Of a stretch of 64,000 nt of DNA, positions 1 to 64,000 are shown piece after piece; within the stretch, counting starts at the first letter, position 1; the number at the start of each line of letters is the position of its first letter. The notes beneath the pieces are model-generated. The model did not search any database. It saw only the letters and a list, made by a program, of their open reading frames with translations, and was not told where the DNA came from. This DNA comes from a virus (taxonomy: Duplodnaviria; Caudoviricetes). Made by a program: the position numbers and the translations under genes. The stretch is from positions 5,364-69,363 of IMG/VR virus record IMGVR_UViG_3300009678_000061; one strand, written 5' to 3'.

Positions 1-72
1 TGTGGACACGACCGCATCAGCGCCGCCCAAGGCTTCGTTGTCGGTGCTCTTGATGTTGATTTTCTTGTCCAC
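1..72 (-). CDS. Partial late gene running off the left edge (MDKKINIKSTDNEALGG...)
   Basis: GTG at 72 preceded by GGAG, directly after the stop of 82..417. Confidence 0.5.
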   Translation of the reverse strand, partial: MDKKINIKSTDNEALGGADAVVST

Positions 73-81
73 GGTTATCTC

Positions 82-417
82 CTACGGCTTCCGCCTGACA
101 GCCAGGCAGCGCCAACGTGTATCGAGCGTGAGCCGCGGGGCCGTTCTAATCGCCCAAATCTCACCAGCAGCTTGCGTAATCAGGTCAAGTTTCTTGGGTG
201 AGTAACTCCCCAGGGTTGCGTTCCATAAATGCCAAACGGCTGTCTCTTCGTCCAGCGCCACGCCTCCCAAGAGCATCAGGTCGCCTTTCGTTGGCGACAT
301 TCGTTTGCCCTTCACGGTTGGCAGCGCCGTTTGCGCTGGATTCTGCGGCGTGAATGTGACGGTCTCTACTCCCTCGATGTGGACATAATCGCCGGCAATA
401 TCGCTGGTTAGACTCAT
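82..417 (-). CDS. Putative head-closure / head-tail adaptor protein
   Basis: Size, position downstream of the capsid gene, ATGA coupling, C-terminal W-x-I...RWRC pattern seen in head-closure proteins. Confidence 0.5.
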   Translation of the reverse strand: MSLTSDIAGDYVHIEGVETVTFTPQNPAQTALPTVKGKRMSPTKGDLMLLGGVALDEETAVWHLWNATLGSYSPKKLDLITQAAGEIWAIRTAPRLTLDTRWRCLAVRRKP

Positions 418-611
418 TGGGCTTCCGACGCATATTCAACCGGGCCTTGCGCCGTAGCGATCATTGCGTCCAACTTTGCCATGCGGTCCATTAACGTGCT
501 GAACGTGATCGTCTCACCGTCTATCGAGTAGTCGGGCCTCCCCGCATTCGTAGCCAGCGCTGCCGCCAGCACATCGCGGGCGGTCTCCAGGTTTTCCAGC
601 CGAGTTGCCAT
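414..611 (-). CDS. Putative gpW-like head-tail joining protein (65 aa)
   Basis: Start moved to MATRLENLE (TAATG overlap with 611..2104). Helix, DYSIDGETITF hairpin, helix pattern resembles lambda gpW. Confidence 0.55.
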   Translation of the reverse strand: MATRLENLETARDVLAAALATNAGRPDYSIDGETITFSTLMDRMAKLDAMIATAQGPVEYASEAQ

Positions 612-2104
612 TACAGCGCATCCGGCACAAGCGCCGCTTGAACCGCTCCAAGTTTCGTGTAGCCAATCACCACCCATTTGTTGGTGGCGACGTACTGGCA
701 GTCGTACAGGTTCTCAGCCGTCAGCGCCGCCTCGTTGGTCGCACCCACCGTTACGTCGTTCACCTTGTCGGCGGCAGTCACGGAAATCAGTTCGCAGCCC
801 GTCGCGCCCACGAGAATTCTGATGCGGTCACCAACCGTAGCGGCCGGCAGGGAAATCTGCTTATTGGCATCATCCGAGGTGACCACCACGAGCGACGCGC
901 CAGCCGGGATAAGCCCCGTTGTGCCGCCGCCAACCGTGGCGGTGACGGCGGTTGAGGAGCGTACTTGGAAAGGCCCGGTGGAGATATTGAGTCCCGCGCC
1001 CTTGGGGACCAGGCTCAGGCTGATGTCGGTGTCACCGCCGGTCGCTGCAATTGTTGGCGCACTGCCGGTGGCTTTGTTCGTGATCGTGACTTCGTTTACA
1101 GCCGCCGCAGTCGCGGCCAGTGTCACCAGTTCGTTGCCGTTGGAATCATTCAGTTTCATCCCGCGGTCAGCGGTGGCCCCAGTGCCGTTGGCCCCGATCA
1201 TCACCGGATTGCCGGTCGTGGCATTGGTGACCTTTAGACCGTTGGTTGCGGATGCCACGGCGACGAACTCCAGAAGCTCGTTGCCGTTGGAATCGAGCAA
1301 ATTCAGTCCGATATCCGCTTCAGCGCCGGTGCCGTTGGAACCGATAGCCGGTGCTGCGCCAGTGGAGTTTGACAAGAACTTCAGTCCATTGACGGCGCTG
1401 GCGGTCTGTACGAAGTCGGCAATTTCGTTGCCGGCGGCTTTGACGAACAGCGTCGTGCCGCCCACTACATCCACAATGGCCGACGTGCCGTTGTGCGTGC
1501 CGATCAGCAGATAGTCGGTAGTCGGTGTGGTGTTACTGTGAACGTACAGCGTGGGATGCGTCGGGCTGGTGACGGCCCAATCCGTGGCAATCGCACCCTT
1601 GTCCGTGATATGCAACATCTGGCTGGTATCGCCCAACCCCACCACCAATGAATGATCGCTGGCGTCGCCCGTGGACCAGCGCAGCAATGCATCCTGGCTG
1701 TCGCCCAGAGCAACGTCCACGGCGTCGCCGACCGTCACGTCCGATGAATCCGGCTCGTTGCCGGCGCTGTTGACCGTTTGAATGGCGTTGCCATTGATGA
1801 AGAGCGTGTCGCCGACAGCCAGCGTGATCGTGGTCAGCACCACGTCAGTCTTTTTGATCGTGACCGTGACGGCTGCGGTGTCGCCGTTGTAGATCGAGAT
1901 ACTGGCAACGGCCAGCAATCCGCTGCCTGGCGCGGCAACCAAAGCAACTTCCGTCGCGCCGTCTAGGGAGCCAACATTATGTACGTTGTCGGCGATTACC
2001 GAATAGACGGGATTGGTTGTCGCCGCAGCCCCCGACATGACCGCCTTCAGTGTGTCCGCGGGAGCGAGCAAAGCAACGGCCGGAGCTTGTGCAAGGTGGT
2101 TCAT
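611..2104 (-). CDS. Virion structural protein (head fibre or decoration-like) with three ~49-aa repeats
   Basis: Rich in Thr/Ala/Gly. Repeats of the form A(V/T)NG/E..TN..TG.AP.I; a 17-bp DNA repeat at 1131 and 1278 lies 147 bp apart. Confidence 0.6.
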   Translation of the reverse strand: MNHLAQAPAVALLAPADTLKAVMSGAAATTNPVYSVIADNVHNVGSLDGATEVALVAAPGSGLLAVASISIYNGDTAAVTVTIKKTDVVLTTITLAVGDTLFINGNAIQTVNSAGNEPDSSDVTVGDAVDVALGDSQDALLRWSTGDASDHSLVVGLGDTSQMLHITDKGAIATDWAVTSPTHPTLYVHSNTTPTTDYLLIGTHNGTSAIVDVVGGTTLFVKAAGNEIADFVQTASAVNGLKFLSNSTGAAPAIGSNGTGAEADIGLNLLDSNGNELLEFVAVASATNGLKVTNATTGNPVMIGANGTGATADRGMKLNDSNGNELVTLAATAAAVNEVTITNKATGSAPTIAATGGDTDISLSLVPKGAGLNISTGPFQVRSSTAVTATVGGGTTGLIPAGASLVVVTSDDANKQISLPAATVGDRIRILVGATGCELISVTAADKVNDVTVGATNEAALTAENLYDCQYVATNKWVVIGYTKLGAVQAALVPDAL

Positions 2105-2122
2105 ACGGTCCCTTGTTCTCGC

Positions 2123-2629
2123 TTAGGACGCCAGGGACATTTTCTGCCGCTTGGCATTTTGTTCGGGAGTCTGGAATTCCTCTTCCCGCGTCAGCACTTG
2201 CAGATTGCCCTGGGAAACCAGGCGGCGGTTGTTGACCTTGTTGATCGCCTGCTGCTTGCGTGCGTTCTCTTGCAGGCAGACGGCGCGGAACGAGTACCGC
2301 GTGGGGTCGAGCTGCTTGCCGTGCTCATCGCGGTGCATCAAGCAGAATTGCCGGATGGCTTCGCTCTCGTCCACAGCGGTGATGTTGGTATCCGGGACTT
2401 TCGGATGCGGCGGCGAGTTGACTTCCAGCTTCGGCATGCCGACCAAGCTCACGTTAAAAGGCCAGGTGGGCTTGTTGCGCGTGGCGGAAACGACCGGCTT
2501 ATCCTCGCCGGCGCGCCGATCCGAACCTTGCGCGAACTGCGCCTCGGCGACATTGGCGCGCTGGTTCGCGGCGGCCAAATCGGCTTCCAGTTGCTTGATG
2601 CGTTCTTCGTTTGAGATCGACTCGGCCAT
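2123..2629 (-). CDS. Hypothetical head-region protein
   Basis: Clean ORF between the capsid and virion genes, with an N-terminal coiled coil. Confidence 0.6.
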   Translation of the reverse strand: MAESISNEERIKQLEADLAAANQRANVAEAQFAQGSDRRAGEDKPVVSATRNKPTWPFNVSLVGMPKLEVNSPPHPKVPDTNITAVDESEAIRQFCLMHRDEHGKQLDPTRYSFRAVCLQENARKQQAINKVNNRRLVSQGNLQVLTREEEFQTPEQNAKRQKMSLAS

Positions 2630-2648
2630 CGGTTTGTCCTTTTGAGAA

Positions 2649-3833
2649 TCAAGTGCACTTCACGACGTAACGCCAGTCCATGACCGCGGCGGCTCCGCGC
2701 TCACTGACCTTGTATTGGGCCACCACGTCGCGGTGAAACGCTTCATGCGAATCCGGCGGCGCTTGCCCGACCTTGACCGGCCAGTTCTCCATATAGGCAA
2801 ACGCCTTTCGGAAGTCGCCGATAAACCAGGTCGTTGCGCTTGAGGTGCGCCGGCTGACGTATTGGCTGCTCTTGATTTGCAGGTTGCCAATGCCGGGAAT
2901 ATTTTTCAGCGGGTTTGCGCCGACCGGGGCCGTGGCGTTGGCCGTATTGCCGACCTGGATTGCGTTCAGGATTCTTGCCGCGGTAGCGACCAGCGCGGTT
3001 GGGACGACGATCGTGTCCACGTTGGGCATGATTGGCTCGCCCGTGTTCGGGTCGCTGAGCGCGTCGAACAGGAGGATAGCGTTTTCGATATCCGTGTAAT
3101 CGACCAGGGTGTTCGAGCCAGCCAGGTTATCGCCGTCGCCTTGCGTGTGCGTGTCGCCGTAGGTCGCCTGCGCCGCCCCGCCGTTGCGGCGATAGCTGGT
3201 CGTGATACCCAGGCACATATCGAGGATGCGCTTCTCTTTGTTCTGCGCGATGCCTTCGCCGACGTTGCCGACGCGCTCCAGAAGAACGCCGGTGCGGTCA
3301 AAAAACACGGCTTCGCGGGTAACCGGCACGATCACGCCGCGCTTGATGGTGGCCGGCGTTTCGATCCATTCCTCGCTGACGCCTGCCAGGGGGTAGGGTT
3401 GGCCTTCCCCGATGCTGGCGGCCTGGTCCCCAACGCCGCCGATGCCGGCGATTTTCTCGCCATCGAACATGGTGGGGATGGTGGTGCAAAGGTCGTTGCC
3501 GATCAGGGACGGGGCGGTCCACTTCTCCAGCACCTTTGAGTAGACGATCTGCCCGGTGATGTTGCTGAAGTGCGACGTGCTGACCGCATCGGGCGCTTCC
3601 ATGAGGGAGACGGCCCCGTGCCCGCGAAAGCGCGGATCCCAGGTCTTGACGATGGACTCGCCATCCTCGACGAATGCTTCAAACAGGGCGCGAATCGAGA
3701 ACTCGGCGGGCTTGACTTCACCCTCGGCCAGCGCTTCGGTAAGCGCCGTGATTTCTTGATTCCGGCTCGCCTTGCCGCGCCGGACATCGTTCTCGGCGGA
3801 AATGAACCGGCGCTTGAGTTCGGTGTAATTCAC
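2649..3833 (-). CDS. Major capsid protein (HK97 fold, Mu gpT-like)
   Basis: 394 aa, downstream of the protease. STSHFSNITGQIVYSKVLE, IVVP..L and WF.GD motifs are typical of this capsid group. Confidence 0.88.
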   Translation of the reverse strand: MNYTELKRRFISAENDVRRGKASRNQEITALTEALAEGEVKPAEFSIRALFEAFVEDGESIVKTWDPRFRGHGAVSLMEAPDAVSTSHFSNITGQIVYSKVLEKWTAPSLIGNDLCTTIPTMFDGEKIAGIGGVGDQAASIGEGQPYPLAGVSEEWIETPATIKRGVIVPVTREAVFFDRTGVLLERVGNVGEGIAQNKEKRILDMCLGITTSYRRNGGAAQATYGDTHTQGDGDNLAGSNTLVDYTDIENAILLFDALSDPNTGEPIMPNVDTIVVPTALVATAARILNAIQVGNTANATAPVGANPLKNIPGIGNLQIKSSQYVSRRTSSATTWFIGDFRKAFAYMENWPVKVGQAPPDSHEAFHRDVVAQYKVSERGAAAVMDWRYVVKCT

Positions 3834-3960
3834 GAGCCTTGCTCCCGTTCTTGGGGGCGGCTCGTTACAATGCAGCTTCTCACGGCCGGCATTGGGCGAG
3901 CATCGCCCGGTGTTGGTAAGCCCTGGCGGGATTCGCGTCCCGTCAGGGTGTTTTCATTTG

Positions 3961-4683
3961 TTAGCGCTTCTGGAAGCAGCCGACGTAATCCACGGTGGCA
4001 ACTTCGGGGTTGGCTCCGCCGTTCTTGACGACGATGGCAATCTGCATTTCGGTGGCGGAGGTGTAGACAAAATCGTGCGTGGCCACGTGGACTTCATCGA
4101 TGAAGAAATCCACCTTCGCGTTGGTCGAGCTGTACGGCGTAAATTCGATGCGGAAAACATGGTACGACGTGTCGATCGTCTGGGCCGTGCCGTTCAGCGA
4201 AAGCGCCGCGGTCAGGTCCGTGGTGTTGCGCGTGGTGGCAACCGAGCTGATGCACTGCCAGCGCGTCCCGCCGTCAACCTTGTAGAATCCGACGCCCGAG
4301 AACGACGCCTTGGGGCCAGCGCCGTCATCAATCATGGCGTCCGCACCGGCCGCGTTCATCAGACCGTAGAACACGTTGGCATCGTCGGTGGCGACCTCGA
4401 CGTGCTTGGCGCGCACCTCGAATACCAGCGGCTTGTTGGCCGCGAACAGGAAAATCTCTTGGGTGGATTCGAGCAGCACCTCGTCGTTATCGGTCGAATC
4501 TTCCGTGCCCACTGTAAGCAGGCCGCCGGCTCCATCACCGGGAATGATGCCAGCGCCGCCGGCCACATCACTGACGGTCTTGGTCCATTCGTGCGGGCTG
4601 ATGAACCAATAGAAATCGTCGAAGATGCCAAAGACATCGCGACCTTCGAGGGCTTCCGGCAAACGCATGAGCGATACGGACAT
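3961..4683 (-). CDS. Capsid-associated protein (decoration or cement candidate), beta-rich
   Basis: Lies between protease and capsid genes; beta-sandwich-like composition. Confidence 0.5.
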   Translation of the reverse strand: MSVSLMRLPEALEGRDVFGIFDDFYWFISPHEWTKTVSDVAGGAGIIPGDGAGGLLTVGTEDSTDNDEVLLESTQEIFLFAANKPLVFEVRAKHVEVATDDANVFYGLMNAAGADAMIDDGAGPKASFSGVGFYKVDGGTRWQCISSVATTRNTTDLTAALSLNGTAQTIDTSYHVFRIEFTPYSSTNAKVDFFIDEVHVATHDFVYTSATEMQIAIVVKNGGANPEVATVDYVGCFQKR

Positions 4684-4718
4684 GATCGTTCCCTTGTGTC
4701 AGGGGAGTTATGATTTTG

Positions 4719-5867
4719 TTACCGCACCAGCGCGGCCCATTTCTTGGGAGTCTCGGCCGGCTTGTATTCGCCGGTGTCGGCTTCGGTGAGAGCGATGGTT
4801 CGCACGGGCTTGCCGCCTTGCGCCTGCCGCTTGGGCCAGCTTTCCACCAATGCCTTGCGGTCGGTTGCCGGCAGCAGCGTCAGCGCCTTGACGCGCAGGT
4901 CGCTGGCTTCGCGGTCCATCGATTCGAGCAATGCGCGGGCGGCGTTCTCCGCCTTGCTGGCGTCGCGCTCGGCAGTCAGCGTGTTGACTTGCTCCATCAG
5001 CAGCTTGACGCCAGGCTCTTTGGCGGCCAGCGTCTTGAGGCTTTCGCTGGCGTCGGCTTCTTCGGCCGGCGCAGCTGGGGATTCCTTCGTGTCTCCGCCG
5101 GACATGATCTTCTCCTGCGCGGTGAGGATGTCTTTGATTCGCTTGAGCTTGGCCTTGATGTCGCCTTCCTCGTCCAACACCTTGTTGATGGCGGCCTTGA
5201 AGGCGGCATCGATTTGCCCGTCCGCGTCTTCGTCGGCTGGCGGAGCTTCCATCGGCGCTTCGGCCATCATGGGGTCCATCTCCAGCAGCTTTGCGAGTCC
5301 CTTCACGCCCCAATGTTTCTTGTCCTTGACGGATTCGAGAACGGCCTTGATCGTGGTTTGCACCGGGGTATCCTCCGACTCGAAAATGCCTTGATTCGTT
5401 GCGGGGCGGCTCACCAGGTCCACGCTGCGGACGCGCGTTACGGATTCCACAATCGTCTTGCCGCGGAAGTTGGCGACCTTGCCATCGGCGTTGTGCGATA
5501 GTCCGAACGTCCTAGGGAATCGTTCGGCCCGCTCCAGCGTCATTTCCGTAAGCGGATGCTTGTCGAGATAGTGCAGGTCGCCGTAGACGCCATCGGCTTG
5601 CACCTTGGGGTCTCGGATGACGCCGATGCCTTCCGCCATGCCGCGCTCGGCGTCGGGCGTGGAACGCTTGGGATGATCGACGTTGACCGGCGCGCCGTCG
5701 TAGAGTGCGGCGGCTTCATTCAAAGCCCGGTCGCTGTACTCGCGATTGTTCTTGGATTGCTTGCCGAGAATCTTGACGTTGCGGATGATCTTGGCAGCGC
5801 GATCCACCTTGGGCGCTTCGGAAAACGCTTCTTCGATCAGGTGAATGGTGCCGCTCTTGCTCGCCAT
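4719..5867 (-). CDS. Prohead maturation protease with C-terminal scaffold region
   Basis: SKNNREY, VNVDHP (His) and FGLSHNA (Ser) motifs resemble T4 gp21-type proteases; acidic, helical C-terminal half. Confidence 0.8.
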   Translation of the reverse strand: MASKSGTIHLIEEAFSEAPKVDRAAKIIRNVKILGKQSKNNREYSDRALNEAAALYDGAPVNVDHPKRSTPDAERGMAEGIGVIRDPKVQADGVYGDLHYLDKHPLTEMTLERAERFPRTFGLSHNADGKVANFRGKTIVESVTRVRSVDLVSRPATNQGIFESEDTPVQTTIKAVLESVKDKKHWGVKGLAKLLEMDPMMAEAPMEAPPADEDADGQIDAAFKAAINKVLDEEGDIKAKLKRIKDILTAQEKIMSGGDTKESPAAPAEEADASESLKTLAAKEPGVKLLMEQVNTLTAERDASKAENAARALLESMDREASDLRVKALTLLPATDRKALVESWPKRQAQGGKPVRTIALTEADTGEYKPAETPKKWAALVR

Positions 5868-5950
5868 GCTCCTAAGTTAGAGCGAAGCGGCTGAGAATCG
5901 CTACGCACGTTTGCTATCGATTTGCAACGTGATTGTGGTAGAATCTCGGC

Positions 5951-6127
5951 ATGGAAACTCCAGCCGAATTCGGAAACCTGCTGCCAGACTTTGTGACGTG
6001 GCTCGACGGCTACTGGCCGGGCTGGCACAGCGAATACTCTGGAACCATCATTTCGATGCAGGATGCGTGGGTTGCTGGGCGGGCGCAATTGCTTGAAAGC
6101 GCCATGAAGGTTGAGTTCAAGCCGTAG
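5951..6127 (+). CDS. Small antisense ORF (58 aa, METPAEFGNLLPDFVTWLDGYWPGWHSEYSG...), moron-like
   Basis: Translated by hand, not in the ORF track. Fills the gap between protease and Zn-finger genes. Preceded by an extended -10 TGgTAGAAT at 5936-5944. Confidence 0.55.
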   Translation: METPAEFGNLLPDFVTWLDGYWPGWHSEYSGTIISMQDAWVAGRAQLLESAMKVEFKP

Positions 6128-6293
6128 GTCGTGCCCGCTTCGTCGTGTATTTGCAGCGCGGATTCGTGCATTTGTAGTAAGTAATCTTGTCGCTCGCCGA
6201 ATACGAAAGGCAGCGGCACTCGCACAGCGGGCAGATGATGAGCAACTCGCCTTGACGCGGCCGGCGTGTTTTCTGGCTTTTCACGGCTATCAT
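6117..6293 (-). CDS. Small C4 zinc-finger protein (Ogr/Delta-like)
   Basis: CPLC...CTNPRC; ATGA overlap with the MuF-like gene. Confidence 0.6.
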   Translation of the reverse strand: MIAVKSQKTRRPRQGELLIICPLCECRCLSYSASDKITYYKCTNPRCKYTTKRARPTA

Positions 6294-6994
6294 GGCACTC
6301 CTGCCGGAATCGGTTGATACTCCAGGAAGCAATCGCAGTTCGGATGAAGCGGCGGACCGCTCGGCGCTTGCAATCCCCACACGCTTTCATCCTGATCCAA
6401 CAGCGGCGTGCAAATCGGGCACGGCTTCACTTCCGCCCCGGCGTGCCCCTTCGGTCGATACCGCGAGTGCCGCCAGATAGCTTTGATTCTCACGCCGACC
6501 GCCTGCTGGTCCCGCCTCCAGACTTCCCCGGCGTCCGTCTGAGCGCGGCCCGTTTCAAACGTGGCGACCTTCTCCGAACGCGCCGGCCCGAAGATCGACG
6601 TGGCCCGCTCAGTGACTTCCCCCTTGGCAATCCGCTCCCCTGCTGACGCTCGCTGCGCCCAATCGGTGCCGGCTGTCCGCAGCATATCCCGGCTGGTGCC
6701 AGCGAACGATGACGCCGCCTCGCCGCCTCGCGTGGTGGCGAACTGCTGCCCCCGCGGGTCCACGGTTTCCAGCCCGTGCAGGTCCGCCGATTCGCTCCAT
6801 AGCAGCAAGAGCACCACGGCAAGCTGCGCGTTGGCCTCTTGCTCGACGCGCTGCCAGAACTCTTCCGGTACGCGCGCGATGTCCGGCGGGTCGCCCAGCA
6901 GGTCAATCAGTTCGTGCCGGAACTGGCTGGTCGAGCGCGCGAAGCGAGCTGCGAAACGTGATTCAAGTTCGGTGCGGTTTCTCAGCTCGGCCAC
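6290..6994 (-). CDS. Head morphogenesis protein (MuF / SPP1 gp7-like)
   Basis: C-terminal PCPIC..L and PPLHPNCDC motifs. GTG start at 6994 chosen because the longer ORF overlaps 6982..7293. Confidence 0.8.
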   Translation of the reverse strand: MAELRNRTELESRFAARFARSTSQFRHELIDLLGDPPDIARVPEEFWQRVEQEANAQLAVVLLLLWSESADLHGLETVDPRGQQFATTRGGEAASSFAGTSRDMLRTAGTDWAQRASAGERIAKGEVTERATSIFGPARSEKVATFETGRAQTDAGEVWRRDQQAVGVRIKAIWRHSRYRPKGHAGAEVKPCPICTPLLDQDESVWGLQAPSGPPLHPNCDCFLEYQPIPAGVP

Positions 6995-7293
6995 GTATAC
7001 TGCACTCCATCCGGCAGGTCGAGAATCGTCCCTGGGGAGAATCGCACCGCACCGCATGGTTCCGGCTTGCTGGGCGGATCCCAATTGTTGGGGTCGTTCC
7101 AATCTGCATTGCCCGTCGCTCCCGTCCAGCGAACGACACTTCCGCCCAATTGATACGTGCCGCCAATGGGTTTTGGAGTAAATGGAACGCAGCGACAGCA
7201 GACGGGTTTGCTTTCCTTTGGTCCCGCCTTCATCGCCAGCGGAGCACACAGCGCAGCCGCAATCCGGGCCAAGAATGAACGTCGTTTCAACAT
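6982..7293 (-). CDS. Small protein with twin-arginine-like signal
   Basis: MLKRRSFLARIAAALCAPLA at the N-terminus; WTGATGNADWNDPNNW motif. Confidence 0.55.
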   Translation of the reverse strand: MLKRRSFLARIAAALCAPLAMKAGPKESKPVCCRCVPFTPKPIGGTYQLGGSVVRWTGATGNADWNDPNNWDPPSKPEPCGAVRFSPGTILDLPDGVQYTWPS

Positions 7294-7595
7294 AGAATCT
7301 CCTGCTCTGGCATATCGTCACCCAGAAGTGCTGTTGCCAATCGTTCCCATAACTCCAGTCGCGTTGCGTAGACCTCATCGGAAGCGTCATGTGCAAGGCT
7401 TCCGGGGTAATTCAGGCCGGCGGCTTTGAATAGATCGACCAGAGCATTCTTGGCAGCTTCGCGATGCTCTGGCCTTACCAGTTCAAGCGGGCCAAACTTG
7501 CGTGAGACTTGCTCTCTCTGCGGAGGCAATATCAACACGGACGGCTTCACATCGCATTCAGCGGCTAACCGCCTCATGGTGTTTTCTGTAATCAT
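7287..7595 (-). CDS. Hypothetical protein
   Basis: Coupled ORF between the portal and MuF-like genes. Confidence 0.55.
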   Translation of the reverse strand: MITENTMRRLAAECDVKPSVLILPPQREQVSRKFGPLELVRPEHREAAKNALVDLFKAAGLNYPGSLAHDASDEVYATRLELWERLATALLGDDMPEQEILC

Positions 7596-7598
7596 CTT

Positions 7599-10205
7599 CT
7601 ACTCCTCAATAATCGTCTTGATCCGGCCCTCGCCATCCCGCTCCACGGTCCTGACAATGCGGCCCTTGGGTTCAGCCTTTGGTTGTTCAATCTGGACCTT
7701 GATCGCATCCTTGGGAATCGTGACCTGCGCGGCAGCGGCTTCGACCTCGACGCGAATCGCATCCTTGGGGAATTCCACCGTGACCGGAGCGTTGACCACC
7801 GGCGGCTTTTGATCTGCCAATGCCGACGCCAGTTCCTTGCTCGCGCTGGTGATTGCTTCCGCTACACCTGTTAGGGGTTGCATGCTTTCCTCGATGGTCT
7901 TGACGATGGCTGCCGTGTTGATGGCATTCGTGCCGGCTGCGTACACGACCGTATCGTGCAGCTCCTCCAGGAACTCCGCAGGCCGAAGGGTTTCCATCAG
8001 CCGGCCGGCCGCATCGGTGTTCTCATGCAGCTCGCGAAGAATCGCACGGGCTTCGTCGGTCGTGCGGGCGGATTCGAGCGCGGCGGAGACGGCGGCGGCG
8101 CGGGGGGTTGTATGAAGATCGATTTCTAGCAGGCTCACGTCGCCCTCAAACGGCTCTGCATCCTCCACCGATTCGATTACGTCAGCTTCCGTCGAAAGGA
8201 ACTGCGCGAGCTTTTTGGCGGTCACCTTCAGCGGTTTATGGCCTTTCTTCTGGACCGTATAGAACGTGGCCCCGGCTGAAAGGTCAACGTGAGGCTTGCC
8301 GATCTTGTAGCCACGCTCGCCCAGCAGGTCTGTCACCTGATCGATATTGAGCTTTGCCTGTTTGCTGACGAAGCGGTATTTTTTGCCTTGATAAACGCCG
8401 GTCGAACCCCTCTCGGTTCCTGCGTCGGAACGGGAATGTGCATTGACCTGGCTCTTTCCAGTTGGACACGGCCCCGGCTTCCCACCTTCACCACCGCACT
8501 CCAGAAGCGCCTCCACCTTCCCCAGCCGCTCCGCAACCGCTTCCATTGCCCGCAATGCCGCGCCATCGCTCTGAGGCGCAGGCTGCGCCGGGACGTTGGT
8601 GACTTGCGAGATATTCGCCGGCTGACCTTGCGCGGCCCCCAGCGGCGGCTCAGGCTTATCGCCATCCTTTTGGATGTTCTCAAGCTCAGCGTCGAAGTCC
8701 AACCCCGCTTCCGTGGCCGCCGTGCGCTTGCTCTTGATGCCCAAGCCAACCTCAATTGCCGACGTGCGGGCCTGCTCTTCCTTGTTGCGTGTGGCGACCT
8801 CAGGCGGCGTCACGATCACATCCACCAGCGCTTCGATCTGCTCCCAAGGCATGTCGAACCGCGCGAAGTAGCCGGAGTCGAAGGCGATGCGGATTGCTTT
8901 CCAGCACAGCGAGGAGAAACCGGGCTTCAACTCGCGCTGGTCAGACTCACGGCCCTTGACGAAGGGCGACTCGGCAACCAATGCGGACGCCAAGTTATTG
9001 TTGCTGTAGTCGCCGGAAATCATCCCTTCGGCCATTTGCCAGACGCTGCCGAGATACCTCAGCAGCGCTTGAATCACATTGATGAACGCGGGCGCGCGCT
9101 CGCTGCCCATCGGGCCAGCCAGGTACTCCTGCCCCTGGTTGATATCCAAGATCGTTCCCGGCGCGAAGTTCTGGATGTATCGCGTGCGGCTGCCGCCTTG
9201 GGGGAGATTCTGCGTCCGCGTCTCGTAAGCGTTGGTGGCCCGTAGCCCGCTGATTTGCGCAGCGGTCGCGCCTGTGGCGTGCTGCCGAATGAACGCGATA
9301 GCCGCTTGCACTGCGGTCCCGCGGCCTGTGTTGCGCAGGACTTTCTCGGCATCTTGCAGCCATGCGATTACGGGATAGAACTCGCTATATCCCCGCTTCA
9401 CACCGTAAGGCGCGTTGGCTTTGAAATGCTCCATACGCGCGGCTGGCACGTAATCCCAGTCGGCATAGGCAGCCGGGTCTGGTGCAACGTGATAACCCAA
9501 CGTGTCTCCAGGGCGGTCCTTTCTGGTGTGCACGCCCATCGCCCAGCAAGATACAAACTCCGTGTCGATGTGCAGATGTGTTTCCAGGTCATTGCTGAAG
9601 CCCTGTGGATCGCGAACGTGGTCTGGCTCGCGAATCAAGATTCTCGTCTGCCAGCCTTCCGGTTCAAGTTGCACAAAGCACTCGCCATCCGTTCGCCGGC
9701 GATCGTGGATTTCGTTTTCCAGCAAACACCCTGAGTCGCCAAACAGGGCATCGATCACGTTTTGGACGGCCCCGACTAATCCCTTAGGAGGCTCGGCATC
9801 ATTTGCCGGTTGGACCTTATAGGTGAATCCGCCGCTGATCGTATAGTTGCGCAGGTTCTTGAGGATGTTGATGCCGGCCGGGAACATCGTGGTCAGAATA
9901 CGGGCCGATCCTCGGATGAAAGCCAAGTCTTGCTCCGTCTCAAACACCGGCCGATTCTTGCCGTCTTGTCGATCGTCGGGCCGCGTCATTGGTACAGGCT
10001 GCTGTCCGTAGCTCGTTCCCCAGCCCGGCGTGTCGTGCATGAACTCGCGCGGATCGATCAGCTCGCACGCCTCCATAACGGGGACTGGCAAGTCCGCCAT
10101 CCGCTGGGCTTCCGCGAGGTACGATTCGAGCTGCATTGTTTCCAATTGCAACCGTGCGGATTCGTGGCGGGTGCGGAGGTCTTCGATGGGGAGAGTGTCG
10201 ATCAT
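7599..10205 (-). CDS. Portal protein (lambda-like family) with a long C-terminal extension
   Basis: Follows TerL. PYGVKRGYSEF and ISGDYSNNNLASAL motifs. Start moved to MIDTLP (ATGA overlap). Confidence 0.85.
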   Translation of the reverse strand: MIDTLPIEDLRTRHESARLQLETMQLESYLAEAQRMADLPVPVMEACELIDPREFMHDTPGWGTSYGQQPVPMTRPDDRQDGKNRPVFETEQDLAFIRGSARILTTMFPAGINILKNLRNYTISGGFTYKVQPANDAEPPKGLVGAVQNVIDALFGDSGCLLENEIHDRRRTDGECFVQLEPEGWQTRILIREPDHVRDPQGFSNDLETHLHIDTEFVSCWAMGVHTRKDRPGDTLGYHVAPDPAAYADWDYVPAARMEHFKANAPYGVKRGYSEFYPVIAWLQDAEKVLRNTGRGTAVQAAIAFIRQHATGATAAQISGLRATNAYETRTQNLPQGGSRTRYIQNFAPGTILDINQGQEYLAGPMGSERAPAFINVIQALLRYLGSVWQMAEGMISGDYSNNNLASALVAESPFVKGRESDQRELKPGFSSLCWKAIRIAFDSGYFARFDMPWEQIEALVDVIVTPPEVATRNKEEQARTSAIEVGLGIKSKRTAATEAGLDFDAELENIQKDGDKPEPPLGAAQGQPANISQVTNVPAQPAPQSDGAALRAMEAVAERLGKVEALLECGGEGGKPGPCPTGKSQVNAHSRSDAGTERGSTGVYQGKKYRFVSKQAKLNIDQVTDLLGERGYKIGKPHVDLSAGATFYTVQKKGHKPLKVTAKKLAQFLSTEADVIESVEDAEPFEGDVSLLEIDLHTTPRAAAVSAALESARTTDEARAILRELHENTDAAGRLMETLRPAEFLEELHDTVVYAAGTNAINTAAIVKTIEESMQPLTGVAEAITSASKELASALADQKPPVVNAPVTVEFPKDAIRVEVEAAAAQVTIPKDAIKVQIEQPKAEPKGRIVRTVERDGEGRIKTIIEE

Positions 10206-10813
10206 TTTGCCCCCAGTGGGATAAACCCTGTTCCGCTGCACAACGCGCACGGCTCGTTTGAATTCAGCCCGATGTAGCGCTTGGTGCCCTTGCAGTCTGG
10301 GCACTCGCGCACAGGTTCAAGCGGCATGTCCAGAACCGTTTTCAATCGAACTTGTGCTATGCACTCTTGATAGCGCTTCTCGTCTGCTTCAAACGCACCG
10401 CGCTCTTTAGGTCCGCCGCGCTCCGACAGTTTCAGCATCCCGTCGATGTTTGTGTTGAGCGTCAGTGGCCAGTTCTCGACGTAGACAATTTCATTGCTGG
10501 CCGTTTCTTGCGCCGGTGTTCCGTATTCTGCTGCTGTTCCGTATGCGCTCCCCTCCGCAATTGGCGGAAGGCGGGCGGCCATCATTCTGCCAAGGCGACA
10601 TTCACCCATCGCACGGGCAAAACGGATAACCGCGAAGTGCAACGCGCTCAGGTTGTCATAGTCTGCCGGGTTGATGATGACCCCCCTGGTTTCCGTCACG
10701 CCGTGGCATGAGCAGGATTTGACGACGCAATACTCTTGCGCGGTGGCAGCCTTGTTGAATGAGAACGCGGCTTGTTCTGCTAGGTTCCGAATTTGCTCCA
10801 TCGTCAGTTTCAT
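10202..10813 (-). CDS. Hypothetical protein with C-terminal DnaJ-type Zn finger
   Basis: CPDCKGT...CALCSGTG; ATGA overlaps at both ends. Confidence 0.6.
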   Translation of the reverse strand: MKLTMEQIRNLAEQAAFSFNKAATAQEYCVVKSCSCHGVTETRGVIINPADYDNLSALHFAVIRFARAMGECRLGRMMAARLPPIAEGSAYGTAAEYGTPAQETASNEIVYVENWPLTLNTNIDGMLKLSERGGPKERGAFEADEKRYQECIAQVRLKTVLDMPLEPVRECPDCKGTKRYIGLNSNEPCALCSGTGFIPLGAK

Positions 10814-12354
10814 GCCACAGCCCTTTCGCCTTGAGGTTGTTCGTGTATCCCCGCCGCCAACTCGTCCATAAACCGCATTGCACTCGGCAGGCAAATCGCC
10901 AGCGCCGTTGCCCTGTCCGCGTGGCCCGCCTCATCCCGTACCGCCGTCAGCTTCAGACCATAAGGCTTCTCGACGATCGACAGCTTGGCCAAGTCCGCCA
11001 ATAACAGCGGCTCGCGGTACAGCTCCAGGGTTTGATTGCGCGTGCAGCTCATCAGCGTACGCGCCATTTCGTCGCGGTTCTTCGGACTGCTGAACTCAAA
11101 CGACAACAGCGGGAAGCCCACTTCGCGCAATCGCTGGACCATGTAAACCGCTTCGTGCTTGTCGTAGATCATCCCCGCCAGATTGTACGTGTCGTGCGCC
11201 CTGCGGATGGCATTCTCCACCGCAGCCAGGTCCACTTCGCCCCGCGGTCCCGATGGCTTCCAGGATTCGCATAGCACGAGCCTGAGCTTTCTTTCCTGCC
11301 AATCGATCGACAGCACCACGAAGCCCGCATGGTCGTGCTTGATGCCCAGGTCCAGACCCGCCACGTATTCCAGACCCGGCGCCCGGAACCGAACCGGACC
11401 AGCCAGCTTACAGCAGGCTTCGATATCGGCCGGGTCCAACGCGTCGCCGTCGCCGGTCTGCCAGAGATTTCCCCAGAGGCGATTGAAAGCGGCCGGCGGC
11501 AGGCTCTTGCGCTGAAAGTCCAATCGCTCTTGAGTAATCCAGGTTGCCACCGGCCCCTCAGTGCGCGAGAAGTAACAGCCCTCCGACTCGCGGAAGATCT
11601 CCCGGATCCGCCATTGCCAGGATTTCCCCTTGCCCAAGCCGGCATTGGTAATCACGACCAGCATGCAATTGGCCCGCTTGGCGGATCCCGCCAGGAGCGA
11701 TTCCCACAACCCGCTTTTGACGTGGTGCGTCAACTCATCCACGACCACGAAATCCGGCAGCTTGCCGTGGCTCGTCGCCTCGTCGGCGGAGATAATCTCC
11801 AACTCGCTGCCGGTTGTTTTGTTCACGACCATGTAACGCTGAATCTCCAACCGCTCCGCAAGCCAGGTGTTTCTCCGATACAGCCCGTCAATCGCATCCC
11901 GCAGCAGCTTGGCCTGATCCTTTGACGCTGCGCCCACCACGCCCACGATCTTGCGTTGTGCGGCGAACAGCGCCCATGAAACCATTACCGCCTGATCCGT
12001 TGTCTTACTGTGCCCTTTGCCTTTCTCGATCCAAGCCCGCATGACTGAGCCCGCCCCTTGTCCGCTCACCATTTGCTTCCATCCGGGGTCCAGCGCTTCA
12101 AAGTCCTTGCGCTGCCACGGCTCGATTACGCTTTCCAAACTGCGGTCCTGTCCGTCAACGTCAATCACCAGCTTGCGCCGGAACTCCGCCGGGTCGTCAA
12201 TGAGCCTTTCCGTTTCCGTTTTGTGACCCATTAGCTGACGGAGGATGGCTTTCTGCTGGTCGGGAGTCCGCTTCGATAACCACACCTCCAACTCCGAGTC
12301 GGTCAGCAATAGCAGAAAGTCGGCTTCCTCGTTGGTCAGTAACGGCGTGCTCAT
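10810..12354 (-). CDS. Terminase large subunit
   Basis: Walker A-like KGKGHSKT, Walker B FVVVDE, nuclease GLDLG..HD and D..TALA. Start could instead be 12231. Confidence 0.92.
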   Translation of the reverse strand: MSTPLLTNEEADFLLLLTDSELEVWLSKRTPDQQKAILRQLMGHKTETERLIDDPAEFRRKLVIDVDGQDRSLESVIEPWQRKDFEALDPGWKQMVSGQGAGSVMRAWIEKGKGHSKTTDQAVMVSWALFAAQRKIVGVVGAASKDQAKLLRDAIDGLYRRNTWLAERLEIQRYMVVNKTTGSELEIISADEATSHGKLPDFVVVDELTHHVKSGLWESLLAGSAKRANCMLVVITNAGLGKGKSWQWRIREIFRESEGCYFSRTEGPVATWITQERLDFQRKSLPPAAFNRLWGNLWQTGDGDALDPADIEACCKLAGPVRFRAPGLEYVAGLDLGIKHDHAGFVVLSIDWQERKLRLVLCESWKPSGPRGEVDLAAVENAIRRAHDTYNLAGMIYDKHEAVYMVQRLREVGFPLLSFEFSSPKNRDEMARTLMSCTRNQTLELYREPLLLADLAKLSIVEKPYGLKLTAVRDEAGHADRATALAICLPSAMRFMDELAAGIHEQPQGERAVA

Positions 12355-12688
12355 GGTGGATCGTCTCGCCTTCCGCGTGATGCTCGTCCGATTGATTTTG
12401 GCTTTCCATCGCGACGGCATTCCTTACGGCAATCTGCCTGACGCGGGCATCGTTGTGACCCACATCACGGCCAACTGCATAGGCCGCACGCTGGCGAACC
12501 GATAATGCTTCCTCTGGGATTTCCTCTAGTTCGGCGAGTGTGGCATCCGTTGGCCAGCGCTGGCCGCCAAGCCAACCGCGCTTGATTGCCGTCTGAAGCA
12601 TCCGCTGATCTTGCAATACAGTCCGACCACTCTCCGTGCGTTCGGTCTTTCCCCCCGACCCCCCGGCTGTTTCAGCTTGGTCTACCAT
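12197..12688 (-). CDS. Putative terminase small subunit
   Basis: Immediately upstream of and overlapping TerL; size and helical composition. Confidence 0.55.
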   Translation of the reverse strand: MVDQAETAGGSGGKTERTESGRTVLQDQRMLQTAIKRGWLGGQRWPTDATLAELEEIPEEALSVRQRAAYAVGRDVGHNDARVRQIAVRNAVAMESQNQSDEHHAEGETIHHEHAVTDQRGSRLSAIADRLGVGGVVIEADSRPAESHPPSANGSQNGNGKAH

Positions 12689-12703
12689 AATTTTACCGCC
12701 CTC

Positions 12704-12964
12704 CTACAGTACCCCCGCCAACAACAACTCGTCCTCTTCCTCGATCTGCCGCCGCAAGGCGACCAGCTCCGGCGACTCTTGCGGCTCTTCTTCCGTCCAT
12801 TCCTTCCGCTTTCGCTTCGCTCGCACTGGCGGCCGAACATAACTCCCATCGCCCGTGAACAGCACCCCGCCGATTAGGCCGCCGCCACCGCCGGAGAAAA
12901 CAACCCCACCAGGCCAATACTCAGGCCCGAAGTAACCGCCGCCGTAATAGCCCCTGGGGAACAT
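12704..12964 (-). CDS. Small Gly/aromatic-rich virion-region protein (MFPRGYYGGGYFGPEYWP...)
   Basis: TGATG overlap with 12964..14361; acidic C-terminus. Confidence 0.6.
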   Translation of the reverse strand: MFPRGYYGGGYFGPEYWPGGVVFSGGGGGLIGGVLFTGDGSYVRPPVRAKRKRKEWTEEEPQESPELVALRRQIEEEDELLLAGVL

Positions 12965-14361
12965 CAGGTTGCATCCGTGGTGATTGCGCTGCGGTTGCCG
13001 TCTGTATCCACGTTGGCCGTGAGGCGGTTCTTGGTGTCGGCCTTGTCGCGGAAATGGACCGGCCCATCCGGGAATCCGTCGCTCTTGCCCATTAGTGCCG
13101 CGCGTGCCAACCGCAAGAACTCCTGGAGTGTCTCGGCGCCTTCGTAGGCCGCCGCCAGCATGGCCGCCGTGATTTGCGAAGTCGTGGGAATACTCAGCGC
13201 CGTGATTGCCGCAAGCGTGGCATCGTCCGCCGTGCCAAGTGCCGTAGCCAGTTCGGCATTCGTTGGCACGTCGGCAACCGCCGCCTGCGTTGTTCCGTGC
13301 TGCGTATCCTGCGCCGTGTCGAGGGCGTCCAGGGTTTGGATCGTGCCGGCTGCCGTGTTGATGCCGCCCGTTACATTGCCCACGAGGTTGCCCGTGATGT
13401 TCGCCGTTAGCGTCTCTCCTGCGGTCCCGTCGAGCATGCTCTCCCAACGGGCCGCAACAAAAAAGTCGTTGCTGACGCCTTCGACGTTGGCCCCGATGAA
13501 TGCCGATCCTCCAAAGGTATACGACGCCACTTGGGTTCCGCGAATCATCGCCAGGTCAACCCGACCATTCGGCAGGATTTCGTAGGTGACGCCCGCAGCA
13601 ACCGCCGCTGGCAGGTCAGGCGTCCAGCTAATCTGATCCGTGCCGGAGTTGAATCCATTGATGAGCCGCGTCAACCCGACGTTCGAGCCGCTGGTGAATT
13701 TGATCTGGCTTCCGACCCAGTAATCGTCTGGCGTTTCGGTTCGCTCCGTGTCAATCAGGAAATTCACGTCGCCACTGTCCGCTGTTCCGCTTGCGCAGGC
13801 ATCGGTGGATTGCATCTTGCCGTTGAGCAGCGCGGCCGGCAGGCGGCTTTGAATATCCTGCGTGTCCGTCTCGACATCCGTAGCCGTCTTGACCGTCGTG
13901 CCAGATAGATTGAGCGTGGTGGTGGGCGAGCCGACGTTGGCCCAATCGACGCCCGCTTCTCCGCCGCTGGAAACATCTAGTTTGCGGCCGGCAGTGGTGG
14001 GACGGAGCAAGTAGCCCAGCGTCAGAAAGTAAGTGAACTTGACCGTTTGGCCGTCAACCGTGACCGCGTTTAAGTGGACCCAATACTGCGAGCCGTCCGC
14101 CCAGAAGCCAGAATCGCTGTTATCGCTGGTGTCAATTGAGAAACCGTGCAAGCCCGTGGAGCCGTCGAAGTCGATGCCATCGGTGTCCAGGAGAGCATAG
14201 CCGTTGTCGCTGGCCCGTTGCGTAATGCTGCCGTTTTTGTACACCTCCAGATCCGTGACGGCCAAGTCCGTGATCGTCACGGATGCACCGGCAGAATTGT
14301 AGGTGTCGAACGGGAAATAGATCGTATCTCCCGAATTGAAAACTGGCGGCATTACAATCAT
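12964..14361 (-). CDS. Virion structural protein (fibre or baseplate-like)
   Basis: Asp/Thr/Gly-rich beta protein in the structural cluster. Confidence 0.6.
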   Translation of the reverse strand: MIVMPPVFNSGDTIYFPFDTYNSAGASVTITDLAVTDLEVYKNGSITQRASDNGYALLDTDGIDFDGSTGLHGFSIDTSDNSDSGFWADGSQYWVHLNAVTVDGQTVKFTYFLTLGYLLRPTTAGRKLDVSSGGEAGVDWANVGSPTTTLNLSGTTVKTATDVETDTQDIQSRLPAALLNGKMQSTDACASGTADSGDVNFLIDTERTETPDDYWVGSQIKFTSGSNVGLTRLINGFNSGTDQISWTPDLPAAVAAGVTYEILPNGRVDLAMIRGTQVASYTFGGSAFIGANVEGVSNDFFVAARWESMLDGTAGETLTANITGNLVGNVTGGINTAAGTIQTLDALDTAQDTQHGTTQAAVADVPTNAELATALGTADDATLAAITALSIPTTSQITAAMLAAAYEGAETLQEFLRLARAALMGKSDGFPDGPVHFRDKADTKNRLTANVDTDGNRSAITTDAT

Positions 14362-14364
14362 GGG

Positions 14365-14817
14365 CTAACCTTTGTCCACGGCTTCCAGTTCACGAGCCGC
14401 CATCGCATCTTTCAATGCCTTCTCCGCTGTGCTGAGCGCGGAGAAGTTGCGCGCCGCTTCGGCCTTGAGGCGATTGGCGCGGGCGGTCTCACTGGCCAGT
14501 TCCTTTTCTTTTGCGTTCAATGCTTGCTGCGCTTCCCCCAAGCACTTTTGTCCGAAGGCAATCTCGCGGTCGGCATTGGCCATCGCGGCTTGAAGCTCTG
14601 ACGTTTTCGCCTGCATTGCCGCATTGCCAACGGTGAGCGCCGTAATCGTCGCTCCCTGCTCCGCCAACTTCTCATCGCGGGCCTTCGCATCCGTGCGCGC
14701 CTGCACGTAGCGAGCGGCCAGTTCGACGGCTGGCGCTTTCGCGGCTGCGGAAATGAGTGTGTCCCGCTGGGCCTTCAAGTCGGCGTGCGATAGGTTTTCG
14801 ATTTCGACTAACGACAT
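14365..14817 (-). CDS. Coiled-coil protein
   Basis: Ala/Lys/Glu heptads; RBS AGGAG. Confidence 0.6.
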   Translation of the reverse strand: MSLVEIENLSHADLKAQRDTLISAAAKAPAVELAARYVQARTDAKARDEKLAEQGATITALTVGNAAMQAKTSELQAAMANADREIAFGQKCLGEAQQALNAKEKELASETARANRLKAEAARNFSALSTAEKALKDAMAARELEAVDKG

Positions 14818-14826
14818 TTGAATCTC

Positions 14827-15525
14827 CTAGCCAACAAGGGAAAGTCGTGAGAGTTTTGTGGAGTGCGTGAGTCCGCGGCCGACTGCTGCGCCGCCAGCTT
14901 CTTCTCCGTCAAACGCGAACAAGCCCGCCCGTCTTGTCCCGTAGCCTGCCGCCGTGGTCCATCCCGCCTGGTAGCTTCCCGAAGCTGATTCCACGATCTG
15001 ATAGGCGAAGTCACCGAACCCGCTCCCGCCCGTCGTGGGGATTGCCGTGAAACCACCAGTCGGACCAGCCGATACGGTCGTGGTATAGACGTTGGCAAAC
15101 GCCAACAATAGGACTGCCTGCCCAGCCGTTGGCGTAATCGATGGCGTCGTGATGTCGGGGCTTGTGGTATCGGCTTCGCTGCCGCCATCCTCAACTGAAG
15201 TCGTGGGCATCCCAGACCACTCCGTCACACTCAAATCGAATCGCGCGTAGGTATTGGACACCGTGACAGTGATCGTCGTGCCCGATCCAGAGGAATTCGG
15301 GCCGATCCACAACTCCACCTTGTCCCCGGCGGCATTCGTGCTCGTTACGACGTATTCCCAAGTCACTCCGCCGCCCGAGACTGAAGAAACAGTCGCGCCG
15401 TTAGTGCTATTGGTTAGCAATACCAGCGTATTCCCAGCACCCGGCGTGGCAATCGTGACCGTCTTGTCCGCCGATCCGCCAGAGGCGGAATACGAAAACA
15501 CCTCTTGGACCTTTGCTATTGCCAT
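14827..15525 (-). CDS. Virion-associated beta-rich protein
   Basis: Ser/Thr/Gly-rich, with an RBS; in the structural cluster. Confidence 0.55.
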   Translation of the reverse strand: MAIAKVQEVFSYSASGGSADKTVTIATPGAGNTLVLLTNSTNGATVSSVSGGGVTWEYVVTSTNAAGDKVELWIGPNSSGSGTTITVTVSNTYARFDLSVTEWSGMPTTSVEDGGSEADTTSPDITTPSITPTAGQAVLLLAFANVYTTTVSAGPTGGFTAIPTTGGSGFGDFAYQIVESASGSYQAGWTTAAGYGTRRAGLFAFDGEEAGGAAVGRGLTHSTKLSRLSLVG

Positions 15526-16088
15526 GCTGCCTCCCGGTGCCGGTAGAGGCGATGGTCAACGGTCGCTGCGGCGCGGCGCACATCGATGGGCCAACCGATA
15601 CGGGAAAGTTCCTGCGACGGATTGGCGACGATCTCGCGATAGCGCAGAACGCACACTTCCGCGCCAAGCTGTTCGAGCCTCTCAACGTCGGCGGTGACCT
15701 TTGCGGCGTAGTCGTCCAGGAACTTGAACTCGTGAGCAGACGGCGGGCCGCTCATTGTGCCGACGTAGGAGCGGCGAATCTCGTCTGGGTTGCGCGTCAC
15801 GTAAACGGCTCGATAGTTTCCAGGTGGCACGAGGTCCGGCAGATTATCCCGAATTACCTTCACGCATCGCCCGCCAGCCTTCGACCACTTGAGCTTGCGC
15901 AGGTCTGCTATCTCAAAAAAGCCGTGCGGGTTCGGGTGATAGTCTGGCAGCATCGTGGAATTGCGCACCAACGCACGGTCGCGGCATGGCGAGAACAGCG
16001 CGGGGATTCCACCCGCATCGATGGCGCGCATCATCATCGAAGTCCCGGAGCGGGGGAATCCACAAACGATGTAGACGGGTTCTGACAT
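15516..16088 (-). CDS. Sulfotransferase family protein
   Basis: N-terminal VYIVCGFPRSGTSMMM (5'-PSB PAPS-binding loop) and VTRNPDEI..S (3'-PB). Confidence 0.82.
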   Translation of the reverse strand: MSEPVYIVCGFPRSGTSMMMRAIDAGGIPALFSPCRDRALVRNSTMLPDYHPNPHGFFEIADLRKLKWSKAGGRCVKVIRDNLPDLVPPGNYRAVYVTRNPDEIRRSYVGTMSGPPSAHEFKFLDDYAAKVTADVERLEQLGAEVCVLRYREIVANPSQELSRIGWPIDVRRAAATVDHRLYRHREAAWQ

Positions 16089-16402
16089 TACTGGCCAGCG
16101 ATGCGACCGATAAACTGTTTGATCTGCAATAGTCGATTCGCCCCGGTCACTTCCGTGCTGGTATTGAGAATGTCGTTCATTTGCGTGAGCAACCCCAACA
16201 GGTCATCTCCCTGACCAGCATTCTGCATGGAGAACTGTGCTTCCAGGACTGTGTAATCTCCGGTGTCCCACTGATGGGAAGCGATTTCAGTCAAGCCAGC
16301 GATGCGATCACACAAGTCCTTGAACTGGTTGGCGGCGGCAATGGCCGCTGTGCCCAGCGAACTGCGCCCATTTTTGGTGATGGGCATATAGTCGTTAGCC
16401 AT
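16088..16402 (-). CDS. Hypothetical protein
   Basis: Coupled ORF; start MANDY follows AGGA. Confidence 0.55.
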   Translation of the reverse strand: MANDYMPITKNGRSSLGTAAIAAANQFKDLCDRIAGLTEIASHQWDTGDYTVLEAQFSMQNAGQGDDLLGLLTQMNDILNTSTEVTGANRLLQIKQFIGRIAGQ

Positions 16403-16412
16403 GAAATCCTCC

Positions 16413-16982
16413 TTATTCGATTCGTTCCCAAACAAAAACCGCGATACTCGGTTGGACGTTGCTTTGTAGGTTGCCGGAAAACGTCGGCTGGCTCACCGTG
16501 CCTTCGGGCGTAATGCTGTTCACGCCGCCTGCTGGATTCTCGGTCCCGGCTGTGATGCCAGTTGCTGAGCTTGAGGTTGAGTAGCCCGAATTGACACGAG
16601 TGTTGGTGCTGGCGTCCGGCGTGCTGCCTACGTTCGGCCCGGTCGCCGTGCTCGCTGCCCCTTGCACATGCGTATGTCCAGGGTCGGTGACCACAACGGG
16701 ATGCGTGTGGTTAATGATCTCCGTGAACGGCGTTCCAGAAAATGTCGGCTGCGATACGGTGCCGCCGGGAGTGACGGTCTTGGTGCCCGATGTTTTCTCA
16801 GCGGCGTCAAAATCCGGGTCAGCAATATCAACTCCCACCAACGCCCGGCCAACAGCAAACGCTTGCCACTTGCCGTAGCCCAGCAAGATGTACGGATTTG
16901 TCGACAGCGTGGAGAGAAAGAGGGAGCCGACCGGATACATCCGGTCCAGCAGAGCTTCGATCTGGGCGTCTGGGAATCGCAT
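16413..16982 (-). CDS. Baseplate / tail-fibre protein with T4 gp10 C-terminal-like domain
   Basis: YPVGSLFLS..NP..LLGYGKW..FAVGRALVGVD...GTKTVT and C-terminal NVQPSIAVFVWER. Confidence 0.75.
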   Translation of the reverse strand: MRFPDAQIEALLDRMYPVGSLFLSTLSTNPYILLGYGKWQAFAVGRALVGVDIADPDFDAAEKTSGTKTVTPGGTVSQPTFSGTPFTEIINHTHPVVVTDPGHTHVQGAASTATGPNVGSTPDASTNTRVNSGYSTSSSATGITAGTENPAGGVNSITPEGTVSQPTFSGNLQSNVQPSIAVFVWERIE

Positions 16983-17021
16983 GTTATCCCTGCAAAGGTT
17001 CCGTTTCGATATGCCGCCCCG

Positions 17022-17420
17022 TCACGTCGTCTCCTCGTTTGCCATCAGTGACGCTTCGCGCGGTGCTAAGCCCAACTCCAGCGTCGCGGCAACCAACCGG
17101 GCACGCATGGTCGCCAGGTCTGCCGTCTCCTGCTGCTTCTGGCTGACAGGGCTGCTGTGCTCAGGAACCACGTCCGCCACCTTGGTAAAGTGTGCTTTTC
17201 CCTCTGCCCTCAATTTTCGATTCGCCGCCTTCTCTAAGTCGTCGATTGCCTCCTCAGCCATCTCGCGATAGCTGTCCCCGCGGTCCTGCGCCGACTTGAT
17301 GTGCTGGTCTTTTGCGTCGATTAGCTTTTTGAACAGGATGCCGATCGCGCCCCACAACGCGCCCAGCAGCGTGAGGATCACGGTCAGCCCCTCGGTTGTG
17401 AATGTCACGTCTGCGAACAT
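17022..17420 (-). CDS. N-terminal single-TM membrane protein (holin or lysis candidate)
   Basis: Hydrophobic residues 10-32 followed by a coiled coil. Confidence 0.5.
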   Translation of the reverse strand: MFADVTFTTEGLTVILTLLGALWGAIGILFKKLIDAKDQHIKSAQDRGDSYREMAEEAIDDLEKAANRKLRAEGKAHFTKVADVVPEHSSPVSQKQQETADLATMRARLVAATLELGLAPREASLMANEETT

Positions 17421-17444
17421 GCGACTAGGACAACTCCAGTAGGG

Positions 17445-17627
17445 TTAGCGTGGCGGACTTGGACCGCGGAATCCGTTGATCGATCCGATGATGCACACGA
17501 CCCCGGCAACCAGTGCGGAGAAGCCCATCACGGGCTTACCCCAAACCACGTCGATGTTCGTCACGGAAAACAGGCCGAACAGGAACAGGAAAATCCCGAT
17601 CAGCAGCCATACCCAATTGGTGAACAT
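17445..17627 (-). CDS. Small two-TM membrane protein (holin candidate)
   Basis: Two hydrophobic segments in 60 aa; RBS GGGAG. Confidence 0.55.
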   Translation of the reverse strand: MFTNWVWLLIGIFLFLFGLFSVTNIDVVWGKPVMGFSALVAGVVCIIGSINGFRGPSPPR

Positions 17628-17649
17628 GATTTAGTCTCCCTTGTGCATA

Positions 17650-18092
17650 ATGTGGCCTTCCCTGCTGATTAAGGTTTTGCCCGCGTCTGTTGTCCGTGGC
17701 TGCTAGGCTGTGCGTAGCGTTGACTGGCTCTTAGTGACCGCCGGTTTTTATCGAAACATCAGTTGTGGACCCGGACGCAGACCACGTTGCCGCATCTACT
17801 AGCGACGCGTTGCCGGGGCAAACCCATTGCTGGGAACCACACGTTTCGAGCCTGTCATTCATCCTTCCGCCTCGCCCCGCACTGCTGCGGGACACTTTTC
17901 GGATTACGCTAACTGGCGAGTTTCTAAGCCAGTCCCTTTTCTATCCCGGCTTCTTTTGGTTCAGGGGAACAAGCCGGCCCAAAAACCTGCTGGACAACAG
18001 AACGGGTAAAACCTATACTTCGTTTAGGAATCCTGTTCTGCGTCCCTCGCACGGACACTCGATAGCACCCGCTTCACGGCGGGTGTTGTCGT
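17650..18092 (-). ncRNA. Candidate large structured non-coding RNA or leader (family not identified)
   Basis: Intergenic stretch of ~470 nt with nested helices and several GNRA loops; see findings. Confidence 0.6.
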
Positions 18093-18094
18093 TT

Positions 18095-18514
18095 CTACTC
18101 CCGATGATTTGATGCCACCTCCAGCACCGGCAAGCACACCTTGCACGGCACTTTCCCATCCGCGGCCGCTTCCTCATGGCTCGCGTACTCCCGGCGATGC
18201 GCCACGCTCGCGGCATAGCGGCAGTCGGCACGGTGATAAACGCCCTTGATCGATGAGGCGACGTAGGGATGATCGATAGTCGATGATGCACGGTGGATGG
18301 TCAACAGTCGATGATTGATGGTCGATGGTGCCGCTGCCCCCACACTCACCGCGCGCACGCACCGGCTCACGAAATAGATCGCGGCCCACACGACGAACGG
18401 CGACAGCACGATCAGCACGGCAATCGGAATCCAGTTGCGGACGGGCTTGATGACGACGTGGTGTGCCATTGCGGTGCGCTTCGGGTGCGGGGTGATCGGG
18501 GTTACGGGACTCAT
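18095..18514 (-). CDS. Membrane-anchored protein with Ada-like metal-binding domain
   Basis: TM segment, then YVASS..GVYHRADC...EEA..DG..PCKVC. Confidence 0.7.
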   Translation of the reverse strand: MSPVTPITPHPKRTAMAHHVVIKPVRNWIPIAVLIVLSPFVVWAAIYFVSRCVRAVSVGAAAPSTINHRLLTIHRASSTIDHPYVASSIKGVYHRADCRYAASVAHRREYASHEEAAADGKVPCKVCLPVLEVASNHRE

Positions 18515-18888
18515 TTCGTTGTTCGCTCGGGACTGTGGTTCCACTGCCCGATATTGAGATTACAACGCTGGCAAAGTAGGCCGCGGACGACCCCTGTAAT
18601 GGCATCGTGGTCGACGGCAAGTCTCTTGGCTCCTCCGCGAACATGGAGAGCCGTTTCTGTCTGCCCGCAAATTGCGCAAACGCCACCCTGCTTTCGATGC
18701 ATGGCCTCATACTGCTCTAGAGTGATGCCGTACTTCCTCTTGAGTAAGCCATCGCGCCTCTTTCGTCCATTCAGGCGGTTGTATTCGCACGATCTGGCGA
18801 TGACCTCCAGCCGATACGCTGGATCGGTGTGGTATCGCTCCGTTCTTCGATTGCGCCGCCTAGCCTCAACTTCTGGGTTGTAAGTCAT
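18511..18888 (-). CDS. Endonuclease VII-like protein, possibly degenerate
   Basis: KYGITLEQY...CAIC...VDHD..TG.VRGLLC..CN; DHDH is DHDA here and the C-terminus is short. Confidence 0.75.
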   Translation of the reverse strand: MTYNPEVEARRRNRRTERYHTDPAYRLEVIARSCEYNRLNGRKRRDGLLKRKYGITLEQYEAMHRKQGGVCAICGQTETALHVRGGAKRLAVDHDAITGVVRGLLCQRCNLNIGQWNHSPERTTK

Positions 18889-19457
18889 GCTGTAATATCC
18901 CTCTTCAGACCGAAATCTTTTTTCTTGATCTTTACCATCCGGCCGTCCGGGTGATGCCATACAATGCCTTCAACGTCGTGCGCAGCGAGATACTCGCGGA
19001 TGCCGTCGAAGTCACGCGGGCAATCCGGCAGTTGTGTAGCGTAGGCGTGCGACACCAGTAGGTGCCGACCGTATCCCTCTGCATTGCCTTGCACCTTCGG
19101 TCCGACAAGCTCGTAGGTGCCGTCGATTGGCACGGCGTTGTTGCAGGCGAATAGTTCCCATGCTTCCCGATGCCACTGATCTTCCGGCCCGTCGCCAACC
19201 GGCAGCCAGCCCTGTTGTTTTCCTGTCGTTTCATCCACGTCGTTCGCCGGCTCGAAGTTTGGCGGTGCCTTGCCTCCCGGCTTGACCTCATATCGCTTAA
19301 ACAACTTGCCCTCGCGGACAAGGCAGCACGTTCCGTCGAATTTGCGCGTCGCCACGCCTTCGCCGGCAATGACCCATTCCGCGCCGGGAACAACCTCATC
19401 CCGCACAAGGCGGTCGCCGTCGTAGTTTCTTTGGAATAACGAGATGATTTTTTTCAT
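18885..19457 (-). CDS. Putative RNA ligase (DUF5565 / RLIG1-like nucleotidyltransferase)
   Basis: EWV..GEGVATRKFDGTCC contains ligase motif I KxDG; TYELVGPK.QGN, EGIVWH and MVKIK resemble the later motifs. Confidence 0.7.
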   Translation of the reverse strand: MKKIISLFQRNYDGDRLVRDEVVPGAEWVIAGEGVATRKFDGTCCLVREGKLFKRYEVKPGGKAPPNFEPANDVDETTGKQQGWLPVGDGPEDQWHREAWELFACNNAVPIDGTYELVGPKVQGNAEGYGRHLLVSHAYATQLPDCPRDFDGIREYLAAHDVEGIVWHHPDGRMVKIKKKDFGLKRDITA

Positions 19458-19810
19458 TTGAACAACAGGTCAATGAGTTTCAGTCCAATCGACGACAGGA
19501 CAAAGCCTGCCGCCGCGATCACGGCTCGCCAGTACATGCGGTTGCGGTACTTCTCTTTCTCGTGGTCGGCTTCCAGCTTCTCGTGGCCCGCTTCCACTCG
19601 TTTCAGGTGCTCCTCAATGTCGTGAATCCTGCCGTTCGTCTCCGCCTCAAGTTTCTTGGCTGCCTTGCCCGGTGAATGTCCGTCCGCAACCCGGAACGGC
19701 TTGCCGCAGTTGACGCACGGCACGCGCGGCTCGCCTCGCGGGTAGTAAGCGCCTTTGGTCCCGCACAGCGGACACCAGAGGTTGACGCTGGAGTCGTGGG
19801 TGGTTGACAT
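19454..19810 (-). CDS. Zn-ribbon, coiled-coil and C-terminal TM protein
   Basis: CPLC..CVNC; hydrophobic tail. Confidence 0.55.
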   Translation of the reverse strand: MSTTHDSSVNLWCPLCGTKGAYYPRGEPRVPCVNCGKPFRVADGHSPGKAAKKLEAETNGRIHDIEEHLKRVEAGHEKLEADHEKEKYRNRMYWRAVIAAAGFVLSSIGLKLIDLLFK

Positions 19811-20118
19811 TCATTAGTTCGCCGTTCGTGTTTCTGTTCCTGCCACTGCTGGCACGACCGCCGCCTGTAGCGTGCCCGCGACTTGCGGGCGTAATCATGA
19901 TGCCGACTGTGCGGCGTTCGGGTTTCGTTGGTCGCTGTTGCTTCGGGGTTGGTTCGCTTGCGGGTTGCTGTTCTGGTTGCTCTGGTGGCGTGAACGGCGG
20001 CGGCTTTTTATCTTCCTCATCATGCTCTGCGCACGAATTCCAACTGGTCTCGTAGGTCCAACCAGTCCAGTTAGTCGTGTCGTCTGTTCCGGTCCACGGT
20101 GCCAATCATGTTCCTTTC

Positions 20119-20159
20119 AAAAACCCGCCGGTCCGAAGGGGTATTACGGTCCCGGCGGG
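20119..20159 (-). terminator. Intrinsic terminator-like hairpin
   Basis: CCCGCCGG/CCGGCGGG stem (20124-31 and 20152-59) followed by T5 on the minus strand. Confidence 0.55.
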
Positions 20160-20314
20160 CGCGCGAAGTCCGGGAAGTCCCTCCCGAAACTCTATCGATG
20201 TGTCTCCAGTGATTTGATTTTCTGCATTGTGTGATACAATGAAGCGGCCCGAACAGAACGCGCAAACGCTCTGCCGGGCCTAACCACTCCGCAACCTTCA
20301 CTGGAGGTCACGTC

Positions 20315-20989
20315 ATGGCTAAGCCAACTATTGCAACGCGCACCAGCCAAATCAAGGTTGGTCAGCAATTTGGGCGATGGACAGTTCTTTCCTGGGTGAG
20401 CGGATCCCCTTCTATGGCTATTTGGCTTTGTCTGTGTGATTGCGGAACAACTAAACCAGTTCGCGCTGCCGGACTCTCGAGGGGCACTAGCCGATCGTGC
20501 GGCTGCTTTGCAAAAGAGTTGCACGCGAAGAGGAATCATAAGCACGGGCTGTTCTACACTCCCGAGTATGATGTCTGGCACGCAATGAAGGGACGATGCT
20601 ACAGGCCCAAGCACAAGTGGTATCACCGCTACGGTGGACGTGGAATCAAAGTCTGCGACCGCTGGCTCAATTCGCCAGAAAACTTCGTTGCCGACATGGG
20701 CAAGCGCCCGTCGCCAGCGCATAAACTCGAACGCAAAGACAACGATGGCGACTACTGCCCAGAGAATTGCGTGTGGGCTACTCAGGAGCATCAGAACAAC
20801 AACCGTGGAGAGTACAACAGGATCCTTGAGTTCAATGGCGAGACACTGACGCTCTCTCAGTGGGCGCGCCGGGTTGGACTCCGAACGGGAACAATCAGCG
20901 AGCGCCTTCGGCATGGGTGGACCATTTCCGATGCACTGACTCGTCCGCTTCAATCGCGTCGTCGTCGTATTCATCTCGGAAGTTCCTGA
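20315..20989 (+). CDS. HNH homing-type endonuclease, antisense to the surrounding operon
   Basis: FGRWTV...WLC.CDCG...SCGC, W..MK.RCY, YGGRGIKVC.RW, DNDGDYCPENC.WAT. Confidence 0.88.
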   Translation: MAKPTIATRTSQIKVGQQFGRWTVLSWVSGSPSMAIWLCLCDCGTTKPVRAAGLSRGTSRSCGCFAKELHAKRNHKHGLFYTPEYDVWHAMKGRCYRPKHKWYHRYGGRGIKVCDRWLNSPENFVADMGKRPSPAHKLERKDNDGDYCPENCVWATQEHQNNNRGEYNRILEFNGETLTLSQWARRVGLRTGTISERLRHGWTISDALTRPLQSRRRRIHLGSS

Positions 20990-21231
20990 CAACTACAACA
21001 GCGGCAGCCACTCCCGCAACTGCACCGCTTCGGCGTGTGGATCACATCAGGCATCGCACGCACCAGTGCCGCCATTTCCCGCAACTGCCCTTGCCGCGTC
21101 GTGTCGCTGCCGTGTTGCTCACCGCCCAAGTACGCCGCAAAGCCAACGACGAGCAGCACCATCGCGGCGAGGATCGCTTCAGCGATTCGCCAATCGCGGG
21201 GCGCGGGCTCTGGTTTCTGGGTGAGCTTCAT
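20971..21231 (-). CDS. Small TM protein with Cys-rich tail
   Basis: Hydrophobic segment; CSCGSGCRCCSC. Confidence 0.5.
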   Translation of the reverse strand: MKLTQKPEPAPRDWRIAEAILAAMVLLVVGFAAYLGGEQHGSDTTRQGQLREMAALVRAMPDVIHTPKRCSCGSGCRCCSCQELPR

Positions 21232-21835
21232 GCAACCTCCGAATCAATCACAGACCGGCTTTCGGCCGACTCCAGCGCGTGACGCTCGGCAAGGGTCTCC
21301 GGCTCACCGCCGAATCCGCTGGGGCCAAATGGCTCGTTGTGTACGCGATCTTCCGTTTGCCGTCGCTCGTTCCAATCCGGCTGCCGGCCGTCAGTTCGCG
21401 CAGCATCGCGGACACGGCGGAAAGCATGTCAACTTCCGTGTCGGCTTCAATCGCGGCGGTTAGTTGGTGTGAGTGGTGCATTGACCCTCAGCATCCCGTG
21501 GGCATGTCTGCGTGTAGTACGCCGGGCCGGGCTACGGTCGAGATAAGAACGTGACCTTCTCGACAATGGCTCCGCCGTGACGCCCGCCGTATTCGACCTC
21601 GCCGTTCACAATCGTTACGTTGGTGCAAACCTCCATCTTGCCGATGAGTGCCCGCACGATTGCCCGCCGTAGCCATAGAAGCATTTTCATTAGGACCATT
21701 CCTTTCGCTGGTTAAGGTTAGAACTCCGGGCGGGATGCCATGCCCATCGGCGGCTGCGTGCCGTGCCCGGCGGATTGTTTCAAATGTCCCCCGCGGCGAA
21801 AGATTACTCCGCGGCTTTCGCCCCGCTCTCACGGC

Positions 21836-23198
21836 TCACGGCTGCACCTGGGGTTCTGACAATCGTTTCTTCAACGCCTCCAGCTCTTCCGGCGTGTACA
21901 GCGTGCCAATCTTGGCAAGGATCATGTCTCGCTTTTTTTGCTTCACCCATTTGAGTGCGGCCTCCGCGAGAATTTCATCGTCGCCAATCTCGTCAGCCAG
22001 CTTCAGGACCGCCGCCGGGAACTCAGGATGGCCCTGGCTCGGCCACAGGTCCGCCGGTACTGCCCCCTGCTCCCTGTTGAGGTCCGCTGCTAGTTCGGTC
22101 AAAAAGCTCATCGATCAACCCTTCGATAATCTTCGTGGACTTCTCCGGTGAACGCTGGCTGGCGTTCGTGAAAATCAACGCCGTGTTGAGTGCCGACAGT
22201 TTCGCGGTGACCAGTGCCTCTTTGTTCCGGCGGACGTGCTGCGTGCGAATGTGGTGACGCAGCATTTCAATCATCACTTCGTTGGCCATGCGTTACTCCG
22301 GCAAGTGGAATCCGCGGTCCTGCAAATCCTGCAATAAACTGCCGCCTTCCGGCGCCGCAATCTCCGGCGGCTCGGCGGGCTTGCGAAGTCCATTCAAGCC
22401 GTACCCGCCCGCCGCAGCCGCAGCGCCGCCAGCAGCCACAATCACCGCCTTGGCCCACGTCGGGATGCCGGTCGATTGTGGCTGCACCTTTGCCAGAACC
22501 TCTTTGGCAATCGCTTCCGGGTCGGCATCCTTGCCGTCCTTTCCGGGCGCTGCCCCATCGACCACGATTCGCAATTCGCTGTTCTCTTCAAACGGCAGAC
22601 CGTGACGCAAGCAGGCGTTTTGGCGAAACCACCGCACCAGGGAAACTCTCTCGTCGAGAATTTTCCCCACGCGCTGCACGATGCTTTCGCGTTGTGCGGT
22701 GGTCATGTAGGGTTTGCCAGAACGGCCCTGATTAAGTCATCGCTGTTGGAAGACTTGAGCGCCGCGGCGTTGGCAATCACTCGATCAGAATGCTTAAGGT
22801 GGTTATCCATTACGCGGTAGTTATTCTCCGCGTCGATGGCCGCCGCACGCTCGAACTGATCGAGCAACTTGTCAACGTCGTCGGGTTGTGCCGGACTGCT
22901 CACGAATCACTCCTTAGGCTTTGTCCTTTTCCGGGACGTGGATCGCCGTGCGGAGGGCACTCATGGTTGCGGGATCGTCGCTGGTCGAGCCGTGCTGCTG
23001 GATCAAGGTCGTGTTGACCACGCCCAAGCCCTGCACGAGGTTGCGGTCCACGGCGGCGGTCAAGCCGGCGGACGTGCGGGCGCCGACCATCATTTCGCCC
23101 TTCAACAAATCGCTCACTTCGGCGTCCAGTGCGTAGAACACGCGAACGCCGTAACCGAATCCCTCGCCATGCCCCATCGGGCCGATCTGCTTCAACAT
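21836..23198 (-). other. Cluster of five small hypothetical ORFs (21836-22111, 22023-22289, 22293-22706, 22703-22903, 22914-23198)
   Basis: Tightly packed ORFs with RBSs downstream of the protease gene; one carries a Gly/Ala-rich hydrophobic segment. Confidence 0.55.
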
Positions 23199-23203
23199 GC
23201 GAA

Positions 23204-24466
23204 CTACTCCTTGAAAAAAACCTCTTCACCCCGCGCGACGTGCGACAGAGCTTCGGAGACACTACGGGAACCTTGAATCACTTTGACGGGAACGCCGTCC
23301 TGATACGCCACGATCTGCGGCAGCGGCACGGAGAATTTCGGCGGGGCGGCAATGCGAATTCCAGAATAGGCTTGCTGGGCGCGGCTGATTTCATCCTTCA
23401 GACGGGACCACGTGGAGGCGGTCTGATCGGCCACGATTACAATGTGCCTGGCGGACTCGTTCGGCTTCACCGGCTCGCACTGGCACGCCTTGACCTTGGC
23501 GGCAACAGCGGCGGCAATCTCTTCAGCCGACGCCGATTTGCCCGGCGCTCCGGGTTCGCCTGGCGGGCCTGGCTCGCCCTTCGTCCCCGGCTCACCGGGC
23601 GTGATCGTGATAGCCAAGAGCTGCTTTTGCATCGCGTCCAGTTGGGCCTTAATGCTGACGATGGCCGCTGGGTCGCATTCGCAGGGGCGGGCTGGGGTGA
23701 CTGGCGCGATGGGTTGTGTCGGCTGGACGGGGCGCGGCGGCTGGGGCTGAACCGGGCGCGGCTGCACGGGCACAAGAGAACTCCCGCCGCCGTAATAGCG
23801 CGGCGGGATTGGGCAATAGCCGCCTTGGCACTGCGTTTCAAAATAACGCGAAGATGCCCAGAGCGCCGAAGCCGGTCGGCTGCACGAGTATCCAACAACA
23901 TGCTCGCCCGACGATAGGTAGCCTTCGCAGTCCGCGCCGTAATTGATGCCGCACAACTCTCCAGCGGCGTTGAATGCCCCGCCGCCGCTGTCGCCGGATT
24001 GAATCCGCAGTGTCGATTCCATGCGAATCTGGCCGTTGACCAGCGGGGCGAGCGCCTTGACGCGGCCGGTTGCGGATCGCAACGTGTTGTCTGGTCCCCA
24101 GCCGAAAAGCTGAATCGGCTCGCCGATCTTCGGGTCCGCCTCTGCCACGGGAACGAATGCCGGGAAGCCTGATTCGCAGTAGATAAAAGCCACGTCGGCT
24201 GCGGGGTCTCCATAGCACACTTGCCCCTTCAGCACCTTGCCGCCCTGCGCCCACATTTCGATATCTGCACCTTTTCGCGCATCGCCCACAACATGGCGGC
24301 ATGTTACGAGCCATTTGTCGCTAACCGCTGTCCCGCTTCCCATATTTGACACGTTGCCGCGCGGCCACTTTACGCAATAGCTCGATTCCAGCGGCGTCGC
24401 GGCGAACGCGCGGCCCAACAGCGAAATCAGAAAAAAGACGAAGCAAAAGAACTTGGCGGTTCGCAT
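23204..24466 (-). CDS. Secreted trypsin-like serine protease with Pro-rich and collagen-like linker
   Basis: Signal peptide; TCRHV (His), DPAADVA (Asp), GDSGG (Ser); GEPGTKGEPGPPGEPGAPG. Confidence 0.88.
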   Translation of the reverse strand: MRTAKFFCFVFFLISLLGRAFAATPLESSYCVKWPRGNVSNMGSGTAVSDKWLVTCRHVVGDARKGADIEMWAQGGKVLKGQVCYGDPAADVAFIYCESGFPAFVPVAEADPKIGEPIQLFGWGPDNTLRSATGRVKALAPLVNGQIRMESTLRIQSGDSGGGAFNAAGELCGINYGADCEGYLSSGEHVVGYSCSRPASALWASSRYFETQCQGGYCPIPPRYYGGGSSLVPVQPRPVQPQPPRPVQPTQPIAPVTPARPCECDPAAIVSIKAQLDAMQKQLLAITITPGEPGTKGEPGPPGEPGAPGKSASAEEIAAAVAAKVKACQCEPVKPNESARHIVIVADQTASTWSRLKDEISRAQQAYSGIRIAAPPKFSVPLPQIVAYQDGVPVKVIQGSRSVSEALSHVARGEEVFFKE

Positions 24467-24469
24467 GGC

Positions 24470-24847
24470 TTACCTCACAAAGACGTGCATATAGCGGCGG
24501 CCGTCGCGCCCCGTGGCCCACGCGGCCCCGCAGTATTTCCATCGCTCGTACATGCAGCACGATCCGAAGCCATCGCGCGGCCCCCATGCGGCACATCCGG
24601 CGGCACTGGCGCGGCTGCCTTGCGGCACGAACTGAAAATCATTCGCAGAATGCCCCTGGATTAGCCGCGCGGCACGGAACGCCGCGGCTTTGTCGGCGGC
24701 AACGGTCAACGCGGGATCTGGCAGGAACGCCGGCAGGCCACGCTTTGCACGGGCGGCGTTCACTTCGGCGAGGGCGGCTTCACCGGCGAACAGTGGCCCG
24801 GCGATGCCGACGATCAGCAGGGCAATGAGGGAGATTCGCTTCATCAT
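24470..24847 (-). CDS. Secreted CAP (SCP-like) domain protein
   Basis: Signal peptide; ALAEVNAARAKRGLPAF..DPAL..AA...GHS. Confidence 0.78.
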   Translation of the reverse strand: MMKRISLIALLIVGIAGPLFAGEAALAEVNAARAKRGLPAFLPDPALTVAADKAAAFRAARLIQGHSANDFQFVPQGSRASAAGCAAWGPRDGFGSCCMYERWKYCGAAWATGRDGRRYMHVFVR

Positions 24848-25058
24848 CGTTGCTCCAAAGCCTTTCGGCCTGGGCGTGGCACTCGTCGCACAAAACAAAA
24901 CGCTTAACCTGCCCGCCCGATGCCTCTTCCTTGTGGGCATAGCCCTCGCCCTGTCGGAGCGTTCGATTGCATTCGGGGTTGCCGCAGGTTGTTTCCGCAG
25001 ACAAGGTGCAAGATCACCGCCTTTCTGCTGGCCACTGGCCGGTTAAGTCCATAAACGC

Positions 25059-25104
25059 AAAAAGGCCGGCACTCCCCAGCCCTTGCGAGCGGGAAATGAC
25101 GGCC
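25059..25104 (-). terminator. Terminator-like hairpin with GCAA loop
   Basis: GGCCG/CGGCC closing stem, inner GCTC-GCAA-GGGC, then T5. Confidence 0.45.
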
Positions 25105-25141
25105 AGAAGCCAGTTCAAATTGTCAAAACGCTGGGGGTAGT

Positions 25142-25333
25142 CTACCCCGCTGGCTTGTTTTTTACAATCTTTCGTTTCCGCACGGGGATTGCGATAACCT
25201 CCGTTGGGTCAACAGGCTCGATCTTGAGCCTAACTTGTGCGGTCGTTCGCTGCTTATCCCTGATGCGCGTCACCTTGCACGCCGGCAGGTGAAACGGTGC
25301 ATCGACCTCGATTTCAGCCGGATAGACCAGCAT
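25142..25333 (-). CDS. Small hypothetical protein
   Basis: RBS GGAG and ATG; basic C-terminus. Confidence 0.5.
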   Translation of the reverse strand: MLVYPAEIEVDAPFHLPACKVTRIRDKQRTTAQVRLKIEPVDPTEVIAIPVRKRKIVKNKPAG

Positions 25334-25378
25334 TGTATTTGCTCCTGCGTTATTCCGTGGCCCGCGTGCTGCTGGCCT

Positions 25379-25639
25379 TCAATTTCCGCCACCGTTTCTG
25401 CTCGTGGCAAAACTCGACTTCCGATGCTGGTGGTCCGTCTGCACTTCCATCACGGTCAACACTTCCTCCACCACGCCGGCCCGCTTGCGCGCCTCTTGCG
25501 GCGTCCAGCCTGCTTGCAACGCCCGGCAATAGGCTTGGATCTCGTCCGGCGTCGGCGTGTACTTCTGCCCGGTGTCGATGCCTTGGCACTGCGGGCAGAC
25601 GGCGCTGATGCTGCGGCGGTTGCAGAAGCGGCAGATCAT
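25379..25639 (-). CDS. Zn-finger hypothetical protein
   Basis: CRFC...CPQC; ATGA overlap. Confidence 0.55.
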   Translation of the reverse strand: MICRFCNRRSISAVCPQCQGIDTGQKYTPTPDEIQAYCRALQAGWTPQEARKRAGVVEEVLTVMEVQTDHQHRKSSFATSRNGGGN

Positions 25640-25860
25640 TTCTCGACAACCTCTACTTTTCGATTCTGCAAAAGCGAACGTAGCAAGTGGTCGATCCACT
25701 GATCTCTCGGATACGACGCTTGCGCCTCCAGAATGAGCGCGGCAAAGAGCATTGCAATCGCCCGCTCCTTTGTTTCGGCGATGCCAACCGGCGGCGTGCC
25801 CGGCAAGTCCTTGCAGTCGGCTCGCCAGTAATCACGTGAATACTCAAGTTCGATTGTCAC
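25636..25860 (-). CDS. HicB-like antitoxin-fold protein
   Basis: YWRADCKDLPGTPPVGIAETKERAI resembles the HicB N-terminal domain; GTGA overlap. Confidence 0.6.
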   Translation of the reverse strand: MTIELEYSRDYWRADCKDLPGTPPVGIAETKERAIAMLFAALILEAQASYPRDQWIDHLLRSLLQNRKVEVVEK

Positions 25861-26186
25861 TTCGGCACCTCCGGCAGGGGCTTGGCGTGGGGGCAGTCGC
25901 TGTAATGGTCCGGCAGAAATTCGTCGCACGCTCGGCAGCGAGCATCACCGTTGACGACAAATGGTTCTGCATTCCGCACCGCCTCGCACTCTGCGCGAAG
26001 CTCGGCGGCGTAGGCGCGCAGCTTCTCGGCACGCTCCCGCTCGGCAGCCAACAGCGGCTCGATGTGCTTGAGGATGATGGCGGCAAGCCTCTCCGTGCGT
26101 TCGTCGAAATGGTGCGGCGAACCTGGCGGAAGGAATTGCTGTAGCTCCAGTGCAGCCGCGCGGGCCGCTTCGGCGGGTGTGGTCAT
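25857..26186 (-). CDS. Hypothetical protein
   Basis: Coupled ORF with C-terminal Cys/His motif. Confidence 0.55.
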   Translation of the reverse strand: MTTPAEAARAAALELQQFLPPGSPHHFDERTERLAAIILKHIEPLLAAERERAEKLRAYAAELRAECEAVRNAEPFVVNGDARCRACDEFLPDHYSDCPHAKPLPEVPK

Positions 26187-26575
26187 AGTTTCCTCGCTAG
26201 TCGATACAGCGTCCGCGTCCGAACAGCAACGCCACGCTCTTGCAACTTCCTGCCGTCCCGCCATTGCTCATAATGGGCGATCTCGTGGCAGAGCGTTTCG
26301 ACGGCCATTTCAATCGCCGGGCAATCGCTCCTGGTCTTGAGAATCGACTTGAGTTTTCGCATGTCTCCGGGAACCCAGATTGTTTGCAAACCAGCCTCGA
26401 ATGCACCAAAGGCAGCATCGCCATTGATGGTCAGTGTTGCTCGCGGATAGACGATCACCGTCAGGCTGTGCTTGATTTCTGTTACGCGAGCAAGTCGGCG
26501 CACGAAGTCATCGATGGCACGAGCGATTGCCGGCGACGCGCGACTATGCCTTAAAATCTTCGCCGCTTGGGTCAT
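26183..26575 (-). CDS. HExxH metallopeptidase-like protein
   Basis: TLCHEIAHYEQ. Confidence 0.65.
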   Translation of the reverse strand: MTQAAKILRHSRASPAIARAIDDFVRRLARVTEIKHSLTVIVYPRATLTINGDAAFGAFEAGLQTIWVPGDMRKLKSILKTRSDCPAIEMAVETLCHEIAHYEQWRDGRKLQERGVAVRTRTLYRLARKL

Positions 26576-28581
26576 CGCTTTTCCCCCATCGCTTTCTTCA
26601 CGGCGGCCACGGCCTGCTCGCGGGTGTCGTACACGGTTGCTGGCGTGCCGACTCGCTCGGCTGTTATCACGAATCCATCTCGACCGCCCGGCGGCGTGTC
26701 GGGTCCGAAGCCGACGTAAGGCTCAATCAGCAACCCCAACAGCCCGTCGATCTCGCGTTGCATGGCTTCAAGGGCGTCCAGGCATTCGTCCAAGAGAGGC
26801 GATCTCTGCGGCACGAAGTTTCCACGTCGTAACTCCGCGATGCGTTCTGGCGTCATGACTTGGCCTCCAAGAGCTTGCGGCGTTGCAATTCCGCTTCGGT
26901 GTACTCTCCACGCTTGTTAGTATCGCAAGGCATAGCACGCAACGCCGCCTCTAACTGCACGATCCGCTCCTGCTGCCGGCGTGCCTCTGCATGCAAAACC
27001 CATCCTTCGGAGTCGGTGGAGAGGGCGTGCTTGATAGCCTCTGCCAGATCCGCAGTCATTGACGATGTGCATTCGGCGGGGTTGCGGACTCTGGCAAGCA
27101 GGCGGCGAAGTTCACCGCACGCGGCCTCGCTGGCAGCAAGTTTCTTTTCGTAATTGCCAATCTCATCCACCAGTTGGTTTACTTCGGCGCTTGCTCGCTC
27201 CCGCTCCGCAGTCACGGCCACGAGTTGCTGACGGAATTCGTCACGCTCAGTGGCAATGGCCGCAATCTTCTGTACGGAGATTCGATTAAGGTACTGGACC
27301 TGCTGTTCAAGCTCGGTGATACGTTTCAGTCCGTGAGCGACGTGCCCCAGGTCAGTGGCGTTTACCTGCTGCTCAAGCTCGCGGCAGCGGGCTTCGGCGG
27401 CTTCGGCTTTCTGCTTTTGCTCAAGCCAAATGAAGTAGCCTGCGCCAGCCTGATACGCCTCTCGCCAAGAGGAGAATGGCCCAGTGCTCATGCCACCGTC
27501 GATTGGCTCCCACATCCAGTAGCCGTCGCGGTGCTGCGTGACAACCACTCGCTCCTCGATGTCGTCGGTGAACGGCGTGTTGCATTTTGCTAGCCGCTCG
27601 GAATCGCGTCTCAGCTTCTCATTTTCAGCTATCAACTGAGCCAGCGTCAGGCAGCCATCCAGCACGCCAGCCCCCGCCGCGATCTGCTCGTGGAACCGCT
27701 GGCAGGACGGCAAGAATTCCTCGACGGGCGGAATCTGCACCGCTCCCGACGTGTACGCTTTGATTTCCTCCGGCGTCAGTCGGCACAGGTCGTCGCCGGC
27801 AGCACTGAGGAGACGCAGACGGAGTTGCGCGATCTCCGCGTCGCGTTCGGCAAGCTGCTTCTGGACTTTTCCAAGTTCCAGTTCCGCGATCGTGCGATTC
27901 ACGTTGCAGGCTATCAGTGCATCAGCAATCCGCCGCTCTGGTCCCGCAGTGAATGCTAACTCTGGCGGCTTATACTTGTCGCTGTGCAGCCAGTCGATGA
28001 TGCGCTGCGGGTCCGCACGTTCCGACAACTCTTGCGTGAGCCGGGCATGGTCGCGGAGTGCTCGCCAGACTCGCTGCCATGTCTCGCTGGGAACCTCACG
28101 TAGCGGAATCTCAGACAAGCTATCAATCTCGTCGTTCGTCAGCGGCGGGACGTGTTCGGTGGTCATGTAGTGCTCGCTTTCACAAGTTCGTGTCCGACGT
28201 GCCCACTTGGAAAAATAAATTCCTTGCCCCTGACAAGCATCTCTCCGCCCATCACGTCGCACTGGCACATGAAGTCGGATGATGCTCCGATCCGGCGAAC
28301 TTCGCCCATACAGGCCAAGGCAACAAAGTGCGACCAGCGATTCTCCCACAGCAGCAGAAGCTCTTTCATCACGCACCCCTTTCCGGCCACGTCGGCTCGA
28401 CGGCCCGCTGGAACTGCCAGCCGGCGAGGTCTACATAGCAATCGCTGCCACTGCACAACAGCAATCCGTCGCGGGTTGTTGAAATGAAGTCACCAGCAAG
28501 CACTTCGCCGTCCGGGGCTAGCGCCCAATAGAACACGCCGCATTCCACCGGCTTTCCGTCGATGTCGAGAGGTGGGGTCAT
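26572..28581 (-). other. Early-region hypotheticals (26572-26856; 26853-28166 coiled-coil mosaic; 28163-28369; 28369-28581)
   Basis: Chain of translationally coupled ORFs. Confidence 0.55.
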
Positions 28582-29033
28582 GTTCGCAACTCCGATTGAA
28601 CTAAACTCAAAAGCCAACAGGCATCCGCCTGGTTGTCGTCGATGAATTCTATATCCGGCCAACGGCGCTTCGCCGCCTCAACCATCTCGCTCTTGTCGCC
28701 GCGCCCAGTCCCCAGGGCATGTTTCTTGATCGTCGCCGTGTGCCGATTGGTCAACTGGATTCCACGCTCTGCGGCAACTTGTTCGACGCACGAAATCAGG
28801 CTGTGCGCTACGTGCGTTGCCGCGCCGCCGCGATGGTGGGCTTGCTCATATGCGATTACATCGGCCGGCGCGCTGTCCAGGATGCGACACAACCACGCTT
28901 TGAATTCCAGCCATCGCATGCCAGGGGAGTCGCCGCGCCGGGGCGAGAAGTCTTGTACGCCGGACGCACCGCTGCTGTGTGCCCACCCGGTCCGCGTCGC
29001 TAAATCGAGCGCTAGCAGATTGATGCTTTTCAC
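28578..29033 (-). CDS. ruvC: RuvC-like Holliday junction resolvase
   Basis: LLALDLATRTGWA, IAYE, IKK.ALG.GRGDK, DDNQADA. Confidence 0.85.
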   Translation of the reverse strand: MKSINLLALDLATRTGWAHSSGASGVQDFSPRRGDSPGMRWLEFKAWLCRILDSAPADVIAYEQAHHRGGAATHVAHSLISCVEQVAAERGIQLTNRHTATIKKHALGTGRGDKSEMVEAAKRRWPDIEFIDDNQADACWLLSLVQSELRT

Positions 29034-29097
29034 TTCCGTGCCTCCAATGCGTGCCACACTTCCACGGCGATGCCCACGGCGATGAAGATGATGACGG

Positions 29098-29340
29098 TCA
29101 CTTGCCCTCCTTGTACAGCTTGTAACACTTTTCGTTTTGGAAGTGAAACGAGTCGTTAATGCCTAGGCACTCAACGACCCATTCCGGCGTTGCGCGCTCG
29201 GAGTCGTCGGCAGGATGTTCGGCAAGCCAGACTTTCGCCAACTCCGAAACGGCTCTGGCAACCCACGGCGGTCGGTCGATAGCGCCCATGCCGTCATTTA
29301 GTAGTCGTTCCGCCGCGGCACGTAGTTCGTTGGTGGTCAT
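29098..29340 (-). CDS. Hypothetical protein
   Basis: Coupled ORF. Confidence 0.5.
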   Translation of the reverse strand: MTTNELRAAAERLLNDGMGAIDRPPWVARAVSELAKVWLAEHPADDSERATPEWVVECLGINDSFHFQNEKCYKLYKEGK

Positions 29341-29684
29341 TTCAAAACCTCGGATTCCAATTCTTCCAGATGATGTTCCATGACTCGCCGTACAAGTTCC
29401 AGTCCGTCGTTTCCCTGCTCAACTCCCGACACTGCTGATGCCTTCAACCCGGTCTGCTCTGAGAACTTCCGCAGTCCAACTCTTACGGCAATGCGTCGCT
29501 TTCGTAGTTCGTTGCCATCTGCAATCCGCTCGGCATGCTCGCCCGTTACGTTCCCGGTCCCGCCGCACGTATGACAGGTTATTTCGATGCACGGCTTTCG
29601 GTCGGGCTGCGGAACATGCTCTGCATAGCGCGGGAACATAGCTTGCAGCGTGCCTTGGCCTCCGCATGATGGGCAGGTAATCAT
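29337..29684 (-). CDS. DnaJ-type Zn finger fused to XRE-like HTH
   Basis: CPSCGGQG...CHTCGGTG, then LRKRRIAVRVGLRKFSEQTGLKASAVSGVEQG. Confidence 0.65.
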   Translation of the reverse strand: MITCPSCGGQGTLQAMFPRYAEHVPQPDRKPCIEITCHTCGGTGNVTGEHAERIADGNELRKRRIAVRVGLRKFSEQTGLKASAVSGVEQGNDGLELVRRVMEHHLEELESEVLK

Positions 29685-29959
29685 TGTTAAATCCCCCTGC
29701 AATCCGGGCATCGTCTCTGCCACTCTTCGTCGTCATCCTGGAAGCATCGCCAGCCGCGCGCCTTTGCCGCCTCCCAGCGTCGCCGAACGTGCCGCCGGCA
29801 ATCTCGATTTCTTCCAGGCACTCGGAGCATCCCGGCCAGCGGAGCGGTCGTGGAAGTCCAGTTGATACGCGCCGCGAGCCAACACAAGCATCGTCTGAAG
29901 CTCGCGAATGATGGTCAGCAGGATTCGCTCTTTGTCGGACATTTCGGGTGGGGCGATTC

Positions 29960-30485
29960 TCATGCGTCGTCCTCCAGGGTTATCAAGCAGCCGAACCGAC
30001 ATCCATTGCACCACTCGCCTGGAACGCCGCCGCCCTCGCATGGAATCGGCCCGTTCTTATCGAATTCGCTTTTCGCAGCCGCCGTCATTTGGTCCCACGG
30101 CTTGAATAGTTCGGGGTCCGCAAAGCACTGCGCCTCTAGTTCTGCCTTGCGGCGAATCGTGCTGAGCCGGAACTTGTTGGCCTTAGTAGTCATCGCGTAG
30201 CCTTTCCGCGTCTTTCTTCAGTGCCGATATGCTCATTTCAAGGCTGTCACGCGGCGGCTTGTCGCCGGTTCCGCCGCAATCGTGGCAGACATCTGGCCCA
30301 ACAATCTCACCGCCAGAAACGTAGGCAGGCTGGTAGCCGCCAGTTCCGTCGCACGCTTGGCACTTCTCAAGCGGCATGGCCACGTTCTTGCTGTCGCAAA
30401 GCTTCTCTCCACACAGGCTGCAACGCTGGATGATCCGGCCACAGGCTTCGATGCGCGGGCCGGCTATGTGTGTTGTGCTAGTCAT
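29960..30485 (-). other. Two Cys-rich hypothetical ORFs (29960-30193; 30183-30485)
   Basis: Coupled ORFs with CxxC motifs. Confidence 0.5.
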
Positions 30486-30750
30486 GGCTGCTCACGATCC
30501 GCCTAATGGCGTTCAGGATTGCCGCCGTCCCTGAAAATGCAACTAAAATATACACGACTTTATACACGACACAAGCTATTGTCAGGGTTGACTTTGCGCC
30601 ATTAGCTGCTAGAAACCCAATTTCGTATCACCCAGCCCAATTCCGTAACAAGGGGCTTTTCCGTAGCAAAGCCATGCGGCCATGGTGGGATGACCAGGCA
30701 AGGGAACTTGCCGATCGGATTCGGGGCAAAGTGAAGCAGGGGACTCTCTG

Positions 30751-30963
30751 GCCGGTCAGCGTCATCGCTGGCTTGTGCCGCGGCCGCTTCAAGAGCATGT
30801 ATCGCCACGCCGAACATAGCACGATCTTGCACTCCGTCGCCTTGATAATGCGGTTTAGTTGGCGGACGCAGCGGTACTGAATGCGCGTGGACTGCGCGGC
30901 CACATCAAAATCATGGCCATTCAAAACGCCGTCGATGTCGAGAAACAGAACATTATTCTTCAT
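30751..30963 (-). pseudogene. Truncated HAD phosphatase (Swiss-Army-Knife RNA-repair HAD-like)
   Basis: VLFLDIDGVLN (motif I) and KIVLCSAWR (motif II); similarity is lost after AMTLTG. Confidence 0.7.
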
Positions 30964-31839
30964 CGTCGCAATCCTCACCCTCGCTCTCGGCCAGTTCGTC
31001 CAAATCTTCCGCTAGCGCGTACAGGTCGTCCGTGATTCGGTCGCACTCGTTCTCCTCGTCGTCGCTCATGTGCCGGCGTGTTTCTTGGCTCTGTAGATCG
31101 AACGCCACGGATCGAAGCGTTCCGGCAGCAGACGTAATCTTTTGGTTTTTCATTTCGCGTACCTCTAAAGTGCCTAAATGCGCCACCGCAGTTCGTCGAT
31201 GATTTGATCCAATTCCGCAACCCGTGCCGTCCGCCGCTCAATTTCACAAGCCAAGCATGACTTCCCGGCCTGCTTGTCGTGATGGTCCGGGCAGAGATTA
31301 TTGGCGAGCGAGTTCCGACACTTCAGAGTCAGCCGCTTGTTTTCTTTTTCGACGGCTTCAAGCGATGAACGCTCCACCAGCACGTACTTATTTGGGTCAA
31401 TCGGTTTGCCGCGAACAGACTGAATTGCCTTCTTCGTATAGTCGCTCAGACCAACACATCCGGGATCGCAAATCACGCTTTGCAGCACGTCACGTAGCCG
31501 CTCAATCTCCTGCGCCTCCATGGCGTTTTCCTCGCGTTCAAGCAGCACCTTCGTTCCCGCGCGAAGGTACTCCGGTGGCGTCGTGATTGAAGTCACCTTT
31601 GGATCATTCATATCTTCCAGATGCTTCCGCCGCAGCTTCAGGTTCGCGTGCTCGGTGCGGGTCTTCGCCTCCGCGACTTCCACGAGCGTGAGCAGCTTTT
31701 GCAGGGCCGCCTCTGCGCTGTCGCCTTGCGCATGCATGCCAGGTGGGTTGCGCCCGTTCGTGACCGGTATCACGCGCGGAGTGTTGCCGCCGTGGAAATA
31801 TGCCACGTAGAGGGGCGGGCCGAGGTTGGTGGGGGTCAT
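30953..31839 (-). other. Two hypothetical ORFs (30953-31153 acidic; 31174-31839)
   Basis: Coupled ORFs. Confidence 0.5.
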
Positions 31840-32468
31840 TTGATCCTCAAGGGTTCGATCTTTCGCAGTTGCTCGATGCGCTTCGTCGCGAGCGCCAGGA
31901 GCGTTTCTTCCGTGGCTTCCGGTTTGCAACTCGTTTCCGCAATCTCATCAGCCACGGAACGCCAAGCCCGCAACAGCCGGTGCTTTCTCAGGCAGCCGGC
32001 GTAGTATCCCATGTGCGTACTGACGCATGCGCACGGCCTGAGGATTCCTTCCAGCCAGTCGATTGCGTCGCGCCCGCTCTCGAATCCGCCGGCCGATGCG
32101 ATCTTCTTCCACCAACCGGATTCCTTGAGCCAGTCCCGGAACGCCGCCGGGACGTGCGCGGGTATCGACTTCGCTTTGGCTTCGATCAGTGCCGCAAACA
32201 GCATCGCATGCTCCTCCAGGAAGAAGTCTCGCCGCGTCAACTTCCAGGCCGTGTCGATATCCTTTGACTCCCAGAACACCATCAGGTTCGCCAGTAGCTC
32301 CCGCTCCATGTCCGTGTCGCAAGGCGTCCGTTTCTCTAACAGTTTCCGATGCCGCCGCTGTTGCTCAATCGCCTGAAAGAACTTCAACCGCTTGAGCTCG
32401 ATCTTCTCCCAGGCTGCTTGCGCTTCCGGGTCGGCAAAGGTTGGCGGCGGGTGCTTCGTTGCTTCCAT
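31836..32468 (-). CDS. DnaB N-terminal-domain-like protein without helicase domain
   Basis: P.D.DMERELLA.L, LTRRDFFLEEHAMLF.AL, YYA..LRKH.LLR pattern of the DnaB N-domain. Confidence 0.65.
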   Translation of the reverse strand: MEATKHPPPTFADPEAQAAWEKIELKRLKFFQAIEQQRRHRKLLEKRTPCDTDMERELLANLMVFWESKDIDTAWKLTRRDFFLEEHAMLFAALIEAKAKSIPAHVPAAFRDWLKESGWWKKIASAGGFESGRDAIDWLEGILRPCACVSTHMGYYAGCLRKHRLLRAWRSVADEIAETSCKPEATEETLLALATKRIEQLRKIEPLRIK

Positions 32469-32761
32469 TCTCGCAGCGCAGAACTCCCGGAGGTTTCCGC
32501 GTTTCGTCCCTCACGACTCGGCCGCAATCTCTTGTTTCCTCACCGATTTTGCGCCGCTGTGTCGGCGACGCTTTCAATCCTCTTTGCTTCGCTTCCCAAC
32601 CCGCAGACTCAAGCTACCGCGGTTTGATCGGGTCACCCGTTATGCGCCGGCAAAGACTCGTTGAACCGGGAATAGGGCTGTGCTTTCGCCTTGGCCGCTC
32701 TGGCGTCCCAACCTGCCCCCATCTCGGGGCTTGTCTGGGATTCATGGCGGGCCGCGTGGCA

Positions 32762-33121
32762 TCAGCCGGCCCTCCTGTGTCGAAATAGCGTCAACCAAAC
32801 ATCTACATCTGAATTGCTAATCGCATTTGCGGCCCGATGCCGCAGCGTGTTCACGAATTCGCGGTCGTAGTTCTCTGGGTCGTGAAGGAACTTCAGCGCC
32901 AATTGCACCGACTCAGGGAGCACGTTCAGCATGCCGCAATTACAACCGGAGCAAGCTCGAAAGTAATTCCGCACATCCGCCCACCGTCCCGGCGCTTGCG
33001 CCTTACTGGCGATCTCATGCGTCTGAAGATTGAATCTCCCGGCGCAGCACCAGCACTCGCCGAACTGCTGCGACCACAGCCGGCGGGCTTCCAGGGCGGA
33101 GGATGAGGGGTACTTTTTCAA
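32762..33121 (-). CDS. Small HNH-like nuclease
   Basis: CWCC...THEI...NYFRAC..CN; TTGA overlap with the helicase stop. Confidence 0.6.
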   Translation of the reverse strand: MKKYPSSSALEARRLWSQQFGECWCCAGRFNLQTHEIASKAQAPGRWADVRNYFRACSGCNCGMLNVLPESVQLALKFLHDPENYDREFVNTLRHRAANAISNSDVDVWLTLFRHRRAG

Positions 33122-35358
33122 AAGATGTTCTTTCGCTTCTCGCGGCCCTTTGCGCAAATCTCGACATACTCTTCGTTGTTGAGGTATCCTGCCTGGCGAC
33201 TGGCTTTGACCGCGTTCACCAGCACGTCCAGAGCATCATTGGTTTCCGCCTTGCCGATATCCGACAACAGCGCTTTGGCCACTTCGCGGAACGGCTGCGG
33301 GACTGGCTTGCCTTGCTTCACCAAATCAAAAGCGTTCTTGACCTCGATAGGCGTCATGTCGCGAGCATCGACGCCCGATCGACATAGCGCCCGAAGTTGA
33401 TTAGGGGTCGGCCCGGATTTCTTCCAACACTCCCCTGGAATGCGGTTTGTGTGGGCAACCTCTTCCCGGCTCAGCCCCTCTTCTTTCAACTGGCCGATCA
33501 TTCGTCCGGCCTGGCGCTTGGTTGGTTCCCAGCCGGTGAAGTCCATCCCCAGCATGTGCAAGAACTTGATTTGCCCTTCGGTCGCCATCGACGGGTCGCG
33601 CTGTTCATAATTCGCGGTCCCTACTTCGTGCGTGGAATACTTCACATCGGCGTCAAGTTTCGCCCGCCTCTCGGCTTCCTCGATTCTCTTTTGACGCTCC
33701 GCCTCTCTCGCCAGCCTCAGCCGTTCTTTCTCTTCTGCGTCCTCTCGCTTGGCTTGCTCGATAGCCGCCTCTGGATCGTCAACTCCGCCAGTCAAGGCAA
33801 TCTGTTCTGCGCGGGCGACGATTTCATCCGGCAAGCCATCGGCATAGATTTGCACCGTTGATGCGCAGTCTGCCAGGCCAGTCACGCCCACCAGATCGAT
33901 GATCAGGCAGTTGGCCTTTTCACTCTTGGCGATCGCCGCCAATCTCTCTTCCGGGGTGTCGAGTCCATTGATGCAGTTGCGCAGCGGCCGGCTGCCGCGC
34001 CCCTTCATTTGCTCGGCCAGAGATGAGGCTGCTTTACTGACGGGCCGGAAGATCGTCACGCAAGCGATATCAGGATCGTTGTAGCCCTCGCGACATAGGC
34101 CACATACTGAAAGGAATTGGAACTTGTCGCCCTTGTGGTCGCGGTAGACAAATCGCCTGGACTGCTCCGGGATCTCCCCGTGCAGGCAATGGGCTTGTAT
34201 TCCTAATTTCGTGACGTTCTCTTTCTTGAGGAAGTCGCCGCACTCTTTGCACTTGGCCCCGTCGCCAACCAGAAGGGTTGGATACCATCGCTTGCTCGCG
34301 CATGATGGGCATTCAACCTCACTGCGGGCGTTGATGTAATCCGCGACGTTCTGCGCCATCGCCACCGACGGAGAGAATACCAGCGTCTTGCGGTCGCCAA
34401 CCATGTCGAGCATCGGCTCGCACAACTTGGCCAACTGACCCTCGATGGCGCAGGCAACCTCCCTGTCCCACTTGCTTTGATCGGTCCCGCATTCATCTTT
34501 CAATCGGCGGAAGTCCAGCGACTCGACTTGTACGAATCGCTGGAGATACGGTACGGCATAGCCGGCTTTGACCGCGCGGGTGAAAGGGTAATCGAGAGAG
34601 ATTCCAGGAAAGAGTTTGTAGCCGATGTTTACATTGTCGCGCCGCTTCGGGGTAGCGGTCACACCGGATCGTCTGGATTGCGGATTCTGCTCAAACCATT
34701 CAACGATGTGCCCGACCGACTTCATCCCCATACTGAATTTATGCGCCTCGTCGCAGGCCAGCAGCCAGTTGTCCCGCCAGTCGAATTTGTACAGCCGCGA
34801 GACCCGCTTCATCTTGTGGTCGCAGCGGTAGTCTGAATTGTGCTCCGCGATGCCGTCTGCGATTTTTTGTAAATCTCCTTCCGCTTGCAGGGCAGCAATC
34901 ACGCGCCGGGCCGCGGCCTTGGTCAGCAGCCCGATTTCATTCAACCCGAACTTGCGAAGCTCTTCCCGCTGTTCTTCCGTGGCGAGTTCGTGCGTCATCA
35001 GGCTTTGCCGACTGGCAATCACGATCTGCGGAATGAAGCCGGGCTTGATTTCCTGAGACGCCATTTCGATCTCAAGCGTGAAGTCCGACCCCAGAACGTC
35101 CTCTACTTCCTGCGCGAACTGGCGGACCAACTCTTGTTCGTAACTCAGAACCATGCACCGATAATTCGGCCCGCGTTCCAGCCAACGCTTGAACTTCAAG
35201 CAGGTCATAATCGTTTTGCCGGCCCCCGTAAAAGCTCGTGTGAGCGTCCCGATGGTCCCGGAGTCCCATAGGTCAAAGGACTTATTTACGTCCTCGACCT
35301 GATAGTCTCGCGGAACGATCCCGCTGGCGATGGCTTCCGCGCCGAAGAGTCCCATCAT
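33118..35358 (-). CDS. Superfamily II (DEAH, ResIII-like) helicase with inserted Zn ribbon
   Basis: TGAGKT, DEAH, TATP, EGYNDP, QMKGRGSR; CPSC..CKEC insert. Confidence 0.92.
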   Translation of the reverse strand: MMGLFGAEAIASGIVPRDYQVEDVNKSFDLWDSGTIGTLTRAFTGAGKTIMTCLKFKRWLERGPNYRCMVLSYEQELVRQFAQEVEDVLGSDFTLEIEMASQEIKPGFIPQIVIASRQSLMTHELATEEQREELRKFGLNEIGLLTKAAARRVIAALQAEGDLQKIADGIAEHNSDYRCDHKMKRVSRLYKFDWRDNWLLACDEAHKFSMGMKSVGHIVEWFEQNPQSRRSGVTATPKRRDNVNIGYKLFPGISLDYPFTRAVKAGYAVPYLQRFVQVESLDFRRLKDECGTDQSKWDREVACAIEGQLAKLCEPMLDMVGDRKTLVFSPSVAMAQNVADYINARSEVECPSCASKRWYPTLLVGDGAKCKECGDFLKKENVTKLGIQAHCLHGEIPEQSRRFVYRDHKGDKFQFLSVCGLCREGYNDPDIACVTIFRPVSKAASSLAEQMKGRGSRPLRNCINGLDTPEERLAAIAKSEKANCLIIDLVGVTGLADCASTVQIYADGLPDEIVARAEQIALTGGVDDPEAAIEQAKREDAEEKERLRLAREAERQKRIEEAERRAKLDADVKYSTHEVGTANYEQRDPSMATEGQIKFLHMLGMDFTGWEPTKRQAGRMIGQLKEEGLSREEVAHTNRIPGECWKKSGPTPNQLRALCRSGVDARDMTPIEVKNAFDLVKQGKPVPQPFREVAKALLSDIGKAETNDALDVLVNAVKASRQAGYLNNEEYVEICAKGREKRKNIF

Positions 35359-36338
35359 GTCTTTACCCCCGCGACCTGATCGGCCTTGTACTTGGGCAGG
35401 TAGCCGAGTTCGCTACAGTACGCGCAGGCATCGCCCTTGCTGTTGACCCCATCCTCGCAAGCCGGACAGAGAACCGAACGCGCCGAACGAAGGGTTGCGC
35501 AGCCGGCCTTGACCGATGCCAGCGATGAACCAATCCGGCCGTCCGCGCTGGTCCAGTGCGTATGGGGTACGTTGTCCTCAAAGAACTTCGTCAGAGACCG
35601 GCAGAACGACTCGATCAGCTTGTTGTCGGCCTCCATCTTCGAGACCGTGGAAGGCTCATCCTCCGGTTCGTTTTCTTCGTCCAGGTCCGCTTTGGCGATG
35701 GATTCCTTAATGGCCTTGCCGACGCTCTTAGCGGCTCCGCTTGTGATTTTTTTTGCGGCGGCCTTTCGTTTCTTTGCCGGGAGACTGGCGAGGGCTGCTA
35801 GGTCTTTAGCTGTCGCCTTCACTTCTCCAGACAAAACCGCGATCTTGATTTCCTCGCCGGCTGCTTCAGCGGCGGCGTCAACTGCTTCCGCGAACGCTGT
35901 ATTGTTGTGAACTGTCCTTTCCGAAATACCCTCTTTTTCCGCGATTTTTGCGGCAGTCGAGCATTCTGCAACGGTTGCAGAATGCTTCCCGCCGATTGGC
36001 TTTTTCGGTGCTTCGCGGTACTTCTTCCCAATCAAGTAACGCCGCTGCTCCTCCGTTACATTCCGCTTGCTCAATTGATGGTCGATGATCCAATTGTGAG
36101 CGGACTGCCGATCCTCAAATGTTATCTTCACAGGCGCGGGCATTTTCAATTCTGGATGCCGCGCCTTGATGGCATAGCGACGATGCCCGTCCAGAAGCGT
36201 GTTGTGGTGATTGGCCCAAACAACGAGCGGTTCAAAGATTGCGCCGTCGGAGAGAATCTGCGATTCAAGCTCGCCAGAATCTTCGTTTGGTACGGATGGA
36301 ATGAGGGCCGAGAATTCCGGGTCTATCTTGATCTTCAT
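35355..36338 (-). CDS. ParB-like N-terminal domain protein
   Basis: IDPEFSALIP...EPLVVW..LLDGHRRY; NQL.KRN-like motif and HTH. Confidence 0.75.
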   Translation of the reverse strand: MKIKIDPEFSALIPSVPNEDSGELESQILSDGAIFEPLVVWANHHNTLLDGHRRYAIKARHPELKMPAPVKITFEDRQSAHNWIIDHQLSKRNVTEEQRRYLIGKKYREAPKKPIGGKHSATVAECSTAAKIAEKEGISERTVHNNTAFAEAVDAAAEAAGEEIKIAVLSGEVKATAKDLAALASLPAKKRKAAAKKITSGAAKSVGKAIKESIAKADLDEENEPEDEPSTVSKMEADNKLIESFCRSLTKFFEDNVPHTHWTSADGRIGSSLASVKAGCATLRSARSVLCPACEDGVNSKGDACAYCSELGYLPKYKADQVAGVKT

Positions 36339-36418
36339 CGTCGACCACTCCCTTCGCCACGATCCCTTCGTGTCCGATCCATCGCCCCGGCTACGGCGCC
36401 AGGGCTGTCCAAAACGCC

Positions 36419-37609
36419 TCAAACCTCCCCCGAATCCACTCCCAGCGCCCCGTAGAACAAATCCGTCGAGATGTGCTCCGGTACTTTCAGGTCCAGTCGA
36501 ATTGCGCCGCGAATGACCGGGTTCACAATGCCATCCTCTGCCGCCAACTTGATCGCTTTCTTCTCCGCCGTCGCAAAGCCGCGGGCCTCGATCACGTAGC
36601 GAGCGACAATGGGAACGTCCATAATGCGACGCTCGTTAGTTCGCGAGCCGATCATTACTTCAATGCGTTTGGTGGCCACTCCATCGCTCCTATTCGATTG
36701 GCGGGGCTATTCCGCCTCCGCGCGAGTCCATGAACCGCGTGCCCACGGGCAGGTCGTATTTGGGTGGCTTGGTCATGTCCCCTCGATCCCCCTTGTCTGC
36801 AAACTTCCGTCCCGGAGCGTTTCATAGTGTCCGTCAAACTCCAATTGGATTCCGCCCGCCAAATCGGAACGGTCGCACGGATTGGCTGTTACCAGCCCGC
36901 CGACTCGGATGCACTCCACGATTGCGGCGCACAACTCCCTTTCGTCCTCCGTCTCCGGCATCAGGTAAACTAAGTAACCCAAATCGCCGCCGGTTTCGAT
37001 TCGCATGTCGTTACTCCCCGTGGATCGCTTCCGACGCCAACTCTGTCGCCTCAATCGCCTCTTTGAGCTGCGCCTCAAGTCGCTCGCGGATGTTCGCTGG
37101 GAACGCATCCGGCAGGGCTTCCAGGACGGTTTGCACGTTGCCAACCGCCATGCGGCACTCGCTTAGCGCATGCACGACGCACGCGATCCTCGCCTGTAGG
37201 CTCTTGCTCTCTGGGAACTCGTGTCGCTTTGCCATGTTCGTTCTCGCTCTCTGCCCGTCAATGGGGTGGGGGTTAAAGCCTCAACTCCGTTCCGTGTTTC
37301 AGGCTACTTGCCCTTGCCGCCTTTACCGCCCTTGGGTTTCTTCACGGCGTGCTCCTTTCTGGGCTTCGCGCCCGGCTTGTCCTTCAGCGGCTGCCCGCGG
37401 TTCATCGCATGGAATGCGGACCAGCCAAGATTGGCAAACGCCAGCACGGCCTCGGCGACTGCCTGTTGTTGCTGTTTGCTGTTCTCTCCGGGCTTGCTGA
37501 ATGCCATCCGGCAATAGGCTTCAACATGCCCACGGTGGATTGCGTGATAGGCGACTTGGCAAAACGCCGTGCCGAGTTCGTCATCGGATAGTTGCTCAGC
37601 CGTGAACAT
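36419..37609 (-). other. Small early hypotheticals (36419-36679; 36773-37006; 37011-37235; 37304-37609)
   Basis: RBS-preceded ORFs downstream of the promoter at 37641-37670. Confidence 0.5.
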
Positions 37610-37631
37610 GCGAGATTCCTTGGATTGGGGA

Positions 37632-37689
37632 TTGGTAGCCACTCTACCAAACAAGCCGTGGTCAAGTCAATTGGTAGCCTACCTACCAA
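37632..37689 (-). promoter_or_regulatory. Leftward sigma70-like promoter flanked by two palindromic operators TTGGTAG-N5-CTACCAA
   Basis: Perfect palindromes at 37632-37650 and 37671-37689; TTGACT-18-TAGAGT (37670-37641). Confidence 0.75.
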
Positions 37690-37690
37690 T

Positions 37691-38011
37691 CTAAGATTTT
37701 CTGGAAAGCTTCCGAATGGCGATTGCCAGATCAGTCCAGTCCGCGAAGCCCATCGCAACGGCGATGCGCTCCAGGTCGTGAAATCCAGGGCCGTGAGTAC
37801 CCTCGCACCATTTGCGAATCGTGCGGTCGCTCACCCCAAGAGCATCGGAGAGAACCGTTTCGTCGCCGCCGTGGTGCTGGTCGAGCCACGCGCGCAGGAA
37901 TTCTCCGAACTGGCCTCGTGGGTCAGTGCGATTGCGTGCTGGTTTGCGTTCTCTTGCGGCCACGTCGGCGGCTCCAGGGTGCCGCCGCATCGTAATCTGG
38001 GCTGGGGGCAT
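37691..38011 (-). CDS. XRE-family HTH regulator
   Basis: LSDALGVSDRTIRKWCEG..GP..DL..IA. Confidence 0.8.
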   Translation of the reverse strand: MPPAQITMRRHPGAADVAARERKPARNRTDPRGQFGEFLRAWLDQHHGGDETVLSDALGVSDRTIRKWCEGTHGPGFHDLERIAVAMGFADWTDLAIAIRKLSRKS

Positions 38012-38018
38012 AGTCCAA

Positions 38019-38315
38019 TTATCCTTTCTTCGCGGGGTCGAATGGCTCTTCTCTGGCGACGCGCAGGTAGTCCGGGAAGCACTCGGGCATCGCTTCGTGC
38101 AACGCATACTGGCCCGGCGCACGGTGGCACGCCAGCGTGAGCACCTTGCGGTATGCGGTCGGGGACGTTGGCTGCGTCCACCAGCCGATTTGAAAGCGGG
38201 TCACGATTTCAGCCTGCGCGAGACACCAGCAGCGCCCGGTATTGCTGTTGCCGCCGCGGTTGTAGAAATCGTTTACGCAGCCAACGCAATACCTCAGTTT
38301 ATCGTGTGTTTCCAT
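38019..38315 (-). CDS. Cys-rich hypothetical protein
   Basis: Clean ORF with RBS. Confidence 0.55.
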
Positions 38316-38815
38316 GTTCTCCTCTTCACTACATGCCCAATAGTCGATCGACCAACTTGATACTCTGCGGCAAGTGCCGCGCCATTCTCACCAAGCGAAA
38401 ATCTCATCCGTATTTCGGCGACTTGCGATTCCGTTAACCGCGACTGGCAGTGACGTTCTCCATGAGCTACGCGACCCTTGCGCATGGCATCGTGGCTATT
38501 GTCGAGCTTCGTTCCCTCAAAGATGTGCCGAGGGTTTACGCAGAGACGAACATCGCACGAGTGACAGCCTTCACCGTTTGGCAATCGCCCGTGCGTCAGA
38601 AAAAACGCAATCCGGTGAGCGGTTGTCGGTTTCAAGTTGAAGCTGAACTGTCCATAGCCAGTCTTTTTGAAGACTGCTGCCTGCCATAACCAGCACGCAT
38701 CGTCACCGCCAGACGCATCAACCTTGCTCCAGAATCGCGCGGCAATGCGATCAAGTTTGCCACGGCAGTAGGGCAACTTGGCGTCGTGCGTCGTGTCGAT
38801 TGCGGCGAGGGGCAT
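38294..38815 (-). CDS. HNH endonuclease (HNH_3-type)
   Basis: FWSKVD...CWLW...GYG...AHR...CHSCD..LCVNP.H...GT..DN..D...KGR. Confidence 0.9.
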
Positions 38816-38816
38816 A

Positions 38817-39125
38817 TCAAACCTCCGGGGGTTTAAGCACGGTTTTGGCGTATTCCACGATCATCTTCCATGCCTTTTCGGATAGCGGGCTGGGCGTCGA
38901 AATTAGGACCATTTCATCGCCGTCGTGAACGTGCCATTCGATTCGCTCACGCTTTGGCTTGGCGAGCAGCTTTCCGCGCGCGAAATCGGACACTGCGACT
39001 TTTTCCTTTGCGGCTGCTGCGTTCAGTTGGTCCATTTCCTCTTGGGTCAGCCGGCAGGTCAGCACAACCGTTTTGGCGAAGCCGGGCTTCATCTTCGGGC
39101 GTCCGCGTTGGCGCTTCATCAGCAT
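38817..39125 (-). CDS. Ribbon-helix-helix DNA-binding protein
   Basis: RGRPK...[29 protein letters not shown]. Confidence 0.65.
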
Positions 39126-39511
39126 GTCGGTTCCTTTGGCGGCGCGGGCAGGGGTTGCCATGCGGTCACTTCCCGCAGGCGGCCATTCACGGACCACCAC
39201 GATTCTGTCAGCGCATCGCACCAGCCGATTGCAATTCCATCAGCCGACGCCACGAGCACCTCGCCATCGCCGGGGAGCCGTTCCCCCACCGCAATCCAGC
39301 CGCCGGTTCGCTCGCGGGCTTCCGCCTCTTCCGAAGCATCGCATAGCTCAAGCGCGTGCCTGTACAGCAGAGCGTGCAGGTCTTTGCGAATCTGAAGCAA
39401 ATCCGGGAACTCTGCCCCCGGTTCCTTCCATGCGTTGAACTCCGAGTGAAGGCGGCGAATCTCGGCGATTGCTTCGGTAAACGGTCCCGGCGGCAGGTTA
39501 GTCGGCGTCAT
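39119..39511 (-). CDS. DUF551-like protein
   Basis: WIAVGERLP...VTAWQPLPAPP. Confidence 0.75.
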   Translation of the reverse strand: MTPTNLPPGPFTEAIAEIRRLHSEFNAWKEPGAEFPDLLQIRKDLHALLYRHALELCDASEEAEARERTGGWIAVGERLPGDGEVLVASADGIAIGWCDALTESWWSVNGRLREVTAWQPLPAPPKEPTC

Positions 39512-40191
39512 ACCTTCCCCTCGATCTCTTTGTCGCAGTTGCAAAAGTCCGCCTCGTGGTCGAACGGCTCGGTCTCCTTGACCTTGACGGCGTACTCGCT
39601 CACGTCGGACCAGTCCATGTTGTTGCTAAACCAGTCGGCGAAGTCGTATTCATCAAGGCTGCCAGCGCGCACGGAGCCGACGGTATCCTCTCGCTCGTCG
39701 GCGTAGTTCGCGTCGCGGTCATCGGCGATGATTTGCAGCGGCACGTCCCACCGCTCGCCATTGGAGAATGAGCATCGCATCATCGCCGTGGTGGCAAATC
39801 GCTTGTAGCCGAGGTCTTTTTGCTGGTAGGTTTTCGCCATGTTGTCTCCTTTCAAATCCCGGCGCTGCGCCGTGTTGCCACGTTCTGGACGATGGGGACC
39901 GTCCAGGGACGCAGCGCCGGGGATGGGTCAATCTGTTGCGTGTGGCAAGCACATTTCCTCATTTGCCAAGTCAATGACGCGATAAACGTGCATCGGGTTG
40001 AACGCGCCGCCGGATAGTATCTGGTCCGCCCATTGGTGAGCACTCGTCCAACTCGCCTTGTCATCATCGTTGAAATGCGCAGGCCAGCCGACGCACTGGA
40101 AGCCCCACATCATCCCCAGGATGAACGCAGCCTTGTCGCGGTCGGTTGCGTGTTCCGGGTAGGAGCGTTCGCCAATGGCTGGCTTGCTCAT
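39508..40191 (-). other. Two hypothetical ORFs (39508-39840; 39928-40191)
   Basis: ORFs with RBS. Confidence 0.5.
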
Positions 40192-40196
40192 ATGGT

Positions 40197-40418
40197 TCAT
40201 TCCTTCGGCAATTCCGCCGCCAGCTTCACCATCTGTTCTTTGACGGCAAGCACTTTTTCTAATCTCGCAAACACGGTTTCGCTGACCTCCAGTGTGGTCC
40301 ATCTGTGCCGGCACTTTCTTGCGACGCAAATCCGCCTGCGTATCTGTGAGGTATCGTTGCGGTGCGAGCGGCTGTTCTTTACTCGCGCGCCGGGTTTGCC
40401 GCACTTCGGGCACTTCAC
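40197..40418 (-). CDS. NrdR-N-terminus-like zinc-ribbon protein
   Basis: MKCPKCG..RVKNSR...IRRRIC..C.HRWTTLE. Confidence 0.7.
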   Translation of the reverse strand: MKCPKCGKPGARVKNSRSHRNDTSQIRRRICVARKCRHRWTTLEVSETVFARLEKVLAVKEQMVKLAAELPKE

Positions 40419-40603
40419 GGTTCACTCATCCTTGGGTAGCGAGTTGATTGCCGCCGCCAGCGCCGACCGCGCCTTACCAGCCGACTCGATTACGGCATCC
40501 GAATCGGATAGCCGGCAAAGATCTGCCAGGATCACGGACGCCTTTTCGAGCGTGCGCACCTCGCTCTTCTCGACGGTCAACTTACGGCTCTTGGTGTTCA
40601 GTC

Positions 40604-41044
40604 TCACGATTCGTCTCCCTTGGTGTTGGCTTGTCCTTCGTCTCCGAACGTATCCGGCGCCGCATCGAGCGCCGGCTCGTCGGCGTGGCCATTCGTGGAT
40701 GGCTTCTTCTCTCGCACGCGAACGCACTCCACCATTTCGCCGAACGCCAGGCAGCGAGTCGGATAGAAAGTGACACGCTTGCCGGTCCACTTGTCGGCCT
40801 CGGGACCGTACAGTTGCGCGATGCTATCCGCGTTCGTCTTATTGCACACGAGCTTCTTCGCGGTCTTTTCAAAGCGAATCACCATCTTCGCTTTCTTGCT
40901 GCCGTCGATCATTTGCAGCGATTCCTTGCTGACGGCCGAGATGGTCAGCGTCACGTCCCTGCCCTTGAACTCGACCGCCGCCAAATAATCTGACGGAAAC
41001 GCTAACTCACCGTTCAGAGTGACCTTACTCCTAGCCTTCGCCAT
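40604..41044 (-). CDS. Phage recombination-module protein (possible ssDNA-binding or annealing partner)
   Basis: Directly after the RecE-like nuclease; LVCNKTN...LYG..W.GKRVTFY and an acidic tail. Confidence 0.5.
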   Translation of the reverse strand: MAKARSKVTLNGELAFPSDYLAAVEFKGRDVTLTISAVSKESLQMIDGSKKAKMVIRFEKTAKKLVCNKTNADSIAQLYGPEADKWTGKRVTFYPTRCLAFGEMVECVRVREKKPSTNGHADEPALDAAPDTFGDEGQANTKGDES

Positions 41045-41918
41045 CGTCGCCCTCACTTTCTTCTGTGAATGCAGCCCCGCCGCCGATCGTCACCACGCTA
41101 TCCCCTGCGTCCGCCAGCCAGCCGGGCATCTCCAGCGTTACCACTTCGTTGCAGCGGCCAGGCCAGATCCCGGTTTCGCAGCAGACCTTGTATTGCTCAA
41201 GAATCGCGTAGGCTTGCTGCCGGCCGTAGCGAATCAGCGCCGGCGATAGCTCGAACGCCATCACGTCATAGGGTGGTGTGCCCTCGACGGCGATGAAGGC
41301 GAACCGCTCCCGCTCGAATAGCTCCAAGTAGACAGCGGCTTGCAGGTTGTAGCCGAACGACAGAACCGTATTCGTGAACGTCCGCACGTCGGCGCTACGG
41401 ACCTTTTTCAAATCGATCAAGGGGTCGGTCGTGAGCGCATCGCACCGGCCCTTCATGCGCACGCCGTTGACCAGCCCGACCTTGCTGATTTCGACGTGAT
41501 CGATCTTGGCCGTCCACTCGCGCACGAACGGATGCTTGCGCAGCGACCGGATCATGCCGATTAGGTTCGCGTGCTGGGCCACGGTCAGGATGATTTTCGT
41601 ATCGTGCTCATCGCAGAAGCCGTCCCACTCCGCGCCGTAGCGCCTTCCCTGCCGCCAGACGGCGATGCGTTCAGCGGCAAGTTCTGGTTCAAGGAAGCAG
41701 GTATGCAGCGCGCTGCCCAGCGTCATATCGTCGGTGGTTTTCTTGACCAACTCGCGGTCCATCGCGGCTTTCAAGTGGGCCATGCTCGCGCGGCCCTCCT
41801 TGAGCACCGACTGCGACGGGATCGGCCAGCGCAGGTAGTCGGCGTGAGGGACGTGATGGTGCAGGCCATCCGCAATCGCCGGTATCGCGGCAGGTTCAAG
41901 TTCAAGTTGCTGGGTCAT
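41031..41918 (-). CDS. RecE / exonuclease VIII-like PD-(D/E)XK nuclease (DUF3799-like)
   Basis: GSALHT..LEP, KGRCD, IDLKK, YNLQAAVY, FIAVE..PY. Confidence 0.85.
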   Translation of the reverse strand: MTQQLELEPAAIPAIADGLHHHVPHADYLRWPIPSQSVLKEGRASMAHLKAAMDRELVKKTTDDMTLGSALHTCFLEPELAAERIAVWRQGRRYGAEWDGFCDEHDTKIILTVAQHANLIGMIRSLRKHPFVREWTAKIDHVEISKVGLVNGVRMKGRCDALTTDPLIDLKKVRSADVRTFTNTVLSFGYNLQAAVYLELFERERFAFIAVEGTPPYDVMAFELSPALIRYGRQQAYAILEQYKVCCETGIWPGRCNEVVTLEMPGWLADAGDSVVTIGGGAAFTEESEGDDGEG

Positions 41919-43971
41919 CGTGTTCCTCCAAAAACCGTATCGAGCGCCGACTTGTACGCACCGTCCGCCAACCTCACGCCGTCAGAATGGCCGCGCAACA
42001 TGCCCTGCATCCACGCTTCGCTGTACGCCTTGAACATCAGGCCGCGAAGTTCTTTCGGCAGCTTCTGGTCGGCGAACCACAGGTCGAAAGCGTCGGATAG
42101 GACGGTGACTTCTTCAGCGGCTGTCATCCCGTGGCCTCGCTTTCCGGCTCGGCAAAAGCGATGGCGGGCTGCAACGCATCGCACGCATCCTCTAATTCGT
42201 CGCCTGCCGGCCAGTCCGGGTCGCCCCCAGTTGGTCCATACGCGAACTGTGCCTTGCGCACTCGCTTTGCCGCCTCAAGCAGCTTCGTGTGGCTTTCCAG
42301 GATCGGCTCCATGCTCGTCAGCACGCGGCCCGCCAGGCGACTGCGAACCTCATCGAACATCGCAGCACCAACGGTTCGGTAGATCGAACAAATGGCGTCG
42401 ATGTCAGCAAGGATTGCGTCTCGCATATCGTCGCGTCTCAACTTGTCGGCGTTCGATTCGCTCATCCCCTCACCCCCGGCGGCGTCGGCCGCTCTTGTTT
42501 GATTCCACGATACGTTGACCACCACTCATGCCCGCATGCCGTGCATTTGTTGCGATACTTCCGGTCCCGATTGGCTCCCGACTGTCGGCCGCGATAGACC
42601 ACGCGGCATTTCTTTTCTTTCCCCGTGAACACGATCGGTGGATTGCCACTCGCGGCCTTGTTCCCGCATTCCGGGCAGCGACAAACGAGCGGTCTGCCTT
42701 TCACGTTGCACCCCTTCGCTTGGCCGCCACCATCGCGCAGAATTCTTTTGCCTCGCTCGGCATCAAATCGCCGCGCATGTTCAGCACAGGCTCCAGCCGC
42801 TCTTTCGCGGTTGCGATGGACACTGGCTCATCGCAGCATTCCGACTGCCCGCGCAGCAGGTCGATGACGCAATCCACCAGCGCTGCCTTGCTCAAGTAGT
42901 GCAGCCAGGGCACGGCTTCATCGCGGTACGTGGACGGTTTCTTATTCACACAGTTCATGCTCACGGCAGCCTCCCCATCTCCTCTGTAACCGTCCGCGTC
43001 ACGATCGCCAGCGCTTCAAGCCAGCGGTCGTAAATCACTCCCGCCGAATAGCCGCGCGTCATAAATCCAGGTCGCGGTAGCATGACGATCAGCTCGCCAT
43101 CGTCCTCATCCGCCTCTACGCTTGGCCCGTCGTGACGTGTGCGGCGACCGGAGCCCAGCAGCCCGGCGTCGTCCAATCGCGCGCGGATTAGCTTGTCGGT
43201 CGCGGTCAGGAAGCGCTCGGCGTCTGCGGCTTGATCTTGCCAGTGGTCGCGGTCGGTGGAGGTAATCATGTGGCGGTCTCCTCGCATTTCCACTCGTATA
43301 CCGGCTCGGTTTTCGTGCCGACCTGCACTCGCTTGCAAATGGCTCCGTCTTTCGTCGGGAACGCCATAACGCGAAGTCTGTACGCGTACCACTCGTTGTG
43401 CGTGCGCTCGCCAGTTGCCGGGTTGATGGTCGATGTATTTTCTCCGCTGCAAATCAATGCGTAGGTACGTCGCTCGATTTCGTGGTAATCTTCCGGCGGC
43501 TTGTCCTTGTCGGTGTGCCAGCCACGCGAAGCCAGATCGCGGAATAGCGGAATCAATTCGTCGAAGCTCTTGACGTAAACCATGATCGCAATGAACGGCT
43601 CGCGGCACGCCCACTGAGTTACGGAAACCTTTGGTTCAAACTGCGGGAACAGGTCGGCCACGGCATGTGCCATGCGCGCCACGTCCGACAGCAACTCGGC
43701 TTTGATGCGGAGCGCGTCAAGCTCGTCGAACTTGGCCTGGATAGCAGGAGGGACGGATTTACTTGCCATCGTTGTTCTCCAATTCCGCCGCCTTGAGCAG
43801 CAGTTGCCGTTGTAGGGCTTCGCAGTCGGTCGCGGCTTGACGTAGTTCGACGATTGCATCCGCATGGCCACGCCTGCGCAAATCGCTTGCCTTGTCGATG
43901 CGACTGCGAATGACGACTGCGCCGTTGCTGAGCGTGCTGAAGTGGACGCGGGTGGTTAGTTTGGTTGCCAT
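41915..43971 (-). other. Run of small early hypotheticals (41915-42127; 42124-42465; 42462-42704 Zn finger; 42701-42964; 42961-43269; 43266-43769; 43759-43971)
   Basis: Translationally coupled ORF chain. Confidence 0.55.
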
Positions 43972-43980
43972 GTTTGTTCT

Positions 43981-44106
43981 AAAAACGCCGCCGCCTTACT
44001 CGTGGTTCGTGCCTCACCTTTCGGTGATTCGGCTAGTTCGGCTTGCGGCTCTTGAGAGCCTATGGGCATTGCGCTTCGGGCTTCAACCTTTTGGGGCGGC
44101 GGCGTT
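43981..44106 (-). ncRNA. Candidate structured RNA or attenuator
   Basis: 12-bp inverted repeat enclosing two hairpins, followed by U5. Confidence 0.45.
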
Positions 44107-44162
44107 GGTTCCTTTCGTTGGGCCTCCCGCAGAAGCGCCGCGGGTCGCTTGGGTCGTGGTGG

Positions 44163-46997
44163 CTAGTTCACAGCACACCGCTCATTGGCGAGCTTTACAG
44201 CCAGCCTGATTTGAGCGGCCGTCAGTCCCACATTGCCGCGGTCAAGAGCGTTCGCAAAGCCAAGTAACTCACCAGCGGCTTGCGGCCATAAGACTTTCCG
44301 CTCATGGTCGGTTGATGCCGGGAAGTCCGGTATCGGCTGTGCAAAAAAATCAGGATTGATAGTTGGTTTTTCTGGCGGCATCAGTGCGTGACCTTTCCGA
44401 TACAGGCGAGAATCCCGCGGCGCGCCAGGAATCGTTGCCTGGCCTGCGCCTCTTCAAGCGTCTGGAATTCGTCGATAGTCGCGCTGTCCACGTCGTCCGA
44501 CCATCGCAGTTGGTAGAAGGGGAATTTCATCGTTTCGTTTTCCTTGTCCTTGCCCCGCGGCCATTGCGGGTGCGGAGGGGGTTAGTTCGTTTTCTCACGG
44601 GGCATCGACGATTCCGCCACTTGCGGCCAAGTCATCGTCGGTTTGCTTATTAGCGCGAACCGCATTTGTGGCCTTGACAAGCTCGTACGGAACCGTTGTC
44701 CCGGTCCATCGCGCAAGCCGGTCGGCAAGCTCTGCTGCTATTTCGCGGAAAGGCTCAGAATCGCCGGCCTTTCGAGCTTCTTCGATGGCCTGGTCGCGCT
44801 CGTCAATAATGCACTTGATGGCCCTGTACTGATTCACGCTCAGCGGCTCTTCGCCTTCCCCGAACAAATCGCGAGACAGTTCCTTGATATCCGATTCGTC
44901 CACTGCCGATGCGCGCCATTCGTCAAGTTTGCGGAGCGTCCTTTCTTCGCCACGCTCCAGCAGCAAATGCCACTGGTAGGCGTCGGCCGGACTGGAGTTT
45001 CCACCGGCAGCAGTTAAAGCGGCAGCCCTCTCTTGGTGCGTCATGCTGTTCCACCACGCCATACCGGCCGCTTCGTCGGCAGCGCTTCCGCCGACTTGAA
45101 TGTGTTCACGCTGCGGAAGCTCTTCATTTTCGGTGTCTTCCGTAAACTTGCCGCGCGCTACGGAATCTACGATGGCTTCGGCCTGTGCGTTTCCTGCGTC
45201 ACGGCACACGTCACACGACCCGTAGCCGATTTGGACCTTGCAGGTACGGCAGTAATCGTCGTCAAAGCATGGGTCATTGTCGGGGTCCGCCTGCGCGTCC
45301 TTGTAGGCCCGGTTGCACGGCTCGCACCAATCGCCTTCCTTGACGCCGTGCTCGCAGACGCTGCCACCGATCCAGGAGAACAGCGAGACAACATCGTCGC
45401 CGGATTGTTCCAAGCCAGTGTCGATGTACTCCCACCGGACGTTTCTGCCTTCGTCTTTGGCGTCGAACCAAAGACCATCGGGCTTGCGGTTGGTGTTTCT
45501 CTCGGTTTTGTCCAGATGGTACACCGCGCCGTCCATCGGGCCATCAACACACTGGATGATCACGACGACCTCCCTTCGGGATGTGTCTCGACATACTTCC
45601 GGTCGCTCGCCTGCAACCGCTGCAAACGAGCCAGTAGCTTCGTCGGATTGTCGCCGCGTGCAATCTGCACAGGCTCAAGCCATTGCTCGATTAGCTCAAG
45701 CTTCGTTTCATCCTTGGCGTCCATGCCGAGTGTCGAATTGGCGAGGTCTGCCAGAAAGTCAATGAGCGTGTTTTTGCTCAGCGAGTCGAGCGCGAACGCC
45801 ACGCCGCGAGTTGCCAGAACAGGTGGATTGCCTTGCATGGGTTTGGTCTCAGTTATTCGTGTTGAATACAGGCTGCCGGAACGCTCCGGCAAAGTGATCG
45901 TATTTCACGAATCCCTGGCGATAGATGCCGTCGTGCGTCCAGTAGCCGAAAGCAAAACTGAGCGGCCGGCCAGTATCCTCGGTCCAGTTGATGGCGAAGA
46001 AGTGCGTCGGATTCACTTGGCGGTCGCCAAAGAAAATCCGCTCGTAATCCCGGTCATTACAGGTTGCAGTCGCCATCGTCGTTTTCCTTTGTCTGGTTAC
46101 AGGTGTCCGAAGTAACGCACGCCGCGCTCGATATACAGTTGTGTCAAGCCGTGCAGGACCGACTCATCGCACGGCAGCCAATTGGCGTCCGGTGCTTGCT
46201 CGGCTTGGCAGGCGATGACGTTCGTGCACTCGTAATCGCGTTTGCCGGTCCAGTGCTTGTTGACGTAGGTTTTCATCGTTTTCCCTTTCGAGCGGCTTGG
46301 CACTTGTGTTTTTTGAACATCGGTTTTAGGACGCACGTGCTGTGAACGCCGAATGCGTGCCCACATTCGCGACACTGCGCCTCGCAATCTCCACCAACCG
46401 CAACCTCGACTCCATATGCCGTTGGGCATGTAATCGGCTGACTGATTTGGAAGTCGCGCACAATCCCATCATTGCACTTGAGCTTCATATGGCACTCGCG
46501 ATCATGTTCAGCACCGCTTCGCCGTAGCAGCGATTGCTGACGCACCACTCGACGTAATCGAATGCCGTGCAATTCTCTCGACCCTTCGGATGCGGCAGGC
46601 TCCGCAGCGATTCGCACTTGCCGGCGCGGAAGGCGGCAATCAGGTCACACTCGCGTTGGCACTTGGCTTCCCGGCGGCTCTTAGTCGCAGCACGCCGCTT
46701 GCTCGACTCCTCTTCTGTGACCACGCGAATCAAACCGGTATCGCCAGTCTTGCGGATGCAATCGCAGCCCACCTTGAACCGCTTTCCGTCGGCGGATTCA
46801 ACGCAATAGGCATTCAGGATTCCCTGCCCGCAGTAGTCGCAAGACGTAGCATTGTTTGTGGTGTATGTCTGCCCGGCCCCGGCGCGTTCCGACTGGACGG
46901 CTGCCCGGTCGGCGGCGGTTTGCAGTCCGACAAACCGGAACGTGGCAAGGCCAAGGCCAGCAGCTTCAAACTTGTGGATTTGTTCGGTAGCTGGCAT
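44163..46997 (-). other. Early hypotheticals (44163-44381; 44595-45563; 45560-45838; 45849-46076; 46097-46276; 46273-46488; 46485-46997)
   Basis: Coupled ORFs downstream of the promoter at 47046-47073; several are Cys-rich. Confidence 0.55.
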
Positions 46998-47043
46998 CGT
47001 TTTCCCTTTGCGTTTGATTCCCGCAAGTCTTGCTTGCGTGCGT

Positions 47044-47073
47044 ATAGTCTAACAGATTAGATTATCGGGTCAA
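47044..47073 (-). promoter_or_regulatory. Leftward promoter with overlapping imperfect palindrome
   Basis: TTGACC-16-TAGACT with extended TG; palindrome AGTCTAA-N4-TTAGATT. Confidence 0.65.
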
Positions 47074-47105
47074 GACCCCACGGGCATATAATCCAAAATA
47101 CTTGA

Positions 47106-47384
47106 TTACCGTTTCCGCCGCTTATTCCCGCCGATTCCATCAACGAAATCATCCGGCGGAATCAGGTCGCGGTAGTCGCTTTTCCCTAGAGCCTTGGCAA
47201 TCTTGTTGAGTGCCGCAATGGAAGGCGATGACGTGCCGCCGATGTAGTTGAAGATAGTCGCCCGGCTCAGTCCGGTCTTGGCGGCAATCTTCGTGGCGTC
47301 ATCGCCGACGAGGTGCTGCAAATAGAGCGCGAGTTGCCCGGCCGGGGTTGTCGGGTCCGGGTTGTACTTTCGCTTGCGGCCCAT
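47106..47384 (-). CDS. XRE-family HTH regulator; in-frame upstream extension to 47621 possible
   Basis: KIAAKTGLSRATIFNYIGG..SPSI..L.KIA.ALG. Confidence 0.8.
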   Translation of the reverse strand: MGRKRKYNPDPTTPAGQLALYLQHLVGDDATKIAAKTGLSRATIFNYIGGTSSPSIAALNKIAKALGKSDYRDLIPPDDFVDGIGGNKRRKR

Positions 47385-47787
47385 GCGGCTTGCTCCATTG
47401 GGAGCCTCAAGGGTACTTGTGCCGCCAGCCCGCCGCAACTTGGCCCGTGCCGCATCGACAACATCCGGGCGGATCGCTGCGACCCCGCCACCATATCGCC
47501 CGTACCATTTTCGGCCGATGTGCCAGACTTCGCGCGCGCCGCTGGGCTTGAGGGTGCGGAGTAGCGCGCGGGATAGCCGGGCGTCGTCAGTCCGCTTGGC
47601 CGCCTTGGTGGTTGTGCTCATGGTGCGTCCTCCTGATTCTCCTCTTCGCGCTCGATGATCCAACTGATCGGCCAACTCACGCGGCAGAATTGCACGTCCT
47701 CGCGCAGTTGCTGCCACTCTTCGACAGTGAGCAACTCGCGGAGCGGATGCCGCGCTATCGAATGTTGGGGCTGGTCGTCCATCGTGT

Positions 47788-48612
47788 TCACCCGTTCGGT
47801 TCGGCGTTCATGGGGACTGCGGCAGCATCGTTCAAAATCCAAATCTCGCCCGTCCGCGCATTGGATTGCGTGCGACTGCTGGCTTCGATGATCTCCCAGC
47901 CTACATAAAGTTCTCTCAGGAAGTCGTCGTCTCCGTAACGAACCACAACCGTCGTCTGCTCGAATCGCCCCAGCGCGTTACGCAAATCCCTGTGGTCTTG
48001 GTCGGTGAACGAATGCAGGTATTCGTCGCCGGCCCCGCGCCACGGCGCATCCACGTAGATGCCGCAATCGCGCTGGTCCTTCACTTTTGGCAACAGCATG
48101 CGGAAGCATTCTTCCTGCCACTCGCACCGCTCGAATGTCGTGGCCCAGGCATCAAGATCGTTTGCAGCCGCCTGGATTCTGCTGGCGTTCGTCCCGCCGT
48201 TGGCATTCCAGCGAACTGATGGCAGTTTGGCTGGTTCCGTTGTTCCGCCCTTTCCTTTGCGGCCGATCCAGCACGTCGCCCAGAACGCCCAGGCTTGATC
48301 GGTAAGCTGTCCGGATGCCAGCAGTTCGCGAGCCCTCGCAATCTCTTCCGGGTGGCTCAATGTGTGTTGGCATTGGCAAATCAGATCGATCCGCGCTTCG
48401 TGACCGTACCGGCCGCCCAGGCACCGATAGAAGTTGATCGCGTGGCTGTGAAGGTCGTTCGCGACAATCGCCCTGGCCTTTAAGTGCGGGATGATCGACG
48501 CGCCGCCGACAAATGGAATCGTCACATGCCGGCAGTTGTCCAGGAACCTTGCGAGGTCCGCAGCAACTTCGCTATCACTTCCGAACCAGGAAAGAGCGGA
48601 GGATGTCTTCAC
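47788..48612 (-). CDS. Dam-family (D12 class) DNA adenine methyltransferase-like protein
   Basis: LSWFGS, PFVGGASI, IVAND...INFY; motif IV reads DAPW instead of DPPY. Confidence 0.8.
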   Translation of the reverse strand: MKTSSALSWFGSDSEVAADLARFLDNCRHVTIPFVGGASIIPHLKARAIVANDLHSHAINFYRCLGGRYGHEARIDLICQCQHTLSHPEEIARARELLASGQLTDQAWAFWATCWIGRKGKGGTTEPAKLPSVRWNANGGTNASRIQAAANDLDAWATTFERCEWQEECFRMLLPKVKDQRDCGIYVDAPWRGAGDEYLHSFTDQDHRDLRNALGRFEQTTVVVRYGDDDFLRELYVGWEIIEASSRTQSNARTGEIWILNDAAAVPMNAEPNG

Positions 48613-49219
48613 GAGATCCTCCCTGCAAACTCCCTCAGCCGCTTGGCGATCTCCGCCTCAGGCATCAGCCATAGCGAGGCCCCGACCGCCGCTTGCAGCA
48701 GCTCCCGCGCGGCGTCGGTACCTTGCGGCAGGTTGCGGCTCTCGCGGATCAGCTTGCAGCACTTGCCGGTGCCGTCGACTTCGACGACCGCGGCGCAGGC
48801 TTGGGCTTCGTCGGGGGTTAGCATGCTTGCGATTCCTTTGCCAGTCGCCGTCGTTCCTTCAGCCGCTCGCGCATCGCTATCCACCGCTTGGCATCTTCGC
48901 CGGGCGTGTACTCGTCCGTGTCGCTGTCGTACTCGGAATCGTCCGCGATGCACTCGTCGAGGTATTGCTGCCAACTCAGCGGCCCCAGTTGCACCTCGTG
49001 CGCCTTGCCGAATTCATTTCGGTCCACATCACACGCCATGCAGCACTTCTCGTAGTTGGCATCGCCCATGAATACGTCGAAGTGGTCAACGTACTTTTCG
49101 CCCGGCTGGATCTTGCCGCCGCATGAGCTGCACTTGTGCTGCTTGCGCGCCGTGCGTTCGGTTTCATTCCAGATGGTGCAGTATTCGTCGAAGTCAATCA
49201 CGCACATGGTTCTCTCCAA
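48609..49219 (-). other. Two hypothetical ORFs (48609-48824; 48818-49219 Zn finger ARKQHKCSSC)
   Basis: Coupled ORFs. Confidence 0.55.
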
Positions 49220-49260
49220 AACAAGCCCGGCTTAGATACTCACCACCGGGCGAGGCTTTC

Positions 49261-49479
49261 CTAACCGGCTTCATGCCCGCCGCTAACTCCGGCGGCTCCA
49301 TCCGATGCGTCTCCACACGCAGCGGTCCTGTCGTGATTCAACTCGCGCCGCAAGACGCTCAGGTCTCGCGGGGCTTGCACGCCGATTCGCACCCGGTCGC
49401 CCTGGATGCGCACGACGCAAATCGAAATATGGCTTCCGATGTCGATGAATTCCCCGGTACGACGCGATAAAACTAAGAT
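49261..49479 (-). CDS. csrA: Carbon storage regulator CsrA homologue (72 aa), apparent ATC start
   Basis: Translated by hand: (I/M)LVLSRRTGEFIDIGSHISICVVRIQGDRVRIGVQAPRDLSVLRREL; AGGAGG lies 6 nt upstream. Confidence 0.85.
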   Translation of the reverse strand: MLVLSRRTGEFIDIGSHISICVVRIQGDRVRIGVQAPRDLSVLRRELNHDRTAACGDASDGAAGVSGGHEAG

Positions 49480-50219
49480 GGGACACCTCCTTGCGATGGA
49501 AAATTGAGCGATGCAAACTCTCCGTACACCGTGCTGGCGGCAGCGTCATATGCCTTAGCAGCGGCAACCTCATCTGTGAACATTCCCAGGTGGATCGGCT
49601 TCTTGTCCTTGTGCAGACACGCTCGCCACTTGGCGCATTTTGAATTGAAGTGGACGCCCTTGAACTTCGATGTTTTCGCGTCACGTCGCTTGCGAGTGTT
49701 TCGCATCTGCTGAACGCGGGTCGCCCAGCGGCAGTTATCCGGCTCATAATTGCCGTTCACATCCTTACGGTCGATTTCGAGATTCTCCGCGTAGCCGTTC
49801 GCATTGGCCCAATCGCGGAACGCCTCGAAACTAGCCTCCCACTCAGGACAGACACGGATTCCACGCCCACCGTAATACTCGTAAGCCTGCGATGTCTCGC
49901 AATTGCACCTGTTTTTCATGTGGCACCAAATGCCATGCAATCGCGTTTTCGATTCTCCGTGGGTCTGAATATGCGATCCGATCTCAGTCGCCGCACACTC
50001 TCTTGAGCAATAAATACGCTCTGCGCTTGGCGAGAATCCAAACTCGCGTCCGCATGCCTTACAGGTTGCCTTAGACGGAGGATGTACACACTTGCGAGAG
50101 CAGTATTTGGCCGTTGCAAGACGCCCAACATGCACCGAGAATGGCGAACCGCACCGCTGGCAGGTTGTCTCAACCTGGGGATTCCGCTTGCGTTCTGAAA
50201 ACAGCATTGTCTGTCTCAT
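49473..50219 (-). CDS. HNH-AP2 endonuclease with N-terminal Zn fingers
   Basis: YYGGRGIRVC.EW, IDRKD.NGNYEP.NCRWAT..Q..N, then AP2-like SKFKGV...WRA...HLG.F..E..AA.AYD. Confidence 0.9.
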   Translation of the reverse strand: MRQTMLFSERKRNPQVETTCQRCGSPFSVHVGRLATAKYCSRKCVHPPSKATCKACGREFGFSPSAERIYCSRECAATEIGSHIQTHGESKTRLHGIWCHMKNRCNCETSQAYEYYGGRGIRVCPEWEASFEAFRDWANANGYAENLEIDRKDVNGNYEPDNCRWATRVQQMRNTRKRRDAKTSKFKGVHFNSKCAKWRACLHKDKKPIHLGMFTDEVAAAKAYDAAASTVYGEFASLNFPSQGGVPS

Positions 50220-50976
50220 GCGGATTCCTCCAACAGCGACCTCTGCACGACGGGCGGCGGCTCAGCGTCGATGTGCATTACGATTCCCGTGATGTAGCTG
50301 GACCACGCCCACCCTCTGACTTGCTTCAGCGACTCAACGAAATTCTCGCGCGGAAATATGGCGGCAAGCGACATTAGCGCGCGAACGACGTTTAGCATCG
50401 CGCCGGCTTCATCTTGGCATTTCGCTGCCGCTTGCAGTGCTTCAAGTGCGGCGGACGAATCACAGGTCGATTCATTTAGGGCTACGACGGGCGATTCCTT
50501 TTTCAGAGACCAAATTGCGAATAGGCAGTTGAGCGTTGCATATGGGCAGTGGATCGCCGGGCATTCTTCAGCCAGTCGCAGCGAATTGATTGCCATTCGG
50601 ATGCTGCTGTGCGCAGACTTGAGACCGGGCTTTTCGTATTTGCGAGGTCCAATCGCGTCGATGAGAAACGCCGATGGAGATTCTCTGGTGCGAGCATCGA
50701 TAAGCACAAACTCGTTGTCCATCACATGCGACTCGAATGGTTTCCAGTAATCCATCACGCCGCCCCCATCGCCGCGTCCAATCTCTCGCCAATCTCAATA
50801 CACTCAGCATCGCCCACCATGTAAAGTTCCCGACAGGTTGTCGCCGCTGCTTCGCGCATGTTCTCCCGTTCGGTCAACAGCTCGCGGATCATGGCGGTGG
50901 CTTCGTGCAGGTTTGAGTCGGGCACGAATTCGCGCTGCGTCCACGAGAGGATTTCGGTTAGGCGTTCGGGTGTCAT
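50216..50976 (-). other. Two hypothetical ORFs (50216-50758; 50755-50976)
   Basis: Coupled ORFs. Confidence 0.5.
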
Positions 50977-51242
50977 GTCAGCGACTCCCGAAGTGCTTCG
51001 ACACAAAATGAGTTCAGCGACTTCCCGGATTTCGATGCGGCACGCCGGAGCGCATTGTGTAATTCCGAATTAGTTCGCACGGTAATCATGTTTGTTGGGA
51101 GAACCTTTTTCGGTCGCTGCGCATCGTCTGGAATCACCCACCGATGGCCATTCCGTTTAGCGGGAACTAGCCCGGCCTCTATCCACTTGCAGACGGCATC
51201 TCTGGTAACGCCATGCTTGGCGGCAAATTGTATGGTGTTCAT
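50973..51242 (-). CDS. Excisionase-like HTH fused to ribbon-helix-helix domain
   Basis: FAAKHGVTRDAVCKWIEAGLVPAKR.G.RWVIP plus ITVRTNSELHNALRRAA..GKSLN..VEAL. Confidence 0.7.
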   Translation of the reverse strand: MNTIQFAAKHGVTRDAVCKWIEAGLVPAKRNGHRWVIPDDAQRPKKVLPTNMITVRTNSELHNALRRAASKSGKSLNSFCVEALRESLT

Positions 51243-53268
51243 TCGCAGATCCTTATAACAATCGGTTCAGACTCCAGCTCGTCGACCAGCAGCACCGACA
51301 GCGGATAGCCGGTGTCGATGATGCTCAGCACGTCCAGGGCGGGTACGAGCCGCTCGAGCTCGGCGTCTGCCAGGGCGTTGATGCGGGCGTTGTATTCGGA
51401 TTCGGTCATCAGTTTCGTCCAGCCCTGCGACTTGCCAGCGAGCATTGCAGGTGCTCAATTGCCCGCTCCATTGCGTACTCTTGCAATTCAGGTTCGGGGA
51501 CATTGACCCAGAGCGAACAATCGTCCACGCCTTCACGCTGAATAATTCCGACCGTAACCAGCGCGACGCAGTTATCCGCCGCTACCTCGTGGGTAACTCC
51601 AATCGACTCTTGCACGTCGTCCGGTATGTCGTCCATTTCGTTCATGCGTTTCGCTCCCTCACGCACCCAAGCCAGGTAATCGCCGCGACGCAAAGGGCAC
51701 AGAATCCGATAGCGGAGAGCATGGTCATACTCCTTAAATTGCCGTCTCTCCGGCTGTCACGCTTCCCGCTCGCGAGTCGGGGTTATGGTCTTGCGTCCAC
51801 CTGTGCCCATTGCCATACGCTCAATACCATGCTCGGCATAACGCCAGTGGTTCCCCGCACGGGCCGGACGGGGTATGAATGACGCCTCAAGACGCCTTTT
51901 GTTTCACAATCTCCTCAATCGCCAGAGTGATCCTCGCTCGTGTGGTCGGGTCGCTCTTGAGCGCGTTGACTTGCTTTTCCATTTCGCCGCCGAAACGGTC
52001 AATCAGCAACTTCGCCATCTTGGAGCGAACCGCGATACGGACCTCATCGCGAAAACCTTGGTCGCTCACGCACGATGCAATCGCCTCTTCAAGCAGCCCA
52101 CGGAACTCGTTCGTCTTGGCGGCAACCACATCAGACAGAACCTTGTGAAGCGGACTGTGATACTGGTTTTCCAGCATTGAACTCACGCCCTTGCGAATGC
52201 CGTCCCGCACGGCGTTCAGAATCTCTTGATCGAAGTCCATTTGATTCCCTTTCGTGTTCATTGCTCCAAAGCCTCCCGAACCTGCCGCAGCGTCAGCCCG
52301 CAAGCCGCCGCCAATTGCGATTCCCGGCCCGTGCCGATGCCAAGCCGTGGCCTGCCCAGCCAGGGCTGCGATCTTGTCCGCAGGTTCGCACGTGGAATCC
52401 TCAGCAGCTTGCCGTCACGCTGCACTGTTCCGTAACAGGCTGTGTATCGCACGAGCCGGCCGTTGCGGGCCGGGTTCGTGCGGTCGTGGGCAAGTTGGCC
52501 GAGTTTCATGGGGTCGTCCGCGCACAGCTTGTGCAATAGGGTCCGGTCGGTTCCTTGCTCGGCTCGTGAACCCAAACGACGATCATCCGGCTTCGTCCGC
52601 AGCGCACGCATTCGCTAGCAAAGCGTTGGTTGGCAATACGCTGGCTGGCGAGGTAGAAGTCCACGGCGTTTCCTAATTCTTCGCAGGTCGATTCAATGTC
52701 GTCGTCGTCGGCTTTGATCCAGGCAACAGCGGCGTCGATGACTCGTTGGCCGCTCATGCGCGCTGGTTCCGTCGGCGCAGGCGAGTCTTGCCTGGCTTGC
52801 GTCCGCCTTCCGGCAACGACGTGGCTCGCATGCGCTTGCCGCCAGCCTGAACACGCACGCCGCGACCCGGCTTTCCTTCAACGCTATCCGAGAAGATCGG
52901 CGCGTTGCTCACCAAGTAATAGCCCTTGCCTTTGACTTCGCAGGTTGTGAATTTTCCAAGTAGCATCCGGTTCTCCTTGTCGTTATTGCACGTCACGCAT
53001 CCACCCATCCCTTCCCCGGCACGCTCACGTCCCCGCACGCTTCCCGGATACGGGCGGACAGCGCCACCATGCCGACCACGCCGATGTGATGGTCCCGGTA
53101 CATTTGCATGGCCGCGCGCAGGGCTTCGGCTTTGTCGGCGCGGCGGAAGCGGACGTAATAGTTCCACTCGTGAATCTGATGATGCGCGGTCAGGATTTCG
53201 TTGCCGTCTCCGTCGCCTCCGAAACGGGGGCCGATTGGCAGGCACGGTGCGTCGATGGTTTGGGGCAT
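51239..53268 (-). other. Small early hypotheticals (51239-51409; 51409-51645; 51887-52240; 52258-52509; 52506-52757; 52754-52966; 52993-53268)
   Basis: Mostly coupled ORFs. Confidence 0.5.
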
Positions 53269-53273
53269 GGCTT

Positions 53274-53338
53274 GTCTTGTCGAATCGAGTCGAATTGAGT
53301 TGAGTCGAGTGATGCCCTGTCACTGCGCGTCAAGTCTT
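53274..53338. repeat. 5-bp periodic tract (13 pentamers, (G/A)TYNN)
   Basis: gtctt gtcga atcga gtcga attga gttga gtcga gtgat gccct gtcac tgcgc gtcaa gtctt. Confidence 0.85.
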
Positions 53339-53567
53339 GCTCCCGTTGGTCATCAGCTTGATAACCGCGTCACTTTCAACGGCGTGAAAGTTCGGATGCC
53401 CCGACAACTTCTTCCGGGCAGCGCCGCCGCTGGCCGTGCGAATCAGTCCGGCGAGGCACAAATTCAGGTTGTGCTCAACGCGCTGTTCGTCGCTGAGTTT
53501 CTTCGGTTACGCGCCGGCCGAACATCAGGTCGCTAACGCCAGTGATCTTGAAAGTGCACAAAAGCAT
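53330..53567 (-). pseudogene. Broken ORF between pentamer tracts (two reading frames offset by +1)
   Basis: MLLCTFKITGVSDLMFGRRVTE (RBS AGGAG, start 53567), then in another frame KKLSDEQRVEHNLNL...TNGSKT* (stop 53330). Confidence 0.6.
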
Positions 53568-53582
53568 TTGGTTCTCCTGGGA

Positions 53583-54055
53583 AAAATCTAGTCTCGCCCC
53601 GTTGAGTCACGTTGGGTTAAGTTCGGTCTAGTTCGGGCTGGTCCTGCCGTGTTACGTCCAGTCGTGTCGCGCTCTTGTTTGCCTCTGCTTTGATCCTGTC
53701 TAGTCGCGCCGCGTCGAATCGAATCCAGTTGGGACTTGTGACGTTCGGTCGGCCGAGTCGCGTGCTGTCCAGTCTTGTTCGTGAATCCTCTGCTGTGATC
53801 CGGTCTCGTCAGGTTGTGTTACGTGCTGTCATGAGTCTGGCCTCGTCGAATCGCGTCGTGTCATTTCTTTGATCCTCTGCTGTGATCCCGTCTCGCCAAG
53901 TCGTGTTGAGCCTAGTCGCGTCCAGTGTTGTGATGCCAAGTCCAGCCTAGTCTCGTTCGTGGCCTCCACTGTGTTCTGGTCTCGCCTTGCCGAGTCGATT
54001 CGTGACGAATCGCGTGTCGCCTTGCCATGTCCTTGCGCGTCGTGTCTTGCCGCGT
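53583..54055. repeat. Array of five ~87-105 bp units of 5-bp-periodic sequence separated by a conserved box CCTCTGCT(G/T)TGATCC
   Basis: Boxes at 53682, 53787, 53874 and a degenerate one at 53963; G at every fifth base from 53591 to 53671. Confidence 0.9.
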
Positions 54056-54244
54056 TAAATGCCAGCCCTTGCAATCAGGGCATTTGTAGAATTGCAGCCG
54101 CAGAGAATCGGCAGCACTGATCGCTTCGCCTTCCGATGCGTAACGCACCTTCGGCGTGCATCCCTTAGCGCGGCGGCGGGCTTTGATGCCAACGGCTCGC
54201 CGCTGCTTTGCTCGCGCTGCTCGTGCGTGTGGAGTGTGCTTCAT
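53912..54244 (-). CDS. Small basic protein (YKCPDCKGWHLT) whose frame reads on into the array
   Basis: The Y..E.EA...Y.C..C.GWHL pattern ends near 54055. Confidence 0.55.
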   Translation of the reverse strand: MKHTPHARAARAKQRRAVGIKARRRAKGCTPKVRYASEGEAISAADSLRLQFYKCPDCKGWHLTRQDTTRKDMARRHAIRHESTRQGETRTQWRPRTRLGWTWHHNTGRD

Positions 54245-54331
54245 GCGAATGCCGCGCGGCCCAGCCGCGGAAAATTTTGCGGGCTTCGTGCTCAGAGGCG
54301 AGCTAGAAGCCAGTGCTCATCACACTGGCGA

Positions 54332-54360
54332 TTTATACACTTGCGTAAGTAGCAAGTCAA
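54332..54360 (-). promoter_or_regulatory. Strong leftward early promoter with operator
   Basis: TTGACT-17-TATAAA; palindrome ACTTGC-N7-GCAAGT at 54339-54357. Confidence 0.75.
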
Positions 54361-54364
54361 GCGA

Positions 54365-54667
54365 TTAGGCAGGAATTTTTTCCGGGGCGGAAAGTAAAGC
54401 CTCTGGCGTGGTTTCCAGGGCTTCCGCCAAGAGGGCGAGCGTGCTGATAATCGGCACGCGCTCGCCTTGCTCAAGAGCGCTGATGTAGGGGAAGTGTACC
54501 CGCTCTGTATTCCGATCCTTGCGCGGCTTGTGCCGCTCGTTGCGCTCTCGCAACTCATTCAGCCGGGCGGCAAGGTCGGTTTGGGTAAGCCCCAATTCCT
54601 TGCGACGCGCACGAAGATTCTGCCTGAAGAGTTCATTCAATTCGGATGGTTGCACATCGCCTTCCAT
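54365..54667 (-). CDS. XRE-family HTH repressor or Cro-like protein
   Basis: LRARRKELGLTQTDLA...YISALEQGERVP.ISTL..LAEAL. Confidence 0.85.
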   Translation of the reverse strand: MEGDVQPSELNELFRQNLRARRKELGLTQTDLAARLNELRERNERHKPRKDRNTERVHFPYISALEQGERVPIISTLALLAEALETTPEALLSAPEKIPA

Positions 54668-54673
54668 GCAGGT

Positions 54674-54702
54674 ACTATATACACCTGCGTAAATTGTTGC
54701 AA
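54674..54702 (-). promoter_or_regulatory. Promoter of the HTH gene (near-leaderless)
   Basis: TTGCAA-17-TATAGT, 6 nt before the ATG; shares TATACACYTGCGTAA with 54334-54348. Confidence 0.65.
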
Positions 54703-54760
54703 TTCATAAAATCGTCCTCAACACACGAACCAAACAATCGCAGCCCCGCTTCCCACACTC

Positions 54761-55009
54761 ATGCGTCAAAAAGGTGAAAAGATGATTCGCTACTTCCAAT
54801 CGCTTGAAGGCCATGAGTCGCCAGTTGCCAGCGCCGAGATTCGCGAAGACACGGTGACTCTCCGCCTCGGTGAGCAGGCCGTTTCCGTTCGCTCACGAGA
54901 CGAAGCAGAAGCGTTGTGCGAGGCGGCACGCTATGCATTTTCGGTGTTCTCCGGTTCGTCCAGAGACGAAGTAGCGGAACTGTTGCCTCCGGATTCCAAG
55001 ATCGCTTGA
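54761..55009 (+). CDS. Hypothetical protein, divergent from the HTH gene
   Basis: Protein-like ORF on the + strand. Confidence 0.5.
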   Translation: MRQKGEKMIRYFQSLEGHESPVASAEIREDTVTLRLGEQAVSVRSRDEAEALCEAARYAFSVFSGSSRDEVAELLPPDSKIA

Positions 55010-55221
55010 GCCACACAGAGCACGGCCCGCACGAGCAGGTCATCTTCGTTCGGACGGCCGCGAAGTTTTTGCCGCACAGACTCGATTTGTTCAGCAGCAT
55101 TTTTCGACATTGATTAGACCTCACTGAAAACGGACTGACGGCATCGACGCCCAACCCCGGCCGGACGGCCGCGGCTTCTCCCGCTTCTGCGGTGGGCGTA
55201 TTGTTTTTCATAAATCACCAG

Positions 55222-55295
55222 TGGGCGATACTGGACTCGGACCAGTGACCTTCGGCTTGTCGAGCCGACGCTCTAACCAACTGAGCTAATCGCCC
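55222..55295 (-). tRNA. tRNA-Val(GAC), 74 nt, no encoded CCA, non-canonical C33 and C55
   Basis: Full cloverleaf: GGGCGAT/ATCGCCC, GCTC/GAGC, TCGGC-TCGACAA-GCCGA, ACTGG-TCCGAGT-CCAGT. Confidence 0.88.
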
Positions 55296-55442
55296 TATGG
55301 ACTCGCGGCTTGTCGAGCTGCGAACCCCTAGAACGGGTTAGAATTTGCCGGTCGCAAAGGAAATCGGATAGCGCGGCTGCGGTATCGAAGGACCGCTGTA
55401 CGGAGTGCCGATCAAAACTCTTGCCGGGCAAGGGCGACACTC

Positions 55443-56285
55443 ATGCTGCTATCCACGCTGTTGCGGGATTATCTTTCCGCGCGCGAAGTCTCGCGCGAGT
55501 ACGGAAAATCTCTAACCGCCGTGGTGCTGGAATTCGGCCGCTGGCTCAAGCGTTCCGCACGGGTGAGCGACTTCAGCGATGCGAAGGTCAACGCCTGGCT
55601 GACAGCCCTCGTGTCGGCCAACGGGCGCAGCAGATCCACGCTTGCCAACAAGCGCCGGCAGTTGCTCACGCTCTGGCGTTATGCGTGGCAGGAAGAGCAC
55701 GCCAAGCAGCCGCCGCGAAAGGTGCGGCGCATCAGCGTTCCGGCGCCGTCGCCGGCAGCCTGGGACACCCCGGAGCTTCGCCGGGTCATTGCTGCGGCGC
55801 GCTGCGTGCCGGGCAAGTTCCGCCGAACGAAAATCGAGCGGGCGAAATTCTGGGAGGCGTTCGTGCGGGTCGGCTACAGCAGCGGATTAAGACTTGGCGA
55901 TTTGGTCCGCCTGCGATGGGAGCAGATTCGCGCCAACGGCATCGCCGTGGTGAGCCAGCACAAGACCGGGAACCTCGTGCTATGTCCGCTGGATGCCTCT
56001 GCGCTGGCGGCGCTCGAGGGAATCCGCTTGCCGCATCGGTCGCGAGTATTCGGCGACTGCTTGAACCGGCGCCGGACCATGAAGGGCTTTATCGCAATCG
56101 TGCGCGCCGCCGGGTTGACGGGCGGGAGCAAGATGCTCAGGCGAAGTGGGGCAACAGCAGTGGCGATTGCGTCGCCGGGCTGGGAGTCGGCGTTCCTGGG
56201 GCACGTCGATCAACGCACGGCGCGGCACTACGTGGATCGCGCCATGTGCCAGCAGCGGAAGCCCACGCCGCCGCCGATTGATTGA
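55443..56285 (+). CDS. int: Tyrosine recombinase / integrase
   Basis: GLRLGDL (Arg), QHKTG (Lys), KMLRRS (the HxLR His is Lys), FLGH, RHY; N-terminal SAM-like domain. Confidence 0.88.
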   Translation: MLLSTLLRDYLSAREVSREYGKSLTAVVLEFGRWLKRSARVSDFSDAKVNAWLTALVSANGRSRSTLANKRRQLLTLWRYAWQEEHAKQPPRKVRRISVPAPSPAAWDTPELRRVIAAARCVPGKFRRTKIERAKFWEAFVRVGYSSGLRLGDLVRLRWEQIRANGIAVVSQHKTGNLVLCPLDASALAALEGIRLPHRSRVFGDCLNRRRTMKGFIAIVRAAGLTGGSKMLRRSGATAVAIASPGWESAFLGHVDQRTARHYVDRAMCQQRKPTPPPID

Positions 56286-56949
56286 CAGCCAGCCGCCACG
56301 TCCGCGGCAGGACTGGTGACAGCCCGACGTGCTTTTCAGGATCGGCTCAAGCCCACCGCCACCGCCTGCCGATAACCTCGGCCATGCGAGCCCGAGCCGC
56401 GCTACTGCTCTGCGATTCCGCCACCGTCGTGCTGCTATTCGCGGCTGGCGTGTTCGCGCTCAAGGACTTGGTGTTTGAGGGCACCGTCTGCTACGCGCTG
56501 TCGGCGCTCAACTGCGCGGCGGGACGGATGCTGGTGCTGCTGCCGGGTGAGCCGTGGTGGCGGGATTGGCGTCGGGGGTAGGGGGCTGGTAAAATGCCGG
56601 CATGGAATCCGTCACCGTCCGCCTGACGTTCGGCAGCTTCACCACAATCCACGGCGACCACTGCGCGCTATCGCTGCTGGCGAGTGACGACGGCATGGTG
56701 ACCGTTTACCTGGAGGTCGGCGGCCACCAGTTGCATTTGAGCGCGGAAGATTGGGAGCGGCTCAAATCAATGGTAATCGACTGCGAAGCCGGCCTCGCTC
56801 AGATTGCCGAAACCGGCGTGCTCAAGGTGGCAATCGCCGACGTAGCGCCATACCGCAAGGCTGATCTGCTAAAGGGGCTGGACCTGCCGAAGGGCAAGCC
56901 GCTGCCACATCCGTATGACGAGATTTTCCCGATTGAACCGCCGCTCTAG
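56282..56949 (+). other. Two small ORFs after the integrase (56282-56581 hydrophobic; 56602-56949)
   Basis: Same strand as the integrase; converge on the tail operon. Confidence 0.45.
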
Positions 56950-57689
56950 CCCTTCGCCACAACTCTCTCAATCCCCCACTGGCGCATGAACTCTTTCTTG
57001 AATTCCTGCTCGCGGTCACGCCACTTCTCGTATCCCGCCGGCCGGTCCCGATGGTGCAGGATCAGCGAGTCCGGGCAATAGGCTGTCGCGCCAGCCGGGC
57101 ATCGCAGGGAGAAGTCCCACATCTCGCACAGCGGCAGCGTCTCATTCCATCGCACCGCGACCAACGCATCGCGCCGGGCCAAGAGGAAATTGCTGACCAT
57201 TGTGCAGGGTTGATAGCGAATCCCGCCCACCGTTTTCTGTACCTGCGCCTTTGGCGCGCGGACGACAAGTTGCTTGAGGCCGTCCTTCCACGGCTCGATT
57301 GTCAGATCGGCGGCGAAGCTGACCTCAACTTTGCTCCGCACGTCCAGGCAATTGCCGCCGACAAAGCTGATAGCCGGGTCGGCGAGAACGGCTTCCATCG
57401 CGTCCAGGTTGGTTCGTTCGCAGAATTCCAAGTCGTCATCGAGAATCAATACCAACTCGCTTTGGGCTTCCGCCACGCCGGCATTGCGAGCTGCGGAGAC
57501 ATTCGCTTGAAGATCCCCGCGCTGCCGGTATTCGAGCTTGTCGCTGGGCAAATCCGCGGGCTTCGTGCCCGTGTCAACGACGATGACCGGCAGCGCGGGG
57601 TAGAACCGGCGCAGGGAGTGAAAGAGTCGCTCCAAAGAGGCCGGGCGTTCAAGGGCGGTGATGACGGCGGTGAGGTTATTGGTGAGCAT
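56946..57689 (-). CDS. Glycosyltransferase family 2
   Basis: LTAVITA.ER...L..L..S..VIVVD, NVSAARN.G, LILDDD (DxD). Confidence 0.85.
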   Translation of the reverse strand: MLTNNLTAVITALERPASLERLFHSLRRFYPALPVIVVDTGTKPADLPSDKLEYRQRGDLQANVSAARNAGVAEAQSELVLILDDDLEFCERTNLDAMEAVLADPAISFVGGNCLDVRSKVEVSFAADLTIEPWKDGLKQLVVRAPKAQVQKTVGGIRYQPCTMVSNFLLARRDALVAVRWNETLPLCEMWDFSLRCPAGATAYCPDSLILHHRDRPAGYEKWRDREQEFKKEFMRQWGIERVVAKG

Positions 57690-58746
57690 GCGTCCCTTCC
57701 GACAGATGCGGCAGCCCGCTGCGGCGTTCAATCCAGACGTGCCCATTCGCCAGCGATACGCGGCGATCTCCAGTTCCCGCAGGTCCGATGCTGATGCGGA
57801 GCGACAATAAATCGTCGGCTTCTAACCGCGCCCATTGTGTCGTTGCAACATTTTCGCGCGAGTCGATAAACTCGTTTTCGATCGTCTCGCCATGCACGGC
57901 CCCGGTCAGGGTAATCTGCCAGTCGGCTTGCGTTCTGTAGGTCGCGTAGTCCGCACCCATGCTCTCGCCGTTTCGATACCATTGAAGCGTGATCGACTTG
58001 CCCTGCGCAATGAAGGCGTTGGCCGTGTTGTTGAGCCACACAACGGCGTCGAAATGAAGTAGGTAATCTCCGCTGCGGATGATCTTCAGCGGATAGACGG
58101 CGGTTCCCGTCAGTCCAGTTACTGAGGTCGATCCAAACTCGACGCCATTCATCGGCGGGAGCACGCCGAATTCAAACTCCGCAGGATTGGCTGCGGCAGC
58201 GGTGAAGTCCCAAGAAAGGACTTCGGCGGCTTCGTCACTATTGATCGTGTAGAGCGATACGGAATCGAGCGAACCGGCCGCGACCACGGGGTATTGATTC
58301 TCGCGCGGCAGTACCCAAATGCAATCCCCAACCGTGGCGAAAGGCGAGCCCGGCGCGTGGCCCAGCGAGCGGTAGGCGTCGAACGCATTAGACAACCACC
58401 ACTTGCCCGATTGCAGGCCGGCAACATCGCCCGTGAAAGTCCGATCAAGTTTCTCGTGCAAAACCCGGCAGGGGAAGTCGATTGTCGCGTTGCCCCATTT
58501 TCCAGGCTCGATGTGGAACGGGCTGTTGAAACAATGTAGCGTCCAATCCTGGTTGGCCTGAGAATCGTCATCGGGTTTTTTCACCAACGCGATTTGGCGA
58601 TTGCCGGCTTGTTCCCAGATGTACACGTTTTCCGTGGCTTTGCGGTCGATGCCCAGCTTCATCACCGCGTAGCCGGGAATGACTTCCTTCGTCGTGTTGC
58701 GGACGGTGAACCAGCGAACCGAATTCAGATAAGGCAATGGGTTCAT
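57676..58746 (-). CDS. Tail or receptor-binding-type protein
   Basis: End of the tail gene chain; beta-sandwich C-terminus. Confidence 0.55.
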   Translation of the reverse strand: MNPLPYLNSVRWFTVRNTTKEVIPGYAVMKLGIDRKATENVYIWEQAGNRQIALVKKPDDDSQANQDWTLHCFNSPFHIEPGKWGNATIDFPCRVLHEKLDRTFTGDVAGLQSGKWWLSNAFDAYRSLGHAPGSPFATVGDCIWVLPRENQYPVVAAGSLDSVSLYTINSDEAAEVLSWDFTAAAANPAEFEFGVLPPMNGVEFGSTSVTGLTGTAVYPLKIIRSGDYLLHFDAVVWLNNTANAFIAQGKSITLQWYRNGESMGADYATYRTQADWQITLTGAVHGETIENEFIDSRENVATTQWARLEADDLLSLRISIGPAGTGDRRVSLANGHVWIERRSGLPHLSEGTHAHQ

Positions 58747-60650
58747 GCGCGCAGCCTTGTTGGCTTGGTCCAGGTGGGCTCGTGCGCACTCTGCCCGACC
58801 GGCTGCGTGATTTGCAGTTGCGCCTTGACTTGCTCAAGTTTTCGCTTCTCTCGATAGGGCGGCGCGAATTCGTGGGCTTCGCAGTTGTAGCTGGCCTGGG
58901 TGCGCGTGAAGCCCTCTTCGTCCACCCAATACGTGACCTGCTGAATCGCGCCGTCGAGCTGAATGGGGAACAATCCGGCATAGCGCCGCGTCTCGGGATC
59001 AAGAACGCGGTACTCAAGTTGAATCGCGTCGAGGTATCGGTCAGCGTTGGCATCGACCTGCTGCTTATTAGTGACCACGCTGGCGATCTTGAGCTGCGCC
59101 GGTGGCGGCGCGTTGAGGGGCGGCGGTTGTCCTTGCGGTCGATTGTGAAGCTGCGGCCCCGGCTTGGCATACCGCACAATCACGTTTGCCCCAAGATCAT
59201 CCTTTTTGTCGTATCGGGGAGCAACAGGCAGCGTTGGCGCTGGCAGGTTTCGTGCCCGCTCGTAGCGCATGATAGAGTTGTTAACGAAATCGCGCAGATG
59301 AATTGCCGTGCGCAGGTAGAGATAGGCTTCGTCGCGGAAGATCGCATCAACCTTGTGGATGGTTCGACGGGTGATGATCGATGGCGGCGGCAACGCCTCA
59401 TCTTCAATCACCTGAATTTGCTTCGTCCCCACGCGATATACGTGATCTGAGAACTGCACCAACCCGCGCTCGCGGTCCACGGTAAACGACTTGTGATAGT
59501 AACCGCCCAGGTCGCTACTGGTGAGCGTCGCCGGATCCCAGATGATCGATGGGTCGATCACGTTGACCACATTGTTGTTGATTTCATGCTCATCACTGAA
59601 GATGCCGTAGACCACTTGCGGGAAGTATTTCCCCGTGCCTGGCCCCGTGTATGGCATCCGGTCGAGTTGCGTATCCAGCAGCGGCAGGATTCGCTGCAAC
59701 GAGCGAATCACGACACCCTGTCCGACCCACTGCGCAATCGGCAGGTTGATCGGCACCTTGACCTGATACGTTTTCCAAAGGTGTTTGATGACCAGTTTGC
59801 GGTATTGCAAGTTTGGGAAAATCGAAATCATCGCTTCGGCGTCGATGGGGTCCACATCGGACCATCCGTTTTTCAGCGCCGGCATCAACTTGCTAAATGG
59901 CAACCCGACGAACGAGCCGTCCGGCTCCTCCATCACGGCCTCAAGTTCAAGATCAACCTGAAACCGCGTCGGCGCGCAGGCAATGATGATCTGTGGCGGC
60001 CGTTCGACGGGATCCGCGGTCGCTGATGCCGCGGTCACAATTGATTCGCCGCCCTGCAACTTGCGGCCGACCCCCAGGCGGACGACCATCGGTGTGTCGT
60101 TCCAATCAATGAAGATCCGGCAGCCGTAGAGGTCGAGAATCGCCTGCATCGCCTCGGCGGCCGGCGTGTAATCCCACTCAACGGGCGGATTCGTGTCCGG
60201 CGTATTGGGAAGTGCGTTCGTGTTCCAGCGCGTTTCCCCCAGGGCTTGCAGGCAGAGTTGCACAAGTTGCGCCGGGCTGCGCTGCGTGCCGGGAATGAAG
60301 CCCGGATCGTCAGGCTGCAACCGCTGGTTGTACCAGCCTGAGATTGTGCCGTACTTTGCGTCGCCGTGGCCCCACATCCAGCGGCGGTCAAGAATGGTCG
60401 CGACCCAGATTCTTTCCCCGCTGTCGTTCAATTCTTCGTGGATCGAATCGAGTAGGCAGTTTTTCCACAGCATCTTTTTTGTGCCGTAGGTCAACTGCAG
60501 ATTGCCTGTCGTCTTAGGCGTGCCGGCAAACGGCGTGCAATAGAGACTGGCCGCGCCGGGCGTGATGCCATGCTGCTCGACCATCGAGCCGTGGATGATA
60601 CTGCCGGCCGGGATGCCGGGAAACGACCAAATGCCCTTGGGAGCCGCCAT
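58743..60650 (-). CDS. Tail tip / baseplate hub-like protein
   Basis: 635 aa in the tail chain; pattern resembles central tail proteins. Confidence 0.55.
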   Translation of the reverse strand: MAAPKGIWSFPGIPAGSIIHGSMVEQHGITPGAASLYCTPFAGTPKTTGNLQLTYGTKKMLWKNCLLDSIHEELNDSGERIWVATILDRRWMWGHGDAKYGTISGWYNQRLQPDDPGFIPGTQRSPAQLVQLCLQALGETRWNTNALPNTPDTNPPVEWDYTPAAEAMQAILDLYGCRIFIDWNDTPMVVRLGVGRKLQGGESIVTAASATADPVERPPQIIIACAPTRFQVDLELEAVMEEPDGSFVGLPFSKLMPALKNGWSDVDPIDAEAMISIFPNLQYRKLVIKHLWKTYQVKVPINLPIAQWVGQGVVIRSLQRILPLLDTQLDRMPYTGPGTGKYFPQVVYGIFSDEHEINNNVVNVIDPSIIWDPATLTSSDLGGYYHKSFTVDRERGLVQFSDHVYRVGTKQIQVIEDEALPPPSIITRRTIHKVDAIFRDEAYLYLRTAIHLRDFVNNSIMRYERARNLPAPTLPVAPRYDKKDDLGANVIVRYAKPGPQLHNRPQGQPPPLNAPPPAQLKIASVVTNKQQVDANADRYLDAIQLEYRVLDPETRRYAGLFPIQLDGAIQQVTYWVDEEGFTRTQASYNCEAHEFAPPYREKRKLEQVKAQLQITQPVGQSAHEPTWTKPTRLRA

Positions 60651-60662
60651 CGGTCAATGCTC

Positions 60663-63260
60663 CTAAAGGGCCACGGGTGCAAGGGATAAATTCGTACCCA
60701 GATCGAGAGTGACTTCTTCAATCGAGGCTTGCACCAACTGAATCGGGTTGGTGAACGTCAGGTTATTGATATGGCCATAGAATGCGGCGCCCGCGTGCAT
60801 TTGCAGCGTGGTAATCGTGTTGGCCCCGGTGTAGCCACGCTTGTCGAACGTGCCGCCCTTGCCGACGACCAGGCTGGTAATCGTGCCCGTGGATTTCCAG
60901 AAGCAGCCACCCTCTTGCAGTAAGAAGGAAGTGGCGCAGCCGCCAGAGCCCACCATCGTCACGTTGCCGCCAATGTTCCAGAGCGTCGGTACGGCAGAGT
61001 TGAACGTGGCCTCGCCGCCCCATTTCTTGGCCGACGTGCCGAGCGTGAGGCCAGCACCGCCGATGAACGTGACATCATTGTCCGGGCTGCCGCTGTGCCC
61101 AAGTTCCAGCGTGGCGATCGTGGCGGTCTCGGTCTGAAAATATGCTGCGGCAAAGCTGCCTTGAAAAATCTTCCAAGCGTTACTGGCATGGGTTCCTTTC
61201 CAGAGCACGGCGCAAGGGTACAGGTCGCCCGAGCCGCCCGTGGCATAGACGGTCCCCGTGACTTGCCCTGTGCCGTTGTTGATACGAATGAACGACGAGC
61301 CTTCCCCGATGCCCTGGCCGATATTCAGGATCGTTGTCGTGATGTTGAACGACTTGCCGCGATACTCGTAATAGGTTCCCGTCCAGTCTGGCAGCCCGAT
61401 CTGCCCCGTGTAGCTGCGCTCGATGTGGCAGGCCGCCAGAACGATGGCGCTCTGGTCGATGTTGTAGAGCAACGAAATTGAAGAATTCGCGAAGTAAATT
61501 GTATCGGTCGAGACCGGGACAACTCCGTCGCTCCAGTTGTCCACGTTGTCGAAATAGCTCTTGCCCGTGGCGGTGACTTCGTGCGTGAGAGTCAGGGTAT
61601 GCGTGCCCGAGCCGGTGAGAGAAGCGCCGGAGCCGGTCAGGGCCGTATCGGCAATGTCGGTCGCGGCATACGCACCAGTGAACTCGTAGAGGTAGGGACC
61701 GCCGGCTGCCCCGGTAATCGTCACATCGCCCGGAACCGGCGTCGTCAACCCCTCGATTTCCGTCTGGACCGCGGCAGCCGTAGCGTTGTAAGCGATCGGT
61801 CCGGTCGTCTCAGCATTGAGCGTGAGCGTGAATGTTCCGCCGGTTGGCCCGCCATTGATCGTGATGAGCTTCTGCTCGTTTACATTCGTGATCGGCGTGG
61901 TGGAATCGACGTTGACCGCGCAGCCCGTGAGGCTGCTGGTGCTGGTCATTTGGGCCACGTCGGTTCCCGCCAGCGCGCCCTGGAAAGTGCAGGTGTAGAC
62001 GTAAGGGCTGGTGACCGTACCTGATCCTGCGCGGGTCACCGCGATGTTGCCGGCCCCGATGCTGGCCAGCGCCTCCAAGTCTGTTTGGAGATTGGCGGCG
62101 GATTCATTGAACACTTGGGCGGCCGTTGTCGCGCCGCCGAAAGTAACGGTCCACGTTCCACCCGTGGGAGCCAGGCGAATCGTGATCGTCTGGACCTCAT
62201 CGACGGCCGTTGCCGAGCCTTCCGTTTGCGTGGTCATCGTCCAAGTTCCGTTGGTCGGGGTGCCGGCGGCGAAATCGCCGGTAACGATGTCCTGTTGCCC
62301 CAACGTGCCAATGAACTCGATCAGAAAGTATCCGACGATGGCGGATGTTTCGGTTTTGGTGACCTGCACTGTGCCGATACCGAGAACTCCCTCGATGGCT
62401 GATTGTGCTGTCGCTGCGTCGTATGCGCTCGTGATGATGGTTACGCCACCCGGCAATCCACCGCCGGTGGAAATCTGGCAACTTGAAGGCGAAGTGGGAT
62501 CTGTGACCGTATACGCGAGCTTGCGGACTTCATTTGTGCCGCTTTGGCCCTGTGTAGGGGTTGCGTGCGCGATGTACTGCGCTCCGGTGATGCCGGTAAG
62601 CAATGTTCCGTCTCCGGTCATTTGTGGTACGTTCACGCCCGCGTAGGTTCCGGTGAAAGTCACGGTCCAGATGTACGGATCGGCGACCGTGCCAGAGCCG
62701 GCGAGTGTGGCTGTCACGTCGCCAGGCGCAATGTTGCTGAGCAGGTTTAGCGCGGTCACTAATGCGGCGGCAGAAATGTCCCAGGCCAAGTTGCCCGTCG
62801 TCTGGCCGTCAAAAGTCAGAGTGAACGTCCCGCCTGTGGGCACGCCGGCCAGTTGGACCGTCTGAACCTCATTGCTGATTGCGGCTCCTTCGCGGACCGT
62901 TGTAACCGTGACGGAGAATGATCGCGTCGTGCTGGCGGTGATGGTGACCGGCATGCCCTTGGTTCTGGCAACCAGCAGTACATAGTAAGTCTGCACACCA
63001 TCGATATATTCATACGTTGACGTGGCTTCGACCTCCGTCCATTCTGGGATGTCGGTTTCGTTGATGGCATCCTCGAAGGCATTGCACAAATGCTCTTCGG
63101 GGGTATCACCATCGACGGCGAACTTCCCATATTCCAGCTCGATGTTCTTTTCGTTGATCGTCAGGCGGAAGATGTCGCCAACTTTGACATTGGCTGGCAC
63201 AGCCTTCCATTGGTCGGCAATATCCTGGGCGTTTCCTATGAAAAATTTGGTCACTGCCAT
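60663..63260 (-). CDS. Large tail protein with four ~110-aa repeats and a beta-helix-like C-terminus
   Basis: Repeats NEVQTV..PTGGTFTLTF; Thr/Gly-rich. Confidence 0.65.
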   Translation of the reverse strand: MAVTKFFIGNAQDIADQWKAVPANVKVGDIFRLTINEKNIELEYGKFAVDGDTPEEHLCNAFEDAINETDIPEWTEVEATSTYEYIDGVQTYYVLLVARTKGMPVTITASTTRSFSVTVTTVREGAAISNEVQTVQLAGVPTGGTFTLTFDGQTTGNLAWDISAAALVTALNLLSNIAPGDVTATLAGSGTVADPYIWTVTFTGTYAGVNVPQMTGDGTLLTGITGAQYIAHATPTQGQSGTNEVRKLAYTVTDPTSPSSCQISTGGGLPGGVTIITSAYDAATAQSAIEGVLGIGTVQVTKTETSAIVGYFLIEFIGTLGQQDIVTGDFAAGTPTNGTWTMTTQTEGSATAVDEVQTITIRLAPTGGTWTVTFGGATTAAQVFNESAANLQTDLEALASIGAGNIAVTRAGSGTVTSPYVYTCTFQGALAGTDVAQMTSTSSLTGCAVNVDSTTPITNVNEQKLITINGGPTGGTFTLTLNAETTGPIAYNATAAAVQTEIEGLTTPVPGDVTITGAAGGPYLYEFTGAYAATDIADTALTGSGASLTGSGTHTLTLTHEVTATGKSYFDNVDNWSDGVVPVSTDTIYFANSSISLLYNIDQSAIVLAACHIERSYTGQIGLPDWTGTYYEYRGKSFNITTTILNIGQGIGEGSSFIRINNGTGQVTGTVYATGGSGDLYPCAVLWKGTHASNAWKIFQGSFAAAYFQTETATIATLELGHSGSPDNDVTFIGGAGLTLGTSAKKWGGEATFNSAVPTLWNIGGNVTMVGSGGCATSFLLQEGGCFWKSTGTITSLVVGKGGTFDKRGYTGANTITTLQMHAGAAFYGHINNLTFTNPIQLVQASIEEVTLDLGTNLSLAPVAL

Positions 63261-63272
63261 TGCTCGATTCCT

Positions 63273-64000
63273 TTATCTGACCCAGGCATGCGGCAGCCCG
63301 ATGAGCGGGCCGGCCGATTCAAACTGGTAAGTCCACCGCAGCACGTAGTTGAAATAGTCGTCGCCGATCCGGTCGTTGCCGCCGTCTTCGATCTCGCCGG
63401 CCTCAACTAAGGCATCGGGCCAAAGTGCGATGGGCAAGCGCGGTCGGTGCATATAGCCCACCGCTTCACCCGATTGCGTCGCGCGGTAGATCGTGGACGA
63501 CCGCTTTTCCTGCTTGACTGGCTTTCCAATCTTCGTCTCGATGTGCCCATAGCGCGGGCCGCCGCCCATGCGCTTGATGGTCTCGCGGAAGCTGACCAGC
63601 ATTCGGTCGGAGTCATCGGTGGGCTTGATGCCTTCCAGCACGATCCGCACGGTGCGAAAGCCGACGTATTCACCCGCGCCGCCCTCGGGATAGCTTGGCG
63701 CGACGATGACCCGCGTGCCACCGAGACAGTCGTTGTTGTTGACCCAATTCGTTGACTCTGCTCCTGGAGATCCGCCCGATGGCAGGAGCAACCCGAAGTC
63801 CTGACCGTCCTCGGAAAAGGCGTCTTCGATATCGGAGACCTTGCTGGAAACCGACGCCGGGGTTGCGCTGCTCGCCTTCACGAACGCGTCAATCGTCCAC
63901 GTCTCCCGAATCGCCAGCGTCTGCTGCGCGGCGTTCTTGATCGGCACGCGCTCGATCAGCACGCCGGGTTCACCGACTGCGAAGGTGTAAGAGCCGTAGC
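63273..64000 (-). CDS. Tail protein (distal-tail-like), 5' end beyond the window
   Basis: The frame stays open to the right edge (YGSYTFAVGEPGVLIER...). Confidence 0.55.
   Translation of the reverse strand, partial: YGSYTFAVGEPGVLIERVPIKNAAQQTLAIRETWTIDAFVKASSATPASVSSKVSDIEDAFSEDGQDFGLLLPSGGSPGAESTNWVNNNDCLGGTRVIVAPSYPEGGAGEYVGFRTVRIVLEGIKPTDDSDRMLVSFRETIKRMGGGPRYGHIETKIGKPVKQEKRSSTIYRATQSGEAVGYMHRPRLPIALWPDALVEAGEIEDGGNDRIGDDYFNYVLRWTYQFESAGPLIGLPHAWVR

Follow-up and report, generated by a model that had tools for sequence, protein, structure and literature searches.

Complex-folded RNA classes that are both widespread and unexplained are few, and each earlier one has led to new biochemistry. 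The HK022 put RNAs consist of two simple stem-loops of ~70 nt, and ROOL and GOLLD reach roughly 580-800 nt. Both ROOL (RF03087) and GOLLD (RF01998) are large, ornate stand-alone RNA genes of phages and prophages, with complex conserved folds and no protein partner, and they sometimes adjoin tRNA genes (PMC12286853). For the phage DNA analysed here (the window, 64,000 nt; bases 5364-69363 of a 69,363-bp IMG/VR virus record with direct terminal repeats), an earlier note had proposed a large, multi-junction structured ncRNA of no known family in a minus-strand gap of ~470 nt, a proposal borne out by homologues, by covariation and by the lack of a match in Rfam 15. All coordinates and complementary segments quoted in that note are present.

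The minus strand carries nearly all genes of this phage, and the gap measures 467 nt (17628-18094), bounded by the stop of a 149-aa gene (18095) and the start of a 60-aa gene (17627). On its 5' side lie the 149-aa membrane protein, then endonuclease VII and an RLIG1-like RNA ligase (two genes upstream); on its 3' side follow the 60-aa membrane protein, a 132-aa membrane protein, a Gp10-like fibre, a sulfotransferase, further virion genes and the terminase. Same-strand genes run long from 17627 downwards with the RNA preceding them, and the RNA of this phage happens to lie where the DNA-metabolism genes give way to those for membrane proteins, virion and packaging. The 149-aa protein (18095-18544) has a transmembrane segment and, at its C-terminus, a Cys/His motif with a weak likeness to the Ada zinc domain (E = 0.006), a motif that L210, a close relative on a metagenome contig, retains. 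Because the terminase relatives come almost entirely from Planctomycetota genomes, the host of this phage is probably a planctomycete.

No coding signal was detected in any minus-strand frame of the gap, the codon-usage score being negative in all of them, although the flanking genes do give such a signal, and the small ORFs of the gap have no Pfam match. Among the homologues, ORFs overlapping the RNA differ in strand and frame from locus to locus, indels are not multiples of three, and no conserved ORF spans the interval. From the negative codon usage and the absence of a Pfam match and of a conserved ORF, a protein-coding or decayed gene was ruled out. Folding energy was one of the checks proposed at the outset: z-scores against dinucleotide shuffles are -2.47 for the minus and -3.54 for the plus strand, the gap ranks only 21st (minus) and 16th (plus) among 318 native windows of the same phage when energy is regressed on GC, and folding energy by itself is unconvincing for a structured RNA here. 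The gap contains no iterons and shares no repeat with the remainder of the window, which rules out a DGR template, a retron or another repeat-linked element. As the phage has a csrA gene, a CsrA sponge was also considered and rejected: the ~9 GGA motifs counted by eye in the gap are about the number expected from composition, and none lies in a conserved loop.

Infernal searches of Rfam 15 at gathering threshold yielded only a tRNA, both for the whole window and for fourteen homologous loci. At E up to 10 the gap gave chance-level matches only, and at E up to 1 nothing was found at the RNA element of ten further loci. The RNA thus appears to belong to an uncatalogued family, absent from Rfam 15 with its models of GOLLD, ROOL, OLE, HEARO, raiA, riboswitches and ribozymes. 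A blastn comparison of the window and two other members with GenBank phages returned no match, the program being close to its limit with a 58-nt core, and a literature search by sequence word and topic led to no description of the family.

Homologues were sought by several routes. Contigs of six relatives, fetched by synteny via the 132-aa gene, lack the gap and gave no nhmmer match. The synteny route via close terminase relatives was unproductive as well: L008-L012, compared with window 7599-14361, have an 82-87% identical terminase, and the terminase and portal genes are all that is common to both. Judged from this, the genomes of these relatives and of this phage are strongly mosaic. A terminase profile brought together 105 related loci from genomes and IMG/VR, four of which were matched by nhmmer with the gap as query (Planctomycetota MAG contigs, Lacipirellula limnantheis I41 and one IMG/VR contig), with E = 3e-10 and 2e-5 for the prophage loci. 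The matches consist of identity blocks interrupted by stems of unlike sequence. With four carriers in 116 terminase-related loci, the RNA is patchy among related phages.

A degenerate pattern made from one conserved block served to collect the remaining members, matching 64 IMG/VR contigs and, among the matches listed, more than 120 metagenome contigs. Because the pattern fixes some core positions, their invariance is partly by construction, whereas the covarying positions were free. The family comprises at least 192 instances with 170 distinct cores in loci of 30-72% GC; at least 190 members are uncultivated phage and prophage sequences, and the source metagenomes, judged from contig names only, are soil, peat, freshwater and sludge. 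With a covariance model of the core, a single copy was detected in this phage and two copies in L. limnantheis, and 3 of 151 sampled Planctomycetota genomes gave hits; the two copies and the low count fit carriage by prophages. L. limnantheis I41 is a cultured planctomycete (NZ_CP036339.1), and its two copies (L185 near 2,003,900 and L187 near 1,727,900) presumably lie in two prophages. By these counts, the family is widespread in environmental phages and sporadic in Planctomycetota prophages.

The conserved core of ~140 nt (17857-17721, minus strand, as all RNA features below) contains P1, P2, P3, an invariant arm and a 3' half. Its covariation indicates that P0, P1 and then P2 are nested round a three-way junction, with the variable P3 and the invariant core as arms. 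The 5' strand of P1 (17849..17857) pairs with 17729-17721 round an A-A mismatch, is 88-91% paired and shows four to six pair types per position; it is followed by J1/2 (17843..17848), a conserved GAAA-type junction. In P2 the 5' strand (17835..17839) pairs with 17746-17742, with 94% pairing and changes on both sides at five of five pairs. P3 (17823..17834), a hairpin with a GCAA tetraloop, is 91% paired and varies in length between members; in about a fifth of the cores it is missing, and the GAAA junction then lies directly 5' of P4. A U-rich junction lies between P3 and P4. The invariant core itself (17770..17817) is made up of P4, a CA bulge, the ACG/CGT helix, the X-Y pair, P5 with its loop, and a 10-nt linker. 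Both P4 (17817-17813 with 17774-17770) and the ACG/CGT helix (17810-08 with 17777-75) are paired in 100% of cells; P5 (17806-02 with 17793-89) is 96.9% paired with three covarying pairs, and it carries a fixed 8-nt loop, UAGUNGAU (17801-17794), that is invariant across the family. The 3' half (17715..17769) runs through UCCACAA, an A-rich run, the 3' strand of P2 (17746-42), J2/1 (17741-30) ending in UAAG, the 3' strand of P1 (17729-21) and that of P0 (17720-15).

A plain MAFFT alignment comprising 59 cores has 98.8% of its cells paired. Its covariation score of 0.312 was attained by none of 500 shuffles (0.082), and slid partners did not exceed 0.076. The middle pair of P4 is without any mismatch in this alignment, and among the distinct cores it occurs in all four Watson-Crick forms (G-C 83, A-U 66, U-A 9, C-G 7). 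The X-Y pair (17807/17778) covaries between purine-purine and Watson-Crick combinations; in 168 distinct cores we counted G.A 105, A.G 29, C-G 21 and G-C 7, other combinations being nearly absent. This suggests a purine-purine pair that is exchangeable for a Watson-Crick pair, an unusual isosteric covariation and perhaps the sign of a tertiary contact or active site. As the length of P3 is variable, MAFFT misaligned P1-P3, and a covariance model built from the sequence of this phage alone and a hand-drawn structure was therefore used to align 68 members. On this alignment, which is structure-fitted and leans towards the model, P1, P2 and P3 reach 88-94% pairing with four to six pair types at each position, and P1-P5 together are 95.7% paired; the score is 0.388, with 0.093 for shuffles and a maximum of 0.055 for slid partners. 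An alignment-free measure was obtained by comparing each 5' flank with its own 3' flank and then with the 3' flanks of other members: the longest Watson-Crick helix averages 7.2 bp for cognate and 5.6 bp for non-cognate flanks (p = 4e-16). RNAduplex energies had been tried for this comparison and were swamped by GC content, so that helix length was used instead.

Around the core, the long form of the RNA would extend over ~313 nt (17688..18000) with predicted ends, and conservation of the family begins near 18002-17992. Its enclosing and 5' helices were examined on a structure-blind MAFFT alignment of 16 long-form members. P0 (5' strand 17906..17911, pairing with 17720-17715) is 87.5% paired, and all six of its pairs change on both sides. 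RNAalifold predicted an H-type pseudoknot (17962..17989) in which CAGG (17989-17986) pairs with CCTG (17965-17962) inside the Pa loop; 85.9% of its cells are paired and three of four pairs change on both sides. The Pa hairpin (17946..17977; 17977-17971 with 17952-17946), 67-74% paired, has a large conserved loop ending in CCAAAAG on stems that are unlike between relatives, and the Pb hairpin (17912..17933; 17933-17928 with 17917-17912) has a conserved 10-nt A-rich loop; both are less cleanly supported than P0 and the pseudoknot. This 5' domain, that is, the H-type pseudoknot together with the hairpin of the fixed A-rich loop, occurs in about 30 members, this phage among them. Between P0 and P1 lies an insert whose length and sequence are not constant among relatives, and folds predict a lineage-specific hairpin in it (17876..17891). 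In the MFE fold of this phage, a 9-bp helix (18000-17992 with 17696-17688) closes the whole RNA; by eye, no clear equivalent was seen in three more distant relatives.

L210 differs from this phage at five positions over 18000-17680, including a compensatory C-G to G-C swap in Pb, and diverges from it both beyond ~17680 and in the segment 5' of the RNA. Its kinship is apparent from a 136-aa gene that, by eye, closely matches the 132-aa gene here. Between the two phages (window 17445-17680 and L210:1110-1300), the 60-aa membrane-protein gene and ~50 nt before it have been swapped for unrelated sequence, and the next gene, the 132- and 136-aa one, is nearly identical by eye across that swap.

Taken together, pairs changed on both sides were found in every helix from P0 to P5 and in the pseudoknot, with far lower values for shuffled and slid controls. 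That a conserved fold exists is practically certain. The functional strand is identified as the minus strand of the window because G-U pairs exceed A-C pairs in the helices (9 against 2), because of the G.A/A.G covariation and because of the GNRA loops. Much of what the earlier note had read by eye thus found support in many homologues and strong compensatory changes: in the deeply nested domain TAGCGT/ACGCTA (17911-06 with 17720-15) is P0, TGAC-GGCT/AGCC-GTCA is P1, and CCCGG/CCGGG with ACG/CGT are P4 and the helix next to it, and on the 5' side CCGGCTT/AAGCCGG and ACTGGC/GCCAGT are Pa and Pb, which covary in the homologues. Other pairings did not outlast the comparison. The partners GAAAC/GTTTC and GTGG/CCAC are non-complementary in the more distant aligned relatives and kept by the window and the near-identical L210 only; the same applies to the proposed GGTTTTT/AAAAACC pseudoknot, instead of which the different one described above exists. 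Of the claimed enrichment of GNRA loops, the P3 loop stands and the others do not.

A segment of ~95 nt on the 5' side (18001..18094), which had been read as a first domain of the RNA, lies outside the conserved RNA and diverges fast. Conservation was not found beyond L210, to which the identity is roughly 70% by eye; the proposed closure GACAAC/GTTGTC has gained a mismatch in L210, and GTTGTCC is better paired downstream at 17694-17688. The first hairpin of the segment holds its position in L210 with a wholly different stem, followed by a T-run on the plus strand. On that strand, a sigma-70-type promoter (TGGACA, 17 nt, TATACT at 17991-18019; 10 of 12 matches) is kept in L210 in its hexamers and spacing with a varying spacer sequence, and a 14-bp hairpin with T-run at 18060-18101 is a candidate terminator whose stem is kept in L210 through compensatory changes; the part between promoter and terminator diverges. 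The predicted 78-nt plus-strand transcript (18024-18101) has a fold z of -5.2. The stretch 17991-18101 (plus) is thus a candidate locus of a separate ~75-nt small RNA that has a promoter and a terminator of its own and is antisense to the 149-aa gene at its 3' end. In view of the hairpin with T-run, the promoter kept in both phages and the z-score, a small antisense RNA unit is a likelier reading of the segment than a domain of the large RNA.

As to its nature, we think it rather probable that 18000-17688 on the minus strand represents a stand-alone structured ncRNA of an uncatalogued phage-borne family, acting on something common to many hosts. It would be transcribed as its own stable RNA, with presumed ends, promoter and stability, and its invariant junction and loop nucleotides would act on a target common to very different hosts. 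Candidate targets are a conserved host factor or a small molecule; alternatively, the RNA might catalyse a reaction on itself. Control of one particular downstream gene seems not to be its role. A minus-strand promoter was not found in the window.

The competing explanation that fares best is a cis-acting leader of the late operon, in which the RNA would be the 5' UTR of the membrane, virion and packaging genes and work by processive antitermination (of the HK022 put RNA or EAR element type), as a riboswitch or as a thermosensor. The earlier note had held this in reserve, and the gene order of this phage agrees with it, as the RNA precedes a long same-strand run, with the endonuclease VII and RNA-ligase genes upstream and the membrane proteins, Gp10-like fibre and terminase downstream. 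Elsewhere the neighbours assigned by Pfam and PHROGs are varied DNA methyltransferases, helicases, recombinases, RusA, RecE/Erf, HNH and terminase genes, typical of the border of replication and packaging modules, as is the site of the RNA in this phage. The P1 helix closing round a conserved junction is aptamer-like. At L137, the RNA is preceded by a sigma-70-type promoter at a distance of 140 nt and followed, ahead of a gene, by a terminator at 90 nt, a layout compatible with a discrete gene as well as with an attenuated leader.

The family as a whole does not follow this pattern. In L120:156-3812 the RNA lies in a gap of 850 nt that separates the verified portal and head-scaffold genes, and it runs on the strand opposite to both, and in L138 it converges on a methyltransferase gene; these are the two loci in which protein homology backs the opposite placement. 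By crude ORF calls (at least 150 aa), which err in GC-rich DNA, the downstream ORF is on the same strand in 32 of 46 loci and on the opposite strand in 14, so that a cis role is conceivable for most members, this phage included. On an AT-richer phage contig (L162:8953-10290), four tRNA genes (three Ile, one His) form a cluster on the same strand as the RNA, which lies within it. No downstream gene recurs, the commonest family being present at no more than 6 of 170 loci, and the largest protein cluster among all neighbours is an upstream helicase at 9 of 170. The distance from the RNA to the next start codon varies widely, and terminator-like sites 3' of the RNA (7 of 57 loci) are not enriched over the background of 0.09 per 300 nt, a comparison in which the hosts are mostly GC-rich or unknown and terminators may be non-canonical. 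Since the RNA opposes its flanking genes in some phages and sits in a tRNA cluster in one, a stand-alone gene is likelier than a leader, which we rate as possible but doubtful.

Individual neighbours were also considered as partners. In the planctomycete prophages L040:5822-6106 and L043:6099-6410, and in no other locus scanned, the gene directly upstream encodes an HTH_17 protein (excisionase or AlpA-like); the RNA-ligase gene was likewise dropped, as no ligase lies near the RNA in other loci. For a guide-RNA partner, a TnpB neighbour was found in one locus only and a reverse-transcriptase gene in none, and the gap has no repeat in the window.

By analogy with the scattered occurrence of twister, pistol and hatchet, the RNA might be a new self-cleaving ribozyme or another catalytic RNA. 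Its invariant nucleotides cluster in the junctions and loops of a compact fold, and it occurs patchily, in either orientation and with no fixed neighbours; against this, a cleavage site cannot be inferred, the RNA is present in a single copy per genome, and the core with its enclosing helices exceeds most small ribozymes in size, so that we regard this explanation as unlikely. A DNA-level element, such as a replication origin or a packaging or protein-binding site whose inverted repeats mimic RNA helices, would suit the replication, recombination and packaging genes that often adjoin the RNA, but is highly improbable given the absence of iterons or repeats, the G-U pairing on one strand only, the covarying G.A/A.G pair, and the long-range nested helices and pseudoknot, which duplex DNA sites do not show.

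The family could tentatively be seen as a new functional RNA class whose members either are ribozymes or bind, as receptors, some universal metabolite or host factor. It would then be a self-sufficient module in phages infecting very different hosts, and the invariance of junction nucleotides across 30-72% GC would be explained without a protein partner. With ~140 nt the core is compact enough for in-line probing, cleavage assays, crystallography and cryo-EM, the natural variants (at least 170 distinct ones) can guide mutagenesis, and experiments could start from the cultured L. limnantheis I41 with its two copies. For phage annotation, the long "empty" gap that precedes the late genes would be a gene in its own right.

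Compared with described RNAs, P5 may resemble the boxB hairpin of lambdoid nut sites: if its loop is read as an A-U pair closing GUNGA with the variable base flipped out, it would presumably look like a GNRA-like pentaloop on a 5-bp stem. Unlike boxB, P5 is embedded in a 140-nt multi-helix fold, with no boxA and no N-like protein gene nearby. With twister-sister, pistol and hatchet the RNA shares a patchy, context-independent distribution and invariant nucleotides in junctions; however, it has no match to their Rfam models. As with the HK022 put RNA and the lambda PR'-tR' late leader, the RNA of this phage heads late genes and follows just after a Holliday-junction-resolvase-type gene, but it differs from put in being antisense to its neighbours in some phages and in that terminators are not enriched downstream. 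The nearest known kind is the orphan ornate phage RNAs ROOL and GOLLD, which are likewise phage-borne, complex in fold and devoid of a protein partner, and whose tRNA neighbours find a counterpart in L162; the new RNA has no sequence or model similarity to either and is much smaller, with a core of ~140 nt and a long form of ~310 nt.

What the first reader, a model, noticed from the sequence alone, without database searches (positions are those of the whole stretch)
53274..54055. Array of 5-bp-periodic variable tracts punctuated by a conserved box: a possible undescribed repeat system
Seen: from 53591 to 53671, 17 consecutive pentamers start with G, 13 have T second and all have a pyrimidine third (GTYNN), while positions 4-5 vary freely. 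Similar tracts fill four more units. Units end in a conserved box CCTCTGCT(G/T)TGATCC (53682, 53787, 53874, degenerate at 53963; spacings 105, 87, 89), usually followed by GTCTCG. A sixth tract (53274-53338) lies on the far side of the adjacent broken gene. Period 5 is not a codon multiple, so the constraint acts on DNA or RNA, and about two pentamers per helical turn puts the fixed bases on two faces. No two units share the variable positions, so this is not simple slippage. The array sits just downstream of the strong promoter at 54332-54360 and is probably transcribed as (NNRAC)n-GGAUCACAGCAGAGG units. Hypotheses: processed guide or decoy RNAs with a constant handle, a protein-polymerisation or nucleoid scaffold, or a recombination-driven diversity cassette linked to the enclosed gene.
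Basis: partly seen in the sequence, partly recalled or inferred. Interest (0 to 1): 0.85.

Follow-up and report, generated by a model that had tools for sequence, protein, structure and literature searches.

The report
Effector-less VIPR guide-RNA array in phage
The 5-base-periodic tracts are real and are most likely the guide-RNA genes (vrRNAs) of a phage VIPR system, a CRISPR-like RNA-guided DNA-silencing system first described in two 2026 preprints; this copy uses an unusual fixed triplet, and the protein gene that should read the guides survives at best as a broken stump.

Summary
Six tracts (90 pentamers) show a lag-5 signal about 7 SD above the rest of the 69-kb phage genome. Three exact boxes and one degenerate box punctuate them.

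A pattern scan of IMG/VR found about 32 other viral contigs with the same kind of variable tracts, fixed GTC/GTY plus two free bases. In 26 of them the tracts lie beside one protein family, phrog_4652. I modelled it (pLDDT 94.5) and it has a Cas7/Csm3-type RAMP fold. This matches the VIPR systems of two 2026 bioRxiv preprints: one Vipr RAMP protomer binds each 5-nt repeat, and the two free bases pair with target DNA.

The window differs from the published case in three ways:
- The fixed triplet is RAC on the minus strand (GYY on plus), not GGY.
- The tail is a short, unstructured 15-nt box.
- No intact vipr exists anywhere in the genome. Only a frameshifted 79-codon stump sits where vipr should be, and its resemblance to Vipr is weak.

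No targets were found. The RNA strand (minus favoured) and present-day function are inferred, not shown. This scan has noted GG-type VIPR arrays in two other phages.

The parts
54332..54361 (-). Sigma-70-like promoter TTGACT-17 nt-TATAAA that would drive the small Zn-ribbon-like gene and the array
   Evidence: Read directly from the sequence. The consensus scan did not list it because the second hexamer ends in A. That scan found only a similar minus-strand site at 54702-54674 and no plus-strand promoter in 52900-54800.
53912..54244 (-). Small ORF with a Zn-ribbon-like motif (KCPDCKGWH), no family match. It has no stop codon before 53912, so it reads 47 codons into unit A
   Evidence: ORF list; Pfam found no family for the 63-aa core; no IMG/VR relatives.
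53963..54055 (-). vrRNA-like unit A: tract 53979-54055 (about 16 pentamers) plus a degenerate box at 53963-53977
53874..53959 (-). vrRNA-like unit B: tract 53890-53959 (14 pentamers) plus an exact box at 53874-53888
53787..53869 (-). vrRNA-like unit C: tract 53803-53869 (13 pentamers with a 2-nt register slip) plus an exact box at 53787-53801
53682..53781 (-). vrRNA-like unit D: tract 53698-53781 (16 pentamers with a 4-nt register slip) plus an exact box at 53682-53696
53591..53675 (-). vrRNA-like unit E: 17 regular pentamers. It has no box; on the minus strand the ribosome-binding site and ATG of the stump gene follow it
53330..53567 (-). Frameshifted 79-codon gene in the position where vipr sits in related loci; probably a truncated vipr remnant
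   Evidence: Its first 30 codons are the best hit in the whole genome to my Vipr HMM (E 0.24). hhalign aligns 19 columns (E 0.002, probability 14%). The best Smith-Waterman z-score is 4.9. The 58-aa second frame has no homolog among 1.84 billion representatives, and BLASTP against the L134 Vipr gives E 0.32. The 252 bp between tracts is too short for a Vipr of about 190 aa.
53274..53338 (-). vrRNA-like unit F: a solitary tract of about 13 pentamers ending 6 nt before the ATG of the next gene. It contains a 10-bp tandem duplication
52993..53268 (-). 91-aa gene of unknown function directly after tract F
   Evidence: ORF list; no significant Pfam family; no IMG/VR relatives.
54365..54667 (-). XRE-type HTH regulator upstream of the array operon
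   Evidence: Pfam HTH_3 at 9e-10.

Best explanation
The tracts are an array of six VIPR-type guide-RNA genes (vrRNAs). In the published VIPR mechanism, one Vipr (RAMP, Cas7-like) protomer binds each 5-nt repeat and forms a filament. The protein holds the three fixed bases. The two free bases of successive repeats pair with double-stranded target DNA, skipping every third base, and this silences a competing phage or satellite.

Here the units are most likely transcribed on the minus strand from the early promoter, as (NN-RAC)13-17 followed by GAGAC-N-GGAUCACAGCAGAGG as a short 3' tail. The fixed triplet is RAC (GAC 43%, AAC 17%, GGC 16%) instead of GGY.

The phage has no intact vipr gene. A frameshifted, truncated stump lies between tract F and the main array. 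The locus is therefore effector-less: either a decaying relic, or a guide set that works only with a Vipr supplied by another element.

Shown: the periodicity, the boxes, the link between this tract type and a RAMP protein in other phages, and the absence of an intact Vipr here. Inferred: transcription, the RNA strand, the identity of the stump, and any present function.
For: 1. The periodicity and boxes are real and unique in the genome.

2. A scan of IMG/VR for (GTYNN)7GTY hit more than 120 contigs. About 32 of them carry variable tracts like these, often in arrays punctuated by conserved boxes, for example L116:7889-8460.

3. In 26 of those loci a protein of one family lies next to the tracts: 21 were found by BLAST clustering and 5 more by HMM. 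The family is phrog_4652.

4. Its AlphaFold model (pLDDT 94.5) matches Cas7/Csm3 subunits of type VII and type III complexes (Foldseek E 1e-8 to 1e-5, probability 1.0). It carries a C-terminal G-rich loop.

5. A homolog in phage DSL-LC04 has canonical GGY/NN repeats just upstream, on its own strand.

6. The preprints describe exactly this pairing of a RAMP with 9-16 pentanucleotide repeats plus an invariant 3' tail, flanking vipr in phages.

7. Unit size here (87-105 nt, 13-17 repeats) fits that description.

8. Four things favour the minus strand. The flanking genes, the promoter and the stump are all on minus. The conserved last pentamer and box lie on the minus-sense 3' side, as in loci L174, L143 and L116. 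In L133 a tRNA-like spacer reads sensibly only on the vipr strand and gives AAC/NN, so a purine at position 1 is precedented. Arrays sit tightly downstream of vipr in gene sense in all loci.

9. No ORF of 110 aa or more in the genome resembles Vipr (hhalign maximum probability 4.6%; phrog_4652 absent).
Against: - The fixed triplet is not GGY, and in the SUSP1 system GGY>GAY abolished silencing (preprint). Membership therefore rests on related loci, not on motif identity.
- The stump's similarity to Vipr is weak.
- On the plus strand the motif reads G(89%)-Y-Y. This fits the published logic of an invariant G1 and a pyrimidine pocket at position 3 better than R-R-C does, and it resembles the GUY-type loci L161 and L179. 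The strand call is therefore uncertain.
- The box has no predicted structure, unlike the published structured tail.
- No target was found with the 1-nt-skip rule, either in the phage's own genome or with four 8-NN seeds in IMG/VR.
- No relative of this phage or of the box was found, so conservation of this particular locus cannot be shown.
- The tracts are more degenerate than in loci with an intact vipr (43% GTC, against more than 95% there).
Confidence: 0.75

Rival explanations
1. It is the same VIPR family, but the RNA comes from the plus strand as (GUY-NN)n followed by CCUCUGCUGUGAUCC. The array would then be antisense to the early operon and to the stump gene.
For: Plus-strand position 1 is G in 89-100% of pentamers, and positions 2 and 3 are pyrimidines. 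This matches the structural rule of a specific G1 contact plus a purine-excluding pocket at position 3. It also matches the composition of the GUY-type loci L161, L179 and L151, where the tracts are on the vipr strand. In plus sense four of five array units are also followed by the box.
Against: No plus-strand promoter was found. All neighbouring genes and the stump are on minus. In every related locus the array sits tightly in gene sense with vipr. The conserved terminal pentamer and box would lie at the 5' end, whereas the published tail is 3'. L133 shows that A at position 1 occurs.
Confidence: 0.2
2. The array is functional without its own effector. Either its guides load onto a Vipr made by a co-resident prophage or helper, or they act as an RNA decoy that soaks up a rival's Vipr, much as RNA anti-CRISPRs soak up Cas proteins.
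For: Three boxes are still identical, and the units keep their length and periodicity. The array lies behind a strong early promoter. The preprint reports satellites that carry their own vrRNAs. An earlier agent of this scan reported another effector-less array in a different phage (I did not check this).
Against: The repeats are markedly degenerate compared with arrays next to an intact vipr. No targets were found. No partner Vipr is known for this motif in an identified host.
Confidence: 0.25
3. The tracts are double-stranded DNA iterons for a polymerising DNA-binding protein, acting as an origin, a partition site or a packaging site.
For: The motif is nearly palindromic (GTC/GAC), and its orientation relative to the RAMP gene flips among related loci. 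This could suggest that strand does not matter.
Against: The linked protein is a RAMP, an RNA-binding fold. The published mechanism for its homologs is RNA-based, with small-RNA sequencing and cryo-EM evidence. Arrays are packed in gene sense, with tRNA-like or box punctuation typical of processed RNAs. No replication or partition gene is adjacent.
Confidence: 0.04
4. The tracts encode a repetitive peptide, because a period of 5 nt gives a 5-aa repeat in any frame. Alternatively they are a TRAP-like attenuator site (triplet plus 2-nt spacer) for an RNA-binding ring protein.
For: The Zn-ribbon ORF runs 47 codons into unit A. TRAP sites have the same 3+2 spacing (my own knowledge).
Against: No ORF spans the array; stops occur in all frames, and the boxes carry TGA on plus. 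There are no protein homologs. TRAP sites have 9-11 repeats of GAG/UAG in one leader, not six units of 13-17 repeats with handles. The linked protein family is a RAMP.
Confidence: 0.02

Closest known systems
VIPR systems (Vipr RAMP plus vrRNAs), type II of Escherichia phage SUSP1 and the P. fulva prophage; bioRxiv 10.64898/2026.04.26.720920 and 10.64898/2026.04.26.720927
   Same: Both are phage-borne. Both have arrays of about 100-nt units, each made of 9-17 pentanucleotide repeats with three fixed and two hypervariable bases, followed by a constant segment. In both, arrays flank the position of the RAMP gene. Related loci with this tract type carry a Cas7-like RAMP.
   Different: The fixed triplet is RAC (or GYY on the other strand), not GGY. 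The constant segment is a 15-nt unstructured box, not a structured tail of about 40 nt. There is no intact vipr and no recognisable vap. No target was found.
Phage DSL-LC04 (OR003939.1) locus: Vipr homolog WJZ48083.1 with an upstream GGY/NN tract
   Same: Its protein is homologous (33% identity) to the RAMP family linked to GAC/GUY tracts. A pentamer tract lies directly beside the gene, on its strand.
   Different: It has the canonical GGY motif and an intact gene. In the record that gene is annotated as an HTH regulator.
IMG/VR loci with GAC/NN, AAC/NN or GUY/NN arrays next to phrog_4652 (for example L116, L143, L174, L133, L179, L161)
   Same: They have the same tract type (GTC/GTY on one strand), box-punctuated arrays, a conserved last pentamer next to the box, and an early-operon setting.
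   Different: Their repeats are more than 95% regular and an intact RAMP gene is present. Their boxes differ in sequence, and none matches the window's box.
CRISPR arrays with Cas7-family backbone proteins
   Same: Both have constant segments alternating with variable guide segments. The linked protein shares the RAMP fold that binds guide RNA at a fixed period.
   Different: The period is 5 nt with two pairing bases per protomer, not 6 nt with five. The 'spacer' is itself periodic. There are no cas1/cas2 genes and no acquisition machinery.
RNA anti-CRISPRs (phage solitary repeat units that sequester Cas proteins)
   Same: Both are effector-less guide-like RNA genes carried by a phage. This is a possible analogy for a decoy role.
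   Different: There is no evidence here of any partner protein. This is an analogy only, recalled from my own knowledge.

Membership tests
VIPR system | Tandem pentanucleotide repeats, three conserved and two hypervariable positions, about 9-16 per RNA | tested here: met
   There are six units of 13-17 pentamers. Positions 1-3 are constrained and positions 4-5 use all 16 dinucleotides.
VIPR system | The conserved trinucleotide is GGY, or one of the alternatives named in the preprint (NNNGG, YNNNG, NNNNG) | tested here: not met
   The triplet is RAC on minus and GYY on plus; GGC makes up only 16% on minus. Read loosely, plus-strand G-Y-N-N-N could fit YNNNG. I could not see figure S17, which shows the related consensus motifs.
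VIPR system | An invariant 3' tail after each repeat tract | tested here: inconclusive
   A conserved 15-nt box follows four of five array units. It is short and has no predicted structure. Which side is 3' depends on the strand.
VIPR system | An adjacent vipr gene (single-RRM RAMP with G-loop and thumb) flanked by the RNA regions | tested here: not met
   There is no intact Vipr in the 69-kb genome. Only a 79-codon frameshifted stump lies in the expected place, with weak N-terminal similarity.
VIPR system | The same tract type is linked to a RAMP protein in other genomes | tested here: met
   26 of about 32 variable-tract viral loci encode phrog_4652 beside the tracts. The fold matches Cas7/Csm3.
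VIPR system | Carried by a phage or provirus | tested here: met
   The record is a 69-kb virus contig with direct terminal repeats as IMG/VR classes it. An integrase, a tRNA and an XRE regulator lie beside the locus.
VIPR system | The NN bases match natural targets under the 1-nt-skip rule, with no self-targets | tested here: inconclusive
   There are no self-targets above shuffled controls. Four 8-NN seeds in IMG/VR gave only chance hits with no extension. An approximate (80% or better) search of whole collections was not possible with these tools.
VIPR system | vrRNAs are expressed and co-purify with Vipr | not testable with these tools
   This needs small-RNA sequencing and a pull-down.
VIPR system | An accessory vap gene | tested here: not met
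   No window protein resembles the neighbours of Vipr in the related loci. The small neighbouring genes have no family match.
CRISPR array | Identical direct repeats of 25-40 nt separating non-periodic spacers, with cas genes nearby | tested here: not met
   The boxes are 15 nt, the 'spacers' are 5-nt periodic, and no cas genes are present.

The most novel reading that the evidence does not exclude
The window belongs to a VIPR class, not spelled out in the preprints' text, whose RAMP reads a purine-A-C (or G-U-Y) triplet instead of GGY. Its effector-less array is kept as a working part: either guides that borrow a rival element's Vipr, or an RNA decoy that disarms it (an 'anti-VIPR').
Probability: 0.15. 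Interest if true: 0.65.

Novelty: new variant of a known kind. Interest (0 to 1): 0.45.

Why it matters
VIPR is a months-old discovery, proposed as the ancestor of the CRISPR RAMPs. Its published rule is a GGY triplet, and mutating that triplet kills the SUSP1 system.

The window, together with about 30 viral contigs found from it, shows natural arrays whose fixed triplet is GAC, AAC or GUY, linked to homologous RAMPs. So the middle base, and sometimes the first base, of the protein-held triplet has changed among clades. These loci give natural protein-RNA pairs for working out how Vipr specificity is set, and could provide orthogonal programmable silencers.

The window itself adds a second kind of case. 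It is a guide array whose effector gene is gone, which bears on how such loci decay or are used in trans during conflicts between phages.

For annotation, long 'non-coding' gaps with 5-nt periodicity beside small early genes in phages can now be named.

Tried and rejected
**CsrA sponge.** I dropped this idea because the periodic tracts carry no GGA motifs and the linked protein family is a RAMP.

**TRAP-like attenuator and DNA iterons.** I considered both before the related loci were found. They are kept only as low-probability rivals.

**Coding repeat.** No ORF spans the array.

**Rfam.** Nothing was found in 52000-56000 except the tRNA. Six related loci gave no ribozyme or tRNA hit at E 0.1 or better.

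**Search for the box.**
- In IMG/VR the exact box gave 97 single hits, none with local periodicity that looked related.
- The box plus the first pentamer gave 0 hits in genome contigs and 0 in metagenome contigs.

**Search for relatives of this phage.**
- blastn of the region against the phage collection: no match.
- The two neighbouring small proteins in IMG/VR: no relatives.
- The integrase in genome contigs: only one distant Pseudomonas hit.
- The host therefore remains unknown.

**Second half of the stump gene.** A HMMER search of the 58-aa frame against 1.84 billion representatives gave 0 hits.

**Target search.**
- Own genome under skip rules 0-3: nothing above shuffled controls.
- Four 8-NN seeds in IMG/VR: only chance hits, with no extension.

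**Using base variation to fix the RNA strand.** My first tally was biased, because the detector accepted C or T at position 3 but only G at position 1. I therefore do not treat it as decisive.

Full report
**1. The observation**

The window is 64 kb of a 69,363-bp single-contig virus record with 59% G+C.

- 17 consecutive pentamers at 53591-53675 have G first (17/17), T second (13/17) and a pyrimidine third (17/17).
- The box CCTCTGCTKTGATCC is exact at 53682, 53787 and 53874 and occurs nowhere else in the window.
- A four-mismatch copy lies at 53963.
- Each box is followed by one base and then GTCTCG (GTCTAG after the first box).
- A sixth tract at 53274-53338 lies beyond a small frameshifted gene.

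Lag-5 autocorrelation is 0.47-0.57 against about 0.2 at other lags. Across the whole genome, 100-nt windows outside the array have a lag-5 excess of -0.007 ± 0.036 (maximum 0.114). Inside the array it reaches 0.26.

In a manual register the six units hold 90 pentamers. Position 1 is G in 89%. Position 2 is T in 77% and C in 18%. Position 3 is C in 72% and T in 20%. Positions 4-5 use all 16 dinucleotides.

No ORF spans the array, and Rfam finds only the nearby tRNA.

**2. Setting**

All neighbouring genes are on the minus strand:
- an XRE-type regulator (54365-54667);
- a small Zn-ribbon-like ORF (54244 downwards), which lacks a stop codon until 53912;
- the array;
- a 79-codon gene split over two frames (53567-53330);
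- tract F;
- a 91-aa gene.

A TTGACT-17-TATAAA promoter lies at 54361-54332 on the minus strand (read). The consensus scan found no plus-strand promoter. A tRNA (55222-55295) and a tyrosine integrase (55443-56285) follow.

**3. Related sequences**

Direct searches for this locus failed. The exact box, the flanking small proteins and blastn of the region found nothing related in IMG/VR, in the phage collection, or in genome or metagenome contigs.

A pattern scan for (GTYNN)7GTY in IMG/VR did find relatives of the tract type. It returned more than 120 contigs. Many are plain microsatellites, but about 32 carry variable tracts of the same kind. These are often arrays of several tracts separated by a locally conserved box. 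The clearest is L116:7889-8460, with four tracts of 22-26 GTCNN separated by an identical 38-nt box.

**4. The linked protein**

I clustered the ORFs around these tracts. One family was present in 21 loci, and an HMM built from it found five more.
- The family is phrog_4652, function unknown, with no Pfam match.
- It has an invariant C-terminal G..G...R.....G motif.
- An AlphaFold model built from a 20-sequence alignment reached pLDDT 94.5.
- Foldseek matched it to Cas7/Csm3 backbone subunits of type VII and type III CRISPR complexes (E 1e-8 to 1e-5).
- A homolog in the isolate phage DSL-LC04, annotated as an HTH regulator, has a run of GGTnn/GGCnn pentamers just upstream on its own strand.

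**5. What is known**

A full-text search led to two 2026 bioRxiv preprints: 10.64898/2026.04.26.720920 and 10.64898/2026.04.26.720927. They describe VIPR systems as follows:
- A phage-borne, single-RRM RAMP called Vipr works with vrRNAs of 9-16 YNNGG (GGY/NN) repeats followed by an invariant 3' tail. The vrRNAs are encoded in the long intergenic regions that flank vipr.
- One Vipr protomer binds each repeat, forming a right-handed filament.
- G1 is read by a His and a G-loop Asp. G2 is read by a thumb Arg and a G-loop Trp. Y3 sits in a pocket that excludes purines.
- The NN bases pair with double-stranded DNA, skipping every third base, and silence competing phages or satellites.
- Seven types exist, with 'GGY/NN or a related consensus' (named alternatives are NNNGG, YNNNG and NNNNG). 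Array types include staggered and hammerhead-interspersed.

The tract-plus-RAMP loci I found fit this description. The window's units fit it in size and plan (87-105 nt, 13-17 repeats, constant box).

**6. How the window differs**

(a) *Motif.* On the strand of the RAMP gene, the related loci read GAC/NN (12 loci), GUY/NN (10), AAC/NN (L133) or GGY/NN (DSL-LC04). The GAC and GUY orientations are interleaved on the protein tree. The window reads RAC on minus (GAC 43%, AAC 17%, GGC 16%) or G-Y-Y on plus. In SUSP1, GGY>GAY abolished silencing (figure legend). These are therefore clade-specific variants. I could not see the preprint's figure S17 to learn whether they are already shown there.

(b) *Tail.* The 15-nt box has no predicted fold on either strand.

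(c) *Effector.* No intact Vipr is present.
- phrog_4652 finds nothing in the genome.
- My HMM's best hit among all six-frame fragments is the first 30 codons of the split gene between the tracts, at E 0.24.
- hhalign of the family against every ORF of 110 aa or more gives at most 4.6% probability.
- The stump's own similarity is weak: hhalign aligns 19 columns at E 0.002, the best Smith-Waterman z-score is 4.9, and BLASTP of the second frame gives E 0.32. That second frame has no homolog among 1.84 billion representatives.
- The 252 bp between the tracts cannot hold a 190-aa gene.
- I put the stump being a vipr remnant at about 60%.

(d) *Regularity.* The repeats are far more degenerate than in loci with an intact gene.

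**7. Which strand is the RNA?**

For the minus strand:
- The gene context, the promoter and the stump are all on minus.
- The conserved last pentamer (GAGAC) and the box lie at the minus-sense 3' end, as in L174, L143 and L116.
- Arrays in all related loci sit tightly in gene sense.
- In L133 a tRNA-like spacer with D-arm and T-arm motifs reads sensibly only on the vipr strand, and it gives AAC/NN. Position 1 can therefore be A. Rfam support for that spacer is weak.

For the plus strand:
- G is the most invariant base and the other two fixed positions are pyrimidines. This fits the structural logic better and resembles the GUY-type loci.

I favour the minus strand at about 70%. The predicted double-stranded target is the same for either strand, because NNx read in reverse complement is again NNx.

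**8. Targets**

No self-target exceeds shuffled controls under skip rules 0-3. Four 8-NN seeds from units E, B and A gave only chance hits in IMG/VR, with no extension. Approximate searches of whole collections were not possible with these tools.

**9. Verdict**

The finding is real and is best read as a VIPR-type vrRNA array. It is a variant in its fixed triplet, and in this phage it lacks its effector. It may be a decaying relic, or a guide or decoy set that depends on a Vipr supplied in trans.

The system had, however, been described a few months earlier.

Earlier agents of this scan reported GG-type VIPR arrays in two other phages, one of them also effector-less. I did not check those reports.

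Noticed in passing
L133:900-1900 (IMGVR_UViG_3300028883_000018): The pentamer tracts are separated six times by an element of about 55 nt. On the RAMP-gene strand it reads like a cut-down tRNA: an acceptor-like stem, GGUUAGAGC, and a GCAGG-UUCGAUU-CCUGC T-arm. This suggests RNase P/Z processing of the array. The preprint text does not name this architecture. Rfam gives only weak hits.
   Followed up: partly
25 Vipr-like loci, for example L174, L143, L116 (GAC); L179, L161, L151 (GUY); L133 (AAC); L218 (GGY): The fixed triplet on the RAMP-gene strand differs among homologous Viprs, and the GAC and GUY classes are interleaved on the protein tree. GAC and GUC are reverse complements, so inverting an array would convert one class into the other while keeping the same double-stranded targets.
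   Followed up: partly
L099:2505-3077 and L165:987-1550: The two GUU-type Viprs of the compact clade have GLL where all the others have GxG at the start of the G-rich loop. This may co-vary with the repeat motif, but it rests on only two sequences.
   Followed up: no
window 53912-54244 (-): The Zn-ribbon-like ORF has no stop codon after its CPDCKGWHLT core. It reads 47 more codons through vrRNA-like unit A, the degenerate box and into unit B.
   Followed up: no
window 53279-53310: Tract F contains a 10-bp tandem duplication (GTCGAATCGA, 3.2 copies), so its variable dinucleotide is GA six times running. This looks like recent slippage, which may be how such tracts grow.
   Followed up: no
L218:2809-3426 (phage DSL-LC04, OR003939.1, WJZ48083.1): A RAMP (Vipr) homolog with a canonical GGY/NN tract upstream is annotated in GenBank as 'helix-turn-helix transcriptional regulator'.
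   Followed up: partly
window 54674-54702 and 54332-54361 (-): Two similar minus-strand promoter-like sites, TTGCAA-17-TATAGT and TTGACT-17-TATAAA, stand before the XRE gene and before the array operon. Both have a ..TACGCA(A/G)GTG.. spacer, which may be a shared operator.
   Followed up: no
L116:7889-8460 and 9947-10075: The 38-nt box between tracts carries AAGGAGG on the gene strand inside a CAG..CTG hairpin. The same TGTTTATC..AAGGAGG element precedes a real start codon at about 9935, so tails and ribosome-binding sites appear to share sequence in this clade.
   Followed up: no
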